A stretch of 64,000 nt of DNA. It comes from an uncultured Acidobacteriota bacterium (GTDB lineage: Bacteria; Acidobacteriota; UBA6911; RPQK01; JAPXNP01). Both the position numbers and the translations under genes were made by a program. Under the pieces are notes generated by a model, which was given only the letters and a program-made list of their open reading frames with translations, searched no databases and was not told where the DNA came from. The stretch covers positions 192,001 through 256,000 of the forward strand of contig CAVZRV010000011.1 in NCBI GenBank assembly GCA_963777605.1, read 5' to 3'. Positions 1-64,000 of this stretch are shown in pieces; position 1 is the first letter of the stretch; every line of letters starts with the position of its first letter.

Positions 1-786
1 GTGCTGTTCTACGATGTGGTCTCCGGAAAGCCAGCACCAGTTGACCCAGTCGCGAATCGCCCACTCCATGTCGGACCAGCCCTTTTCGTGCTCCTTGTAC
101 CAGAGCTGTCCCTGGTTCCAGTAGCATCGGGCCGCGACCAGTTCGCCGATTGCTCCATCCATGATCCGGTTGTAGGTTTCGATATAGGAGGTCTCGTGGC
201 GCCGCTGCGTTCCAGTCGCAACTTTCAGGCCGGCTGCTTCCGCCTTTTCACCGGAGTCCATGATTGAGCGAGCACCCACCGGGTCCACGCAGACCGGCTT
301 TTCCATGAAGACGTTCTTTTTGGCCTCCACCGCAGCCTTGAACATGGCCGGGCGGAAATGGGGTGGGGTAGCCAGGATGACATAGTTGACGTCGGCTGCG
401 AGAGCTTTCTCGAAAGCATCGAAACCGATAAAACACTGATCATCCGCGACCTCGACACCCTTCTGCTCCTTCAACTGCTTGCGGCAGTTCTCGAGCCGAT
501 CGGTGAAGACATCGGCCAGCGCCACGATCGAAAGCCCCGGTCCGGCGTCCATGAAGTTCATCCCGGCGCCGGTTCCGCGACCGCCACATCCGATAAGGGC
601 CGCTCGGATCGGTTCCCCGTCGGGAGCGCTGTTGGGCCCAACTTCTCGCTTCGGGCCAAGTGAAATCGCCTTTTCCTCGGGTGCACTCGAGGAACACGCT
701 GCCAGAACGGCACCTGCAACGGCAGCCGTTCCGATGAAGCTCCTTCGATTCAGACCAGATTCCTGCTCCTTCTCACGATCACTCAT
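1..786 (-). CDS. Tat-exported Gfo/Idh/MocA family oxidoreductase (3' end runs off window)
   Basis: Not in ORF track (no stop in window). Hand translation from ATG at 786: MSDREKEQESGLNRRSFIGTAAVAGAVLAACSS (twin-Arg, possible lipobox LAAC), IRAALIGCGGRGTGA Rossmann motif, VILATPPHFRP, NVFMEKPV. Confidence 0.9.
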   Translation of the reverse strand, partial: MSDREKEQESGLNRRSFIGTAAVAGAVLAACSSSAPEEKAISLGPKREVGPNSAPDGEPIRAALIGCGGRGTGAGMNFMDAGPGLSIVALADVFTDRLENCRKQLKEQKGVEVADDQCFIGFDAFEKALAADVNYVILATPPHFRPAMFKAAVEAKKNVFMEKPVCVDPVGARSIMDSGEKAEAAGLKVATGTQRRHETSYIETYNRIMDGAIGELVAARCYWNQGQLWYKEHEKGWSDMEWAIRDWVNWCWLSGDHIVEQH

Positions 787-868
787 ATTCCCTATTCTCC
801 TTTCCCCCATTAATAATCGCGCGATCAACCCCCTGCCGCAAGCCCGATCGCCTTTTTAAGGCGAAAAC

Positions 869-2401
869 TCATTCCGGCGGCCCTTCGCGCACGATTCGGA
901 ACCCGACATCGGTACAGTCCGAAAACCACCAAACGCTCTTGGGAGTCTGTGGGTCAGTCTTCATCCAGGCACGATGCCTTGTCATGTCACGTGCCCCCGA
1001 CCGCAGATCGAGTGGCTCGCTCTTAAATGACCCGCCTCGAACCACATGCTCGGCCGCTGACTCGGGTCCTCTTGGATCCTTGACAACTTGCCCCTCCGGC
1101 AGCTTCGCGAGGAATTCTGGGTCATACCAGGTCTGGCAGAACTCCCGAACGTTCCCGTACACGTTGTACAGTCCCCATGGGTTCGGCTTCTTGCTTTGGG
1201 CAGGCTGGGTCTTGTTCTTGCTGTTGGCACGATAGACGGCATACTCGCCCAGGACCTCTTCGTTGACAACCGCACCGCCCATAATCCGGCTCAGGAACCG
1301 ATCGTACCAGGAGGGCGCGGGCTCGTCAGACTCGAAGAAGTAAGCCGCGGTGGTTCCGGCGCGCGCAGCATATTCCCACTCAGCTTCGGTGGGCAGCCGG
1401 TAGGTTCGTCCGGTCCTGGCCGAAAGCCACTCGCAGTACTTGGTTGCCGCGTAGTGAGTCATCGTGATGGCCGGGCGCGAGCCTTTTCCCCACCCCTGGT
1501 CGGGAGAACCGTAAGGCGGCGTCGGCCCGGTAATGGCATCGGACTTCAATCCCTGTTCGTTCTTGCCCCGCGTGACCGTCTCCGAGTAGTAGGCGTCAAA
1601 TTCCCGCCAGGACACTTCGAACTTGCCCATCCAGAACCCGCCCAACTCCACGGACCGCTGCGGCCCTTCGTCGGGCTGGTGCCCCGGTTCGGAATCCGGC
1701 GTCCCCATGTTGAAGGTTCCGGCTGGAATCGCGACCATTTCAAACTTCACGTTGGTATTGGGGATTTCTTCGGTGTAGCTGACAAACGCACCGGGCTCGA
1801 TTTCAGAAATCAGCGGCTCGGTCGGGCCGACCTCTTCTTCCGTCACCTCTTCGGTGGGGAGATACTGCTCTTCGGCGCCTTCGTGGAAGTGCCCCGTCTT
1901 CAGGTGGCAGTTGATACACCGCAGTTCGTCACGATTCTTCCGGTAGTGAATGTGGGCATCGACGCCCTTGTTGTTCAGGTTGGGCGGGAAGAGTTCCTGG
2001 TGACAGTGTGTGCAGGATTCTTCGAAAGTATAGTGGGCCGCCTCCTCAATGGTCGATTTGAAATCCCAGTCGATTTTGCTCAGGTCCTTGAAGTAGTACC
2101 CATAGATATCACGCGCCCCCGCCTTTCCTTTCTCGACGATGTAGTCGATTCCTTCCGGGGGCAGGTGGCAGTCGACGCAACCAACAACCACGCCGCTCTC
2201 GTTCTTGTAGTGGGCTCCCTGCTTCCAGGTATCCGTTGCAAATGGGTGGACGTGGCAACTTTCACAATACTCATTCGTAGAGGTCGCCTTCATTCCGGCG
2301 TTGCCGAGGTAGATCAAACCGCTGGCCAGAATGACCCCCATCACAAGGCCAAGAAACAGCTTGCTTTTGAAAACGGAGAGCTTGAACAGACGCATTCTCA
2401 T
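869..2401 (-). CDS. NapC/NirT-type tetraheme cytochrome c fused to an FGE-sulfatase (SUMF1/EgtB/PvdO-fold) domain
   Basis: N-terminal TM helix, then TSTNEYCESCH, CVDCH, CTHCH, CINCH (4 CxxCH). C-terminal FGE-fold motifs F.MG, YRLPTEAEWEYAARAG, PNPWGLYNVYGNVREF, VVRGGSF, VGFRIV. Confidence 0.9.
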   Translation of the reverse strand: MRMRLFKLSVFKSKLFLGLVMGVILASGLIYLGNAGMKATSTNEYCESCHVHPFATDTWKQGAHYKNESGVVVGCVDCHLPPEGIDYIVEKGKAGARDIYGYYFKDLSKIDWDFKSTIEEAAHYTFEESCTHCHQELFPPNLNNKGVDAHIHYRKNRDELRCINCHLKTGHFHEGAEEQYLPTEEVTEEEVGPTEPLISEIEPGAFVSYTEEIPNTNVKFEMVAIPAGTFNMGTPDSEPGHQPDEGPQRSVELGGFWMGKFEVSWREFDAYYSETVTRGKNEQGLKSDAITGPTPPYGSPDQGWGKGSRPAITMTHYAATKYCEWLSARTGRTYRLPTEAEWEYAARAGTTAAYFFESDEPAPSWYDRFLSRIMGGAVVNEEVLGEYAVYRANSKNKTQPAQSKKPNPWGLYNVYGNVREFCQTWYDPEFLAKLPEGQVVKDPRGPESAAEHVVRGGSFKSEPLDLRSGARDMTRHRAWMKTDPQTPKSVWWFSDCTDVGFRIVREGPPE

Positions 2402-2496
2402 ATCCCGGTCCAGATTCCCTTCCAGAAACTGCTAAGTTCGCAGGATTCTCCCACAATAAAAAACACGGGAAAGTTTCACCGATTTCGAGAATCCGG

Positions 2497-3528
2497 TCAA
2501 GAAGGAAAGCCGCCCGACTCGATCAAGGCTGCCTTTCCATCAGTTGAGGTCCGGGAGATTCGGGCTTCCACCCCTGCCATCCGCTCGACCAGTCTCAACC
2601 CGCTTTCCGCAGGAAGAACACTGAGGGCAGTTGCCAGCGCATCCGCTGTCGCCCCGTCAGGGGCGATGACCGTTACCGTACCGGCATGCCTGACGCCGAT
2701 TCCCGTTCGCGGATCGACAATATGGGAATAACGCTCCCCCCCGACTTCGACGAACTGGTAGTAGTCGCCGGAAGTGGCCACCGCACAATTCGACAGAAGA
2801 ATCGTGGACCTGCTTTTCGCCTCGTCCTGAATCTCCACTCGCCAGCCAGGCTTACCCGGAGGAGGTTCCCCCAGCCGAAGATCCCCGCCCACGTCGATCA
2901 GGGCCCGCGTGATGCCGTGTTCATTCAACACCTGGAGGGCTTTGTCGGCGGCCCAGCCCTTGCCGATGCCGCCAAAATCGAGGCGCATCCCCGGAGCCGC
3001 GAGACGGACGGCCTGTGTTCGAGGGTTGAGAAGAACCTTGTCGTATCCGACCTTCGCAAGGGCCTCCTGAAGTGCACCGGCATCGGGCAGGCGGCCTGAA
3101 CGCCGGGCCTCACGCCAGAGTTCTACAACCGGCTTGACGGTGATATCGAATGCGCCACCGGTCAATCGAGCCAGCCGGAGACTGTCGTCAATGATCCGGT
3201 AGAGTTCTTCGCTGACCACCTTTGGGCGCACGGTCGCGATCGGTTCGACTTTTTCGAGTTCACTCTCTTCACGGTAGTCGCTGATCACCTGCTCGAGTTG
3301 ATCGACCCGCTCAAAAACCGCCCAGGACGATTCCCGAGCCACTTTCTCGTCCGGTGCGAATAGGACAATCCGCAACTCGGTGCCCATGCAGCGGCCGTGA
3401 TACTCGAATCGATGGAGCGGGCTCTTTCCGGATGCTGCGGCAAGACCGCAAAAGAGCAGCCAGAAAACGGCCGGGCCGTACCTCGTGCCAAGGCCGGTTC
3501 CTCGAGGAGATCGCATATACGAGGCCAT
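2497..3528 (-). CDS. apbE: FAD:protein FMN transferase (ApbE family)
   Basis: MGT, GAFDITV, LDFGGIGKGWAAD, GGDL, AVATSGDY, YSHIVDPRTG, ADALATAL motifs; N-terminal hydrophobic signal. Confidence 0.95.
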   Translation of the reverse strand: MASYMRSPRGTGLGTRYGPAVFWLLFCGLAAASGKSPLHRFEYHGRCMGTELRIVLFAPDEKVARESSWAVFERVDQLEQVISDYREESELEKVEPIATVRPKVVSEELYRIIDDSLRLARLTGGAFDITVKPVVELWREARRSGRLPDAGALQEALAKVGYDKVLLNPRTQAVRLAAPGMRLDFGGIGKGWAADKALQVLNEHGITRALIDVGGDLRLGEPPPGKPGWRVEIQDEAKSRSTILLSNCAVATSGDYYQFVEVGGERYSHIVDPRTGIGVRHAGTVTVIAPDGATADALATALSVLPAESGLRLVERMAGVEARISRTSTDGKAALIESGGFPS

Positions 3529-4185
3529 TCACTCCCCTCCCAGCGAAAAGGAGACATACTTGATGGAGCGGCCGGCTTGGAGGTGCCGCTCCTCGAACGT
3601 TGTCCGGACTCCCAGCAATTCCTCTTCCGGTTCCTTGCTGTAGAGGTCGTCGGAAATCTCGTGGATCGTTCCTCCGACCTGGCCTACCGACTCCTGCATG
3701 TATTCGAACAGAAAACGATCGTCCGTCTTGACGTGAAGCCTGCCTCCTGGTCGTAGCAGGCTCCGGTATGTGCGGAGAAACTCGGGGGAGAGGAGACGGT
3801 GCTTAGCCTGTCTCCGCTTGGGCCGGGGATCAGGATAGGGCAACCAGATGGAATCGAGTTGCCCCTCGTCAAAGTAGAGCTTCAGGTCGTGAATGTCAGC
3901 CCGCAGGAAAGCCGCGTTGGTCAACCCTTCGCGCAAGGCCCTGGTTGCCGCAATCCAGAGCCGATCTCCCCTTCGGTCAATCCCCACCACGTTGAACGTG
4001 CGGTTGAGCCGGGCCAAGGCGAGCGTGTACTCTCCCTTTCCGCTTCCCAGTTCCAGAATCAGGGGCCGGTCGTTCTTGAAGTGCTTCTCGACCCACTCGC
4101 CACCGGGACCCGCGTCGTCCCGGTCGAAACTGTTCGGAAGTGTCGGGAGAGCTTCGAAGCGGAGCCTTTTCTTTCTCGCCATCAA
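3529..4185 (-). CDS. trmB: tRNA (guanine-N7)-methyltransferase
   Basis: LELGSGKGE SAM motif, PDPRPK..HRL, LHVKTD, TTFEE. Confidence 0.93.
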   Translation of the reverse strand: MMARKKRLRFEALPTLPNSFDRDDAGPGGEWVEKHFKNDRPLILELGSGKGEYTLALARLNRTFNVVGIDRRGDRLWIAATRALREGLTNAAFLRADIHDLKLYFDEGQLDSIWLPYPDPRPKRRQAKHRLLSPEFLRTYRSLLRPGGRLHVKTDDRFLFEYMQESVGQVGGTIHEISDDLYSKEPEEELLGVRTTFEERHLQAGRSIKYVSFSLGGE

Positions 4186-4194
4186 GCCGCCCGT

Positions 4195-7100
4195 TCAGGC
4201 TTCGGATGAAACCGCCCCTTCAACCAGTCGCTTGCTCCTTCGAACCGCCCCCATGAACATGACATATAAAGAGGGTACGACGAAAAGGGTCAACACGGTG
4301 GCAAAGCCGAGTCCAAAGATCACCGCAATCGCCATGCTGGCCCACCACTGGCTGGATTCACTCTTGGTCGCCCACTCCATCAGGTGAAAGTCATAGCTGA
4401 TCCCGCTCGCCATCGGCACCAGTCCCAGCAGTGTCGTGCCGGCTGAAAGAAGGACCGGTCGGAGCCGGACGGTGCCGGCCTGCACGGCAGCTTCAACCAG
4501 ACCCCGCCCCTGTTCCTCGAGCTGGCGTGCGTAATAAAGGAGCACGATCGCGTTGTTTACGACGACACCGGCCAGACTGATCACTCCGACCCCGGTCATG
4601 ATGATCGAGAAAGGCATGGCAAAGATCAGGAGTCCGATGAGCACGCCGATCAGGGACAGGACGACGGTCGTCATGATGATCAGCGGAATTACCAGGCTGT
4701 TGAACTGGGCGACGAGGATCAGCGTGATCCCAAGCACAGCGATCAGAAAGGCCCGGAACAAAAAGCTGGCGGCTTTGTCCTGCTCTTCCTTCTCTCCCGC
4801 ATAACGGATCTCGTATCCTGCAGGCAGTTCCAGCCCGGCAAGAATCTTTTGGACATCGACCAGCACCTCGTTGCTCAGTCGGCCCTCGGCATCTCCGGTC
4901 AGGGTTACCACCCGCCGCTGGTTAAGGTGCCGGACCGTCCCCATGCCACCGGTGTAGACGAACTCCCCAAAGGAACTGAGGGGCACGGCACGGCCCAGGC
5001 TGTTCGGAATTTGGAGCTGGAGCAGGTCATCCACGTCGAGCCGCTGCTCGACCGGAAGCCGGATGGTGATGTCGTACTCGTCCCGAAACTGCCGGTAGGT
5101 CCCCACCTTGTTTCCGAAGATCGCAGTCTTCAGGTAGTTCCCGACCACAGCCGTGTTCACACCCAACAGCATGGCCCGCTGTCGGTCAACGTTGAATGCC
5201 AACTCGGGACGGGACGCCTCATAATCGCTCTTCAGGTTGACCAGACCCGGCACGTTCTCGATTGCCCGCTCAGCTCGTTCACTGATTGTCGCCAGCGTCC
5301 GGAAGTCTTTCCCTATCAGTCGAACGGTTACTGCTGCGCCGGTCGGCGGACCCTGCTCTTCTGCCTTGACGTCGATCTCCACGCCGGGAAGATTGGAGAG
5401 ACGGTCCCGCAACTCGGCGATGATCTCAGACGACGGCCGTTTCCGGGTTTCGAAATCCTTGAAGATCAGTGTGATCTGCGCGGAGTTCGGTCCGGCGCTG
5501 CTGGGACCCAGACTTCCTCCGCCTCCTGAGAGCCCCACATTACTGACAAAGTGCTGGAGATTGTCCCGGTACGGAGCCAGTCGGGCTTCGACCTCCCGGG
5601 TAATCCGGTCGGTCTCTTCGATATTGGTTCCCTGGGGCAACCGAATATCGATGTTGGCCCGAACCGGGTCGAATTCGGGGAACAGAACCACGCCATGGTC
5701 CATCTTCCCGTAGAGGATAACCAGTGAGATCAGCGCAGTGACGGCGAGGATGAGGGTAACGAATCGATACTCGATTGCGATCCGGAGCAACCAGCGATAT
5801 CCCTTCAGAAGAAGCGGAAGTTCATCGGATTCCTTGGGAACACCCCCCGACAGGACCGAACAGACCGAGGGATTGATGATGAGAGCAACAAAGAGGGACG
5901 AGGTCAGCGTGACGATCAGTGTGATGGGCAAATACTTCATGAAGTCGCCCATGATGTCCGGCCAGAAGATCAGCGGAGCGAAAGCGACCAGGGTCGTCGC
6001 CGTCGAGGTGATCACCGGCCAGGCGACTTCCCCGGTTCCCAATTTTGCCGCCTCGATCCGACTATAACCGAGCTGGATGTGGCGGTAGATGTTCTCGACG
6101 ATTACGATCGCGTTGTCTACCAGCATCCCGAGCGCCATGATGAGGCTGAAAAGGACGATCATGTTGAGGGTGTAACCCATCAACTGGAGCACCGTGAAGG
6201 TGATCAGCATGCTCAGGGGAATCGCGAGCGCCACGATCGTGCTCGTGCGAAACCCCATGAAGAGTACCAGCACAACGACGACCAGGACCAGACCTGAAAG
6301 GATGTTGTTCTCCAGGTCTTTCACCATGGAGTTGATTTCTTTCGACTGGTCGAGGGTTATCTCGAACTTCACTCCCTGCGGGACTGCGCTGTGCGCCTCT
6401 TCGAGGATCCGGTCGATAGCAGCCTTGATCGGAACGATGTCGGCCCCTACCCGTTTCTGAACGCTCAAGGTCAAGCTCGGTGCCCCGTCCAGGCGGGAAT
6501 AGGTGGAACGGTCCTTGAAGGTGTCCCGGACCACTCCGATGTCGGAGAGGTAGATCGGTTTTCCGTTGACCACGGCCAGGATCAGGTGTTCGACGTCGTC
6601 CGGATTTTCGAACTCGCCCGGGACCCGGACGTTGAACTTGGTACCCGGAGTCTCCAGGCTGCCCGCCGAGACATTGACATTCTCGCTTGGCACCAGGGCA
6701 AGCAGTTGCGCCAGCGTAAGCCCGTAGGCAGCAAACCGGTCATGATCGACCTCAAGGCGAATTTCACGTTCCAGGCCGCCAAGGACGTCACAGTTCAAGA
6801 CCCCCGGGATCTCCTCGATGACATCCTCGAGTTCGTCGGCGATATCCTTGAGTCTAACCGGTGAAACGCCTCCATGGATGTTGATCAGGAAAATCGGGAA
6901 ATCAGCTACACTGATTTCCTTGATGGTGGGCTCTTCGGCGTCCTCGGGAATTTCACCCCGCACCTGGTCTACCTTGTCCCGAACGTACTGGAGCGCTTCT
7001 TCGATCCGGATATCGGGATAGAACTCGACGATAACATTGGAGATCCCTTCCGCACTGACCGAAGTGATCTCCTTAACCCCTTTAAGCCCGGCCAACTCCT

Positions 7101-7305
7101 TCTCGATCTTGATCGAGACAGCGGTCTCCACGTCTTCAGGGGACACCCCTTCGTATGGGGTAGTGATCACGACAAAGGGAATCGGAACGTCCGGAGCACC
7201 CTCCCGGGGAAGCGTGGCGTAGCTGTACACTCCGGTCACCACGATAAGCAGGATCAGGACCCATACTACAACCCGGTTGTCGATGGCAGCATCGGAGAGA
7301 ATCAC
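4195..7305 (-). CDS. RND efflux permease (AcrB/AcrD/AcrF family)
   Basis: 1036 aa, 12-TM pattern; GMLVDNAIVIVENI, GVVVNNAIVL, RLRPVL. Confidence 0.95.
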   Translation of the reverse strand: MILSDAAIDNRVVVWVLILLIVVTGVYSYATLPREGAPDVPIPFVVITTPYEGVSPEDVETAVSIKIEKELAGLKGVKEITSVSAEGISNVIVEFYPDIRIEEALQYVRDKVDQVRGEIPEDAEEPTIKEISVADFPIFLINIHGGVSPVRLKDIADELEDVIEEIPGVLNCDVLGGLEREIRLEVDHDRFAAYGLTLAQLLALVPSENVNVSAGSLETPGTKFNVRVPGEFENPDDVEHLILAVVNGKPIYLSDIGVVRDTFKDRSTYSRLDGAPSLTLSVQKRVGADIVPIKAAIDRILEEAHSAVPQGVKFEITLDQSKEINSMVKDLENNILSGLVLVVVVLVLFMGFRTSTIVALAIPLSMLITFTVLQLMGYTLNMIVLFSLIMALGMLVDNAIVIVENIYRHIQLGYSRIEAAKLGTGEVAWPVITSTATTLVAFAPLIFWPDIMGDFMKYLPITLIVTLTSSLFVALIINPSVCSVLSGGVPKESDELPLLLKGYRWLLRIAIEYRFVTLILAVTALISLVILYGKMDHGVVLFPEFDPVRANIDIRLPQGTNIEETDRITREVEARLAPYRDNLQHFVSNVGLSGGGGSLGPSSAGPNSAQITLIFKDFETRKRPSSEIIAELRDRLSNLPGVEIDVKAEEQGPPTGAAVTVRLIGKDFRTLATISERAERAIENVPGLVNLKSDYEASRPELAFNVDRQRAMLLGVNTAVVGNYLKTAIFGNKVGTYRQFRDEYDITIRLPVEQRLDVDDLLQLQIPNSLGRAVPLSSFGEFVYTGGMGTVRHLNQRRVVTLTGDAEGRLSNEVLVDVQKILAGLELPAGYEIRYAGEKEEQDKAASFLFRAFLIAVLGITLILVAQFNSLVIPLIIMTTVVLSLIGVLIGLLIFAMPFSIIMTGVGVISLAGVVVNNAIVLLYYARQLEEQGRGLVEAAVQAGTVRLRPVLLSAGTTLLGLVPMASGISYDFHLMEWATKSESSQWWASMAIAVIFGLGFATVLTLFVVPSLYVMFMGAVRRSKRLVEGAVSSEA

Positions 7306-7307
7306 GG

Positions 7308-8384
7308 TTACCCTGCGTTCTGTATGTTTACTTGCTGCCCGGGGCCGACCAAGCGCTGCCCGGTGACAATCAGGAGATCACTGGCATTCAGACCTTGGAG
7401 AACCTGGACTTCAGTCCCTCGGATCATTCCCAGGGTCACTTCCCGCCGCTGGGCCTTCCCCTCCTCCACGACGTAAACCACCCGACCGTTCTCGAGCGGT
7501 ATCACTGCGGAAAGCGGAATCATGACCACATCACTCAACGTGCGACGGGAGATCCGGGAACGAACGATCATCCCGGCGTGGAGAACTCCGCTGGCATTGT
7601 CGAGAGTCAACTCAATCGGTGTGGTGCGTGTCACCGGGTCGGCGATCTCGCTAATGTACGTAACCTTGCCGGCGAAGTTACGTCCACCCAGAGAGTCAAC
7701 CTCAAGCCGGACCGTCATCCGGGGCCGGATGAATCGGATGTCTTTCTCCGGAATCTGAATTTCCACCTTGACCCGATCAACCACCACGATCTGAGCAACC
7801 GTGTCCCCCGATGAGACGAACTCTCCCCGGTCCTTGACCAACTCGTTCACTACCCCGCTGACGGGCGCGCGCACAGTGGTCCGGTCGAGGTTCGTTTCAG
7901 CCACCCTGAGATTGGCGCGGCTCACAATTCTGCGGGCGTCGAGTTCATCGACCTCGCTCTTTCGAACCACACCTTTCTCAAGCAGTTCCGACGATCGCTC
8001 CGCCATGCGCTCGTCGAAGTCGGCCTGAGCTTCAGCCTGATCGAAGAGAGCCCTGAGGAGGGTTCCGTCCAGCTTGAGAATCAGGTCACCCTCCGTTACC
8101 GCCTGTCCCTCCTCAACGAGTACTTCCTCGATCTGCCCCTGTTGCTCTACGGGTACGTCGACGATTTGCCAGGGTTCCACCACGCCGGGCAGGACCAGAA
8201 GATCGGACATTTCACTGACCGGCCGCACCTCCATGACTTCGACGTCGGCAACAACGACTTCCTCCGGAGGCAGATCCTTTTCCGGGGTCGGCATTCGGGC
8301 AATCAGGAACACGACTACCCCGGCCACCGACACGACGAACAGAGACACGAATAGCTTGAAAAAGCGGGATCGGTTCGCAGCCAT
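7308..8384 (-). CDS. RND periplasmic adaptor (membrane fusion protein)
   Basis: N-terminal TM, GQIEEVLVEEGQAV lipoyl-like half, VRAPVSG, GL..SDL.IV.GQ; directly upstream of the RND permease. Confidence 0.93.
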   Translation of the reverse strand: MAANRSRFFKLFVSLFVVSVAGVVVFLIARMPTPEKDLPPEEVVVADVEVMEVRPVSEMSDLLVLPGVVEPWQIVDVPVEQQGQIEEVLVEEGQAVTEGDLILKLDGTLLRALFDQAEAQADFDERMAERSSELLEKGVVRKSEVDELDARRIVSRANLRVAETNLDRTTVRAPVSGVVNELVKDRGEFVSSGDTVAQIVVVDRVKVEIQIPEKDIRFIRPRMTVRLEVDSLGGRNFAGKVTYISEIADPVTRTTPIELTLDNASGVLHAGMIVRSRISRRTLSDVVMIPLSAVIPLENGRVVYVVEEGKAQRREVTLGMIRGTEVQVLQGLNASDLLIVTGQRLVGPGQQVNIQNAG

Positions 8385-8427
8385 AGCATTCCTCTCTCAT
8401 TCATCAACGAGTGAGCATGCGCATAAG

Positions 8428-8446
8428 TTGCACGAATCAGGCCAAA
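8428..8446 (-). promoter_or_regulatory. Candidate sigma54 (-24/-12) promoter of the RND-trmB-apbE operon
   Basis: Minus strand reads TTTGGCCTGATTCGTGCAA: GG-N10-GC spacing, about 45 nt upstream of the MFP start codon. Confidence 0.45.
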
Positions 8447-8778
8447 CAAGCCTGAATAGGGGGTAATGAATGCAAGATCCAGTTCTTTTGCAGCTCCCGG
8501 CTCAGGCTCAACACGCCTGCCGGCACGGATCACGACCAGCTAATTGAGAACCCGGGCCATCTAGCAGGGGGAATGGGTTAAATCACTCAGGCTCCCCAAA
8601 CCAAACCCGGCTCCTTTCGGTGATTCGCTTCAGGAACCGCCAAAGTCCTTTTCTTCCGAAAACGGTGATGCTACCATGACTTCACCCCATTGTGCCGGAG
8701 TTCGCCATGGTACCTGTGAACCGTAGCGTCTTCTCTCTTCTCCGGCGAAGTCTGTCTTACTCAAGAAGGAGGTTACCG

Positions 8779-9819
8779 ATGGCCTTCGTGCGTAAGTTTT
8801 CCTGGGCGTTATTTATCCTCCCCGTACTGGTCGGATGCGGTCCCGGCACAGACCAGCAGATGTCCGCTGCCCTCGACCAGGGCGATGAGACGATGGTCGC
8901 CACGCTTCTCGAAAATGGAGCGAATCCCAACCTGAAACTGGCCAGTGGATCGACAATCCTGATGTTCGCCTCCGAAAAGGGCAGGGCCTCCGCGGTTAAT
9001 AGCCTGCTTGCCAAAGGAGCGAATGTCGATTCCAAAGATCTCTTGGGGGAGACGGCACTCCTCCTGGCGGCCGGCAACGGGCACACCGATATCGTCAAGA
9101 CCCTCATCGAGGCCGGGGGGACCGTTGACATCCAGGATGTCGATGGTAAGACACCCTTGATTCGGGCCGCCGAAAACGGCCATACCGAAACAGTGAAGGC
9201 CCTCCTTGACGCCGGTGCCAAGCTGGAGCAGTCGGACAATTCGTCCCAGACCGCCATGATCCACGCCGCGGTGGCTGGACACCTCCCGGTTGTCCAACTC
9301 CTCGTTGACGCCGGTTCGGATGTCAATTCAAAGAACTTCGAAGACTGCACCGCCTTGATTCTCGCCAGCGCCAACGGGAAGGCGGACGTCGCCCGGCTTC
9401 TTCTGGAGCGCGGTGCCAGCGTGAACGCGGTTGGAAAGGACGGCTGCACCGCACTGATGAGGTCAGCCGAAAAGGGGTTTGCGGATGTCGTTCGGGTCCT
9501 TCTCGAAAACAAGGCCGCCGTCAACACCAAAGACAGCATGGATCGTACCCCCCTGATGCGCGCTTCTGAACAGGGCCACAGCGATGTCGTACAACTCCTC
9601 ATCGACAACAAAGCCGAGGTAAATGCCGTTGATAAATCGATGCAGACTGCACTTCTGTGGGCGGCACTGAGGGGGAACACCGAGGCTGTCCAACTCCTCA
9701 TCAAGCACCGTGGCGACGTCAATGCGGAAGACGCCAACGGGTGGACGCCGCTGAGGTGGGCGGAGAACAATGGTCATACCGAAACCGTAGCCCTGCTGAA
9801 GGAATCGGGTGCGCACTAG
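8779..9819 (+). CDS. Ankyrin-repeat lipoprotein
   Basis: AGGAGG RBS before ATG 8779; signal ending LVGC; about 10 G.T[AP]L..A...G....V..L...GA.VN repeats. Confidence 0.9.
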   Translation: MAFVRKFSWALFILPVLVGCGPGTDQQMSAALDQGDETMVATLLENGANPNLKLASGSTILMFASEKGRASAVNSLLAKGANVDSKDLLGETALLLAAGNGHTDIVKTLIEAGGTVDIQDVDGKTPLIRAAENGHTETVKALLDAGAKLEQSDNSSQTAMIHAAVAGHLPVVQLLVDAGSDVNSKNFEDCTALILASANGKADVARLLLERGASVNAVGKDGCTALMRSAEKGFADVVRVLLENKAAVNTKDSMDRTPLMRASEQGHSDVVQLLIDNKAEVNAVDKSMQTALLWAALRGNTEAVQLLIKHRGDVNAEDANGWTPLRWAENNGHTETVALLKESGAH

Positions 9820-9904
9820 TGCTCCGGTCCCGACATCGGCCGAGAGGCGTGTACCCTCTCGAATCGGGCTATGCAAATTAACCGCCGCCCGCTACAGTTC
9901 CAGG

Positions 9905-11315
9905 ATGAACCAATCGATGCGCGTGCGCGAAGTCCAATTCTTCGAGAGGCCCATCCGGCTTCGACTCCCATTCCGATTCGGAATCATCACGCTGACTGAG
10001 GAACCTCAGATCTTCGTCAGAACACTGGTTGAATTCGGAGACGGATCCCGGGTCTGGGGGCAAGCCGCAGAGGCACTGGCCCCCAAGTGGTTCGACAAAG
10101 ATCCCAGCCGTTCCAACGAGCAGAACTTCACTGATCTGCGCAGTTCCCTGACTACGGCGGCATCACATGTACCTCCTTTCGGGGACCCGGAGAACCGCCT
10201 ATTCTCTCTTCGCTGACAACTACGAGAATCAGTTGAGCGGAACCACCAAGCAGGGTCTCAATCACCTCGTTGGCAGTTTCGGGCAGGCGCTTCTGGATCG
10301 CTGCGTAATCGACGCCGTGTGCCGTTTTCATGAGGCTTCATTCGCAGAAGCCGTCCGTTCCAATCTCCTGGGCGTTTATTCCCTTGCCGTGACGCCGGAA
10401 CTGGCGAACTTTGACCTGAACGGCTTTCTCGCATCACTCAAGCCCCTGGACAGCATCTACGCACGCCACACCGTAGGCCTCGTCGATCCGATTACGGCAT
10501 TGGATCAGGAGCACCGAGTCAATGACGGCCTCCCGGAGACCCTGGAAGAAGTGATCGGGTTTTACGGGCATTCCTATTTCAAGATCAAGGTGCAGGGTGA
10601 TCTCGAACTCGACCTCGCTCGACTGGGGGCTATTACAGCGGTTCTCGACGGACTTCCTCAGCCTTACTTCGTTACCCTGGACGGCAACGAGCAATTCGAG
10701 GACGTGGATGAGATTCTCGAACTCTGGCGTCGCCTGCGGGAAGATCCCCGATTCCAGCGCTTCGTGAGTTCAATCCTCCTGATCGAACAGCCCATCAAGA
10801 GAAGCAGGGCAATGCAGGACGTCTCGCGCTTGAGCAGCCAGTGCCCGATAATCATCGACGAATCTGATTCCGACCTGGATGCGTTTGCGACCGCGCGCGT
10901 CTTCGGGTACTCGGGCGTATCGAGCAAACAGTGCAAGGGCGTGTACAGATCGATTCTGAACGCTGCCCGCTGCCGCGCGTGGTTGAGTTCGGAACCGTCC
11001 AGGCGATGGGTGATGACCGGAGAGGACCTGACCATCCAGGGAGGAGTCGCGCTGCAACAGGACCTCGCCCTGGCGGCGACGCTGGGATTGACGCACATCG
11101 AACGCAACGGGCATCACTACGTTCGGGGTATGAACGGGGCCTCCAGAAACGAGCAGAAAGCATTTCTCAAAGCCCATCCGGACCTCTATGTTTCGGAGGA
11201 GGACTGGGTCCGAGTGAAAATCGAAAAGGGCAGAATGCAACTCGGCTCTCTCAACTGCCACGGACTCGGGACCCGTGAAGAGCCAGACTGGGGTGCCATG
11301 GTCCGGCTCCGTTGA
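9905..11315 (+). CDS. Mandelate racemase/enolase-superfamily enzyme, split by a +1 frameshift near 10165
   Basis: N-part (frame of 9809 ORF): LRLPFRFG, APKWFDK. C-part (10167 ORF): FKIKV, TLDGNEQ, IEQP, IIDESD, SSKQCKG, ERNGHHY. Confidence 0.8.
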
Positions 11316-11454
11316 TCTGACGGGCGCCGGCTGCGGGCATCGAGATCCCTCGGCCGTCTTTATTCATGCGACGGCTATTGATTCCTCACTGGACAGGTGC
11401 TACAAATGCGCTAACTACTTACGTTCCAGCGAGAGCGAACACCGGGGAGGGTCA

Positions 11455-14400
11455 ATGAAACGGCCAACGTCCATCGCAGGTTTGTGGAGTCTGCTAATCA
11501 CCATCCTTTTTCTTTCCCCGATTGTATATCCGTCGTCGAAACTGATCTTTCCTCGCTTCTCTTTCGACAACGGAACCTACACAGGCCTGGCAATTGCGAA
11601 CCTGGGGACTCAATCGGCCCGGGTGACCCTGACCGCTTACGGAACCGACGGGTCCGTGATGTCGGGGACGGCATTCCAGAATCCGGTTGAAATCGACATC
11701 CCGGCCAACCAGCAACTTGCCAAGCTGATTTCAGAGATCTTTCAAGGCACACTGCCGGCAAGTTCCGTGGGATGGGTCGAACTGACCAGCCCGGCCGACT
11801 CGATCACCGGCTTCTTCCTTTTTCTGAACGGCCAACTCACTCAACTCGACGGGGCCGATCTCCCGGTTTCAGCGGGTGAAATCGTTTTCAACCTGATCAA
11901 GGTCGGTGACGGCTACCATACCGAACTGAACTTCATTAACCCGAGCCCCACGGAAATCAAAGTCGGTCTGTCTCTGGTCCAGCCGGAACAGGGAACGACC
12001 GCCAAGGAAATTACCCTTTCCGCACGAGCGGTCAGCCGAATCGATGCCGCTTCATTGTTCGGACTTACGACAGTCGACACCGGCACCTATCTGAAGGCTG
12101 CCGCCACATCCGGAAGCGTAGCGGGTTTCGAGTTCGTCCGCTCCGATTCCGGAGACCTGCTGGGTCTCAACGCAAAAGACGTCGAGGAAACGCTCGATTC
12201 GATCATTTTTCCTCAACTGGTCGCCTCCGGCCCCTGGAAGAGTGAACTGGGACTGATCAACTACACGGATTCACCGACACTCGTGACAATCACTGCGCAC
12301 CGGTCGGACGGGAGCCTGTTCGGATCGGACGTGCTCCAATCGAATCCCGTAACACGTGGACTGGAAGCCGGCGAAAGCGTCGTCCTGGACCTTCAGGAGA
12401 TCTTCGGCTTCTCGGGAACTTCGGCCATTGACGGGTGGCTGCAGGTCGAGGCAACCGATTCGGCCGTCAACGGTTATGTCAGCTACGGGATCCCCAGCGT
12501 CGGCTCGCTGGCCGCCATCGCCAGTGTCAAGGAAGCCTCCAAAGCAGCCGTTTTCTCCCACATGGCGACCGCGTCAGGCTTCTTCACCGGGGTTGCTCTT
12601 CTCAACCCGACGACGCTGCGGGCGAACACGAGAATCGTCGCGATGACGCCCGAGGGAGAGATCCTGGGAAGTTACGACACTGTCCTTCAACCCGGAGAGA
12701 GAGTGAGCAAACTCATCAACGAGTTGATCGGGGAAACCGCCAACAGGAGCAACGGGTTTGTCTGGATTCACAGTGACCTGCCTCTCTACAGCAGCTCATT
12801 GTTCGGTGCTGCCAAGGTACTGGCCAATGTTCCGGCCCAGGAGGCCCCGGGTGAATACAAGCCGGACACCAACCTGCCCACTCTCCTCGTGAAGCCGCCC
12901 ATCGCAGTCGTCCAGCCCGGCAGCACCCATACATTTTCGGTGCAGGGGGCACCGGGGACCGTAGCCTGGTCCGTGAATGGGTTGCCGGGAGGAGGAAGCG
13001 ACGTAGGGACGATCGATGGGTCCGGAAGTTATACCGCACCCTCGGACCGGCCGCAGCCGTCCTACATAACAGTAACTGCAGAATCGACCAATTTGCGGGG
13101 AGGTGCAACCGTCGACCTTCTCAAGGCGGACGAGCTCCTTTCCGGGCTGGGTGTCCTGCAATCCATCGTCTACCTTCACTCTCTGAAACAACTGTACGAG
13201 GTGGAGTTGAATTCGCTCTCCGCCCTCGATCGAGGCGCCGCTCCGGCGTCCGAGACCCAGGCGGACAGCCAGAGCGAACTGTTCCAGGTTGCTCCCCCTT
13301 CGGTCAAGACGTCTGTTCGGACCTTCTCCGACAACATAGTCAAGATGCTCTCTTACACGGCATCGGACGGGAAAGAGTATGTCCTGATGCTCGGGAAGGA
13401 CTCCGGCGACCTGGTCCGGCTCGAACCAGAAACCCGTCAAACCCGCATTGTCTACACGGGCCTCAATAGCCCGACTTCGATGGCACTCGACGAAACGACC
13501 GGCAACGTTCTCGTTGCCGAAGCCGACCGGATCACCGAGGTCGCCAAGTCGTTTCTCGAATCAGGCTTGATTTCCGCCTCCGCCCGGACCGGCCCGGGAC
13601 AGGGTGGAGTCGACAACTCGACAGTCCTGCCATCGGAAGGAGTGACGGGAATCGAGGTGGATCTTTGTACCGGCGAGATCTACTACTCGGTCGCGGACGA
13701 AGGGACCATTTACGCCTATAACCGGTTCACCGGGGAGACCACCGTTCTGGCTTCGGGGTTGTCCGACCCGGGGCAACTGCTGGTGGTCTACCGGGATGAT
13801 GTTCCCTGCCCCGACAGCAGCCAGTTGTTGGTGGCGGAACCGGGTGCCGACAGAATCTCACTGGTGGCACCCTCGCTCAATGCCCTGATTTCCTGGGTCT
13901 CTGCCCCGGGCGTCCGTGACCTCGTTTATCTCCCCCCGGACAACCCGTTCAACCTTAAGACGAGCATCGCGTATGGTCTCTACTTCGACCTGTCAGGTTC
14001 GATTGGAATCGTCGATGTCGGTGATCAGTACGGGGATCCTCCGCCGGTCGAAGAACAGCCCGCCTGTCCCGGTGAAGTCACATTTGACGATCCCAACCTG
14101 GAAGCAGGAGTGAGACAAGCCCTCGGCCTGCAGGCCGATGAGCCGATCACTTGCGAACTGGCGGCTTCTATGACGCAACTTCACGTTCCATCAAGGGAAA
14201 TTTCCCGACTCGATGGGATCCGCTTCCTCGAGAATCTCGAGGTCCTGGACATCAGCCGGAACCTGATTCGAAATCTCGCTCCAATCGGTGCGCTGGCAAA
14301 GCTCCAGACGTTGAATGCATCTTACAACCTGGTTGAATCTCCCGGTCTGTCAGCCAACCTGGTCGAACTTTCCGATCTGGACCTCTCGCACAACCTGATC

Positions 14401-17149
14401 ACTGATCTCGATACTCTCGTAAACCTCGAGGTGGGCACTGCCGGAGTGGGGTTCGGTCGTTCCGCCCGCTTCCAGGGAATCCTGCCCTCCCTCATTATTC
14501 TGGACCTCTCCTTCAACCAGATCTTCGATCTCGGGCCACTCTCCACCCTCCTCTCCCTGCAGGATCTGGACCTTTCGGCGAATTTCACCATCACCAACAT
14601 CAACGCCCTCTCGGGCCTCGTCAACCTGCACACACTCCGTCTATTTCAGAACTCCATTTCCGAGATCGATGCGGTTTCCCACCTGACTGCGCTGGTCCTT
14701 CTCGACCTCTCCTCGAACCAGGTCACCGAACTGCATCCGCTTCTGGAGAACCTGGGGCTCGGAGAGGGAGACGTATTGCTGCTTCAGTCCAACCCGGTCA
14801 GCCTCAGTTCCTGCGACGTCATAGCTGAACTCGAGCAGCGTGGAGTCACCATCGACATCAAGGGAATCTGTGCCGTTGATCTCGACTTGAGCTTCACGGC
14901 GCAGCCGAGTGTAGCGCGTCAGGAAGACCTGCTTCTGTACACGGCCCGCATCTGGAACAAGGGGACGGAAGCGGCTCAGGGAGTTACGCTGGACATCGAT
15001 TACCCAACGGCTACCACCTTTCGTTCGGTCCGTGCTGACCGGGGAACCTGCCAGCGGGAACTCAGCCATATCACCTGTACCTGGGATTCGCTGGGTCCGG
15101 GTAGCATCATCTTCACCAACCTCCGTGTCGAAGTTCAGTCCCGAAGCGGCATTCTGGAGTCGAAAGCCTATACCGAAGCAGTCCAGGCCGAGTTGAACAT
15201 GGACAATAACGAAGCGCTGGTGACGACGCCAATTGCCGAAGCCGATCTCCAGGTTACCAAGACCATCTCTGAGGACCCGGTCACCGCAGGAAGTTACGTT
15301 ACTTATACTGTGGAGGTTCAAAACCTGGGACCTGAGCGTGCAACGGACGTCACCCTCACCGACAAGCTGCCGTCCGATTTCGGCTATGAGACCTTCTCGA
15401 CCACTTCGGGAAATTGCTCCTACGAAGAGGGAGTGGGATCCATCGTCTGTGCGATTCCGGACATTGCGGCGAATTCGACCGTCACTCTGAGTATCGAGGG
15501 AACCGTCTATGCCACTTCGGGGACCATCACCAACAGCGCATCGGTGAACTTGCGGGAGTTCGATCCCGATCCTCTCAACAATCGGGCGCACTCTACCGTC
15601 CAGGTGACGGCACCTGATCTCGTCGTCACCAAGACCGATTCCGTCGATCCGGTCACCACCGGCGGGGACCTGACCTACACCGTAATCGTGACCAACGCCG
15701 GTAATGTTGCCGCAACCAACCTGGTGATCTCCGATAATCTTCCCGCCGGGGTCAATTTTGTTTCCGCATCACTGCCTGGCGGGACGTGCACGCCATTGAA
15801 CCTCCAACTCGAGTGCACGCCTTCCCTCTCTCGCTCCGGGAGCCAACGCCGTACTGACGATCAACACGCTGGTCGTCGCAACCGCGGGGACTCTGACCAA
15901 CACGGTGACGGCTAACGAGGATGAGATCGATGGCAACAGTTCCGACAATACGGCCACCCAGAACACAACCGTCGCGCAGACCGACCTGGCCGTGACCAAG
16001 ACCGCGAGCCTGGAACCGGCTATCACCGGCGCCGACCTCGATTACCAGATCCAGGTCACGAACAACGGACCTCACGCCGCAACGGGTGTGGTGCTGTCCG
16101 ACCAGTTGCCGGCCGGAGTCACCTACCAGGGCGCATCGATCGGCTCCTGCTCCGAGATCAGTGGATTCGTTCAATGCGCGATCGGCAGCCTGGCCTCGGG
16201 TCAGTCTGGATCAGTAACACTTACGGTCCGAGTCAACACTCTACAGCCAACCATCACGAACACCGCGTCGGTAACCGGAGACCAGTCTGATCCAGTCACC
16301 GGAAACAATGCGGCCTCAGTCAACTCGACTGTTACCCAGGTTGCAAATCTGGCGATATCGAAGACCGGGACGCTGAGTATCGTCAGGACGAGTGACGATC
16401 TCGATTTCAGCATCGCGATTACCAACAACGGGCCGAGTGATGCAACCGGCGTTGTCATGAGTGACACGCTCTCGTCCGACCTGATCTATGACGACGTGAA
16501 TTTTCCCGCGACGGTCTCCCCGGTCGGAACCGGAACGTGCGGGTATGATGGGCAACTGGGAGAGATTCAGTGTGCTTTCCCATCAATCCCGAGCGGAGCG
16601 ACTCGAACCGTGACGATTCCCGTCCACGTAAATCCCGAGCCTAGCGGAGCGCTGACGATCCCGAACACTGCGACCGTCGCAGGAAACGAGACCGATCCCG
16701 ATGCGTCTGACAATTCCTCCAGCTTTCCGCTGACAATGGCACAGGCGGATCTTGGAATCTCTTTCTCCAGTTTTCCGGATCCCGGCGTCCCAGTACCGGC
16801 GGATGTCGAATTCAATTATGTTCTCGACGTTCAGAACAATGGACCTCACGCTGCACAACTTCCAAGGTTCTACATCGGCCTCTCCCCGGTCGCGACGGGT
16901 TACTACACGATTGGGACTCCCGCCGTCGTGCCAGGCTTGATTCAGGGCTCATGCACACCGAACATATCGTGGGCCACGTGTGATCTGGATGAAATCCCGT
17001 CCGGGGCATCAGTACAGATCACAGTGCCTGTCACAGTTCATGTTGGCCCTGTCACCGTGGACGCATCCGCGAGCATCAATTCGCGGGAGTTTGACCTCAA
17101 TTCAGATAATGACTCCGACGCCGTTCAGACCTCAGTCACTATTAACTGA
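11455..17149 (+). CDS. Large secreted multidomain protein (tandem beta-sandwich repeats, propeller-like region, internalin-like LRR, six DUF11 repeats); +1 frameshift near 15820
   Basis: GGAGG RBS and ATG 11455, signal peptide. LRR cap VTFDDPNLEAGVRQALG and LxxLxLxxNxI repeats; DL.VTK...DPV..G..LTYTV.V.N.G repeats. Removing one C at 15820-21 joins the 11275 and 15905 ORFs (ECTLPSLAPGANAVLTINT). Confidence 0.85.
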
Positions 17150-17188
17150 GCTCCGATCGGGCCGAGGTTCAGCAAAAAGATCCAACCG

Positions 17189-17217
17189 GCGCCGGGTCTG
17201 ACTCCAGGACCCGGCGC
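17189..17217 (+). terminator. GC-rich stem-loop after the large secreted protein gene
   Basis: GCGCCGGGTC-N9-GACCCGGCGC inverted repeat; no strong U tract. Confidence 0.4.
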
Positions 17218-17285
17218 ACCACTCCTCAAACCGCTCGTTCGATTTTCTAGTGACACCGCCGGAAAAATTCGGGTACAATTCCAAA

Positions 17286-17302
17286 TTGAAAATGATTTTC
17301 AA
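17286..17302. promoter_or_regulatory. Fur-box-like operator upstream of feoB
   Basis: Perfect 8-1-8 palindrome TTGAAAAT-G-ATTTTCAA in an AT-rich patch about 85 nt before feoB. Confidence 0.8.
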
Positions 17303-17387
17303 CATCACGCAGATCGGGATTGAATGCTGATGGAAGCAACCTCGAAGACGGCCCTCTTTGAACGCGACTCCGAACTTGTTGTATTGC

Positions 17388-19342
17388 ATGATCGCAATAC
17401 CTTCGCGCCCATCGCGAGTTGCACTGGTCGGGCAACCCAACGTAGGGAAGTCGGTCGTCTTTTCTCACCTTACGTCTCGTTACGTGACGATTTCCAACTT
17501 TCCCGGAACCACAGTCGAGATATTTCGGGGCCGGGCGCGGTTCGAGGATCGGGAACTCGAGGTCCTGGACACGCCCGGAATCAACGGCACTCACGCTTCG
17601 TCCGAAGATGAACGGGTCACGGTGGCCGTCCTGGAAGAGGAGCGACCGGACGTTGTCGTGCAGGTTGCCGACGCCAAGAACCTTCGTCGAACGCTGCTGC
17701 TGACTGCCCAACTCAGCCGCTTCAAGATTCCCATGGTCCTCGTGCTGAACATGATGGACGAGTGCCACGAAAAGGGGATCCGGGTGGACTCCCACGCGCT
17801 TTCCAGAGTACTGGGAATCCCGGTCGTGGAAACGGTGGCGACATCGGAGAAGGGGTTGGCGGAGCTCCGAAAAAGCCTGTTGGAACCGGGCATCTGTGTG
17901 GAACCAAAGCTGAAGCCGACAACCGTGGGTGAACCAGGTTCTCGAACAGGTCCGGTTTTCTGAACCCCAGACCGGGGGACTCACGCTCAGCCGGACACGG
18001 GCATTCACCATCGCGGCACTGGCCGGGACAGCTGTCCATCTTTGGAATTACGTGGGCGCAGCTTTTGGACTCCCGACCCTGGCGGGCGCGATTGACACGG
18101 CCGGCTCCCTGCTTGGCCTGGGAGAGCTGTCGATCGCAACACTGTCGGTGTTGCTCGCATACCTGGCACCTGTCCTGGTACCGGTCCTTACCGCAATTAG
18201 AACTGATGCCGCTCTTCAATGAGCGGTTTGGAGTGTGGGCCCGAAAATTCGGAGCGGGTTCGCTGATCCTGGTCACCACGGTCTCCCTGACCTACCAGCT
18301 CGTCGGCAATCTGGGCGCCCAGGTGCTGGTCGCCATCCTCGAGAACGGCCTTTTTGGAACCTACATCACACCCGCTTTGCAGGGGGTGATTCCGGCAGGA
18401 TTCTTCCACGATCTTCTCGTCGGAGAATTCGGCATCATCTCGATGGGGCTGGCTTACGGCCTCGCCATCGTACTTCCGGTCGTTTCGACTTTCTTCATTG
18501 CCTTTAGCTTTCTCGAGGACAGCGGCTATCTGCCGCGCCTGTCCATTCTCTCGGACCGCCTGCTGCGGGCCATGGGCCTGCACGGCAAAGCGTTCCTCCC
18601 CATGGTGCTGGGCCTGGGTTGTGTCACCATGGCCACGATGACGACGCGAATCCTGAGCTCCAAGAAGGAGCGCTTTATCGCCACCATGCTGTTGGCTCTG
18701 GGAGTCCCCTGCTCCGCTCAGCTCGGTGTCATCCTCGGTATCGCTGCCGGGCTTTCATTTGGCGCAACCGCACTGATCTTCTCCACGGTTTTCCTTCAGC
18801 TCGTCATCGTTGGCTTCATCCTCTCGAAGATCTACCCGGGGCAACGGAGCAGCTTCATCCTCGAACTGCCTCCGATTCGGTTTCCGGTCTGGCGGAACAT
18901 CCTGCGCAAGACAGGAATTCGCGTGGCCTGGTTCGTCCGGGAAGCGGTTCCGCTTTTCGTACTGGGGACGTTTTTTCTTTTTGTCCTCGACAAGTTTGAA
19001 TTACTCGATCGGATCATAGGATTCGCAAAACCGGTCGTATCCGGCCTTCTGGGCTTGCCCCAACAGACCGCATCCGTGTTTCTTATGGGCTTTCTGAGAA
19101 GGGATTACGGGGCGGCAGGGCTGTTCGAGATGGCCAGGGACGGCGCCCTCGACACGACTCAGATCGTCGTGGGCCTGGTGGTTCTGACTCTCTTCGTTCC
19201 TTGTGTGGCCAACTCCTTCGTCATGATCAAGGAACAGGGACTGCGCAATGCCCTCCTTATGGTAGGATTCATCCTGTCTTACGCAGTGGCTGTGGGAACG
19301 GTGCTGAACTGGCTGATGCACGCGCTACCTGCGGTAGTTTGA
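17388..19342 (+). CDS. feoB: Ferrous iron transporter FeoB, split by two +1 frameshifts (near 17915 and 18210)
   Basis: G1 GQPNVGKS, NFPGTTVE, DTPG, NMMDE; membrane part LEDSGYLPR, GLGCVTMA, VPCSAQ, FILELPP, LFVPCVA spread over ORFs 17358, 17929 and 18065. Confidence 0.9.
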
Positions 19343-19366
19343 ATCCCGTGCGAGTTCGAGGGTAGT

Positions 19367-19645
19367 TTGCATAACGCTCCGGTTCCGCTTACCGAACTGA
19401 CTACATTCGAAGAGGGTCTGATTGTCGAAGTCAATGGTCCCGAAGCGGATCAACTCGCCGGTTACGGCCTATACCCCGGCATGACGGTACGGGTCCATCA
19501 AACGTTTCCAAGCTTTGTGATAAAGGCCGAGGAAACCGAAGTAGCTCTTGAGACACAGGTCGCACGCCTCATTCGTGTGATTCGAACCAATGCACCGGGG
19601 CAGGAGCACCTTACTGCCGGCAGCGGCAAGAATACTTCTGGCTAA
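19367..19645 (+). CDS. feoA: FeoA family SH3-like protein
   Basis: PLTEL...G.I..V, L..YGLYPG..V.V, VAL...VA..I.V; directly downstream of feoB. Confidence 0.8.
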   Translation: MHNAPVPLTELTTFEEGLIVEVNGPEADQLAGYGLYPGMTVRVHQTFPSFVIKAEETEVALETQVARLIRVIRTNAPGQEHLTAGSGKNTSG

Positions 19646-19813
19646 CCTGAAACTTCAATCTTGGATGAACTGGAAATCCTGGATGATTTGGACGCGTCTG
19701 GACGGAGATTCGGGCGATCGGTGGAGAGCAAGGACGCGATTATCGGCTGGATCCTGGTTCCTGGTCAGGTGCCAGCCGTGGATGAGTGATGAGCAAAGGA
19801 TCGGCGCCGGGCT

Positions 19814-20005
19814 GGCCCCTGAAGGGGGCCTGTTTCCAGCCCAGGCATTTGCCTGGGTTCACGGCCCACCCATCAAGAATCCAGCCCTGAATGGGCTGAA
19901 CACCTCTTCGGACGAAGTGAATCCGGGGCGCGACCTTACAGGCCGCAATCGAACTGCAGGAATACAGTCCCAGGGCAAGCCCGGCTGAAACCAAGGCGCC
20001 CGGGC
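19814..20005. repeat. Cluster of REP-like palindromes (CCCTGAA.GGG type)
   Basis: GGCCCCTGAAGGGGGCC (19814-30), AGCCCAGGCATTTGCCTGGGTT (19838-59), AGCCCTGAATGGGCT (19883-97), then degenerate copies, all intergenic. Confidence 0.6.
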
Positions 20006-20121
20006 AGTTTCACTTACTGAATGATTCGCGCCAGCCGCGGAGGCGGAGCCAGCCGGAAACTCGGCGTGGATGAATTGGGCGTTGGAGATCAGTTCCGTCG
20101 CGAAGTCAGAGTAGATCGATC

Positions 20122-21411
20122 GTGGAATCAGACAGTCAGTTTCCCAGGAAAATCTTCATCTTTGTGGTCGGCACGGTCTGTTTAGGCCTTGGGCTCAGTG
20201 CCCTCCTTACCTACTCTACTCTGGGGAGCCTGAAACAGGAATTCCTGGAAAATCGAGGACGGGACATCGTCTCGCTGGTCGAACGCCAGGTGCGGGGCCC
20301 GGGACGTCGATTCAACCGCGACGTCTGGCAACAGACCCTTGACGAAACACTCCAGTCCGACCAGGCTTCCATCGTGTTCCTCGTCTTGAAGGATTCCCAG
20401 GGGCGCATCGTCGCCTCCGCAGGAGAGGCACCCGGTGATTCCGAAGCATCCGGCGCGATCGTCGTGTTCAGCGGCACGTTGACGACCCCGAGAGGCCCCC
20501 GCTGGGAATCCGATCAGGGCGGTCCAGGCCAGGGACAGCGCCAAGCCCAGGGGCAGAGCCAGGGGACAGCCCAGGGGGCCCCGGCCCAGCTTGATGTCGG
20601 TCTCCGGCCCGGCGGCACCGAATTCATCACCCGGCAAGCCTATGTTCAGTTGGCGGTAGCTGGTGCGGCGATTCTGGTGCTGGCGGGGCTTGCATCCTAC
20701 TTGTTGAGAACAGTCGATCGCTACCTCGCACTTCGAACGGTTGAAGCTTCGCAGAGGCAACTGGCTCAGCTTGGCCAGATGGCCGCCACGCTCGCTCACG
20801 AAATCCGCAATCCTTTGGGGGCGATGAAAGGGCTGACTCAGCTTGTTCAGGAGGGACTCGATGATCAGGATCAGAATCGTGAACTGACCCAGACGGTCGT
20901 TTCCGAAGCGGAGCGCCTCGAGACACTGGTCAACGACCTGCTCACCTTTGCCAGGCCCAGGCCCCTCGAATCCACGATCGTTGACCTGAGCGCCATGGTC
21001 TCCGACGTCTGCCGATTCCTCTCCGTTCGGGCCCGGGAATCCGACGTCAGTCTGAAGCAGGAAAACCGCGGCACGCGATTCAACGTTTCGGCGGACTCGG
21101 ACGGGATCCGCCAGGTGCTCCTCAACGTGATCGACAACGCAATCGCCGCGGCGCCGTCCGGAACGCCGGTCGAAGTGGTGCTTTCCGACCACCCGGGAGA
21201 GGTGCGGCTGGAAGTTCTCGATCAGGGACCCGGACTCGGATCGATCACCCCCGAAGAGCTTTTCCAGCCTTTTAGAACCACAAAGACCAAGGGAAGCGGT
21301 CTCGGGCTGGCGATATCCCGCCAGATAGTCGAGGCCATCGGGGGGAAGATTGTTCTGGCTAACCGGCCTGATGGCGGAGCAGTGTGCAGGGTGTCCCTGC
21401 CTAGAATCTGA
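20122..21411 (+). CDS. Membrane sensor histidine kinase (ZraS/HydH-like architecture)
   Basis: Two TM helices around a periplasmic domain; LAHEIRNPL H-box, LNVIDNA, DQGPG, GSGLGL. Confidence 0.93.
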   Translation: MESDSQFPRKIFIFVVGTVCLGLGLSALLTYSTLGSLKQEFLENRGRDIVSLVERQVRGPGRRFNRDVWQQTLDETLQSDQASIVFLVLKDSQGRIVASAGEAPGDSEASGAIVVFSGTLTTPRGPRWESDQGGPGQGQRQAQGQSQGTAQGAPAQLDVGLRPGGTEFITRQAYVQLAVAGAAILVLAGLASYLLRTVDRYLALRTVEASQRQLAQLGQMAATLAHEIRNPLGAMKGLTQLVQEGLDDQDQNRELTQTVVSEAERLETLVNDLLTFARPRPLESTIVDLSAMVSDVCRFLSVRARESDVSLKQENRGTRFNVSADSDGIRQVLLNVIDNAIAAAPSGTPVEVVLSDHPGEVRLEVLDQGPGLGSITPEELFQPFRTTKTKGSGLGLAISRQIVEAIGGKIVLANRPDGGAVCRVSLPRI

Positions 21412-21574
21412 CCTTCGCTCATCCCAACAACCCGGGCCTTATCTTCGTCGGGCCTCCCTCCCATTCCCGATCTTCCCACACGTGACCGGTTATTCCGCTT
21501 CCTTTCCATATCTTCTTTTCCCAAACCCGTGATCGCCCCTGCCAACCCCGGCCGTCGGGGTTAGAATAAGTCCA

Positions 21575-22918
21575 ATGGGTACTTCAAGATCACGAATTCT
21601 GGTCGTGGATGACGAACCGGCACAAAGACAATTCCTTCGAAAGTCGCTGGACAAGGTTTTTGATGTTGTCGCTGCGGCATCGGGCAAAGAGGCCGTTCAA
21701 CTGCTCGAGAAACAGAGCTTCAACCTGGTAATCACGGACCAGCGCATGCCGGGCATGGACGGGCTCGAATTGCTCGACTGGATCAGGGAAAACGCACCCG
21801 AAATCCCGGTCATCTTGTTGACCGCCTATGGAACCATCACGAGTGCCGTTGACGCAGTCAAGAGGGGAGCCGAGGACTACTTGACGAAACCGGTCGAGAG
21901 CCCGGAAGAACTTCGGATTGCCGTCTCTCGGGTCCTTGAGAGGAAGGCTCTCTCGGCAAGAGAGCAGGTTTACCGGGAAGAAAAGGAAGCCGAGTTCCCG
22001 GCTGATATCATCGCCGAGAGCGATCAGATGAAAACGGTGCTCGGACTGGCGCAACAGGTCGCGCCCGAACCAACCACGGTGCTGCTGACCGGGGAATCCG
22101 GGACCGGAAAGGAAGTCGTCGCCCGGTTCCTTCACCGGCGCAGTCCACGCTCGCCTGGCCCGTTCGTTGCCGTCAACTGCGCCGCCCTGACCGAAACTCT
22201 TCTTGAGTCCGAGCTTTTCGGCCACGAGAAAGGCGCATTCACAGGGGCCACCCAGTCCCGCCAGGGCCGGTTCGAACTGGCTGACGGCGGCACGCTTTTC
22301 CTTGACGAGATTGGTGAGATGGGGCGCAGCCTCCAGTCCAAGCTGCTCCGAGTTCTGCAGGAACGCTCGTTCGAAAGGGTGGGGGGTACCCGGACGCTTA
22401 CTGTCGATGTCCGGGTGGTCGCGGCGACCAACCGGGATCTTCAGGCCGCCATGGAAGATAACGAATTCCGTGACGACCTCTACTACCGCCTCAACGTCTT
22501 CCCGATTGAGATCCCTCCTCTCCGGGAGCGCCCCAGGGATATCTTGCCTCTGGCCAGATTCTTCCTGGCCCGGGTTTCCAGGCGAATGGCGAAACCACTC
22601 GCGGGCATCACCCGGGAGGCTGAGCAACTTCTGCTGAGCTACCCATGGCCCGGTAACATCCGCGAGCTTCAAAACGTCATTGAGCGGGCGGTCATTGTCT
22701 CCCGAAGCGAGGACATCGTACCGGCCGATCTTCCACTCAAGTCGCCCAAAGGTGAAGGTCCGGTACCGACAGGAACTCTCGCCGACCTGGAGAAGGCCGC
22801 CATCCTGCGTGCCCTCGAGCGGAATCACGGAGACCGCCAGGAGACCGCCCGCGATCTGGGGATCAGCCTCAGGACTCTGCAGTACCGGCTCAAGGACTAC
22901 GGACTGACCGGCAAGTAA
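21575..22918 (+). CDS. Sigma54-dependent response regulator (NtrC/AtoC/ZraR family)
   Basis: REC domain (VVDDE, DQRMPGMDG), GESGTGKE, GAFTGA, FLDEIGE, WPGNIREL, Fis-type HTH. Confidence 0.96.
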   Translation: MGTSRSRILVVDDEPAQRQFLRKSLDKVFDVVAAASGKEAVQLLEKQSFNLVITDQRMPGMDGLELLDWIRENAPEIPVILLTAYGTITSAVDAVKRGAEDYLTKPVESPEELRIAVSRVLERKALSAREQVYREEKEAEFPADIIAESDQMKTVLGLAQQVAPEPTTVLLTGESGTGKEVVARFLHRRSPRSPGPFVAVNCAALTETLLESELFGHEKGAFTGATQSRQGRFELADGGTLFLDEIGEMGRSLQSKLLRVLQERSFERVGGTRTLTVDVRVVAATNRDLQAAMEDNEFRDDLYYRLNVFPIEIPPLRERPRDILPLARFFLARVSRRMAKPLAGITREAEQLLLSYPWPGNIRELQNVIERAVIVSRSEDIVPADLPLKSPKGEGPVPTGTLADLEKAAILRALERNHGDRQETARDLGISLRTLQYRLKDYGLTGK

Positions 22919-22952
22919 ACGCTGTTATCTTTCACCTTGAGAGGCTTCAGCC

Positions 22953-25900
22953 TCACAATTCCGGTTCGCCTCTCTTCTCACAACAGATCGAGAAGAGGCT
23001 GGGAAGAACAATCAGGGTGAGGATCGTTGCCGTCACAAGGCCCCCAATGACAACGGTCGCCAGCGGCCGCTGGATCTCAGCTCCAGCAGAGGTTGCGATC
23101 GCCATCGGGACAAACCCGAGGCTGGCTACGAGAGCGGTCATCAGTACCGGCCGGAGACGAACCGAGGCCCCACGAATAATCGAACCGCGTACCGACTCTC
23201 CCGATTCGATCAAGCTGTTGAACTGGGAGACCATGACGACGCCGTTCAAGACGGCGACACCGAAAACCGCTATAAAACCGACCGACGCGGAAAGATTCAG
23301 ATTGATATCGCGCAGCCAAAGAGCAGCGATACCTCCGACCGCGGCAAAGGGAACGTTCATAAGAATCAGCAATGCCTGTTTGACAGAATCGAAGGATGCA
23401 AAAAGGAGTGCAAAAATGATCAGAATGACCAATGGAACGACCAATATCAGTCGATTCATTGCACGCTGCTGATTCTCGAATTGCCCTCCCCAGCGGAAGT
23501 AGTATCCCGGCGGCAACTTAACGTTCCCGTCGATCAGTTCCTGTGCCTCGGCGACGAAGCTGCCCAGGTCACGTCCCCGGACATTGGATTGCACAACGAG
23601 GCGCCGCTGACTGTTCTCGCGGTTGATGATCTCGGGAGCGCTTCTCTGCAGAATATCGGCGACCTGGCGCAATTCCACGATTTCGCCACCCGGAGCCCGA
23701 AGCCGGAGCCGGAGCAACGATTCACGGTCCTGCCGGACCTGGGCTGGGAGTCGAAGAACGATGTCAAAACGGCGCTGTCCCTGAACCATTTCGGTCACCC
23801 GTTGTCCCTCGATCGCGGTTTCAACCAGGTCCCGGATATCCGAAACGTTGAGACCGTAGCGGGCAAGCGCCCCCCGCTGGGGAATTACCTGCCACTCGGC
23901 CGCACCTGAGAAGACTTCCGACTGGACGTCGGCCGCCCCCGGAACCGTCACGAGGAGCCGGAGAACTTCATTGGCTTTCTGAGCCAGGACCGTTTCATCG
24001 TCGCCGAAAATCTTGACTGCCACGTCGGCCTTGACCCCTGAGACCACCTCGTCCAGCCGCATCGCCATCGGCTGAGTGAAGTTGTAGGTAACACCCGGGA
24101 ACTTTCTCAACTCCCGATCAAAGGCTCCGATCAGCCCTTCCTTGGTCTGGGCGGTGACCCATTCCTCCTTCGGTTTGAGGTTGACGTAGACGTCTCCCTG
24201 GTAGATTCCCATTGCCTCGGTTGCCAGGTCAGGGCGTCCCAACTTGGTAACCACGCTCTCTACCTCAGGGAACTGCTGGATAATCTTCTCGATTTCGGTG
24301 CTGATCTGGACCGACTCCGTCAAGGAAACACTCGGGAGTTTTCGTGTCTCGATCAGGATCGACCCTTCATCCAGCCGCGGCATAAACTCGGTTCCGATGT
24401 AGAACAGGGATCCCACAGCCACGGTCACGATTACGACCGCCACTCCCACGACCATCATCCGGTGGTCCAGGAAAACCGGCAGCAGCGCCTCGTAACCTCT
24501 TCTCAGCTTGCCGAATATCCGTTCCCGATGAACCGGCAGGGGTTTTCGAAAGAACAGTGCCGAAGCCGCGGGCACCACCGTGAGAGCCAGGATAAGCGAA
24601 CCGAGGATGGCCGAGCAGACAGTTACGGCCATCGGGCGAAACATTCTTCCCTCAAGGCCCTCGAGAGTGAAAATCGGGAGATAGACCGCGATAATGATGG
24701 CGATTCCGAACACGATCGGACGGGCGACTTCGTGCGCGGCACTTCGGATTTCGCCGAAAGACGAAAATCCCTTCTCTTCAGCGCCGGAGTGAAGCCTGCG
24801 AATGAAATTTTCCATCATCACGACCGACCCATCCACGATGAGACCGAAATCGATCGCTCCCAAGCTCATCAGGTTGGCTGAAATCCCAAACAGCCACATG
24901 CCTATGAAGCCCACCAACATGGAGAGAGGAATCACGGCGGCTACAATCAACGCTGCCCGGATATTTCCGAGGAACAGAAAGAGGACGGCAATGACGAGGA
25001 CGCCGCCTTCGAGAAGGTTGTGCTCAACCGTACTGATGGTCCGATCGATTACTTCCGCCTGGTCATAGAACGGCCTGATCTTCACACCTGGTGGAAGCGA
25101 CGCCTGGATCTCTTTGAGTCGCTCCTTGACGGCTTCATTCACCAACTTCCCATTGGCTCCCTTCAGCATGATGATCATGCCCGAGACACTCTCGCCGTTA
25201 CCGTCCCGGGTCACCGCTCCCTGGCGCGGCATGGGCCCGATCATCACCTGCGCGATGTCCTTGAGATAGATGGGAGTGCCCTGGTGGCTGGCCACCACAA
25301 TCCGCTCCAGGTCGGGAATTCCGGAAGTCCGTCCGATGCCGCGAACCGTGTACTGCTCGTTGGCGTGTTCGATGAACCCGCCGCCGAAATTATCGTTGTT
25401 ATCCCGAATCCGGTCATAGACGTCCCGAATGGAGAGATCGAGACTTCGCAACTTGTTCGGATCGACAACAACGTGATATTGGCGCGTGAAACCTCCCCAA
25501 CTGTTGATTTCGCTGACACCACGGACACCGCGCAACTGGTACTTGATCTGCCATTCGTGCAGCGTTTTGAGTTCCATCGGCGAGTACCCGCCACCCTCAA
25601 TGGTGTACTGGTAAATCTCGCCAAACGCGGTGGCCACTGGACCTAGTGAGGGGTCCAGCCCGTCGGGAATTCGGGACCTCGCTTCCGCCAACCGCTCGTT
25701 GACCAGTTGTCGGGCAAAGTAGACATCCACCGAATCATCGAAAACCACCGTCACAATCGACAGTCCCAGTTTCGAAATCGAGCGGATTTCCTCGGTACCA
25801 GGAACTCCCATCAAGGCCGATTCCACCGGAAATGTGACCAGTTGCTCAACTTCGACGGGAGCCATCCCTGGAGCCTCCGTGATCACAACAACCTGGTTGT

Positions 25901-26033
25901 TGGTCAGATCGGGGAAGGCATCGATCGGAATATTGCTCAGGGCATAGATACCGAGGCCGATCAGTCCAAGCAGGCCAACCAGCACGAAAAAGCGATGATG
26001 AAGGTGGAAATCGACGAAGCCTTTGAGGGTCAT
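22953..26033 (-). CDS. czcA: CusA/CzcA heavy-metal RND efflux permease
   Basis: IPIDAFPD, GEIYQY, ANLMSLGAIDFGLIVDGSVVMMEN, GGQFENQQRA, GAEIQRPLATVVIGG. Confidence 0.93.
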   Translation of the reverse strand: MTLKGFVDFHLHHRFFVLVGLLGLIGLGIYALSNIPIDAFPDLTNNQVVVITEAPGMAPVEVEQLVTFPVESALMGVPGTEEIRSISKLGLSIVTVVFDDSVDVYFARQLVNERLAEARSRIPDGLDPSLGPVATAFGEIYQYTIEGGGYSPMELKTLHEWQIKYQLRGVRGVSEINSWGGFTRQYHVVVDPNKLRSLDLSIRDVYDRIRDNNDNFGGGFIEHANEQYTVRGIGRTSGIPDLERIVVASHQGTPIYLKDIAQVMIGPMPRQGAVTRDGNGESVSGMIIMLKGANGKLVNEAVKERLKEIQASLPPGVKIRPFYDQAEVIDRTISTVEHNLLEGGVLVIAVLFLFLGNIRAALIVAAVIPLSMLVGFIGMWLFGISANLMSLGAIDFGLIVDGSVVMMENFIRRLHSGAEEKGFSSFGEIRSAAHEVARPIVFGIAIIIAVYLPIFTLEGLEGRMFRPMAVTVCSAILGSLILALTVVPAASALFFRKPLPVHRERIFGKLRRGYEALLPVFLDHRMMVVGVAVVIVTVAVGSLFYIGTEFMPRLDEGSILIETRKLPSVSLTESVQISTEIEKIIQQFPEVESVVTKLGRPDLATEAMGIYQGDVYVNLKPKEEWVTAQTKEGLIGAFDRELRKFPGVTYNFTQPMAMRLDEVVSGVKADVAVKIFGDDETVLAQKANEVLRLLVTVPGAADVQSEVFSGAAEWQVIPQRGALARYGLNVSDIRDLVETAIEGQRVTEMVQGQRRFDIVLRLPAQVRQDRESLLRLRLRAPGGEIVELRQVADILQRSAPEIINRENSQRRLVVQSNVRGRDLGSFVAEAQELIDGNVKLPPGYYFRWGGQFENQQRAMNRLILVVPLVILIIFALLFASFDSVKQALLILMNVPFAAVGGIAALWLRDINLNLSASVGFIAVFGVAVLNGVVMVSQFNSLIESGESVRGSIIRGASVRLRPVLMTALVASLGFVPMAIATSAGAEIQRPLATVVIGGLVTATILTLIVLPSLFSICCEKRGEPEL

Positions 26034-27301
26034 TCTTCTTGCATCCGGCTTTTCAGCATCTCCGACTTAAGGAGAAAGCTCCCTTGGGTGACGACTTTCT
26101 CGCCCGGCTGCAGGCCATTCAGAATTGACACCTGTTCATTCCAGGAACGCCCGATATCGACGTTTCTCGCCTCAAATCGGGTATCGGCGCCCTGAACGAA
26201 CACCACCGACTGACCGTCGATGTCCTGGATCGCACCCTGCGGCACGGTGACTGTTTCATCTCCAGCGCCCAGCTCGAACTGCACGGTTGCGTACATCTCC
26301 GATCGGAGCTTGCCACCGGGATTGTTGGTCTCACAGCGGACCTGGACCGTTCTCGTCGCGGGATTCAGGACGTCGCCGATATGCGCCAGTCGGGCCGGAA
26401 ACCCAATGTCCGGATAAGCTTCCACATGGACGATTGCCGACTGCCCGTTCTTGAGCGAGTTGAGGTAGGACTCAGGCACCTCCGCGTGGATCCAGAGTGT
26501 GGACAGGTCGGTGACAATGAACAGATCGTCCGACGTACTGACGACCGTACCGGGAGTCACCATCCGCTCAAGAACCGTCCCCGTGATCGGCGAGTTAACA
26601 GGAATGCGCTCCAGCTCCTCATAGTGCTCGGTCCGGACGGCCCCTATTCTGGTGTACTCGTCCATTGCCCCTTCCACCGAAAGGCCGATGTGTTCGAGCA
26701 GTTCTTCGAGCCGGCCGATCTCGGCCTTACTGACCAGAATGTCCATTTCTGCCCGGTGGACGTCCGTTTCGGCGCGCTGAAGCTCTTCGAGAGAGCCTGC
26801 CTTAAGATCGTAGAGTCGCTCCGCCCGGTCCCGAACTTTCGTCGCAAACTCGAGCTGGGATTCGTCACGTTCCAGCTCGGCTTTGGCCTTGGCATATTCC
26901 GCCCGCGCGTCGTCCACCTCGTGACTCTGGATTTCCGCCAGGCGTTGCCCCTCCTTCACCCGATCTCCGACGTTGGCGGAGACTCCCGCGATACGGCCAT
27001 TCACAAGTGAGCCCACCCGTGCAACACGGTTTTCATTGAGACCCACGCGCCCGGCCACTTCCAGCACCCGCGGCAACGCGGCTTTCCGGGCTTCAGCGAC
27101 TTCGATTCCCGCGAGCTTGAATGCATCAGGATCGAGTTCGATCCTCCCTTCTGCACCGGCACCGGGTGGAGGCGCAGCCACCTCGGGAGAACTGACCTCA
27201 GAGGTGCAGGAAACCACGCCAAGCGGGAGAAACAGAAACGTGAGCAGCGCTAATCGCCTAATTTCCAGCACGAAAAGTCTCCATTCCGATCGGCAGGCCA
27301 T
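26030..27301 (-). CDS. czcB: CzcB/CusB-type periplasmic adaptor (true start possibly GTG 27271)
   Basis: Lipoprotein-like signal (VVSC), SPITGTV, LSTLWI, TRTVQVR, GL.PGEKVV..GSFLLKSE. Confidence 0.9.
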   Translation of the reverse strand: MACRSEWRLFVLEIRRLALLTFLFLPLGVVSCTSEVSSPEVAAPPPGAGAEGRIELDPDAFKLAGIEVAEARKAALPRVLEVAGRVGLNENRVARVGSLVNGRIAGVSANVGDRVKEGQRLAEIQSHEVDDARAEYAKAKAELERDESQLEFATKVRDRAERLYDLKAGSLEELQRAETDVHRAEMDILVSKAEIGRLEELLEHIGLSVEGAMDEYTRIGAVRTEHYEELERIPVNSPITGTVLERMVTPGTVVSTSDDLFIVTDLSTLWIHAEVPESYLNSLKNGQSAIVHVEAYPDIGFPARLAHIGDVLNPATRTVQVRCETNNPGGKLRSEMYATVQFELGAGDETVTVPQGAIQDIDGQSVVFVQGADTRFEARNVDIGRSWNEQVSILNGLQPGEKVVTQGSFLLKSEMLKSRMQEE

Positions 27302-28571
27302 TAGAGCCCACAGCCTCTTCGAGGTCCGCGATTCCGATCTGAACCTCGAGTCTCATGCGGTTGCGAAGTAAGCGAACTTCGTTGAGGGAACGCTGCGCAT
27401 CGAGGAAGCGAAGCAAGTCTGTTGCACCCTCCCGGTAGGCGGCCTGAGCGATCTGCCAGGATTCCTCAGCACGCTGAACCATTCCCTGTTCGACCTGGGT
27501 CAGCATCTCCACTCGTTTCGCCAGAACCTGGACGGCGCCCTGCACTGCGATCCGGGTCATCGTCTCCCGTTCTCGCAACATCGCCTCGGATCGATCGACT
27601 TCGGTCCTGCGAAATTGAATATTCCCCTCGTTCTTGTCAAAAAAGGGCAAAGGGATGATCACCCCGCCAAGGAGAGTGTTGAAGCCGGCCGTCCGCTTGT
27701 ATCCAAACAGGACGTCCCAGTCGGGCTTGGCTTGCGCCGTTTCGAGAGCGACGCCGCGGCGCGCCGACTCGAGTTCTGCCTGGGCCAGTTGAATGTCCGC
27801 CCGTTTCTCCATTGCCATCCGAACCAACTGCTCCAAATCGGCACCATCCTTGGGTAAACCGCGATCGTCGCCTTTCAGGCGGAACTCGTTCTGAGTGGTC
27901 GGCAATCCCATCGCCTTGACGAGGTCGTTTCGGGCTCTCACCGTTTCGGCGGCCGCTGCCTCGCTCTGTAGTCGGAGCTTGTCCTCCTCCAGTCGAACCC
28001 GGATTAGGTCCACCTCGGCCATGGCGCCTTCCCGAACCCTATCTTCATGGTAGCGAGTGGCCTGGCCAAAGACCCGGGCATTTTCCCGTAGGAGCTCCTC
28101 TTCGCTCTGCGCCAGCAGGGCCCGCCAGAAGGCACGCCGGACGTCCTGGCGAATCCGCCAATCGGTCTCGGTCCGCTTGAGTTCAGCAACGCGCTGGCCC
28201 TGCTCGGCCATTTCAACCCGCCGTTCACGCTTACCACCTCGTTCGATGGGCTGGGTTCCGTACACAAAGAAATCCAGGTCTTGCCCGAGGTCGAAAGAGG
28301 GATCCCCGTAAAAACGCCAGTTCTCCGACTGGATTGTGACGTGGGGATTCGGTCGGACTCGACTCTGTTCAAGCAAGCCTCCGGTTCCGGCAACCACGGC
28401 GCCGGCAGCAGCCAGGGCCGGGTGATGTTCCACGGCAATCTGCACCGCGGTCTCGATATCGAGTTCCGAAGGAATTGATTGGCCTAAGGCCGAAGTCACC
28501 GGCGTCAGGCCAAAGAGGAATGTCAACAAACTTAGGGGCAGCATCCGCAGCAGCAGCAGCATATGTCGCAC
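27258..28571 (-). CDS. czcC: CzcC/TolC-family outer membrane efflux protein
   Basis: Signal peptide; PNP, QPIERGGKR, IPLPFFDKNEGNI, AYREG...LL.FLDAQR. Confidence 0.9.
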   Translation of the reverse strand: MRHMLLLLRMLPLSLLTFLFGLTPVTSALGQSIPSELDIETAVQIAVEHHPALAAAGAVVAGTGGLLEQSRVRPNPHVTIQSENWRFYGDPSFDLGQDLDFFVYGTQPIERGGKRERRVEMAEQGQRVAELKRTETDWRIRQDVRRAFWRALLAQSEEELLRENARVFGQATRYHEDRVREGAMAEVDLIRVRLEEDKLRLQSEAAAAETVRARNDLVKAMGLPTTQNEFRLKGDDRGLPKDGADLEQLVRMAMEKRADIQLAQAELESARRGVALETAQAKPDWDVLFGYKRTAGFNTLLGGVIIPLPFFDKNEGNIQFRRTEVDRSEAMLRERETMTRIAVQGAVQVLAKRVEMLTQVEQGMVQRAEESWQIAQAAYREGATDLLRFLDAQRSLNEVRLLRNRMRLEVQIGIADLEEAVGSNGLPIGMETFRAGN

Positions 28572-28679
28572 CAGCGGGAGTCTATCAGATGGAATTGCCG
28601 GAGTGAACCACTCGATTCATTGGAAACCCCGAGCAGATCATTTTGAACGAGTCAGTTCAATGCAGGGTGGACTCGGTCC

Positions 28680-29156
28680 CTATCCCCAGAGTTCTTTGTC
28701 GAGTTTGGCTGAGTATTCGGAACGGGACGTGCCGCTCGCAGGGGCAACCGGGGCTTCCTGTACGCCCCCGGAAGGTCTCAGTTTCCGAATTACCAGAAGC
28801 GCCACTATCGCTCCACCGATAAGGAAGATCACGGGAAGGAAGTAGGCCAGCGACCCAAAACCTTCAGCAGGGGGCTTGGCGAGAATTCGCTCACCGTATT
28901 CCGCCACGTATTTCTGAACGATCTCGTTCCTGCCCATACCGGCCGCCAGCATCTCCCGGATTTGAACTTTGATCTCGTCGGACGCTGCCGATGGGTGAAC
29001 GGAGACCGGTTGACGCCAGCAACACGGGGCGATCAGAAGGTTCTCGATTTCCTTGGCCTCCGTCTCCTGAGCCGGAGAAAGGTCGGCGCCAAAAGAGACG
29101 GAACCAAGCAGGAAGGCACAAAGAAGCGAAACAGTAATAAGCCGATGAAGGTTCAT
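28680..29156 (-). CDS. ccmH: CcmH/CycL-like protein with CC motif
   Basis: Signal peptide, LIAPCCWRQ, IREML..G....EI...YV..YGERILA.PP..GF..LAY.LP, then a TM helix. Confidence 0.8.
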   Translation of the reverse strand: MNLHRLITVSLLCAFLLGSVSFGADLSPAQETEAKEIENLLIAPCCWRQPVSVHPSAASDEIKVQIREMLAAGMGRNEIVQKYVAEYGERILAKPPAEGFGSLAYFLPVIFLIGGAIVALLVIRKLRPSGGVQEAPVAPASGTSRSEYSAKLDKELWG

Positions 29157-29254
29157 TTAAGGTCGTCCTGGTTTGAATCGGCTTTCATTCTAGCAGGTTT
29201 GAAAATTGAACCCCGGATCCGGCGCTCGATTCCCGCGTCAGAACAATCTTGCTG

Positions 29255-30373
29255 TTACTCCGCCCGAAAGTCGATTCGGACAACCCTGAGATCGGAGGTG
29301 TTGACCAGACACTCGAACCGAACCTTGCTGTGCTCCTCCTTGAACGTTATCGAAGCAGTCCCCTCCACCTGCTCGTCAACCGGAGAAAGACGAGTCACCC
29401 GCGGCTTTCCTTCCAGTTCCACCGTGGCTTTCTTGTCAACCTCCCACCTGACTCGCTCGGTCAGTGCCGCTTCACAGAGACGTGCCGCGACACTCGGCGA
29501 AAAGGAGGACTCTTTGATCGAGTACTCCGCGTCTTCCACCGATTTCTGGTTCACTCCGTATCGGCAGGCATACCGGAACCCGGTCGTTCCAAAACGGTCG
29601 CTCCAGCTGCCGTCCCCGGCCAACCCAACCTCCGTTGTATCAAAGGAGGTAATCCGGCTGCTGCTGAACTGGACCACTGCCGAAGCCCCCCGGGCCGTCT
29701 CAATCTGCTGACGAATCTCGCTCTCGCAGGTATCCCGCGCCGCCCGATCCACCCGGGGATCCAGGCCCGTGCTCCCACCGACCCCCGCTCGCTCAACTCG
29801 TGCAGAAGAGATCCTGTCGCTCCAGTCCCGGTCACCGGGACGATCCTTCGCAAGGTCATTGAATAGAGCCGGTCCCTGAAGCCTCACCGAGGGTCCGCTA
29901 TACCCGATCCCGTCGTAGACCGTCAGAGTCCAGCCTGCCGGAATACAGGCCGAAACCGCGCGATCTCCAAATCCTGCCTGATGGAGGTCCGGGATGTCGT
30001 TCTCCAGGACGAACCAATCGCCCTGGACGTCCCGACTCCGGTAGATGACCGGCAAATTGCAGGGCACCGGCTTGCCTGCCTTTCCCGCAGAAGCAGCTGA
30101 ATCAGACGCTGCTTCAGCACCAACCCGAAAGTCTCCGGAACATCCCCGGTCAACCCAGATGCCCTGGTCGTCAAATCCCCATGATTCATTAAACCGGCAG
30201 GAAGTCCCACCAACTTCATGAACCAGGACGACGCCTTGCATTGTGTTGCAGCGGCAGTAGTTGTACCCGCCGTCCGTCGAGGCACACTGGATCCTCTCGC
30301 CGAGTGATTGTCCACTGTGGACGACAACAGCCAGCAGTATCAAACCGGCCGTCATGGGAAGGGTTTTAAGCAT
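29255..30373 (-). CDS. Secreted protein: DUF3011-like domain, beta/gamma-crystallin domain and two Cys-paired C-terminal repeats
   Basis: I.CAS.DG.YNYC...SC....SWGFD..GIWVDRGCSGDF; GFGDRAVS..IP.GW..TVY....YSG...DRISSARV. Confidence 0.75.
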   Translation of the reverse strand: MLKTLPMTAGLILLAVVVHSGQSLGERIQCASTDGGYNYCRCNTMQGVVLVHEVGGTSCRFNESWGFDDQGIWVDRGCSGDFRVGAEAASDSAASAGKAGKPVPCNLPVIYRSRDVQGDWFVLENDIPDLHQAGFGDRAVSACIPAGWTLTVYDGIGYSGPSVRLQGPALFNDLAKDRPGDRDWSDRISSARVERAGVGGSTGLDPRVDRAARDTCESEIRQQIETARGASAVVQFSSSRITSFDTTEVGLAGDGSWSDRFGTTGFRYACRYGVNQKSVEDAEYSIKESSFSPSVAARLCEAALTERVRWEVDKKATVELEGKPRVTRLSPVDEQVEGTASITFKEEHSKVRFECLVNTSDLRVVRIDFRAE

Positions 30374-30644
30374 GAAACGATTCTCCCTGTTTTCTCTCTC
30401 CGGGTCACCCGTTAGAGACCATTATCGCTCTCCACGTCTTTGTGCCAGTGCTTTTCAAAGCACAAGACCCCCTCCCGTATATCGGCGAGATCAGGCATCA
30501 GAATCAGTCTGGCATCCTGCATCCCGGAAACCCACGGTACTAACCCGCATTTCTCACCAGGGTCCGTAGCGAGGCGGCTTTCCCGACCGATCCAATCCGA
30601 TCCTGGAAGTTCCGTTTCTTCCAGAGTAATGTTATCGAGCCGCT

Positions 30645-31763
30645 GTGAAAAAAGATCCGTCACCGGAATTTCAAATCCACCCTCGACCATTTGATGATTT
30701 CGCGTGGGCGTTCGGTTTACTCCGAACCGCAAAGCGGATGCTGAACTTCGCTTACCACGAACTCAGGTCTCCGTTGCGACTGCCCTGGTCCCAGACGTGG
30801 CGGGCGTGGTCGAACGGGTTCGGTCGAATTTCCTACCGCGCCTACTCCCTTGAGAACCGCGATCGACGACTCTACGTTCCTCCCTTTACCCAGGTAGCCC
30901 GAGGGCACCGCATCAACGGGGTCTACGACATCGTCATCAACAACAAGGCGATCCACCACCTCCTCATGAAAGCAGCCGACCTTCCCTGCCCCGCACACCT
31001 GGCCCTCGTTCAGGAAGGCGGAATCCAACTCCCGGACGGTCGCTACCTGCCGGCGACCACCAACTCCGTCGAACACCTGGCCGAGAACCGTCCGGGAATC
31101 GTGATCCGCCCGGTAAAGGGCATGAAAGGGCTGGGACTGCTCTTCGTTCAATCCTCACCGGTCGGCCTGACCGCAAACCAGGAAGCGGTGTCGGCGGAGA
31201 AGATAGACAAACTGCTGCGCAGCCTCGCTCCGGCGGTGATCACCGAAATGGTTTTACCGTCGGAATACTCGCGGGCCCTCTACCCCCGAACCGTCAACAC
31301 GATCCGGTTTGTCACGCTCTGGGACTACGATCGAGGCGAGCCCTTCGTTGCCGCCGCAACTCAACGCATCGGAACGTCCCGCTCGTACCCGGCCGACAAT
31401 TTCAGAGGTGGACTCGGAGGAGTCAGTTCCGACCTCGATCTCGAGGCCGGAATCACCGGTCCAGCCAGGGGCCTCGACCGGGCCTACCAGCTCTTTGAAT
31501 CCAGCACGCACCCCGAAACCGGCGCCCGGGTAGAAGGATTGAGCGTGCCCAATTGGGACAGGATGACGGCAGCATTCCTGGAGGGAGCCCGCACCTTTCA
31601 CGCCGCTCCGATGTTGGCGTGGGACGTCGCCACGACCGAGAATGGCTTTTCCGTCGTTGAGGTCAACGGAACTCCCGGTCTCCAGGTTCACCAGATTCAC
31701 CGACCACTTCTAGCTGATCCGCGTGTCAGGAACTTCTACCGCTATCACCGGCTGATTCGATAA
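30645..31763 (+). CDS. Sugar-transfer-associated ATP-grasp family protein
   Basis: NNK, IRP..G.KG.G, LYP.TVNTIRFVT, RIG, DNF..GG, HPETG, WDVA.T..G..VVEVNGTPG. Confidence 0.8.
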   Translation: MKKDPSPEFQIHPRPFDDFAWAFGLLRTAKRMLNFAYHELRSPLRLPWSQTWRAWSNGFGRISYRAYSLENRDRRLYVPPFTQVARGHRINGVYDIVINNKAIHHLLMKAADLPCPAHLALVQEGGIQLPDGRYLPATTNSVEHLAENRPGIVIRPVKGMKGLGLLFVQSSPVGLTANQEAVSAEKIDKLLRSLAPAVITEMVLPSEYSRALYPRTVNTIRFVTLWDYDRGEPFVAAATQRIGTSRSYPADNFRGGLGGVSSDLDLEAGITGPARGLDRAYQLFESSTHPETGARVEGLSVPNWDRMTAAFLEGARTFHAAPMLAWDVATTENGFSVVEVNGTPGLQVHQIHRPLLADPRVRNFYRYHRLIR

Positions 31764-31900
31764 GAGACGGAATGGGAACATTCAAGGTAATGCCGCGTCA
31801 TGCCTATCTCACCCCAGTTTTCGCCTCGAGGATCCTGGGAACTCAGAGTAACCTGACCGGAATCGCTTTTTTCGTCCGTTTCGTCTGCTAGGGTATTGAG

Positions 31901-32710
31901 GTGTCAGATTACGTGATCGGCGACATTCACGGCTGCCTCAAAACGCTGAAAGCTCTCCTTGAGGCCATCAGTTTCGACCCGTGCTCCGATCATCTCTACC
32001 TCGTCGGCGACATCGTTGGAAAGGGCCCGGACTCGCTGGGCGTCCTGCGCTGGGCCTTCGAGCAGCAATCCTCAGTGGAAATGGTTTTGGGAAACCACGA
32101 TCTTCACCTGATCAGACGATACCTGGGTTTGCGGGAGGCCAAGGAGTCGGACAACCTGGAGGAAGTGCTGGCAGCACCCGAGATCTCCACTCTGATCGAA
32201 TGGCTGTCCCGGCGTCCCCTGTTTCTGGCAACTGGATCATTTCAGGTTATTCACGCAGGCATCCTTCCGCATTGGTCACCGAAGCAAGTCGGCAAGGCTG
32301 CGGCCAAGGCGCAGAAGGCACTCAGAAAGGCCCCCTATCCGACCCTGAAACGCGCCGGTGAACGGATTCAGGCGTCCCGCAACGGCCTGGCCGAATTTGC
32401 CCTCAAAGTCTTCACGAGCCTGCGCTGTTGTGATTCGAAAGGAGAGCCCAATTTCGACTACACCGGTCCGCCCGACAGCGCTCCCGAAGGGCTCCGGCCC
32501 TGGTATTCCTTCTCCGAAATTGAGTCCCGGAGCACGACTTTTCTATTCGGCCACTGGGCCAGACACGGTATCGGAGGGGCAACTCACGCAATCTGCCTCG
32601 ACACTTCCTGCGTTTATGGAGGCATGCTGACCGCCCTCCGCCTTCCCGACCAACAACTGATCCAGGTTCCCAACCAGGAGTCGGTGGCAGACACCGATTC
32701 CGCCTCTTAA
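31901..32710 (+). CDS. apaH: Symmetrical bis(5'-nucleosyl)-tetraphosphatase
   Basis: GDIHGC, GDIVGKGPDS, LGNHDLHL, HAGILP.W, FGHWA, LDTSCVYGG.LTA. Confidence 0.92.
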   Translation: MSDYVIGDIHGCLKTLKALLEAISFDPCSDHLYLVGDIVGKGPDSLGVLRWAFEQQSSVEMVLGNHDLHLIRRYLGLREAKESDNLEEVLAAPEISTLIEWLSRRPLFLATGSFQVIHAGILPHWSPKQVGKAAAKAQKALRKAPYPTLKRAGERIQASRNGLAEFALKVFTSLRCCDSKGEPNFDYTGPPDSAPEGLRPWYSFSEIESRSTTFLFGHWARHGIGGATHAICLDTSCVYGGMLTALRLPDQQLIQVPNQESVADTDSAS

Positions 32711-32786
32711 ATAGCTTTCAAATCAGTATCTTCCCCAACTCCTGGCATGAAATAGGAGAGAGGTCTGCGACCTGTCTCGGTGGATG

Positions 32787-34157
32787 TCACCGGATTCCGA
32801 GCAATTCGGTTTCCAACGCCTCCAGGGACCGTCCCTTTGTTTCCGGCACGAACGCCCTTGCGAAAAAGAACGAAAAGAGGTTGATCGCACCGTAAAAGAA
32901 GAACGTGTACCCGCCGTCCCAGTTGGAGAGCATGATCGGAAAGGTAGCCGTTACCAGGAAATTCCCACCCCAGAGAGCCATCGTCGCCACCGAGACGGCA
33001 ACACCCCGGATGTTGTTCGGGAATATTTCGGAGATCAGCACCCAGAAGATGGGTCCAAACGAGGCCGCGAACGAAGCGATAAAGCCAAGGATGAACAACA
33101 GCACCCAGTAACCACTCAACAGGTCCAGGAAGAAGGTCCCGGACAAAGCAAACAGGGAGAAGGCCATCGCTGCCGTACCTGCAAGAAGTAGGGGGCGCCG
33201 CCCGATACGGTCCACGCACGCCATCGCCAGGATAGTAAAGAGGAAATTCACGGAACCGACAATCGCCGTCTGCAACAGCGCACTGTTGGTCGCAAAACCG
33301 GCCCGCTCGAAGATCAGCGGGGCGTAGTACATGATCACGTTGATTCCGGTGAACTGCTGCAAGATCGCCAGCGCGATACCGATCAGAGTGAGCCGGCGAA
33401 ACCTGGGACGGAGAAGCACCCCGAACGCCATCTTCTCGTCGGCTGAATGTGCATGCCGGATTTCGTCGACCTGTCGCGCAAGTTCCTCCCGGCTCATCCA
33501 TTTAGCAAGGATCGCCTTGGCGTCCTCAATCCTTCCTTTTACCACCAGCCAACGGGGACTTTCAGGGACGAAGAAGAGACAAACCAGAAAAAAAAGGGCC
33601 GGAATGCTCTCAACTCCCAGCATCCAACGCCAGCTGTCGGAACCGATCCGCTCAAGTCCGAAGTTGGAAAAGAAAGACACCAGGATGCCGGTCACGATAG
33701 TGAACTGGTTCAGAGCGACGAGCCTTCCCCGCCGATCGGCGGGTGCGATCTCCGCGATGTAGACCGGAGAGATCACCGACGCCGCTCCGACCCCCACTCC
33801 TCCCACCATCCGGTAGATGACGAACTCGCTGAATCCATGAGCCAGCGCACTTCCGACCGCCGATATCAGAAAGAGCAGCGCCGTGATCATGAGAGTCCGC
33901 TTCCGGCCCAGCAGATCGCCGGGCTTGCCTGCAACCTGAGTACCCAGAATGGCTCCCAGGATCAGGCTGCTGTTGGCCCATCCCAGCATGATGTCACTCA
34001 GGCCGAAGTAGTTCCGGATGAACGGATTCACTCCCGAGATCACGGCAGTGTCGAAACCGAACAGGAATCCGCCGAGAGCTGCCACAATGCTGATCAACAG
34101 AATGTAACTCGGCACAGAGCCATTCCTCCCATTCGCCCAACGGTTCCGGGCGATCAT
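32787..34157 (-). CDS. Sugar porter family MFS transporter
   Basis: GGFLFGFDTAVISG, YIAEIAP..RRG, PESPRWL, QQFTGINVIMYY, VDRIGRR, PETKGRSLE. Confidence 0.96.
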   Translation of the reverse strand: MIARNRWANGRNGSVPSYILLISIVAALGGFLFGFDTAVISGVNPFIRNYFGLSDIMLGWANSSLILGAILGTQVAGKPGDLLGRKRTLMITALLFLISAVGSALAHGFSEFVIYRMVGGVGVGAASVISPVYIAEIAPADRRGRLVALNQFTIVTGILVSFFSNFGLERIGSDSWRWMLGVESIPALFFLVCLFFVPESPRWLVVKGRIEDAKAILAKWMSREELARQVDEIRHAHSADEKMAFGVLLRPRFRRLTLIGIALAILQQFTGINVIMYYAPLIFERAGFATNSALLQTAIVGSVNFLFTILAMACVDRIGRRPLLLAGTAAMAFSLFALSGTFFLDLLSGYWVLLFILGFIASFAASFGPIFWVLISEIFPNNIRGVAVSVATMALWGGNFLVTATFPIMLSNWDGGYTFFFYGAINLFSFFFARAFVPETKGRSLEALETELLGIR

Positions 34158-34257
34158 AGCGAATGGCGAGAAAGATAGCGAGATGTTGCCTCGCGAGTGG
34201 ACGGTCGATCACAACGCCGAATGAGGGTATGCTGATCTTTTTTTCAGAGGATGAGTC

Positions 34258-35241
34258 ATGGAAAACAGGCGTCACTGGTTTAAGAAGTCGCTGGCTGCGG
34301 GTCTTGCAGCCACTTTCGGAAGGAAGATCGGGGCACAGAACCACGGCACCTCGCGACCGGACTCGGGCCCGGTCATCGTCTCAACCTGGGACCACGGGCT
34401 TCCCGCCAATGAAGAGGCCTGGAAGACCCTCCAGCAGGGCCTGCGGCCGCTCGACGCCGCCGAGGCGGGCGTTCGTGTTGTCGAAGCCGACCCCAAGGTG
34501 ACAACCGTTGGGCTCGGTGGGTACCCGGACCGTGACGGTTACGTGACGCTGGATGCCTGCATCATGGACGAGACCGGAAATGCCGGTTCAGTTGCCTTTC
34601 TGCAACATATCGTCCACCCGATCAGCGTGGCACGCAAAGTTATGGAAGACACGCCCCACGTGATGCTGGTCGGCGAGGGAGCCCTGCAATTTGCCCTGGA
34701 ACAGGGCTTCAAGAAGGAGAACCTGCTCACTCCTGAAGCCGAAAAGGCCTGGAAAGATTGGCTGAAGGCGAGCGTCTACCACCCTGTCGCAAACATCGAA
34801 AACCACGACACCATCAGCCTGCTGGCTCTCGACGGCTCGGGTAAGATGGCTGGCGCCTGCACTACCAGTGGGGCGGCGTTCAAAATGCACGGTCGCGTGG
34901 GTGATTCTCCGATCATCGGAGCCGGGCTGTACGTTGACAACGAAGTCGGCGGCGCCTGTGCGACCGGGCTCGGAGAACTCGTCATGACGACGGTCGGCAG
35001 TCACTCGGTAGTCGAACTCATGCGCAGTGGAATGTCCCCACAACAAGCCTGCGTCCGGGCGGTGGAGCGGATCATGTCCAAGTATGGGCGGAAGCTTCGC
35101 GCCGATGACCAGATGCAGGTCGGCTACCTGGCGATGAACGTCAAGGGAGAGTACGGGGCGTTTGCCATTCGACCCGGATTCACCTATGCGGTGAGGACGG
35201 CTAAAGGCGCCCAACTGCTGAAGGCGGACAACCTGCTGTAA
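34258..35241 (+). CDS. N4-(beta-N-acetylglucosaminyl)-L-asparaginase (glycosylasparaginase), Tat signal
   Basis: NRRHWFK leader; VSTW, GGYPDRDG.VTLDACIMD, NHD/TIS autocleavage site, TTSG, GRVGDSPIIGAG, ATG.GE. Confidence 0.92.
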   Translation: MENRRHWFKKSLAAGLAATFGRKIGAQNHGTSRPDSGPVIVSTWDHGLPANEEAWKTLQQGLRPLDAAEAGVRVVEADPKVTTVGLGGYPDRDGYVTLDACIMDETGNAGSVAFLQHIVHPISVARKVMEDTPHVMLVGEGALQFALEQGFKKENLLTPEAEKAWKDWLKASVYHPVANIENHDTISLLALDGSGKMAGACTTSGAAFKMHGRVGDSPIIGAGLYVDNEVGGACATGLGELVMTTVGSHSVVELMRSGMSPQQACVRAVERIMSKYGRKLRADDQMQVGYLAMNVKGEYGAFAIRPGFTYAVRTAKGAQLLKADNLL

Positions 35242-35267
35242 CCGGGCTTGGGAACGCCAGTCTCAGG

Positions 35268-36215
35268 TCAGCCGATCGGAATCCGGTCCTTGTTCTCAGC
35301 CAACCACTGAGAGAACGTCCGCAGAGCGGGATCAAGCGATCGAGCAACTTTCGGGTCCCGTGCGCCGCAGAAGTAATCCTCGAAATCTCGCTTGAACTGA
35401 AACATGTTTCCGAGATCATCGGCACCCGGGAATCCGAGGTTTCGGTACGCGTCCGGAGATATTGAATTGTAGTGGACTTCCTGGCCAAGGGCTTCACCGA
35501 GGGCCCGGGCCATTTCGGAACCGGTGAGGTGCTCGCCCGCGATACCCACGGTTCTGCCGATCCATTCAGCCCCCTGCGTGAAAATCCCGTAAGCGCACCG
35601 GCCAATGTCTTCCGCGGCGATTCCGGGAAGCTTCTTGTCCCCCATGGGGAGGGTGAACTGGAGCACCCCTTCCGAATCTCTCTTGGGGCCCATTCCGAAG
35701 TGGACCAGGTTGTCCCAATAGAACGAAGTCAGCAGGAAGGTCGTCGGCACGCCCAGTTCCGTAAACGTCTCATTCGACTGCCCCTTGGCGTCAAAATGCG
35801 GGACTTTGTAAGCTCCCATCAACGTCGGCATTCGCGAGTCGTCCAGGGGGACCCAACGCCTCGTGTCCTCCAGCGTAGACCAGATTACGTGTTTCGCGCC
35901 AACTGCCTTCGCCGCCTCGGCCATCGCCCGCACCTCCGCGATCTCCTTTTCCGGTGAGAAGTGCTCCCAATAAAATGTGACGCAGTAGATCCCGTGGGCT
36001 CCGGCGAACGCGTTTCTCAGACTCTCGGCATCGTCGATATCGGCCGCAACGACCTCCGCACCAAGTTCCGCAAGCTGTCGGGCGTTCGTTGAATCGGGGT
36101 TCCGAGTCAGGGCGCGCACCTTGAACCCGCCTTTCGGGTCCTCCAGAATGGCTCTGACCAGGCCGCCACCTTGGGCTCCCGTCGCACCAACAACCGCAAT
36201 TGTCTTTTCCGGCAT
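35268..36215 (-). CDS. NmrA/HSCARG family protein
   Basis: VVGATGAQGG, RALTRNP, VPHFDAK. Confidence 0.93.
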   Translation of the reverse strand: MPEKTIAVVGATGAQGGGLVRAILEDPKGGFKVRALTRNPDSTNARQLAELGAEVVAADIDDAESLRNAFAGAHGIYCVTFYWEHFSPEKEIAEVRAMAEAAKAVGAKHVIWSTLEDTRRWVPLDDSRMPTLMGAYKVPHFDAKGQSNETFTELGVPTTFLLTSFYWDNLVHFGMGPKRDSEGVLQFTLPMGDKKLPGIAAEDIGRCAYGIFTQGAEWIGRTVGIAGEHLTGSEMARALGEALGQEVHYNSISPDAYRNLGFPGADDLGNMFQFKRDFEDYFCGARDPKVARSLDPALRTFSQWLAENKDRIPIG

Positions 36216-36375
36216 ATGTGGTTTCTCCCTCGTGAGGTTTTAGTCCTGGGGATTGGCTGTTGTTCAGTTATATGATCAATTGGTCGCGACGGTTGCACGC
36301 CGGGAGGGGAAAGCCGCAAGCGCCCCCCTGCCCCGCGTCAAGTCGGTGGAATGACTTTCGGTAAAGGAGAGACTG

Positions 36376-37713
36376 GTGAATACCGAGACACTGGCAAAGC
36401 TGCACGAGGATGCACTCGACATCTTCCTTGCCGCTCTCAGGGCTGTGGACCCCAACGCAGTTGTCCAGTCGAAGGTCCGTGTTGTGGACGACACCCTGTT
36501 CATCGGAGATCGCACCTACGACCTGAACGCCTTCGAGCGGATCCTCGTCGTCGGGGCGGGCAAAGCATCAGCGGCGATGGCGCAGGCTCTCGAAACGGTC
36601 CTCGGCGAACGGATTTCCGGTGGAGTTGTCAATGTCAAGATCGGGCACACGGTCGCTTTGCAGTCGATTGAACTGGTCGAGGCTAATCATCCGGTGCCTG
36701 ACGAGATGGGCCTCGAGGGAACTCACCGAATCATCGACCTGGTCAGTAACGCGACCGAGAAGGACCTCATCCTCTGCCTGATTTCCGGTGGAGGGTCTGC
36801 CCTTCTTCCGAGTCCGGGACCCGGCCTGAGTCTGGAGGACAAGCAGAGGACGACCCGCCTTCTCCTGCGATGCGGCGCGACCATTCAGGAAATCAATGCC
36901 ATCCGGAAACACATCTCGGGAGTGAAAGGGGGCCGACTGGCTCGACTCGCTTTCCCCGCAACCATGGTCTCGTTGATTCTTTCAGACGTCATCGGAGACG
37001 ACCTCGACAGTATCGCGTCAGGACCCACGGTCCCGGATCCCACCACTTTCTCGGAGTGCATGGAAATCGTTCAAAAATATGGAATCCTGGACGATCTTCC
37101 GGGGCCCGTGAAAGCGCTTCTGGAAATGGGCATCCAGGGCGCTGTTCCAGAGACCCCGAAACCGGGAGACCCGGTATTTGCGCGGACCCACAACGCCATC
37201 ATCGGCAACAACCTGCTCGCAGTGTCTACCGCGGAAACCCGTGCCCGTGAACTCGGCTATCATGCCCTCGTTCTCTCCACCATGATCGAGGGCGAAACCC
37301 GTGACGTGGCACTCGTTCACGCAGCCATCGCCAAGGAGATTCGAAAGAGTGGACGGCCGCTGGCGGCGCCGGCCTGTGTGATTTCGGGCGGTGAAACCAC
37401 CGTAACGATCCGGGGAGAGGGCGTGGGGGGAAGAAACCAGGAATTCGCCCTGGCGGCGGCGCTCGAAATCGACGGGTGGCCTGACCTGGTCATCCTGAGC
37501 GGCGGAACCGACGGAACCGACGGACCCACCGACGCCGCCGGTGCCGTAGCGGACGGCACGACCGTCCAGAGAGCGCGTGCCATGGGATACGAGGCCAAGG
37601 ACTACCTGCGCAACAATGACTCCTACAACTTCTTCAAGCCGATTCGTGGACTGCTGATCACCGGTCCCACGCTGACCAACGTCATGGATCTCAGGCTGGT
37701 GCTGGTTCGATAG
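36376..37713 (+). CDS. ttuD: Class II glycerate kinase (TtuD/MOFRL family)
   Basis: VGAGKASAAMA, HPVPD, LISGGGSAL, RKHIS.VKGG, ASGPT, GGETTV, GGRNQE, TDG.DG, TGPT.TNVMD. Confidence 0.9.
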   Translation: MNTETLAKLHEDALDIFLAALRAVDPNAVVQSKVRVVDDTLFIGDRTYDLNAFERILVVGAGKASAAMAQALETVLGERISGGVVNVKIGHTVALQSIELVEANHPVPDEMGLEGTHRIIDLVSNATEKDLILCLISGGGSALLPSPGPGLSLEDKQRTTRLLLRCGATIQEINAIRKHISGVKGGRLARLAFPATMVSLILSDVIGDDLDSIASGPTVPDPTTFSECMEIVQKYGILDDLPGPVKALLEMGIQGAVPETPKPGDPVFARTHNAIIGNNLLAVSTAETRARELGYHALVLSTMIEGETRDVALVHAAIAKEIRKSGRPLAAPACVISGGETTVTIRGEGVGGRNQEFALAAALEIDGWPDLVILSGGTDGTDGPTDAAGAVADGTTVQRARAMGYEAKDYLRNNDSYNFFKPIRGLLITGPTLTNVMDLRLVLVR

Positions 37714-37793
37714 CGAAAGTCCGCGGAGAAGCAGGGTTTCGTTTACCCGTCCTCCTTGGTTCCGTCCGGACCGAGAGGATAGGGTTAACCCGG

Positions 37794-39032
37794 CTACAGC
37801 ATTTCGTACAACCCAATAATTCCCGAAAAGGCCATCCCGACCGAGAAGATGAAGGTGGCGACACAACCGATATTCAGCCAAAGGCCGGCCTTGTATTTCC
37901 CCATCACCTTCCGGTTGTTCAGGAGAATCAGGATCGCCAGTGCGACAAATGGCATCAGCGTGGCCTGAAAGGCTTGGGACGCAATCATCACGAAAACTGG
38001 GCGGGCACCGAAGATCGGCACGACGAGTCCCAGGAGAAGGGCGACGCCCGCGAGGATTCGGTACATCGGAGACTTGATGTTGCGGGGCCGGTTCGTGTAG
38101 TCGGAAATCAGCCACGGGGCAATCAGAACAATCGGGAAAACCGTCGAAATGCCGGCACTGACGATTCCGATAACGAACAGGCTGATCGCGAAAGAGCCTG
38201 CCATGGGTTCGAGCGTCTTTACCATGTCGATGGCCCGCTCCACGGGAATCCCTGCCGGATACAGGGTCCCGGCCGCCGAGGCCATCACCGCTGCACTCAA
38301 CAGAAGCATGAGGGTTGCCGAAACGAAGGCATCGCGCCTTTCTAAGGGGAGATGAGTCTGATCCCAGCCTTTTTCCTGAACCACGATGCTGCGCATCACG
38401 AAGACGACTGCAGAGAGCGTGGTCCCGGCCATGCCGGCGGCGATGAGGTGGGCATTTTCCTCCGCCGGCATGGAAGGTACCAAACCTTGGGCCATCTGCC
38501 CGAAATCGGGAACCACCAGAACCATGCTCGAGACGAAACTGGCTCCCATGATCCCGACCAGGACCATCAGGATCCGCTCGAAACGCAGATAGCCCCCGGT
38601 CCAGAAGAGGTAGTAGAGACCGACCATGATCGCAGCCGTGACGATCACTTCGTTGACGTGGCTTGCGGTCATGTAGAACACCCACTCGTCAATGAGGTTC
38701 ACCACGATTCCAAAGATGCCCATCAGCGCGGTCAACTCCCCGATAATGAGCCCGATAACCATAAAGATCGCCAGGCCATTCCCGAATAGCACCCGATAGC
38801 TGCTGATCGCGGTGTTGCCGGAAACCAGAGAATACCGCCCGTAAGCAACAAGCATCACGTAAGTGAAAACGCAGGACAGGAACAGGGCCCAGAAGAGCGA
38901 CATCCCATAACGGGAACCGGACGCCGCCATTGTTGTGACACTTCCCGTCCCGATGTTGTAGCCCATCAGGAAAATCCCCGGCCCCACCGACGAGAGCCCC
39001 AACGCAAACTTCTTCGAAATCTTCATCCACAT
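37794..39032 (-). CDS. NRAMP-family divalent metal transporter
   Basis: VGPG.F..G..IGTGSVTT...SG..YG.SL.W; multiple TM helices; AGTT. Confidence 0.8.
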   Translation of the reverse strand: MWMKISKKFALGLSSVGPGIFLMGYNIGTGSVTTMAASGSRYGMSLFWALFLSCVFTYVMLVAYGRYSLVSGNTAISSYRVLFGNGLAIFMVIGLIIGELTALMGIFGIVVNLIDEWVFYMTASHVNEVIVTAAIMVGLYYLFWTGGYLRFERILMVLVGIMGASFVSSMVLVVPDFGQMAQGLVPSMPAEENAHLIAAGMAGTTLSAVVFVMRSIVVQEKGWDQTHLPLERRDAFVSATLMLLLSAAVMASAAGTLYPAGIPVERAIDMVKTLEPMAGSFAISLFVIGIVSAGISTVFPIVLIAPWLISDYTNRPRNIKSPMYRILAGVALLLGLVVPIFGARPVFVMIASQAFQATLMPFVALAILILLNNRKVMGKYKAGLWLNIGCVATFIFSVGMAFSGIIGLYEML

Positions 39033-39058
39033 TCCCCCGCAGTTCTGCGTTCAGCTCA

Positions 39059-39799
39059 TCAGTTTAGGACGAAACGAACCGTGACGGTAGCAATCACAGG
39101 AACAGGTTCGCCATTGAGTAGCGTCGGAGAGTACTTCCACTGAGAGACGGCATCCACTGCGGCAGCGTTCAAGAGGGGGTGCCCACGAATCAAGCGCACG
39201 TTCTCGACACTGCCCTCGGCTCCGACCTGGACCTCGAGAAGGACTACGCCCTGAATCCGGGCACGGCGGGCAATCTCCGGGTAGGACGGCTCCACCCGTC
39301 GGATCAGCTTGGCCGCCTGAACGGTTCCACCGACCCGAATCGGCGCCTTGGCTGCAGGAGGAGGTGGGAGGGGTGGGGGTGGGGCGGACGAGAGCCCTTC
39401 CGGGAAAGAAGGGCCAATCGCTCCCCCAGAAATCCCGAAAACTAAACCTGCCGGCAGGCCGGGCCCGTTCCCGTAGGCGAAGGCATCAACCATTGGCGGT
39501 TCAGCATCGGGAGACGGAATCGTATCCGGAACCGCGGCAGGAGGCACCCATGGACTGGCAGGCACAACCCTGGGAACACTCTGACGGACCGGCGGCGCAT
39601 CGGTCATCGGAGAAGGGGGCGGAGGCGGAGGCGGTTCAGCACTGAAGAGAGTTGTTACACTCCGGAAATCGGGCAGCCGATCGTAGTAGAGGAGCGGGAG
39701 AACGATCAAACTGCCGAGCAGAACAAAATGAACGCCAAAGGAGAGCAGTAAAGCACGCCTGTCCCGGGCGGAAACCGGCTTCGAGAAGTCGTTAAACAT
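39059..39799 (-). CDS. tonB: Energy transducer TonB
   Basis: S..VH TM anchor, Pro-rich linker, P.YP.IARRARIQG.V, AA.DAV.QW.Y.P..LNG.PV. Confidence 0.93.
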   Translation of the reverse strand: MFNDFSKPVSARDRRALLLSFGVHFVLLGSLIVLPLLYYDRLPDFRSVTTLFSAEPPPPPPPSPMTDAPPVRQSVPRVVPASPWVPPAAVPDTIPSPDAEPPMVDAFAYGNGPGLPAGLVFGISGGAIGPSFPEGLSSAPPPPLPPPPAAKAPIRVGGTVQAAKLIRRVEPSYPEIARRARIQGVVLLEVQVGAEGSVENVRLIRGHPLLNAAAVDAVSQWKYSPTLLNGEPVPVIATVTVRFVLN

Positions 39800-40013
39800 G
39801 GTTCCAGTCCTTTCTACTTGGCAGAGCCAGGAGAGAGACCCCTCGAGAGATCCAATTACTTGCCGGCTAACAACTTGGAGTCAACATCGAAGAATTTGTT
39901 CCGTCCTTTTCACCGCCGGAGCACTCCCTGGCTGGACTCGCGGCGATCCAGACTCGATTCCCAGGTGACGTCCCGGTATGTTGATCGTGGAAAATGACAC
40001 GCCTTCCCGAAAA

Positions 40014-40865
40014 CTATTTCGAAGTCGGTAGCCGAGAAATCTTGACCCAATCTACGTAGAGATGCTGGACGTCATACTGGAAGTCGCCGGACCAGACGGC
40101 GGGCCAGTTGCCGACCCAAAGCTGGGCAGGAGATTTCGGGATGTTGCGAGTCGAGGTGTGAAGCAACCGGCCGTCAACATAGAATTCGACCCTCGGCGGA
40201 CCGTTGCTCCCGTCATACCAGTCCCAGCGATAGATGTGGAACTGGCCGTCGTTCTGGGCGAAACCCATATCCTCAGATTTGGCGCTGATGTGCGCCGGTC
40301 CCGGGTAGTAGGTATTCAGGCCGCCCCATCGAGACCAGTCGGAACCTTCCGCCTTTCCGTTCGCGGGCATCTCGATATCAATTTCTGTGTAGTCATCGGA
40401 AGTCTCCAGATAGTTCCAGATGCAGGAACATCCTCCGGGCAGTGGCAGGTTCTTCATTCGAACCTCGTAGGATCCGGCTCCATACTTTTCCCGGGTGATC
40501 ACCAACCCTCCGACCCGCGTCCCCACCTCGGTTCGTTCGTATCGCCGCGGATCACCGGCCGGAAACTGCCCGGAGTCCTTCGCCCGGCGAACGCCTTTGA
40601 TAGGTCCCGTGTAGAAGTCGCCGTGGGCCTCGGTATCGAGAACGGTTATTGGACGGCCGTTGTCTTCCAGGATACCGGGCCGTACATTCTCGGGAACTAC
40701 GCCGTTGTTGTTGGGGCCCCACTGGTGCAGCCCGGCTATCCAGAGATTGGAGTCAAGCTGCGGTCCGTCGAAGTCGTCAAAGAAGAGAACTTCTGCAGAG
40801 GACTTTTCCTGGACGGGAACAACCGGGAGCAACCAAAACAAGAGAAAGAGATAAGCCACGATCAC
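40014..40865 (-). CDS. Secreted glycoside hydrolase family 16 protein
   Basis: FFDDF.G, G.YEVRMK, catalytic EIDIE, FHIYRWDW, FYVDG, VDWVK. Confidence 0.85.
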   Translation of the reverse strand: MIVAYLFLLFWLLPVVPVQEKSSAEVLFFDDFDGPQLDSNLWIAGLHQWGPNNNGVVPENVRPGILEDNGRPITVLDTEAHGDFYTGPIKGVRRAKDSGQFPAGDPRRYERTEVGTRVGGLVITREKYGAGSYEVRMKNLPLPGGCSCIWNYLETSDDYTEIDIEMPANGKAEGSDWSRWGGLNTYYPGPAHISAKSEDMGFAQNDGQFHIYRWDWYDGSNGPPRVEFYVDGRLLHTSTRNIPKSPAQLWVGNWPAVWSGDFQYDVQHLYVDWVKISRLPTSK

Positions 40866-41052
40866 CTCTCCTTCGGGTCACATGCGACCCCAAGTAGAAA
40901 CCATTATTTGATCCGTTGGGAGACAAATCGCATCTGAATATATGAGCACATTCGAGAATGCGCAAAGGCATTCGAGAGATGAGCGAACGAGATTGGAACC
41001 GGTCGGCTCGCCCGCGGGTCGATCGTGATCAGAAAAAATGGGAGTTTGAACA

Positions 41053-41589
41053 ATGAGACACAAAATACAAATGATTTTCCTGGTTCTTGCCATGGTTCTC
41101 GCGCCGGTCTCGGTGGCAATGGCAGCCCCGGCCCAGGCGGGAACAACCTTGACTCCGCTCCAGGATCAGGTGCGTCACGCTCTTGTGATGCTGCCGTATT
41201 ATAACGTTTTCGATAATCTCCAGTTCCAGGTTGAAGGAAGTCAGGTAATTCTGAGTGGACAGGTCGTGAGACCGACGCTGAAGTCTGAGGCCGAAAGCGC
41301 GGTCAAGCGACTTCCGAACGTTACGGCGGTCGAGAACAACATCGAAGTGTTGCCCTTGTCTCCGATTGACAACCGCATCCGCCTTGCCACATACCGGGCC
41401 ATCTACCGGAACGTCACCTTCACAAGATATGCGATCCAGCCCGTTCCGCCGATCCACATTATTGTGAAGAACGGGAAGGTGACACTGGTCGGAGTTGTTG
41501 CAAGTAGCGGAGACAAGATCATCGCCAACATTAGTGCGCGTTCGGTTCCCGGAGTCTTCTCCGTCGTCAACGATCTTCGAGTCGCCTGA
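41053..41589 (+). CDS. Periplasmic dual BON-domain protein
   Basis: Signal peptide; V.LSGQV, V.AVENNIEVLP, IHIIV.NG.VTL.GVV, VPGVFSV.NDL.V. Confidence 0.9.
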   Translation: MRHKIQMIFLVLAMVLAPVSVAMAAPAQAGTTLTPLQDQVRHALVMLPYYNVFDNLQFQVEGSQVILSGQVVRPTLKSEAESAVKRLPNVTAVENNIEVLPLSPIDNRIRLATYRAIYRNVTFTRYAIQPVPPIHIIVKNGKVTLVGVVASSGDKIIANISARSVPGVFSVVNDLRVA

Positions 41590-41639
41590 TCGGCGATCGG
41601 AAATCATCGTTTGAGAACGCACTCTGACAGTGCATGATC

Positions 41640-41675
41640 CATCCGTCAAGGCCCTGATCAGGGCCTTGACGGATG
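41640..41675. repeat. Perfect 36-bp palindrome
   Basis: CATCCGTCAAGGCCCTGA/TCAGGGCCTTGACGGATG; outer CAGTG...CACTG extends it. Confidence 0.9.
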
Positions 41676-41935
41676 CACTGCTTCTCACTCCCGGCCAAAA
41701 GAGCGCCCCAACCCTTTCCTCGCCAGCGACCCACGGGGAATACCTCCCGCAAATAGACCCTGACAATGAGACCATAGTTCGGAGGGCCGCTATTCTGGCG
41801 GAAAGGCAGAGATCCAGGCTTTAAAGTGACATCTCAGGAAATTGACCATATATTGATTCTGTTCCCAGGAGGCGGTTGACGACGTTTGCCTCCACCAGGT
41901 CGATCGAGCCAACTTGTGGACAAAGGACGATGCAC

Positions 41936-43054
41936 ATGACACGACACAACATTCCGTTGGGCAGGATTCTGGGAATTCCGATCGGCGTGGATTATTCCTG
42001 GTTCATAATCTTCCTGCTCCTGACCTGGATGCTCGCGGGCAGCTATTACCCTGCCGAATTCACGAACTGGTCCCCCCCGCTCTACTGGATCATGGGAGCG
42101 GTAACCGCGATCATGCTCTTCGTGAGCGTGCTGCTCCACGAGCTGGGACATTCTGTCCTGGCCCTGCGATACAAGATCCCGGTTCGCAGCATCACGCTTT
42201 TCCTGTTTGGAGGCGTAGCCCAGATCGGGGCGGAACCACCCAGCGCCATTGCCGAATTTCTCATCGCAATCGCAGGCCCCCTGGTCAGCCTGGGACTTGC
42301 AGTCTTCTTCTACGCGATCCAGCCAATGGTGGGCGGCATAGCGCCGCTTTTCGGCCTCGCAGAGTACCTCGCCTACATCAACCTGGCTCTGGTCGTGTTC
42401 AACCTGATTCCGGGATACCCCCTCGACGGGGGTCGTGTCTTCCGGGCGATCATGTGGCGGATTACTGGAAACATGAGGCGAGCCACGTTGATTGCCGCGA
42501 ACGTGGGCCGGTTCTTTGCGTTCGTGTTCATCTTCGCCGGCGTCTGGCAGATCTTCCAGGGCAACTTCGGGGGAGGCCTTTGGATCGCCTTCATCGGATG
42601 GTTCCTTGACAATGCCGCCTCGGCGCAGGTCCAACAATTGGCCATCCAGGGGATTCTCGCGGGTCACACTGTCGAACAGGCAATGAGCAGGAACTGTGTC
42701 TCCGTGCCCGAGAACCTGACGCTGCAACAACTGGTAGATGAGCACATCCTGGGTGGGGGTCAACGCTGTTTTCTTGTCAACGAGGGTAGCCGGACCGTCG
42801 GAATGATGACCCTTCATCGAATCCAGGAAGTACCGCGGACCGATTGGTCCACAACAAGTGCCGGCCAGGTGATGATTCCTGCCGGACAACTGAAACAGAC
42901 CTCTCCCGAGGCCGAACTCTGGTCGGCCCTCCAACAGATGGACCGTGACGGCGTCAACCAGCTGCCGGTCATTCAGGAAAGCAATTTCGTCGGAATGCTC
43001 AGTCGGGAAGATGTCATCAGTTTTCTGAGGACTCTTCGGGAACTTGGGTCATAG
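41936..43054 (+). CDS. Site-2 protease (M50) with C-terminal CBS pair
   Basis: HELGH, LFGGVA, AIAGP, FNLIPGYPLDGGR; CBS motifs at the C-terminus. Confidence 0.94.
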   Translation: MTRHNIPLGRILGIPIGVDYSWFIIFLLLTWMLAGSYYPAEFTNWSPPLYWIMGAVTAIMLFVSVLLHELGHSVLALRYKIPVRSITLFLFGGVAQIGAEPPSAIAEFLIAIAGPLVSLGLAVFFYAIQPMVGGIAPLFGLAEYLAYINLALVVFNLIPGYPLDGGRVFRAIMWRITGNMRRATLIAANVGRFFAFVFIFAGVWQIFQGNFGGGLWIAFIGWFLDNAASAQVQQLAIQGILAGHTVEQAMSRNCVSVPENLTLQQLVDEHILGGGQRCFLVNEGSRTVGMMTLHRIQEVPRTDWSTTSAGQVMIPAGQLKQTSPEAELWSALQQMDRDGVNQLPVIQESNFVGMLSREDVISFLRTLRELGS

Positions 43055-43112
43055 CAAAGTCGAACAGGCCTAACGTCGATCGATCGAAGTCAACAAACGG
43101 ACAGGCCGCAAA

Positions 43113-43751
43113 ATGGAGACTCTTGAGCAGCGCGTTCGGCGGGTAATTCAGGAGGAAGTCCGGATCGTACGTTACAATCCCGTCTGGCCGGTCTGGTTTC
43201 TCCAGGAAAAGGAGCACCTCCTGGACTGTCTCCCGGATGATCTCATCCGGCGGATCGAACACTTCGGCAGCACCGCCGTTCCGGGTATGGCTGCTAAGCC
43301 GGTCGTGGACATGCTCGTGGAGGTAACCGACCTGGCCGAAGTCAGGAAACGGGTGGTTCCCATACTCGAATCCCAGGGCTACGAGTACTTCTGGCGCCCA
43401 ACCCACGGCGACGACGGACTGCCGTTTTACGCCTGGTTCATCAAGCGGAACGCGTGGGCCGGGACTCGAACCCACCACATTCACATGGTCGAAAAAAGCT
43501 TCCGGGAACACTGGGAACGCCTCCTCTTTCGCGACTACCTCATCGAGCACCCGGAGGTCGCTCTTCAGTACGCCGAGATGAAAACTCGACTGGCGTCGGA
43601 CTTCTCCCGCGACCGAGTGGCCTATACCAGCGGCAAAGCCGATTTCATCGACAAAGTCACGAAGCTGGCCAGGGAATCTCTTCAAGTGGCCGCAGAAGGC
43701 AGGAGACCGGAGACCGGAGACAGTGTCCCACCCCTTTCGAGGAGAGATTGA
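43113..43751 (+). CDS. GrpB family protein
   Basis: Y.P.WP..F..E, IEHFGSTAVPG..AKP.VD, HHIH, FRDYL, Y...K..LA, Y...K..FI. Confidence 0.9.
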   Translation: METLEQRVRRVIQEEVRIVRYNPVWPVWFLQEKEHLLDCLPDDLIRRIEHFGSTAVPGMAAKPVVDMLVEVTDLAEVRKRVVPILESQGYEYFWRPTHGDDGLPFYAWFIKRNAWAGTRTHHIHMVEKSFREHWERLLFRDYLIEHPEVALQYAEMKTRLASDFSRDRVAYTSGKADFIDKVTKLARESLQVAAEGRRPETGDSVPPLSRRD

Positions 43752-43926
43752 AAGGGAGAAACTCCGGCGCCGAATGAAGAGTTTCTGGAAAGAACACTGG
43801 AGTGAGGCTGTTCGTCGTTCATCGATTCGGTGACGCTGATTTCTCTTGTCTGGGCCCGGTGTGCATGAGACGATCGCCGCAGGGATTGGTCCCGAGTTCG
43901 AAAATCAATTGAGCGGAGGGCGCATC

Positions 43927-44430
43927 ATGGGAAATCAGATGGACCGTCGCAGAATGCTTCGCCATTCTTTGAGCGTCTCGGCCGCAGCGGTGGTGGGTGT
44001 CGGCTACGAACACAGGGCTCTCTTTGGACAAATGGTCGATCGTTCGAAGCGCAACGAGACGAAGCCTCCCGTGACCGGCTTGCAGAGCGGGAAATTCGGC
44101 GGCAGGGAGGTTTCCCGCCTGATCATCGGTGGGAATCTGGTCAGCGGATCCGCTCACGCCGGGGACCTTCTTTATCAGTCCGAATTGATGACCCGCTACT
44201 TCACGGACGAAAAGATCCGGGAGACCTGGAGGATCGCCCAGGAGAACGGCATCAACACAACCCTGATGCGAGCCGATCCTCACATCATCGGCAACTACCG
44301 GGAGTACTGCCGGACATTCGGAGAAGGTCTGCAGTGGATCGCCCAGACGGCCCCTGAGCAGGGAGACCCGGTCGAGAACGCCCGCAAGGCAGCCGACAAC
44401 GGAGCCTTTGCCGTCTACTTCCAGTTCTGA
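43927..44430 (+). pseudogene. C-terminally truncated Tat-exported aldo/keto-reductase-like protein
   Basis: GGAGG RBS; DRRRML leader; G.FGG.EVSRLIIGGN..SG.AH, GINT, QWIAQ. Stops at about 167 aa, overlapping the end of the convergent gene. Confidence 0.65.
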
Positions 44431-46085
44431 GGGACTCTGTCGTCCTCGGTGACGTCATCCCTGGAAAGGATGCGCCCTTTTTCAACACCGAAGGAGATGT
44501 CCGACCTGGTGCCTTCGATCTTGATCGGGATGACTGCCCCGGCTCCCCTTCGCTTGAAGAGTGGATCGATCGGCTTGAGTAACAATGACTTGATCCCACC
44601 CGTCATTTGGGAGACCTTCGCCTCCGTCAGGAGCTCACCACGAAAGTTAACTGATTCATCGACAAGGCTGTAATCACCATTGAGGGCGACGGTTGCACCC
44701 GGAACCTTGAAGCGCAAGCGCCGAACCTGCATCAAGCCCTTACTGAGCAAAAATTCTCCAGAGATGTCCGAAACCACAGCTTTCGGTGCAGGGCCTTCCC
44801 GTTTTGGGCGATCCCCCCGGCCCAGTTCGCTGAGCAGATTGACCTTCTCCTGAACCGCGGGAATCGGAAACTCGGTTGATCGAATCTGGAAGTGCCCCTT
44901 GAGCTGCAGTTTTTCGAGGACGTCCACCTTTCCGGGAGGAATCAGGATCTTGGAATCGAAAGAAAGAATACCCGTCAGAAGAGGCTGGTCGGTTTTGACC
45001 GCCAGCTTCAGAAAGTCCTCGATCCGTCCATCAGTTCCATCTGCCTGGAGATCGATGGTCTTGCCCTTTTCGCCGGGCTTTCCGGCCACCGAACCGTTGG
45101 CAGTAAACTTCGAGCTTTCAATCCGCACCTTGATCGGGTCCAGAAAGGTATCCCCACTCGTACCGTCTACTACGGCCTTAAATTCAGTCTCCAGGTTGAC
45201 AGGTGTCCCGACCGGCTTCAGGTAGAAGTCCGGCGTGCGGGTAGTACCCTGGACCTCAATGTGTTCCAGGACTCCGCTGAATTCACCGTCCGAGTCGAGT
45301 GTTCCTCCGATGCCACCCAGGTCCGACAAGTCTGCCCCTTCAAAGACGTACTTCCCGCCGACCGGAGATCCCCCGGGGTCAGGGAGAGTCAGTGGTCCAA
45401 AAACTCCGGTCGTCCGGATTCGGCCCGGCGGCTTGGCATTGTCCAATTCCGCCTCGAACTTCATCGGACTCCGGGGTCCAACTGACGTCATTCTGAGTTG
45501 ATGAAGATCGAATTCGAGGGGTTCCTTCTCGGGGTTCCTGGAATGAATCAAGAGCACTGCGCCGTCGGCGATCAAACGGTCGAAGACAAACACCGGCGTC
45601 TGTCTCAAGGCAGCCGAGCCGGCGCCAGATTGGTCTCCGGTTCTCTTCCGAGGAGAAATCTGGATCTCCATCTGATTGAGGTCCAGTTTTCGAATCCGAA
45701 CGGGATCGGACCAGAGGCCTTTCAATCCGACTTCGACCTTGAACTCCTCGATCTCCAGAAACGGCGGGGCTCCCTGGCGCCCCTTGAGACTCAACCGCAG
45801 CCCCTTGCCCACGGCGCTGAAGGAAGGAAGCGGGTCGAAAGTTGGTCGAACCGCGAAATCCAGTGAGGAAAGCTGAACGTCGTCGAAACGCTGGCTCAAC
45901 AGTTCGACCGCTCTTGCCCTGGCGTTTGACCTCAGCCAGTGGGCACCCCAAATGCCAACGCCGACAAGGACGCCGAAGACCGCAAGGAAGCTTATCAGGC
46001 ACCAGATCAGCAGCGACCGGATACGGGACCGCGGCGCTGATCGTTTCCGTACTTCCCCGCTTCCCCGCTTCTCCTCCGTGGTCAC
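44415..46085 (-). CDS. AsmA-like C-terminal domain protein
   Basis: N-terminal TM, beta-rich body, G.Y.L....NF.G.L...AKVSQM..G.KSLLLKP.DPLF....G.VIPIKI.GT. Confidence 0.82.
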   Translation of the reverse strand: MTTEEKRGSGEVRKRSAPRSRIRSLLIWCLISFLAVFGVLVGVGIWGAHWLRSNARARAVELLSQRFDDVQLSSLDFAVRPTFDPLPSFSAVGKGLRLSLKGRQGAPPFLEIEEFKVEVGLKGLWSDPVRIRKLDLNQMEIQISPRKRTGDQSGAGSAALRQTPVFVFDRLIADGAVLLIHSRNPEKEPLEFDLHQLRMTSVGPRSPMKFEAELDNAKPPGRIRTTGVFGPLTLPDPGGSPVGGKYVFEGADLSDLGGIGGTLDSDGEFSGVLEHIEVQGTTRTPDFYLKPVGTPVNLETEFKAVVDGTSGDTFLDPIKVRIESSKFTANGSVAGKPGEKGKTIDLQADGTDGRIEDFLKLAVKTDQPLLTGILSFDSKILIPPGKVDVLEKLQLKGHFQIRSTEFPIPAVQEKVNLLSELGRGDRPKREGPAPKAVVSDISGEFLLSKGLMQVRRLRFKVPGATVALNGDYSLVDESVNFRGELLTEAKVSQMTGGIKSLLLKPIDPLFKRRGAGAVIPIKIEGTRSDISFGVEKGRILSRDDVTEDDRVPQNWK

Positions 46086-46434
46086 TTTGGATCCTTGCGG
46101 TCTGCCCCGGGGTCCAGAAACCGAAATCCGGGAAAGTCAGACATTCTCGAGTTGAATTCAAGCGGATTTGCCGGGTGATTGGCATCCCTGAGTGCGCTAG
46201 CGGCCGACGTCATTATCTCGATCCCTCCCTGATTGAATGCGTCCAGAAGGTTCTTATTCAGTTCTCAGTATATCTGACCAATTTAGGCCGGCGACTCGAT
46301 GAACACGTTCAGTTCATAAGGGACGGCGAAATCCCTCTCATTCTTGTATGGTTGGGCAATCAACTCTGCCCCGGGAATTGGGGCCAACATACTGGTCGCC
46401 CCCTCTTCCGTGCCGCGTATCGTCACCGGAAGGA

Positions 46435-47853
46435 TCACCAGAGGCCGAGAACCTTCCACCAAAATCCACCGATCAGGAGCCAGATCAGGAGGTTGACGAC
46501 ACTGATCAGGAAGCCGAGTTTCCACCAGGTCCCCAGATCGATATATCCGGCACCGAAATAGATCGGGGACGGCCCGGTCCCGTAGTGGGTCATGGCTGCG
46601 TTCAGGCTGTTCATGAATCCGAGCGTGAGTGCAGCCAGGGCCACTGGCGTCCCCAATCCGATCGCCACGAGCCCGAACGGGACGTAAAACGCAGTTGCGT
46701 GCGCGGTCATTGAGGCAACGAAATAGTGGAGGTAGACGTAGGCCAGCACCAGGAGGATGAACCCCGGCAGCCAGTAGTTCATTCCGGAGAGCCGCTGACT
46801 CATGGTTCCCGCCAGAAAGTCGATGACGCCGAGTTTCCCGAGGCCTGCCGCAAGGGAGACCAGACCGCCGAACCAGACAAGGGCATCCCAGGCACCCTTC
46901 TCCGTGACAACGTCATCCCACCCCAGAACGCCAGTCAACAGCAGAGTTCCAACTGCGCCAAGGGCAATTCCGGTCACATTCAATCCGCTCCACTGACTGG
47001 TCGCCCAGCAGCCCAGGGTGACCAGAAAGACTCCCGTCATCTTCCACTCTGCTGGAGTCATCGGTCCCATGCGTTCCAGTTCGCTGCGGGCCATGCGCTT
47101 TGCATCACCGGCATGCTGCGTTTCCGGCTTCAACCACCGGTGAAGGAGCAGCGGGATCAGGGCCAGAGAGACCGCAGCGGGAACAACGGCGGCAGCAAAC
47201 CACCCGAACCAGCTGATTTCATATCCGAAACTTTGAGCGGCAAGCAGCACGATCATCGCATTGGGAGCGACCCCGGTCAGAAACATGGCGGAGGTCACCA
47301 GGTTGACCTGGAACTCGTTGTAGATCAGAAAGGCTCCGGCTTTCCTGGCAGTCGGCCCTGGCTCCGAGCCGAGGCTGCTGCACAGCGATCGGACAATCGG
47401 AAACAAAATCCCGCCGGCCCTTGCCGTGTTCGACGGAGTCGCAGGAGCGATAATCAGATCGGCCAGGGTCAGCGAGTAGCCGAGGCCCAGGGTACTGCTC
47501 CCAATTTTGCTCACGGCCAGAAAAGCGATCCTGGAACCCAACCCTGTTTTGATAAATCCCCGTGCAAAGAGAAAAGCCGTCACGATCAGCCAGACGGTGC
47601 CGTTTGCAAACCCAGCCAGGGAATCAGCGAGAGAGAGAGTCCCGGTAACGGCGGCGACCGAGACTCCAAGCAAGACGACCGCACCCTGTGGAAGCGGCTG
47701 CAGGACGAGCCCCAAAATTGTGGCAACGAAAATGGCCACGAGGTGGAGAGCGTTGACTTCCAGATTCCCGGGGGGTGGAACCATCCAAATCACAGCAGCA
47801 ACGGCGATTACAGGCAGGCCGCGGACTAGCTTACTCTTCAGGTCAGGCTGCAT
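46435..47853 (-). CDS. DASS family di/tricarboxylate transporter (CitT/TtdT/YflS-like)
   Basis: KTGLG.RIA, PATPSNTARAGG, SAMFLT..APN, HYF.AS.TAH, THYG.GP.PIYFG.GY. Confidence 0.93.
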   Translation of the reverse strand: MQPDLKSKLVRGLPVIAVAAVIWMVPPPGNLEVNALHLVAIFVATILGLVLQPLPQGAVVLLGVSVAAVTGTLSLADSLAGFANGTVWLIVTAFLFARGFIKTGLGSRIAFLAVSKIGSSTLGLGYSLTLADLIIAPATPSNTARAGGILFPIVRSLCSSLGSEPGPTARKAGAFLIYNEFQVNLVTSAMFLTGVAPNAMIVLLAAQSFGYEISWFGWFAAAVVPAAVSLALIPLLLHRWLKPETQHAGDAKRMARSELERMGPMTPAEWKMTGVFLVTLGCWATSQWSGLNVTGIALGAVGTLLLTGVLGWDDVVTEKGAWDALVWFGGLVSLAAGLGKLGVIDFLAGTMSQRLSGMNYWLPGFILLVLAYVYLHYFVASMTAHATAFYVPFGLVAIGLGTPVALAALTLGFMNSLNAAMTHYGTGPSPIYFGAGYIDLGTWWKLGFLISVVNLLIWLLIGGFWWKVLGLW

Positions 47854-48033
47854 GCTGATGGCTTCCCCTCCTTCAGGTCCCGTTTTCCTGTTCAGCGAAC
47901 TGAGGTTAACATTACCATCTGGTACCGGGATTCTCGGATTCCGTGATTTTGTGGGGAAAAGTAGTCACCGAAACAGCCCGGGTGTTGCCCCTGCTCAAGT
48001 AGGAAATCGGAAAACAGTGGCGAAAGGATCTTC

Positions 48034-49116
48034 GTGATGGACAGGTTTTCAGTGGCGGTGATTCCAGGAGACGGAATCGGGATCGAAGTCGTCGCGGCAG
48101 CTAAACGGGCCCTCGACATCGGGTGCGCACTCGACGGAGGTATCCGGCTCGATTACACCGAATTCCCCTGGGGATGCGAGTACTACCAGCACCATGGCCG
48201 GATGGCGCCAGAGGGCTTCATTGAAACGCTCTCGGCGTTCGACAGCATCCTCCTCGGCGCAGTCGGGTTTCCCGGAGTGCCCGATCATGTCTCCTTGTGG
48301 GGGCTGCTCCTGCCGATTCGCCGCCAGTTCGAACAGTACGTCAATCTGCGCCCGGTCCGGGTTCTCCCCGGAGTCACGAGTCCCCTTCGAGGGCGGCAGG
48401 CGGGCGATTTTGATTTCGTTGTGATCCGGGAGAACACCGAGGGTGAGTATTCCAGCTCTGGAGGGAGGATCCACTCCGGATTTCCGCACGAACTGGTCAT
48501 CCAAAATACGGTTTTCACGAGGGTCGGCACTGAACGAATCATTCGGTATGCGTTCGCGCAGGCCCAAAAAGCCTCCAGAAAACGCCTCTGTGGTGCAACA
48601 AAATCAAACGGGATCAACTGGACGATGCCCTTCTGGGATGAAGTCTTCAACGAAATTGGCGAACAGGAGTTCCCGGAAGTGCAGCGGAGCCTGACTCACA
48701 TCGATGCACTGAGCGCATTTTTTGTTCTCAAGCCGCAGGAATTCGACGTCGTCGTGGCGTCGAACCTGTTCGGCGACATCCTGACCGACCTCGGTGGTGC
48801 CATCGCCGGGGGAATCGGGATCGCACCCTCAGCCAACATCAATCCTGAAAAGCGCTTCCCGTCGATGTTCGAGCCGGTCCACGGCTCAGCTCCAGATATT
48901 GCCGGGAAAGGCATCGCCAACCCGATCGGGCAGATCTGGTCGGCCTCGATGATGCTCGATCACCTTGGACGTCCTGACCTGGGCGGTCGGTTGCTGCAGG
49001 CAGTCGAGAGAACCCTTTCGGAAACCAATTTGAGAACTCCGGATTTCGGGGGGACCGCAACGACCACTGAGTTCACCGACGAAGTCATCGCTCAGTTGAA
49101 ATCCTGCGACTGGTGA
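48034..49116 (+). CDS. ttuC: Tartrate dehydrogenase/decarboxylase (D-malate dehydrogenase family)
   Basis: IPGDGIG.EV, VPDHVSLWGLL, RENTEGEYS, ATKSNGI..TMPFWD, SNLFGDIL.D, PSMFEPVHGSAPDIAG. Confidence 0.92.
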   Translation: MMDRFSVAVIPGDGIGIEVVAAAKRALDIGCALDGGIRLDYTEFPWGCEYYQHHGRMAPEGFIETLSAFDSILLGAVGFPGVPDHVSLWGLLLPIRRQFEQYVNLRPVRVLPGVTSPLRGRQAGDFDFVVIRENTEGEYSSSGGRIHSGFPHELVIQNTVFTRVGTERIIRYAFAQAQKASRKRLCGATKSNGINWTMPFWDEVFNEIGEQEFPEVQRSLTHIDALSAFFVLKPQEFDVVVASNLFGDILTDLGGAIAGGIGIAPSANINPEKRFPSMFEPVHGSAPDIAGKGIANPIGQIWSASMMLDHLGRPDLGGRLLQAVERTLSETNLRTPDFGGTATTTEFTDEVIAQLKSCDW

Positions 49117-49230
49117 TCCGGCGAAGGGCTCCTCATCCCGTGGTCAGCAGGCATTCGCTGTCTCCCGGCAACCCATGGGAGGCCCGAACGCCCCTTCGGA
49201 AAATCCCCGCTCAGCGCGACCGTCTGGTTC

Positions 49231-49763
49231 TCAGTCCTTCTTCTCCAGGAAGCTCTCCAGGTCTTTGATAGCGTCCCTGGCAACTGACTGGCTACTTAAT
49301 GTCCGCCTCTCGTAATAGCGAATGACCTTCGGAGGCTGTGAACTGGTGAGAATCGCGAATACATGAAAGAAACGTTGGGTCGGCATGGCCGCGTCACCGC
49401 CGGCCGGGTCGTCCGGAAACATTGACGGATGGTTGCCATGGGTATAAGTCTGGTAGTCGTTAAAGACCACCACGTCCGCAGACTCCGGATCCTGCGTTTC
49501 AGTCCACCCGAACTGCTTTTCGAGCTCCATCGCCAGCTTCTTTGCCTCATCCTGGTTGGGAGCTTTCGCGAGCCAATAGGTATGCACATCACGCAGGACC
49601 TCGCGACACTTCGACGCCGGTTTTACTTTCGCCAATTGGTCCAGGCGGTAGGCGGGTTGCGTCGTCCCTGGATCAGTCTGAGGGCTGGCCAAAGTGAGCG
49701 CGGAATCTGACCAACAGAACGGCGAGGAACAAGGGATACGTCGCTAAGATGGATCCTGCTCAT
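49231..49763 (-). CDS. Hypothetical secreted protein; signal region interrupted by two apparent +1 insertions
   Basis: ORF 49231-49692 lacks a good start. From ATG 49763 (GGAG upstream), removing two bases gives MSRIILATYPLFLAVLLVSSALTLASPQ, a plausible signal peptide. Confidence 0.5.
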
Positions 49764-50275
49764 CGCATCGACTCCATTTTCACTCCCTATACTCTAGCTT
49801 GATGCGAATAACAGAGTCAAGGTTCAAACATCACCCGTCGATGGCCGGTTGCAGATCCTCACAGTTCCCTACAAAACCCATAGATCTTATGAAATTGGGC
49901 CATAACAAATATGGTCTTTGCAGGATGACTCTCCTGGCACAGGGCTCCGGGATTGCGTCTTCCGATCAATAAAAGATCAGTATATTCATAGGTTTGGCAA
50001 TCTCCCGTCCTGATCACCCGGAGTCTGGAACGTTTCTTGCTTCAGCTACTTCGAAATCAAATTCCATCCGCCAGGGCCGGGGGCGGCCCGTCACGCTTCA
50101 ACATGGAATGGTATGCAGCCTGCGGAGTCGCGACTGGCCAGGATCCGGTCTGGGGATGGAGAGTCCTTGGAATTCACGTTTCTCAAGTGAGGATGCTCTC
50201 TCAGCGTCGGTCGAGTAAGGCTTTTGCGAAGACTGACTTGATGCATCCGCGACAGACCAAAGGAGGGTGGTCAAA

Positions 50276-51390
50276 ATGCGAGTATCTACATCAATCCTGG
50301 GAGCAGGGGTTGCCGGTTTGGTAATGATGGTGGGTGGCGTCCAGACTGCGTACGGCCAGGGGTGAGTGGTCGCCCGTCAGGGTGCGCCCGTGATTGGCGC
50401 AATTACGCAGACAAGTCGGGCATTCGGTGAGGGCGGAGAGGCAGGGACCGGCACCAGGCCGAGATCGCCTGCAGACAAGTGGCTGATCGCTGTTGGATAC
50501 CGATGGCAAGATTCGTTCCGCCATTTTCGCGGACCCAACGAGGAAGCGAATCGGATTGCCGACGGCACTCAGGTCGAAAACAGACTGCACCTGTTTGACG
50601 TCGCGGTCAGCTACCAGGCGTCTCCACGATGGAGCGTCAATGCAAGTGCTCCCTTCATGACTGTGGACCGCATCTCTCACGGTCCCGGAACCGTGACTGG
50701 GAGTGCCGGAATCGGTGACATGTCGGTTGGGGCGAAGGTTTGGCTCTTTAAACCTCCTACCGAGTCCGGGCCAGAACATCCAGGTCGGATTCTCTCTGAA
50801 ATTACCCACAGGGGATTCCAACGTCACAGACCAGGTCGGAGACAGCACCGTGGTCGTGGACCAATCGATTCAGTTGGGAGATTCGGGAACCGGGTTTTCA
50901 GTCGATTACACGGCCTTCAAGACGATCAACCGATTCACTTTGTTCTCCTCGGGGGTCTACCTCTTCAACCCGAAAAACTCTTATACTCCAAAGGGATGGA
51001 ACGAATCTTATCGACCTCCCGGCTACCCGGGCTACTCCAGGCCGGGAACGGTCTATTCCGTTCCTGACGCGTATCTCGTCCAGGCTGGGATTCGGATACG
51101 CCCCACCAAAGCCGTTTTACGGTTTAGCGCTTACGGCCACAGGTCGGATTGAGGGGATTCCGGCATTCGACGTCATCGGTGGAGAGGACGGTTTCCGTCG
51201 TCCCGGGTATGCAGTGTCGGTGGGTCCGGGCTTGATGTTTACCAAGAACAGCGACACATTTTCATTCAGCGTCCCAATTGCTGTCTATCGCAACCGGACC
51301 AGAAGCGCTTCCGACATTGAGAGCGGGAGGCATGGAGATGCGGCTTTTGCCGATTACCTGATACTGCTCGCGTATTCCCGTACCTTTTAA
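50276..51390 (+). CDS. Outer-membrane beta-barrel protein, candidate selenoprotein (in-frame TGA at codon 30); two +1 frameshifts near 50770 and 51088
   Basis: AGGAGG at 50261, ATG 50276; MRVSTSILGAGVAGLVMMVGGVQTAYG-QG-[TGA 50363-65]-VVARQG. Then SFRHFRG, GIGDM, LKLPTG, DQSIQLGD.GTG, YLFNP, SVPD.Y, GFRRPGY, RHGDAAFADY and C-terminal AYSRTF beta-signal. About 370 aa once repaired. Confidence 0.8.
50366..50412 (+). promoter_or_regulatory. Candidate bacterial SECIS element
   Basis: Stem TGCGCC(50383-88)/GGCGCA(50396-401), loop CGTGATT with GU at positions 2-3, loop starting 24 nt after the UGA; lower pairings CGT/ACG and GTC/GAC. Confidence 0.6.
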
Positions 51391-51702
51391 GGCTCCGTTC
51401 GCACGACCGGTCGCCCGTTCGCAAACTGCGCCCTGTGGGGCGGTCTCAGCCGCCGCCGGGGTCGGGAAGGGTGCGAACGGGCCATCCTGGTCTCAGTCGG
51501 GCGAGCGAGGGCGCCGATCGCGCACCTGTTTGCGGACTCATTTGGTCGACGAAGCGTTCATCGCGCTTCCGCGGCGCAGACGACCCCATATCGCTCGAAT
51601 GGTCGAAGCCTCCAGGAACGAAGGGAATCGGGTTCGACTGGTACCCGACTTCTTCCGTTTCAGTAGAAATTCGCTTAGACCGCGGGCAGTTGCCGATTTC
51701 GA

Positions 51703-53272
51703 TCACACGGAGCCGGTTCTGCCAAGAACCACTCGCCCGGCAACCTCGAATCGCTCGGATTTCCCATCCTTTGTGAAGACGACCGATCCTTTTCCGCCAC
51801 CTGGATCCAGCCCAGTACTCGCCCCCTTTAAAGCCAAATTGCCACAGATGGCCAAAATGCCAGAAGCGGCTGACCATTCCGGTGATCCGGGCGGGAAACC
51901 GGGGCGTCCATTGGAGAACTCCATCCGCGGTATCGTCAATCCCGAAAATACCTCTCGCGGTCGCCAGGATCAGCCCTCCCGCGTGCTCCAGATAGTCACC
52001 CTGTCCCCCCGTGCCCTGTCGAGGAACTCCGTCCATATCCAGGCACTCCGGACAGGTCTTCTCGGCGACAACGACTTCACAGTAACGCTCGAGCAGGCGA
52101 AACCCGTGGTCGAGTTGTCCGACCGCGCAGCGGGCAAGAATGTCCCCCGCTCCCAGCCTGCCAAACCAGGAGTAAGGTCGCAGCTGCTCGCCTTCGAAAC
52201 TTGAAACCCAGGATGCAAACTCGCGACTCTGCTCTTCCAGAATTTCCTGGGCAACCGGGGCGCACCAGCGTGTCGGCACGCCCTCAAAGACGCGAGGTTC
52301 GGCATCGATACGGGAAAAGATTGCGGCGGATTGACTGGAGGAGGAGAACCCGTAGGCGATGGGCCACAACTGGGAATCGAGCCAGAAGTTGTTCACTTTC
52401 CGATCCCCCCGAAAGCGAATATTGTCGTAGTAGGAGGCACCGCTCCAGAAGTACTCGTCCAGAACCCGCCTTTGTCGGGCGAAGCGGCGGCCCATCATTT
52501 CTGCCCTGCCGTCATCTCCCAGGACTCGATAAATCTGCGCGCAATGCTGCAATGCCCTTGCGTACCAGGTGTGGTAGACCGCCGTTGACCCCTCCATCCG
52601 CTCCGGACACCAGTCCACCCAGTCCGCCCCTTCCGAAACCTGCCAGTCGTTGGTGTCGACCTGGTTGACGATCCCCTTCTCGTCGGTTCTCGACTCAATG
52701 TACTCAAGACAGCGGGTCAGGGGTTCCCGATGCTCTTCCAGCACCGCGCGATCGCCCGTAGCAAGATAGATTTCCCAAATCCAGATGAGATACATCACCT
52801 GCGTGAACACCCGGTCGGCGCCCGCCAGGAGATCTTCGTTGATAAAGAATCGTCCATTGCGACGCATGTTGCGCGGAAGGCGGTCGAGATGACCTCGGAA
52901 GCAGTCCAGGAACCGACGATCCGGATGGTAACGGCTTCCCAACATCCCAAACGTCAGGTCGGGCGCCATGCAGATAGCGACCGGAAACCCTACCGGGGAA
53001 ACCGTCATCCGATACCCGGTTGGGTTGAAGAAGGACATCATGTCTTTGCGGTAGTTCCGGGGGTAAATTCGTCCGGCGATCTGGAGCGCTGTGTCCACCG
53101 ACGGACAGCCGTCGATAACCATAATCGGGCCTTCGGAGGCGGAAACGCCCTCACCGGCACCCTCGGTCATGGAAGTCCGGGGCGCGACAACAGGGACGGT
53201 CGCCAGTCCGGCGAGCGAAGCCAAGGCGGATCGCCGACTCAACCGGCCAGGTAAGGGTGTCTTCTTTCGCAT
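51703..53272 (-). CDS. Tat-exported six-hairpin (alpha/alpha) glycosidase-like protein; +1 frameshift near 51812
   Basis: LSRRSALASLAG leader; YLATGD..VL, DWVDW, helical repeats, CPECLD. Removing one base gives the C-terminus YWLDPGGGKGSVVFTKDG...GSV* (51703 ORF frame). Confidence 0.7.
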
Positions 53273-53516
53273 CTTCGAACAGTATGCCGGAGTGGACGTA
53301 CAATCGCCACACAGCACGCCTGTAAGAGCGTTCAATTGTCACGCGACTCCTGAATATCCCGGCCGGACAGTCCTGTCGTCCTGGAGGTCCAGGTTGAACT
53401 CACCCATCAAAATCAACCTGTCCCTTGCTCCCGTGTGACAACTAAGGCAAAGTAGAGCGGAGATCCCGCTTCTTTTCTGGTAGCGGGACTCACGCTATTG
53501 AGAGGGGGATGGGAAG

Positions 53517-55055
53517 ATGCGGAAGCTGGATGATTTGATCGGAAGTGACGGAAACAGGGAGAAGTCAGGGGAGAGCCCGGAGAATCGAAAAAACCGGGCG
53601 CAGATATCACGTCGAGCGTTCGTGGGCGGAGCGCTGGCGGCGGGTGTGGCAGCTACAAAAGCACCCGCAATACTCCGCGGTCAGAACCTGAACAACAAGC
53701 TGGACATCGCCTTCATCGGCGCCGGGGGGCGAGCCAATGCCAGCCTCAACGAACTCACTGTCACGGATGACCAACCGCCGAGAAACAATAGGCGCCGGTC
53801 GTCGACCGCTCCCGGGGTACCTCACCCGGACGAGAACGTGGTCGTCCTTTGCGACATCGACCAGAACTACCTGAACCTGGCTTCCCAGCGATACCCAAAG
53901 GCCAAGACGTTCAAGGATCTCCGTAAAGTCTTCGACAACCCGAACGCCTTTGATGCCGTCGTAGTCTCCACGGCGGAACAGGCTCACGCGTTTGCCACCT
54001 ACCTGGCATTGACCCTTGGCAAGCATGTCTATTGCGAAAAGCCTCTTGCCTACAACATTTGGGAGACACGGCTGATCCGTGAAACCGCCGCCAAATACCC
54101 GAAATTGTCGACGCAAATGGGCAATCAGGGACACGCATCCGAACGCCGCCGGACGATTCGGGAGATCCTCGACACCGGCGTTATCGGTCCGGTCCGGGAA
54201 GTCCACGTCTGGGCCGACCGTGCCTGGGGACTCCAGGACGCCGCCTCGGCCGATAAGTACGACCATCCCCACGGGTTTTACAACGGGATTCAGATTGTTG
54301 ACCGGTTCAAGGAGAAGATGCCGATCCCCGAGCACTTGAGCTGGGATCTGTGGCTCGGGGCTGCTCCGGACCGGCCGTACCATGCGACATACTTCCCCGG
54401 CCCCCGCTGGTACCGCTGGTGGGATTTCGCCAACGGCACGATGAGCGACCTCGGCAGTCACGATAATGACGTCCCCTACACGGTGCTGGACCTCTGGCGA
54501 CCCGACGGCAAGGGCGGCAAACTGCTGGCTCCATTGACCGTAGAGTCGGTCTCCTACAATGTCCCCGTGGCCCACAAAGAACTCGCTCCAGCGACCTTGC
54601 GGGCGACCTTTGAGTATCCCGCGGTCGGATCACAGCCTGCCCTCAAACTCGTCTGGCACCAGGGCGACAGCAAGCCCCCGGGATGGGTCGAAGAGTGGGG
54701 CGGCCGGTCACAAATCTTTTTTGGCGATGACGGAATGCTGCTCGGCAACGGGAAACTCCTTCCCGAAGAGAAGTTCAAGGACTTCCAGACGCCGGCGGCG
54801 ACACTGCCTCGCTCGCCCGGCCACTGGGTCGAGTGGGTCAACTACGCCAAGGGGGAGGGACCGCACCCCGGGTCGTACTTCCAGTACTCGGGCTGGACCA
54901 CCGAGGCAAATCACCTCGGCAACGTGGCCTACCGGGCCGGGAAGAAGATCGAATGGGACTACGAGAACATGCGTGCCACCAACGCTCCGGAAGCGGATCC
55001 GTTCATCAAGAGGCCCGAATACCGCAAGGGCTGGGATAACATCCTGAAGTTCTGA
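53517..55055 (+). CDS. Tat-exported Gfo/Idh/MocA family oxidoreductase
   Basis: SRRAFVGG, IAFIGAGGR, DAVVVST, KHVYCEKPL, TQMGNQG, WDLWLG.AP, WWDF..G.MSD.G.H. Confidence 0.94.
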   Translation: MRKLDDLIGSDGNREKSGESPENRKNRAQISRRAFVGGALAAGVAATKAPAILRGQNLNNKLDIAFIGAGGRANASLNELTVTDDQPPRNNRRRSSTAPGVPHPDENVVVLCDIDQNYLNLASQRYPKAKTFKDLRKVFDNPNAFDAVVVSTAEQAHAFATYLALTLGKHVYCEKPLAYNIWETRLIRETAAKYPKLSTQMGNQGHASERRRTIREILDTGVIGPVREVHVWADRAWGLQDAASADKYDHPHGFYNGIQIVDRFKEKMPIPEHLSWDLWLGAAPDRPYHATYFPGPRWYRWWDFANGTMSDLGSHDNDVPYTVLDLWRPDGKGGKLLAPLTVESVSYNVPVAHKELAPATLRATFEYPAVGSQPALKLVWHQGDSKPPGWVEEWGGRSQIFFGDDGMLLGNGKLLPEEKFKDFQTPAATLPRSPGHWVEWVNYAKGEGPHPGSYFQYSGWTTEANHLGNVAYRAGKKIEWDYENMRATNAPEADPFIKRPEYRKGWDNILKF

Positions 55056-55062
55056 GGCCTCC

Positions 55063-55130
55063 CGCCGGGACGTTGCTGTTCACGATCGACCATTTGAAGT
55101 CAGATGTGATCAGCGGTCATCGTCCCGGCG
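55063..55130. repeat. Long imperfect inverted repeat after the oxidoreductase gene, followed by a terminator-like hairpin
   Basis: CGCCGGGACG...CTGTTCAC...GAC / GTC...GTGATCAG...CGTCCCGGCG; then GACTGAATC-ACT-GGTTCGGTC followed by TTATT. Confidence 0.55.
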
Positions 55131-55694
55131 AAAGCGGTCCGTTTCGACTGAATCACTGGTTCGGTCTTATTAAACTCCTACACTCCGGGATTCCGCCCGC
55201 TCACTGAATCTGAGGAAGCTTTCGCTTCCTTGCGTGGTGGCGCCGTTCCGGGTTGGGGAAAAAGCTGAACTCTTCGGTTCAGCACGACCATATCGGGCGT
55301 TGTTGTGGACCTGGGTTGGCGGCTCAGCACACGGCCGATTGGCGACGGTGAGCTTCAAGCCGTCGATGCCTTCCCCGTTTGGCGTGCGCGAACCGAAAGG
55401 TTCCGCTTTGAACCCTGGAACGTCGGACGGAAGCGAGCGCTTCCGCCCCGGTACAACTACTCCGGGTCATCCCGGGCTTTCTCGATTAGTAGTGGTAGCG
55501 GAGGACCATCCGGCAGCAACCGGATGGTCAGGTCTCCTGCCTACGTCCATGACCAGGAGGAATTCACCGTCAGGCTCGCCGCCGCGGTGGCATTTGGACG
55601 GGCCCCACACAGCTAATTACCTCGTTGACTGGGTGAGCGATTGTGAGCAACGGTGTGATCAGTAGTGAACTGACGTGCGAATCACTCCGAGGGT

Positions 55695-56131
55695 AGTATC
55701 AGGTGTGGGCCAGTCGGCGAACGCACCCTCAATGGGCGATACGCTATGGATCAGATCGACGACGCGGAGTAGCGAAAGCCGAAATCCTGGCCAACGCCGA
55801 GACTGGCGAGGTGATGGTCCACACTTGGGACCAGAACCTCAAGAACAGTCAGCCTATCGAAAACAAGCCTTTGATGCTGGGGAGTGGCGACCATACGGTT
55901 GAGCTTCAACCTCACCCGACAGCCAGTGACCCAAGCGGTTTCTGCAGCCGGTTCTACGGGCAAGCGGATTGGTTGAGAGGGGGCCAAATGGGCCAGGGCT
56001 GGCTCGGCGGCGGCGCGGGCCAAAGCCGACAAGAGTTCTCTTGGAACAACTGTTGGAACGCCGGCGCAGCCGACGGTTCAATGTGGAATGAAATGGGTGA
56101 GCATCGCCGGGGGATGATGGAACGCAAATAA
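55695..56131 (+). pseudogene. 5'-truncated, frameshifted remnant of a hypothetical (lipo)protein
   Basis: CGPVGERTLNGRYAMDQIDD in one frame continues as GVAKAEILANAETGEVMVHTWD...GMMERK in another; no start codon or signal peptide. Confidence 0.45.
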
Positions 56132-56189
56132 CCTGACGCAGGAGGGAAGGGCCTGGGAGTGGGTGAGTCGGTCTTTCAGCCGGAATTGA

Positions 56190-56440
56190 AGCGGAGAGCA
56201 GGTGCAACAAGATCGGCAGCGGTTGAAGAGCCGCGGCTCTTCAACCGCGATCAACGGGGACATCGTCCCCGCAGACGGAATCGGCGGAGGCTCGTACCTG
56301 TTGAGCCTGGCGGGGACCAACCAGTGGTTTCACCTCGTAGATCTTCTTCAGGAGTCGGGCCCAGTTGCGGCGACACTGCCGAGCAAAACGTTCGGCGAGC
56401 GAGTCCGTATGCACGGAACTGTCGACGTCAGTCTGCTGGG
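56190..56440 (-). mobile_element. Degenerate C-terminal fragment of an IS91-like (Y2) transposase
   Basis: RQCRRNWARLLKKIYEVKPLVGP, then GTM...IAVEEP and ILLHL in shifted frames, matching the WA.L...IYE.DPL.CP.C...M..IA.IE...IL.HL tail of these transposases. Confidence 0.6.
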
Positions 56441-56699
56441 CGGCGGAAGACTTTGTTGACGTCGTTTGCCGCGCGAGGCGTTGGAATAGCGGCCGTAGTA
56501 GCGGACCACCTGTGGGCTCGGCCGGGTCGACTACGAGGCCAACGGGCGTGCAGTTGCGGCGCGCAACCTGATCCGCAGGATCTCGCTCGGCCGCCACAGG
56601 AGCATGCGCGGGCCCCAGGTTCCGGTGCCCCGGCACACGATCGCCGTCATGAACATGGCGACCCCCGATGGTGTGTCCGCCGCCTCGCCGGCCGGCCGC

Positions 56700-59288
56700 T
56701 CATCCGGGGAGCTCGGCTTGGGCCGGCGCCGTGTCGGACCGCCTGCGCAGCACCTTGAGCAGCTCGAACCACAGGATGCACACCAGGCCAGCCAGCAGGC
56801 TCAGTCCGAGCAGGTTCGCGCTCGGGGTCGCGAAGTGGAAGAGCGATTGCAGCCAGGGGACGTAGAGGACAAGTCCGAGGAGGACCAAGGTACCGCCGAC
56901 CACCCACCAGGCAGCGGCATTGGGTACGCGAAGCATCGCCAGGATGGTGCGATCCCACGAACGGTTTGCGAGGATGAGCATGAGGTTGGCGACGACCAGG
57001 GTCGCGAACGCAGCGGCACGGGCGGCATCGTCGCTCTCGCCAAACCTCCTCGCCGCGACGTAGACGAACAGGCAGGCAGCGAGGGTGCTGGCGCCCTGGA
57101 GGATGCTCAGACCCACGGACTTGCGAGAGAAGAGCCGTTCCCTCGGGTTGCGCGGCGGCCGTCTCATAATGTTGGGTTCGGCCGCTTCGGCCTCGAAGAT
57201 GAGAGAGCATGACGGGTCGATCACGAGCTCGAGGAAGACGATGTGCACCGGGAGCAGGAGCAGGGGCCAGTCGGCGAAGAACACCGGCACGATCGAAAGG
57301 CCGGCGATCGGCACGTGCACGGCGAAGACGTAGGCAATCGCCTTCTTGATGTTGTCGAAGATCCGGCGCCCGAGCCGCACCGCCGCCACGATCGCCGAGA
57401 AGCTGTCGTCGAGCAGCACCAGCGACGCCGCCTCGCGGGCCACGTCTGTCCCGCGTCCTCCCATGGCGATGCCGATGTGCGCCGCCTTGAGAGCCGGGGC
57501 GTCGTTGACGCCGTCGCCCGTCATGGCCACGACCTCGCCGCAGGCCTTGAAGGCGTTGACGATCCGCTGCTTCTGCTCGGGTACGACGCGGGCGAAGATG
57601 TTGACGTGGGGAGCGCGTGACTGGAGCTCGTCGTCGTTCATCGCGTCGATCTCGGTACCGGTGATGACCGAGCCCGGGTCCGCGATTCCAGCCTGCCGGG
57701 CAATGCTCTGGGCGGTCGTCGGGTAGTCGCCCGTGATCATGACGACCCGGATCCCTGCCCCCAGGCACTCTGCGACCGCCCCGGGCACCGCCGGGCGGAC
57801 CGGGTCCTCGAGCGCGATGAGGCCCACGAAGTCGAGGGAGAGGTCGTGCTGGTCCTCCGGGAGGTCGCGGCCGTCGATCCGTCCTGTTGCGACCCCGAGC
57901 ACACGCAGCCCCTGGGAGGCGAGCACAGCGACCCGGGCCGAGAGCTCGGACCGGCGATCCGGCGGCAGATGGCAGAGATCAGCGATCGCTTCGGGCGCGC
58001 CCTTGGAGGCCACCGTCAGGACGTCGCCGTCCCGACTCTGCCAGGCGTGCGAAAGAGCCAGGAGCTTCGGCGTCAACGGGTACTCGCGCACCAACTGCCG
58101 GGCATCGCCGTCCGATCGGCCCGGGAGCCTGTGCCTCTCCGACGCTTCGTGAATCGCGCGTTCCATGGGGTCGAACGGGTCTCGCTTGCTCGCGTACATG
58201 GCACAGTCGAGCAGTTCCCGGTGGCGCCCGTCGACCGACCCGACCTCCGCCCGCGGGTCGATGCTGACACCGTCGATCTCCAGGGCCGCCAGCGTCATCT
58301 GGTTGAGCGTGAGAGTGCCGGTCTTGTCAACGCACAGCACGGTTGCGGCGCCGAGGGTCTCGACCGCCGGCATCCTGCGCGTGAGCACCTTGCTGCGCGA
58401 AATTCGCCAGGCGCCGAGCGCGAGGAACACTGTGAGGATGACCGGGAACTCCTCCGGAAGGGTGGCCATCGCCATCGCGATCCCGGCGAGCAGCCCCTGT
58501 TTCCACGCGAGCGCGGTCCCGCCTCGGGTGAGCGCGTAGGTGACCACCACCACCGCGCAGGCCGAGAGGCCGACTAGGGCAAGCACCCTGACCAGCCTGC
58601 CGGTCTCCTTCTGGAGAAGGGTCGGCTCAGGCTCCAGCGACAGAAGCGCTTTACCGATCTTTCCCAGTTCGGTGCGGCTGCCCGTCGCGGCGACCTCGGC
58701 GATCCCCTGGCCCGCCGTCACGAGCGTACCGGAGAAGAGCGACGGCAGGTCGTCGCCGCCAGGCCTGTCGAGGGTCGCGGCATCCGGCTCGGGTTTCTTC
58801 CTGACCGGAACGGACTCGCCGGTCAACAGCGACTCGTCGGCCGAAAGGTTGATCGCCTGCCGCAGCAACGCGTCCGCCGGGACGCGGTCGCCCTCCGCGA
58901 GCACGAGCAGGTCGCCGCGTGCGACGTCGCGACCGGCGATTCGCCTCTGAACGCCGTCGCGGATCACGAGCGCTCGCGGGCTCGAGAGGTCGCGCAGCGC
59001 TTCCAGGGCGTGCTCGGTTCGCCGCTCCTGGATGATCGTGATGGCCATCACAACCACGACAAACCCGAGCAACATGAGCGCGTCCCGCGGTTCGCCCATG
59101 ATCAGGTAGAGCGCACCGGCCGCAACGAGCATGAGGAACATCGGCTCCTTCACAACGTCGAATGCGATCTTCAGCAGCGTGCGCTTCTGCTTGGTGGGCA
59201 GCTCGTTGGCGCCCTCCTCGGCAAGCCTGCGCGCCGCCTCGTCTTCGGTGAGGCCACCGATCGTAGTCAAGTCGAAACCGACGGCCAT
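56700..59288 (-). CDS. Cation-translocating P-type ATPase (P2-like, PEEFP TM4 motif)
   Basis: GL...EA..RL...G.NEL, DES.LTGES, LPEEFP, DKTGTLT, KGAPE, MITGD, TGDGVNDAPAL; GGAG RBS before ATG 59288. Confidence 0.95.
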   Translation of the reverse strand: MAVGFDLTTIGGLTEDEAARRLAEEGANELPTKQKRTLLKIAFDVVKEPMFLMLVAAGALYLIMGEPRDALMLLGFVVVVMAITIIQERRTEHALEALRDLSSPRALVIRDGVQRRIAGRDVARGDLLVLAEGDRVPADALLRQAINLSADESLLTGESVPVRKKPEPDAATLDRPGGDDLPSLFSGTLVTAGQGIAEVAATGSRTELGKIGKALLSLEPEPTLLQKETGRLVRVLALVGLSACAVVVVTYALTRGGTALAWKQGLLAGIAMAMATLPEEFPVILTVFLALGAWRISRSKVLTRRMPAVETLGAATVLCVDKTGTLTLNQMTLAALEIDGVSIDPRAEVGSVDGRHRELLDCAMYASKRDPFDPMERAIHEASERHRLPGRSDGDARQLVREYPLTPKLLALSHAWQSRDGDVLTVASKGAPEAIADLCHLPPDRRSELSARVAVLASQGLRVLGVATGRIDGRDLPEDQHDLSLDFVGLIALEDPVRPAVPGAVAECLGAGIRVVMITGDYPTTAQSIARQAGIADPGSVITGTEIDAMNDDELQSRAPHVNIFARVVPEQKQRIVNAFKACGEVVAMTGDGVNDAPALKAAHIGIAMGGRGTDVAREAASLVLLDDSFSAIVAAVRLGRRIFDNIKKAIAYVFAVHVPIAGLSIVPVFFADWPLLLLPVHIVFLELVIDPSCSLIFEAEAAEPNIMRRPPRNPRERLFSRKSVGLSILQGASTLAACLFVYVAARRFGESDDAARAAAFATLVVANLMLILANRSWDRTILAMLRVPNAAAWWVVGGTLVLLGLVLYVPWLQSLFHFATPSANLLGLSLLAGLVCILWFELLKVLRRRSDTAPAQAELPG

Positions 59289-60121
59289 CAGCGGTTCTCC
59301 GCTTGGGTTCTCGTCGTCAGCCCTCCGGTCGGCATCGTGGTGGTCTCCGTCTGGTCGCTCGGTCTCGGGTCCGCGGGAGGCTGGCTTCCGCCTTTCTGAG
59401 CGCACACGGCAAGTCCAGGCTATCGATTCAAAATACGCAGCCCGTCCGGCCCCAGCCGTCCAGCCTGAGCCGATCTTAACACAGAGGCTTGTAACAGCAC
59501 GCGTGTCGCAATTTCTGCAACGCCCCGGTCAGAAAAGACGGGTTGTGGGAGAGTCAACCCGAAGAAGGGACACTCCCTTGAAAGACTTCTCACTCCGGCA
59601 GTCACCTGACTCAGCCTGGTCGCACCCCCAAAAAATCGCGCAATTGGCACGACCGCCGATGATGGACCAGGAGTAAACATCAAAACGTTTCGTTCGGTGG
59701 AAGACCAGTCGATGGGAGCCTTGGAGAGACTGGGAATCGTCGGCGCGGCAGTCCCCGCGTCACATCAAGACCATGGAAGCGACGCCGCTATAGGAAGTAC
59801 GCACAACACAACTCCACCACCAGGATCCACCAGGAAGAAAGAGTGAAGAATCTTATCCAGAACCGGGTTTACAAGGCATTTAACCCGCCTTCTCAGGATC
59901 AACTATCTCGCGACGATAAACTTCGCCCTAAAAATGACGATATGGGAATTGAGCCGGCTCAGGAGAAATTCCTGGATGGCGGAACTGTGACTAGTGGCAT
60001 GAGAACAAATACCCGCAAAGCGTTCCTGAATTCGCAACAGCGGATTCGCGAGACCGAACGACTACAACGCTAAAGGACTCATCCCGAAGGGATTTCAGCC
60101 GGAACAGATGGCGAGCACTCA

Positions 60122-61051
60122 ATGCGCATCCTGATCGCGGAAGATGAACTGATCTCGAGGAAGATCCTGGCCGGACTTCTGAACAAGTTTGGTCATGAAA
60201 TCATTACGGCGGCAGATGGAAACCAGGCCTGGCAGTTGATGCAGGGACCGGAAGCACCAAAACTGGCCATCCTGGACTGGAATATGCCCGGACTGGATGG
60301 AGTTGAAATCTGCCGCCGGATTCGGACGACCGCGGACCCTAACCCACCATTCATCATCCTCCTGACTGCGAGAGCGGATGAACAAAGCATCGTTGAGGGG
60401 TTGGATGCGGGCGCCAACGACTACCTCACCAAGCCATACAAGACCGAGGAACTTCGTGCACGAATCTCCGTCGGGGAGCGAATGCTCCAGCTGCAATCGG
60501 ACCTTTTTGAGGCAAAAGAGAGGTTAGCTCACGAAGCCATGCACGACTCTCTGACCGGAGTGTTCAACCGGCGCGCCATTCTCGAAGCGCTGCCGCGAGA
60601 GCTGACGCGGGCGGACCGCCAGTACTCCAACTTGAGCATCGGGTTGTGCGACATCGATCTCTTCAAGAGCATCAACGACCTCTTCGGGCACCAGGTCGGC
60701 GACGAAGTTTTGAAGGGCGTAGTCCAAATTCTCCGCTGCAACCTCCGACAATATGATCTTATCGGTCGGTACGGTGGAGAAGAATTCCTGGTCATAGCTC
60801 CCTCGTCCACAGAAAACCCCGCCTTTGCTCTTTACGAAAGGCTTTGCAAGTCAGTTTCTGACTCAGTCATCGCGGCACGACAGCAAGAGGTTCGCGTGAG
60901 TATCAGCATCGGCGTGGCTGCAACTGGTGGACAGCGAAGGATGGACGATCTGCTCGCAGAGGCCGATGCGGCACTCTACAAAGCCAAAGCGGATGGGCGA
61001 AACCGGGTTCGATACGCGTCCAGAGACCTCGCTGAAAACCTCATCTCCTGA
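60122..61051 (+). CDS. REC-GGDEF diguanylate cyclase response regulator
   Basis: IAEDE, LDWNMPGLDG, YLTKP; D.LTG.FNRR, DID.FK.IND.FGH..GD, RQYD I-site, GGEEF. Confidence 0.95.
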   Translation: MRILIAEDELISRKILAGLLNKFGHEIITAADGNQAWQLMQGPEAPKLAILDWNMPGLDGVEICRRIRTTADPNPPFIILLTARADEQSIVEGLDAGANDYLTKPYKTEELRARISVGERMLQLQSDLFEAKERLAHEAMHDSLTGVFNRRAILEALPRELTRADRQYSNLSIGLCDIDLFKSINDLFGHQVGDEVLKGVVQILRCNLRQYDLIGRYGGEEFLVIAPSSTENPAFALYERLCKSVSDSVIAARQQEVRVSISIGVAATGGQRRMDDLLAEADAALYKAKADGRNRVRYASRDLAENLIS

Positions 61052-61055
61052 CAGT

Positions 61056-61565
61056 TCATTCGTTTCGCGGAACTTCCGTAACCTCTTCCACTCGCAACAG
61101 GACACCGCCTAAACGCTTTTCCGTTGAAATCAGGAATCGGAGGTTTCGGCTATTGCCCTCTGATCGAACGGGACGCTCCCCGGCGGCTTCGGTCACTGTT
61201 TTTCCCGTCCTCATCGTCTTAGTGATCGAGTTTCGGATGACGCAACCGTCACAATGCGCTGTTCTTCCACAACCTCCCGGCAACCGGGCATATGCACAAT
61301 CAATCACTTCTCCCCCAAGTTTCCCTTCAATCTGCTCAGGAGACTTACCGACCAATCGACAGGCAGCCTCGTTACCAGCTTGAATCCGAGTGTCGGAGCC
61401 AACCAGAAATACCGGTTGAGAGAACTCGTTCAGAAGTTCCACGAGCGGCACTGAGGGGTGCTCCAATTGTTCGGCGCAGGGCGAACAGATCCCGTGTGTT
61501 AGGGAAGAGGACTGGGAATCCTGTTTCGTCAGTCTCTCACCACACCATGCGCACGCTGCGTTCAT
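61056..61565 (-). CDS. Cys-rich PAS-domain protein
   Basis: CAWC...HGICSPC, then PVFLV....I...N.AAC.LVG, CAYARLPGGCGRTAHCDGCVIR. Confidence 0.8.
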   Translation of the reverse strand: MNAACAWCGERLTKQDSQSSSLTHGICSPCAEQLEHPSVPLVELLNEFSQPVFLVGSDTRIQAGNEAACRLVGKSPEQIEGKLGGEVIDCAYARLPGGCGRTAHCDGCVIRNSITKTMRTGKTVTEAAGERPVRSEGNSRNLRFLISTEKRLGGVLLRVEEVTEVPRNE

Positions 61566-61654
61566 CGTCCAAGTGGTCCCGTTAAAGCCGTCATCGGAGA
61601 GAGTTCAATCCCATCCTCAATATCGACTGAAACACCCTTCCCATTAGACGGCAT

Positions 61655-62224
61655 TCAGCGTCTCCCGGATCTTCGCCGAAAAGGATTCGATTGTGAACGG
61701 CTTCTGGAGAAACTGCACTGACCCATCCAGAATTCCATGGTGGACAATGCCTTCAGCCGGGTAGCCTGAAATGAACAAGTGTCTGAGTCTGGGATGACTT
61801 GCAAGCAACCGTTCAAGCCACTCCGGACAGTCAACTCCGGCATGACAACATCGGTAATCAACAAATCAACATCGCCGTCATGCTGCTGGGCGAGCTTGAC
61901 CCCCGCCCGTGGCGATGAAGTAGCAAGCACTTCGTACCCAAGGCGATCCAATGCCGTTTGAGCAGTTCTCAGGATAGCGGGTTCAACAGCCCGGTCAAGC
62001 GTTTCGGGTTCCATTCCGACGCTGTCATCAGACACGGACATTATTACGAAATCGCCCTGGAGGTTGTCTCGGATTGGATCGGCATGGACCAGTTCCTCGA
62101 TCGCCGTGTTTCCGAGAATGGTCTGGATCATGTCTTTGAAGTCATGCGCAATACCCCCAGCCAAGCGCCCGATGGAGTCCATTTTTTGGGCACGCAGAAG
62201 CTGCGCCTGCAGTCTTTCCCCCAT
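61655..62224 (-). pseudogene. Internally deleted hybrid histidine kinase/receiver remnant
   Basis: [19 protein letters not shown]-box abuts [13 protein letters not shown], then GYEVL...[11 protein letters not shown]; the SGY and FLQKPF parts are in another frame. Confidence 0.8.
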
Positions 62225-62239
62225 TCACTCCCAATCAAA

Positions 62240-62295
62240 GCACGAGGGCTCGGGGCACGAGAGGGCTCGGGGGGCACGAGGGTTCGGGGGACACT
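62240..62295. repeat. Three tandem G-rich repeats
   Basis: GCACGAGGGCTCGGG / GCACGAGAGGGCTCGGGGG / GCACGAGGGTTCGGGGGACAC. Confidence 0.8.
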
Positions 62296-62480
62296 CCCTC
62301 CTCCCTGATCCGAGCGCCAGGTCGAGATCAGGGAGGACGGGGACTAACAATCGGGATTCAAGCGAGGGCGCCATTTTGGCTGGGCCTCCAGGAATCTAAC
62401 CGAATCCGATACAAGTTCGTGCAATAATCGCTATCAGTCAATCCTAATCGGTACAAGCAACAGGAGAGGGGCAACCACGG

Positions 62481-63140
62481 GTGTTCCTGGGCCATTACGG
62501 CATCGGACTTGGCGCAAAAGGTGCCGCTCCTAGAGTCTCTTTGGGGACACTGTTCCTGGCGGCTCAGTTCTTGGACCTGCTTTGGCCTACTCTGATCTTG
62601 GTCCACTTGGAGACGGTCAAAATCAAACCAGGTGCAACCAAGCTCACTCCGCTCAATTTCGTGAGTTACCCCATCTCGCACAGCCTACTGATGGCATTGG
62701 TCTGGGGTTTACTTATTGGCGGTGTCTACTGGCTTCAGAAGAGAAACACGAGAGGAGCCTTGGTAGTCGGCATCTGCGTCGTGAGTCACTGGCTTCTTGA
62801 TATGGTCGTACACAGACCGGACCTCCCGCTCTTTCCTGGTGGGTCGTTTCGAGCAGGACTGGGTCTCTGGAATATGCCCGCGAGGGCCATATTCGTGGAA
62901 GGATTAGTGTTTCTCTTTGGGCTCACGATCTATGGGCGCATCACCAAGGCCAAGAACACGTCTGGCCGGATAGGTTTCGGGGCCCTGGTCTTGATATTGT
63001 CCTTGATCTACATCGCAAACATCGCTGGTCCGCCGCCACCAAGTACCGGCGCAATTGCTTGGGCGGGTCAACTCCAGTGGATATTTGTTGCCTGGGCGTA
63101 TTGGATTGATCGGAACCGGACGGCGAAGGTGCCTGCGTGA
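62481..63140 (+). CDS. Membrane-bound metal-dependent hydrolase-like protein (YdjM-like)
   Basis: MFLGH, D.LWP, SHSL, SHWLLD..VH.PDLPL, GLGLWN; multiple TM helices. Confidence 0.8.
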   Translation: MFLGHYGIGLGAKGAAPRVSLGTLFLAAQFLDLLWPTLILVHLETVKIKPGATKLTPLNFVSYPISHSLLMALVWGLLIGGVYWLQKRNTRGALVVGICVVSHWLLDMVVHRPDLPLFPGGSFRAGLGLWNMPARAIFVEGLVFLFGLTIYGRITKAKNTSGRIGFGALVLILSLIYIANIAGPPPPSTGAIAWAGQLQWIFVAWAYWIDRNRTAKVPA

Positions 63141-63174
63141 TGACCTATGCTCCGTTTAGGCCATCGGAAAGCGG

Positions 63175-64000
63175 TTAGCGAAGCGCGTACAGGTTGGCGA
63201 CGCCAAGGGGAACTGGGCTGCGATCGCGGTTGTAGACGCCTCGGGAACGGTAGTGGGCGAGGATCTGCTTCACGTGTTCCTCGTCCGCCACGACAACTCC
63301 CCGTGTGAAGTGTGGGATCGATTTCAGGTAGCAGCCCCGGTCGATCCCCTCCCGCTCCATCCGCTCGGCCAACTCAATCGGAATGCGCCGGTCATTCGCC
63401 TTTGACGGCTTCGTTCCTCTCCAGTAGAGCAGACCCCAGTAGAGCCGTTCACTCTCCCGCCGGTCACTTACGCCTGTCAGATCCTCTATCGGAGTCAGCC
63501 AGTCGTCCCGTTTATGGCGCCGTAACCAAGCCGACGAAAAACACCAGTTTTCCGGTCGGATCACTAACCCTGCCCTTACCGCGTTCAAATCGACGTAGAA
63601 AACAGTCTCAAGTAGGTTGTTCGACTCGGTCAACTGAAAACGGTCGGCCCAGAATCGTCCTCGGCGATTGTAGCGCCGATTGTACCATCGGGCATAAGTC
63701 GACTGGAGGTTCCGCATCAATTCACTGACGTTGAACAGGCGGCGGTTGAACTGCTCCCACTGGCAGTCGTTCCAACGCTGGTGCGGCTGGTAACGAGGAT
63801 CGGGATAAAACCGCTGGGCAGTCTTCCAAAGCCGATCACGAGAGAGCTTCCGATAGGCCTGGAAGCGTAAAACGAGGTGGTAGTGGCTACCAAGGATGTT
63901 AAACGAGCCAACAGAGCAGGAATAGAGTGAGGTGAAGCGGTGGATCAAGGCGGCAAGTTGACGAGCGTTTTCGGGCTTCTGGAGGGGGAAATCCCCGATA
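63175..64000 (-). mobile_element. REP-associated tyrosine transposase (RAYT, Y1 HUH family); 5' end beyond window
   Basis: HYHLV HUH motif, MRNL.S.YARWYNRR..RRG.FW.DRF, YVDLNAVRAGLV..PE.W.FSS; frame stays open to the window edge. Confidence 0.88.

What the first reader, a model, noticed from the sequence alone, without database searches (positions are those of the whole stretch)
50276..51390. Candidate selenoprotein: outer-membrane beta-barrel with UGA at the mature N-terminus
Seen: a strong RBS, ATG and a 27-aa signal peptide run in frame into QG-TGA-VVARQG, and the frame continues into a barrel ending in Phe. The ORF caller started only after the TGA, which yields a barrel with no signal peptide. 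From memory, proteins with the SFRHF / DQSIQLGDGG / GFRRPGY / HGDAAFADY motifs begin QGCVA, so the TGA would sit on a conserved Cys. Inference: Sec is residue 3 of the mature chain, on an N-terminal segment that could plug the barrel and act in redox gating or in metal, selenium or sulfur uptake. Selenocysteine in outer-membrane channels is rarely described, and I cannot place this family among known selenoproteins.
Basis: partly seen in the sequence, partly recalled or inferred. Interest (0 to 1): 0.9.

Follow-up and report, generated by a model that had tools for sequence, protein, structure and literature searches.

The report
Selenocysteine outer-membrane barrel, this copy frameshifted
The stop-like TGA just after the signal peptide marks a conserved selenocysteine in a large, apparently uncatalogued family of outer-membrane barrel proteins of soil bacteria, but the copy in this window also carries two single-base insertions that break its reading frame.

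Summary
The frame does not run on to the C-terminal Phe.

At family level the selenocysteine reading holds:
- All 12 homologues in 11 related genomes have TGA at this column.
- Across 93 loci the column is TGA 44, TGC 27, TGT 21, with one unreadable and no other residue.
- A 6-bp hairpin 17 nt after the TGA meets the published bacterial SECIS criteria. It covaries in TGA forms and is absent from Cys forms.
- The genome has tRNA-Sec, selA, selB and selD, and uses TGA as its main stop codon.

The protein models as a 12-stranded FapF/COG4313-like barrel with an invariant mature N-terminus, Gln-Gly-Sec/Cys. A TlpA/ResA-like periplasmic thiol-disulfide oxidoreductase gene lies next to it in 25 of 92 loci, which suggests a redox-active or ligand-binding N-terminal residue.

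I found the family in neither the 2026 catalogue of 119 prokaryotic selenoprotein families nor NCBIfam. Database entries mostly start after the TGA.

The parts
50262..50266 (+). Shine-Dalgarno-like GGAGG, 9 nt before the ATG
   Evidence: Read from the sequence.
50276..50356 (+). Start codon and 27-residue signal peptide (MRVSTSILGAGVAGLVMMVGGVQTAYG). The cleavage site after AYG is inferred.
   Evidence: Equivalent in-frame signal peptides lie upstream of the TGA in 12 of 12 relatives. The small-x-small motif before QG recurs across the family.
50357..50362 (+). Gln-Gly, the inferred first two residues of the mature protein
   Evidence: Q1 and G2 are invariant in 90 of 90 aligned homologues and in 43 of 43 Sec forms and 48 of 48 Cys forms.
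50363..50365 (+). In-frame TGA, read as selenocysteine (mature residue 3)
   Evidence: Column census: TGA 44, TGC 27, TGT 21, undetermined 1, of 93 loci. 36 of 36 metagenome loci have TGA. TGA is otherwise the main stop codon in the window.
50383..50401 (+). SECIS-type hairpin: stem 50383-50388 with 50396-50401, loop 50389-50395 (CGUGAUU)
   Evidence: The hairpin alone folds at -9.7 kcal/mol. Across 44 TGA loci 89.6% of cells pair, against 19-54% when the partner is slid. 24 cells changed on both sides against 7.3 +/- 2.1 in shuffles, with 0 of 500 shuffles as high. RNAalifold predicts the same six pairs. The hairpin is absent from Cys forms.
50366..50767 (+). Frame-0 part of the barrel gene: N-terminal segment and first strands, including SFRHF
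   Evidence: 79% identical to the G010 orthologue.
50768..50768 (+). First single-base insertion (a G in TCC-GGG-CC). The exact base within 50766-50772 is ambiguous. It shifts the frame to +1.
   Evidence: Alignments.
50769..51085 (+). Frame +1 part (QNIQVGFSLKLPTG ... VDQSIQLGDSG ... YLVQAG)
   Evidence: Self-match with no paralogue in the genome.
51086..51086 (+). Second single-base insertion (a T in GGC-T-GGG). The exact base within 51086-51094 is ambiguous. It shifts the frame to +2.
   Evidence: Alignments.
51087..51390 (+). Frame +2 part (GLALTATGRIEG ... GFRRPGY ... HGDAAFADY ... YSRTF) and the TAA stop at 51388-51390

Best explanation
This is a gene of a large, uncharacterised family of 12-stranded outer-membrane beta-barrels, distant relatives of FapF and of the COG4313/PF13557 channels.

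After signal-peptide removal, the mature chain begins with an invariant Gln-Gly-Cys. In many Acidobacteriota, and in some Planctomycetota and others, the Cys codon is replaced by UGA. That UGA is decoded as selenocysteine by SelB and tRNA-Sec with the help of a 6-bp hairpin that starts 17 nt downstream. The window's gene is a member of an all-Sec clade.

Shown:
- the conserved UGA/Cys column;
- the hairpin and its covariation;
- the Sec machinery in the genome;
- the barrel fold of an orthologue.

Inferred:
- signal peptidase I cuts before Gln-Gly, so Sec is mature residue 3;
- the roughly 40-residue N-terminal segment lies under or inside the barrel, as in Pput2725;
- the Sec/Cys is a redox-active or ligand-binding residue that faces the periplasm. 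It would be kept reduced by a TlpA/ResA-like thiol-disulfide oxidoreductase, which is encoded next to the barrel gene in about a quarter of loci. It would pair with a second Cys 8-14 residues further on where that Cys exists.

The window's own copy has two single-base insertions. It is either a very recent pseudogene or mis-assembled, and I put these at about even odds.
For: Conserved TGA or Cys at one column
- 12 of 12 homologues in 11 of 60 relatives have TGA at the column, each with an in-frame signal peptide upstream and an open frame of 327-340 residues downstream.
- Of 93 loci: TGA 44, TGC 27, TGT 21, one unreadable.
- 91 of 91 other readable loci are intact.
- Full-length Cys forms exist in the protein database.

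The TGA is not an ordinary stop or a restart point
- The codon after the TGA is often not a start codon (GTC, ATC, ATT or GTA in several loci).
- TGA ends the same gene in L003 and L004.
- TGA ends 16 of 25 long frames in the window.

Hairpin
- It meets the four published bSECIS criteria quoted: loop 7 nt, stem 6-7 bp, G at loop position 2 invariant, 23 nt between UGA and loop, and -9.7 kcal/mol.
- Synonymous third-position changes (Ala GCG to GCA with Gly GGC to GGT) keep pair 24-36 in 7 sequences.
- TGA forms average 5.77 of 6 pairs, and 34 of 44 have all six. Cys forms average 1.98, and 0 of 48 have all six.

Sec machinery
- tRNA-Sec at 70.5 bits with anticodon tca, selA at 528 bits, selB at 354 bits, and selD at 363 bits with its own TGA.
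- selA is present in 10 of the 11 relatives that carry the gene.
- selA is present in 5 of 5 distant TGA-form genomes against 2 of 5 Cys-form genomes.

Fold
- AlphaFold2 model of the G010 orthologue: pLDDT 87.2, pTM 0.86, 12 strands.
- Best Foldseek matches: FapF (E 2.6e-13) and the COG4313 channel 4RL8 (E 4.1e-10).
- Profile against PDB sequences: FapF, E 4.3e-12.

Neighbour
- A TlpA/ResA-like gene lies beside the barrel gene in 25 of 92 loci, in several arrangements and clades.
- A comparable genome holds only 11 such genes.
Against: - No direct evidence of selenium in the protein, and none of expression.
- The window's copy is frameshifted twice and has Ala where 89 of 90 homologues have Gln in the SVxDQY motif. 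In this organism the protein may not be made.
- On its own, the window hairpin does not fold better than shuffled sequence: z = -1.4, and 18 of 200 shuffles fold as well.
- Part of the hairpin's conservation overlaps conserved codons (APVIGA).
- The position of the N-terminal segment is not resolved: pLDDT is 40-63 for residues 1-40.
- No TlpA-like gene lies next to the window's gene or next to those of its 12 nearest relatives. The loci held for those relatives have only about 1.5 kb of flank.
- 29 of 91 proteins have no second Cys, so an intramolecular redox pair cannot be general.
- Two Cys-form genomes do have selA, so the machinery does not dictate the form.
Confidence: 0.85

Rival explanations
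1. The window's copy is a true pseudogene. The organism inherited the selenoprotein gene but has recently lost it through two real single-base insertions, so no Sec-containing barrel is made here. This concerns the status of this one copy and is compatible with the family-level reading.
For: - Two +1 insertions lie within 320 bp. They are found in none of 91 other genome loci and none of the 28 complete metagenome loci.
- Neither insertion lengthens a long homopolymer.
- Other genes in the window look intact: AcrB matches its profile over 2-1020 of 1021 positions, Na_sulph_symp over 3-472 of 472, and Iso_dh over 2-348 of 348. There are also open frames of 1565, 1060, 1037 and 942 codons.
- One substitution falls at a site conserved in 89 of 90 homologues.
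- There is no second copy in the genome.
Against: - Apart from the two insertions the gene is fully collinear with its closest relative. It keeps 58 of 60 strongly conserved residues, and one of the two misses is an alignment gap at the frameshift. The TGA and the hairpin are also intact.
- The one stretch of this assembly that is present twice (C4 against C11:272853-286664, 98.1% identical) shows 16 single-base indels in 13.8 kb. These break long frames in one copy or the other, several of them next to G runs, as here.
- The assembly has N50 528 kb and no N. That fits a long-read assembly, which is my inference.
Confidence: 0.45
2. The TGA is an ordinary stop. A short upstream ORF ends there, and the barrel is translated separately from the GTG that follows.
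For: GTG follows the TGA in the window. Gene callers annotate homologues this way.
Against: - In several TGA loci the next codon is GTC, ATC, ATT or GTA.
- Cys homologues are continuous through this point.
- A barrel starting at Val would have no signal peptide. The upstream 26-30 codons always have signal-peptide character and are always in frame.
- The hairpin covaries only in TGA forms.
Confidence: 0.02
3. The UGA is recoded, but not as selenocysteine. It would be read through as Cys, Trp or Gly by a near-cognate or suppressor tRNA.
For: No selenium measurement exists. The Cys forms show that the position tolerates Cys.
Against: - A complete Sec system is present.
- The hairpin matches the bSECIS model.
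- TGA forms were found only in genomes where selA was found, with one exception, a 92%-complete MAG.
- TGA is the commonest stop codon.
Confidence: 0.05
4. The Cys/Sec is the +1 residue of a lipoprotein. Signal peptidase II would cut directly before it and it would be lipidated, giving a lipid-anchored barrel.
For: An invariant Cys close to the end of a signal peptide, with Gly at -1.
Against: - The residues before QG fit the signal peptidase I -3/-1 rule (AWA, AYG, AFS, TNA, and so on).
- Arg, His or Pro are common within six residues of the Cys (PRHAWAQG, DWLRGQG), and an invariant Gln sits at -2. These are unlike the lipobox consensus as I recall it.
- No predictor was run.
Confidence: 0.04

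Closest known systems
FapF, the functional-amyloid secretion channel of Pseudomonas (PDB 5O65, 5O67, 5O68; NCBIfam NF058560)
   Same: Best match by structure (Foldseek E 2.6e-13, TM 0.60/0.72) and by sequence profile (E 4.3e-12). 33 of 90 family members touch NF058560 at E <= 0.01. Both are 12-stranded barrels with a segment before strand 1.
   Different: About 14% identity. The window family shows no fap operon context in the loci examined. FapF has no N-terminal Gln-Gly-Cys/Sec motif that I know of (recalled, not tested). That FapF has a periplasmic coiled coil and a plug helix is also recalled, not read here.
COG4313 / Pfam PF13557 (Phenol_MetA_deg) channels, for example Pput2725 (PDB 4RL8)
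   Same: Both are 12-stranded barrels (Foldseek E 4.1e-10, TM 0.59/0.74). In Pput2725 the N-terminal ~14 residues fold into the lumen from the periplasmic side (PMC4493636, passages read). That is the model for the inferred plug here. 35 of 90 family members match PF13557 at E <= 0.01.
   Different: The window fragment scores 14.8 bits against a cut-off of 22, and the G010 orthologue gets no hit. The N-terminal segment here is about 40 residues and carries the invariant QG[C/U]. 'Cysteine' occurs 0 times in the main text of the Pput2725 paper.
GSU2204 family CXXCH (seleno)protein, listed as an MtrB/PioB-family outer-membrane barrel (NF041027)
   Same: An outer-membrane beta-barrel listed as a selenoprotein family in the 2026 review, Table 1.
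   Different: A different family. The window fragment scores E 0.25 and 10.1 bits against a cut-off of 350. Only 1 of 90 members touches the model, at E 0.0011.
[quoted passage not shown]
   Same: The other outer-membrane selenoprotein in the 2026 catalogue, found with deep-Sep (PMC12013277, passages read).
   Different: [quoted passage not shown] No member of the window family matches its NCBIfam model.
Substrates of periplasmic TlpA/ResA/DsbE-type reductases
   Same: The neighbouring gene in 25 of 92 loci carries a signal peptide and a WCxPC motif. Five of the 25 neighbours were scanned against NCBIfam, and all five match ResA, TlpA and DsbE models. This points to a periplasm-facing Cys/Sec that has to be kept reduced.
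   Different: All five scores are below the family cut-offs (70-117 bits against 170 for ResA). No interaction was tested. The known TlpA and ResA clients (ScoI, CoxB, apocytochrome c) are recalled, not read here, and are not barrels.

Membership tests
Bacterial selenoprotein (UGA decoded by SelB with a bSECIS element) | In-frame UGA conserved among orthologues | tested here: met
   TGA in 44 of 92 readable loci from genomes, including 12 of 12 homologues in the nearest relatives. 36 of 36 metagenome loci, a set biased by the query.
Bacterial selenoprotein (UGA decoded by SelB with a bSECIS element) | Cys at the aligned position in homologues (Sec/Cys pair) | tested here: met
   TGC 27 and TGT 21 of 92, and no other residue. 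Full-length Cys forms exist in the protein database.
Bacterial selenoprotein (UGA decoded by SelB with a bSECIS element) | bSECIS stem-loop: apical loop 3-9 nt, stem 4-16 bp, G in the first two loop positions, 16-37 nt from the UGA, MFE <= -7.5 kcal/mol (criteria as quoted in PMC13188914) | tested here: met
   Loop 7 nt, stem 6-7 bp, G28 invariant, spacing 23 nt, -9.7 kcal/mol. Covariation is above both controls. The hairpin is absent from Cys forms. bSECISearch itself was not run.
Bacterial selenoprotein (UGA decoded by SelB with a bSECIS element) | selA, selB, selC and selD in the genome | tested here: met
   All are over the curated cut-offs, and ARAGORN calls tRNA-SeC with anticodon tca.
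Bacterial selenoprotein (UGA decoded by SelB with a bSECIS element) | Selenium shown in the protein (75Se labelling or MS) | not testable with these tools
   No experiment was possible.
PF13557 / COG4313 / FapF-type 12-stranded outer-membrane barrel | Score over the Pfam gathering cut-off for PF13557 | tested here: not met
   The window fragment scores 14.8 bits against 22. The orthologue P0002 gets no hit. 35 of 90 family members match at E <= 0.01. Precomputed PF13557 labels sit on part of the database hits.
PF13557 / COG4313 / FapF-type 12-stranded outer-membrane barrel | 12-stranded barrel fold | tested here: met
   The model of the G010 orthologue has 12 long strands and pTM 0.86. The top structural matches are FapF and 4RL8. 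The window's own broken copy was not modelled.
PF13557 / COG4313 / FapF-type 12-stranded outer-membrane barrel | N-terminal segment occupying the barrel lumen | tested here: inconclusive
   pLDDT is 56, 63, 40 and 52 for the first four blocks of ten residues. The model's coordinates could not be inspected.
Bacterial lipoprotein (lipobox with Cys at +1) | Lipobox directly after a short uncharged h-region | tested here: not met
   Sequences have charged or Pro residues and an invariant Gln between the h-region and the Cys/Sec. The lipobox consensus is recalled, and no predictor was run.
Catalogued outer-membrane selenoproteins (NF041027 GSU2204; NF049945 TonB-dependent receptor, FCYXU type) | Match to the NCBIfam model | tested here: not met
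   The best match is E 0.0011 in 1 of 90 members for NF041027, and there is none for NF049945.

The most novel reading that the evidence does not exclude
The mature N-terminus NH2-Gln-Gly-Sec would act as an amino-terminal chelating hook. The free amine, two backbone amides and the selenolate would form an N3Se site, in the manner of the ATCUN motif (X-X-His) or the Ni-hook of Ni-SOD (both recalled). The hook would sit on the plug of an outer-membrane channel. It would capture a soft metal or another thiophilic substrate at the periplasmic mouth and gate its passage, and a dedicated TlpA-like reductase would reset it.

This would explain three things:
- the spacing from the cleavage site to the Cys/Sec is invariant;
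- Gly2 is invariant;
- many members need no second Cys.
Probability: 0.1. Interest if true: 0.85.

Novelty: new member of a known kind. Interest (0 to 1): 0.66.

Why it matters
**Annotation.** The protein search returned at least 3,675 relatives. Most of the best 120 start right after the TGA, lack a signal peptide and are called 'hypothetical protein'. In a major soil phylum they are therefore truncated and would be mislocalised by any predictor.

**Selenium biology.** Sec would sit in the outer membrane, three residues from a protein N-terminus and outside the cytoplasmic reducing systems. The 2026 catalogue lists only two outer-membrane selenoproteins, both of other families.

**Function of the family.**
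- The Sec/Cys pair marks the N-terminal residue as the functional centre of an otherwise unstudied barrel family.
- The recurring TlpA-like neighbour gives a concrete, testable partner.
- At least four Sec/Cys switches on the tree offer natural controls.

**For this window.** The example shows that an in-frame TGA can be genuine while the same gene is broken elsewhere, or mis-assembled.

Tried and rejected
- **Same-species contigs.** A metagenome scan for a near-identical copy found nothing closer than 81% amino-acid identity (L116). The frameshifts could not be cross-checked that way.
- **Paralogue.** There is no second copy in the genome.
- **Other genetic code.** Rejected. TGA ends 16 of 25 long frames in the window and ends the orthologous gene in L003 and L004.
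- **Programmed frameshifting at 50768 and 51086.** Rejected. The insertions are absent from all other loci.
- **General frameshift noise in the window.**
  - Three suspicious runs of abutting same-strand frames were scanned. Two are separate genes of RND efflux operons. The third (43020-46136) has no Pfam hit and is unresolved.
  - The duplicated stretch C4/C11 nevertheless shows that the assembly contains single-base indel errors.
- **Rfam.** The region has no meaningful match. The one hit is 16.9 bits against a gathering score of 45.
- **Single-sequence folding.** The SECIS region does not fold better than shuffled sequence. The case rests on comparison across loci.
- **Gene neighbourhood.** Apart from the TlpA-like gene, no gene cluster recurred in more than 18 loci. 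Those seen were:
  - a ~180-residue membrane protein upstream in 18 Bacteroidota loci;
  - PAP2 in 8 loci;
  - FG-GAP/ASPIC in 7 loci;
  - DUF3179 in 6 loci;
  - a propeller histidine kinase in 6 loci.
  - None names a substrate.
- **ESM Atlas.** It gave only 'porin' and 'transporter' cluster names.
- **Complex prediction.** Not used. An enzyme with its substrate is a poor case for that test.
- **Literature.**
  - Searches found no paper that joins selenocysteine with COG4313, PF13557, FapF or Solibacter in a relevant way.
  - I read Table 1 of PMC13188914 in full.
  - I read only passages of PMC9312934, bioRxiv 10.1101/2022.07.06.499078 and PMC12013277.
  - PMC12013261 (Haft and Tolstoy 2025) is not held.
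The supplements of deep-Sep, Peng et al. 2016 and Deng et al. 2026, none of which I saw, could list this family.
Full report
**What is in the window**

On the + strand a GGAGG (50262-50266) precedes ATG 50276. The frame reads MRVSTSILGAGVAGLVMMVGGVQTAYG-QG, then TGA at 50363-50365, then VVARQGAPVIGA....

The rest is not as described. The gene does not stay in one frame.
- SFRHF lies in frame 0.
- VDQSIQLGDSG lies in frame +1.
- GFRRPGY and HGDAAFADY...YSRTF-TAA lie in frame +2.

Alignment with orthologues and with the closest relative I could find (metagenome contig L116, 75.6% nucleotide identity over 1180 aligned bases) shows exactly two single-base insertions in the window. They are at about 50768 (a G in TCC-GGG-CC) and about 51086 (a T in GGC-T-GGG). 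Otherwise the gene is collinear.

**The TGA is conserved**

The genome (6.73 Mb, 53 contigs, 96.7% complete, 5.7% contamination) has no paralogue.

Among 60 relatives, 11 genomes hold 12 homologues with 28-79% identity. All 12 have TGA at the same column. Each is preceded in frame by 26-30 codons with signal-peptide character and ...QG, and followed by an uninterrupted frame of 327-340 codons. One of these 12 (L010) comes from the unpublished genome G018.

A scan of one genome per species used patterns from the C-terminal half, so it is blind to the N-terminus. It confirmed 522 relatives and kept the best 80.

Over all 93 loci (the window, the 12 and the 80) the column reads:

| Codon | Loci |
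|---|---|
| TGA | 44 |
| TGC | 27 |
| TGT | 21 |
| unreadable (L044, itself frameshifted) | 1 |

No other residue occurs. All 91 other readable loci run open from QG[C/U] to a stop after 300-400 codons.

A metagenome scan added 36 loci, all with TGA. Of these, 28 are complete and 8 run off their contigs. This set is biased, because its search patterns came from the window's Sec-type sequence.

The protein database holds at least 3,675 relatives. Most of the best 120 begin right after the TGA, and a few are full-length Cys forms (...AYGQG-C-VAARQG...).

**The TGA is recoded, not a stop**
- TGA is the commonest stop codon in the window: 16 of 25 frames of 400 codons or more end in it.
- TGA ends the orthologous gene itself in L003 and L004.
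- The codon after the in-frame TGA is often GTC, ATC, ATT or GTA, so restarting there is not a general option.
- A barrel without a signal peptide could not reach the outer membrane.

**A SECIS-type hairpin**

In the 44 TGA loci, columns 21-26 pair with columns 34-39, counted from the T of TGA. They enclose a 7-nt loop, CGUGNUU.
- 89.6% of cells form standard pairs, against 19-54% when the 3' partner is slid by 1-3 columns.
- 24 cells keep the pair through changes on both sides, against 7.3 +/- 2.1 in shuffles. None of 500 shuffles reaches the observed value.
- Pair 24-36 switches G-C to A-U in 7 sequences through synonymous third-position changes (Ala GCG to GCA with Gly GGC to GGT). Pair 22-38 runs through G-C, G-U and A-U.

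The hairpin satisfies the published bSECIS model as quoted in the 2026 review:

| Criterion | Model | Here |
|---|---|---|
| Apical loop | 3-9 nt | 7 nt |
| Stem | 4-16 bp | 6-7 bp |
| G in the first two loop positions | required | G28, invariant |
| Distance from UGA to loop | 16-37 nt | 23 nt |
| Free energy | <= -7.5 kcal/mol | -9.7 kcal/mol (window hairpin 50383-50401) |

As a control I scored the same register in the Cys forms.

| Measure | TGA forms (44) | Cys forms (48) |
|---|---|---|
| Mean pairs of 6 | 5.77 | 1.98 |
| Loci with all six pairs | 34 | 0 |
| Mean folding energy, nt 18-42 | -11.2 kcal/mol | -4.4 kcal/mol |

One Cys row (L098) was out of register.

Caveats:
- Single-sequence folding is not better than shuffles.
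- The stem overlaps the conserved codons for APVIGA. I read that conservation as partly a consequence of the RNA constraint, since Cys forms do not keep that peptide.

**Sec machinery**

The genome has:
- tRNA-Sec, 70.5 bits, with anticodon tca by ARAGORN;
- selA, 528 bits;
- selB, 354 bits;
- selD, 363 bits, itself with one TGA.

selA was found in 55 of 61 genomes of the order sample, including G000. It was found in 10 of the 11 relatives that carry the gene. The exception is G045, a 92%-complete MAG.

In five distant TGA-form genomes selA was found in 5 of 5. In five Cys-form genomes it was found in 2 of 5.

**The protein**

An AlphaFold2 model of the mature G010 orthologue was built with a 90-row alignment, leaving L010 out. 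It has mean pLDDT 87.2, pTM 0.86 and twelve long strands. The first 40 residues are poorly defined, with pLDDT 56, 63, 40 and 52 per block of ten.

The best matches are:
- by Foldseek, FapF (E 2.6e-13) and the COG4313 channel Pput2725, PDB 4RL8 (E 4.1e-10);
- by sequence profile against PDB chains, FapF (E 4.3e-12).

Membership of PF13557 is marginal. The window fragment scores 14.8 bits against a cut-off of 22, and the orthologue gets no hit. 35 of 90 members match at E <= 0.01. No NCBIfam model covers the family.

In Pput2725 the N-terminal ~14 residues fold into the lumen from the periplasmic side (PMC4493636, passages). By analogy the 40-residue segment here may do the same, but this is inference.

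**The N-terminal motif**
- Q1, G2 and C/U3 are invariant in 91 of 91 proteins.
- R7 is present in 43 of 43 Sec forms and 40 of 48 Cys forms.
- The residues before QG follow the small-x-small pattern of signal peptidase I sites (AWA, AYG, AFS, TNA and so on). Arg, His or Pro are often nearby, which speaks against a lipobox (the rules are recalled and no predictor was run).
- A second Cys lies within the first 30 residues in 26 of 43 Sec forms (mostly position 17) and in 31 of 48 Cys forms (mostly positions 11-12). 29 of 91 proteins have no other Cys at all, and the window's copy has none nearby.

**Neighbours**

In 25 of 92 loci (10 TGA-form, 15 Cys-form) a gene for a secreted thioredoxin-fold protein with a WCxPC motif lies beside the barrel gene.
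- Same strand, 1-23 nt downstream: 8 loci.
- Same strand, 115 nt downstream: 1 locus (L083).
- Downstream on the opposite strand: 2 loci.
- Upstream: 13 loci.
- Overlapping: 1 locus.

The neighbour matches AhpC-TSA/Redoxin in Pfam. Five of the 25 neighbours were also scanned against NCBIfam, and all five match the ResA, TlpA and DsbE models below their cut-offs.

The window's genome has 11 such genes in all, and none is near this gene. Chance adjacency should therefore be well under 1% per locus; that figure is my estimate. The association recurs in several clades and arrangements.

In the window itself the gene stands alone. A small ORF without a Pfam hit (49231-49692) lies upstream on the - strand, with an Iso_dh gene and a Na_sulph_symp gene beyond it. 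A rhamnosidase-like gene lies downstream on the - strand.

**Evolution**

A FastTree of 90 proteins was built with the first 16 residues removed and L010 left out. It needs at least four Sec/Cys switches, against a shuffled mean of 30.1, and none of 500 shuffles is as low.
- The window's clade is all-Sec (10 rows).
- Cys clades (Acidobacteriaceae, some Bryobacterales) nest among Sec forms.
- A large Bacteroidota clade is all-Cys.

The tree is unrooted, so no direction of change is claimed.

**Status of the window's copy**

For a real pseudogene:
- Two insertions lie 320 bp apart, and no other locus has them.
- Neighbouring genes match their profiles end to end.
- One substitution falls at a site conserved in 89 of 90 homologues.

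For assembly error:
- Everything else in the gene is intact, including the TGA, the hairpin and 58 of 60 strongly conserved residues.
- The only part of the assembly that is present twice (C4 against C11:272853-286664, 98.1% identical) differs by 21 indels, 16 of them single bases. They break long frames in one copy or the other, and several lie next to G runs, as here.

I leave this at about even odds.

**Is it known?**

Table 1 of the 2026 review lists 119 prokaryotic selenoprotein families (read in full). Two are outer-membrane proteins: the GSU2204/MtrB-PioB type and a TonB-dependent receptor with an FCYXU motif. Neither matches this family. Nothing in the table carries a PF13557, COG4313 or FapF label.

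Searches that join selenocysteine with COG4313, PF13557, FapF or Solibacter found nothing relevant. Passages of three further papers gave no hint.

I therefore call it apparently unreported, not certainly so.

**Verdict**

This is a genuine Sec/Cys family, with confidence about 0.85 that UGA encodes Sec in its intact members. It adds a new protein family to a known kind of recoding, in an unusual cellular place and position. The functional model is supported only by the neighbour gene and by structural analogy. That model is a periplasm-facing redox or ligand-binding N-terminal residue on a possible plug. The window's own copy is broken as assembled.

Noticed in passing
G000:C7:931111-932034 (outside the window): selD of this genome carries one in-frame TGA, as in Sec-containing SelD proteins.
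   Followed up: no
G000:C7:756414-756806, C35:154745-155083, C30:49596-49943, C13:189542-189916 (outside the window): Four of the 11 TlpA/ResA-like matches in the genome contain one in-frame TGA. They may be thioredoxin-fold selenoproteins, which would make this a Sec-rich genome.
   Followed up: no
G000:C4 (whole contig, 13.8 kb) against C11:272853-286664 (outside the window): The two stretches are 98.1% identical and differ by 21 indels, 16 of them single bases. The indels break long frames in one copy or the other. This points to a strain-variant contig, explains part of the 5.7% contamination, and shows single-base indel noise in the assembly.
   Followed up: partly
Loci L036, L037, L039, L042, L043, L046, L049, L061, L062, L065-L067, L072, L074, L076, L080, L083, L087, L091, L093-L095, L098-L100: A secreted TlpA/ResA-like thioredoxin-fold gene with a WCxPC motif lies directly beside the barrel gene in 25 of 92 loci.
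   Followed up: partly
18 Bacteroidota loci (for example L109:4302-4904, L077, L079, L097): A ~180-residue protein with an N-terminal hydrophobic helix and no Pfam hit sits on the same strand upstream of the Cys-form barrel gene, 131-563 nt away in 16 loci and about 2.8 kb away in 2 (L096, L104). DUF3179, a family with known selenoprotein members according to the 2026 review, lies downstream in 6 loci.
   Followed up: no
L044 (genome contigs locus): This MAG's copy of the gene is also frameshifted, and its N-terminal column could not be read.
   Followed up: no
L038 (record labelled Heliomicrobium, Bacillota): A TGA-form outer-membrane barrel sits on a contig assigned to a Bacillota MAG, and it groups with Pyrinomonadaceae sequences in the tree. 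The contig is probably mis-binned.
   Followed up: no
G014 (loci L009 and L014): One relative carries two diverged paralogues (43% identity to the query for the second). Both have the TGA and the hairpin.
   Followed up: no
window 43020-46136 (- strand): Three abutting, slightly overlapping open frames on one strand (295, 211 and 573 codons) have no Pfam hit. They may be three genes or one frameshifted gene.
   Followed up: partly
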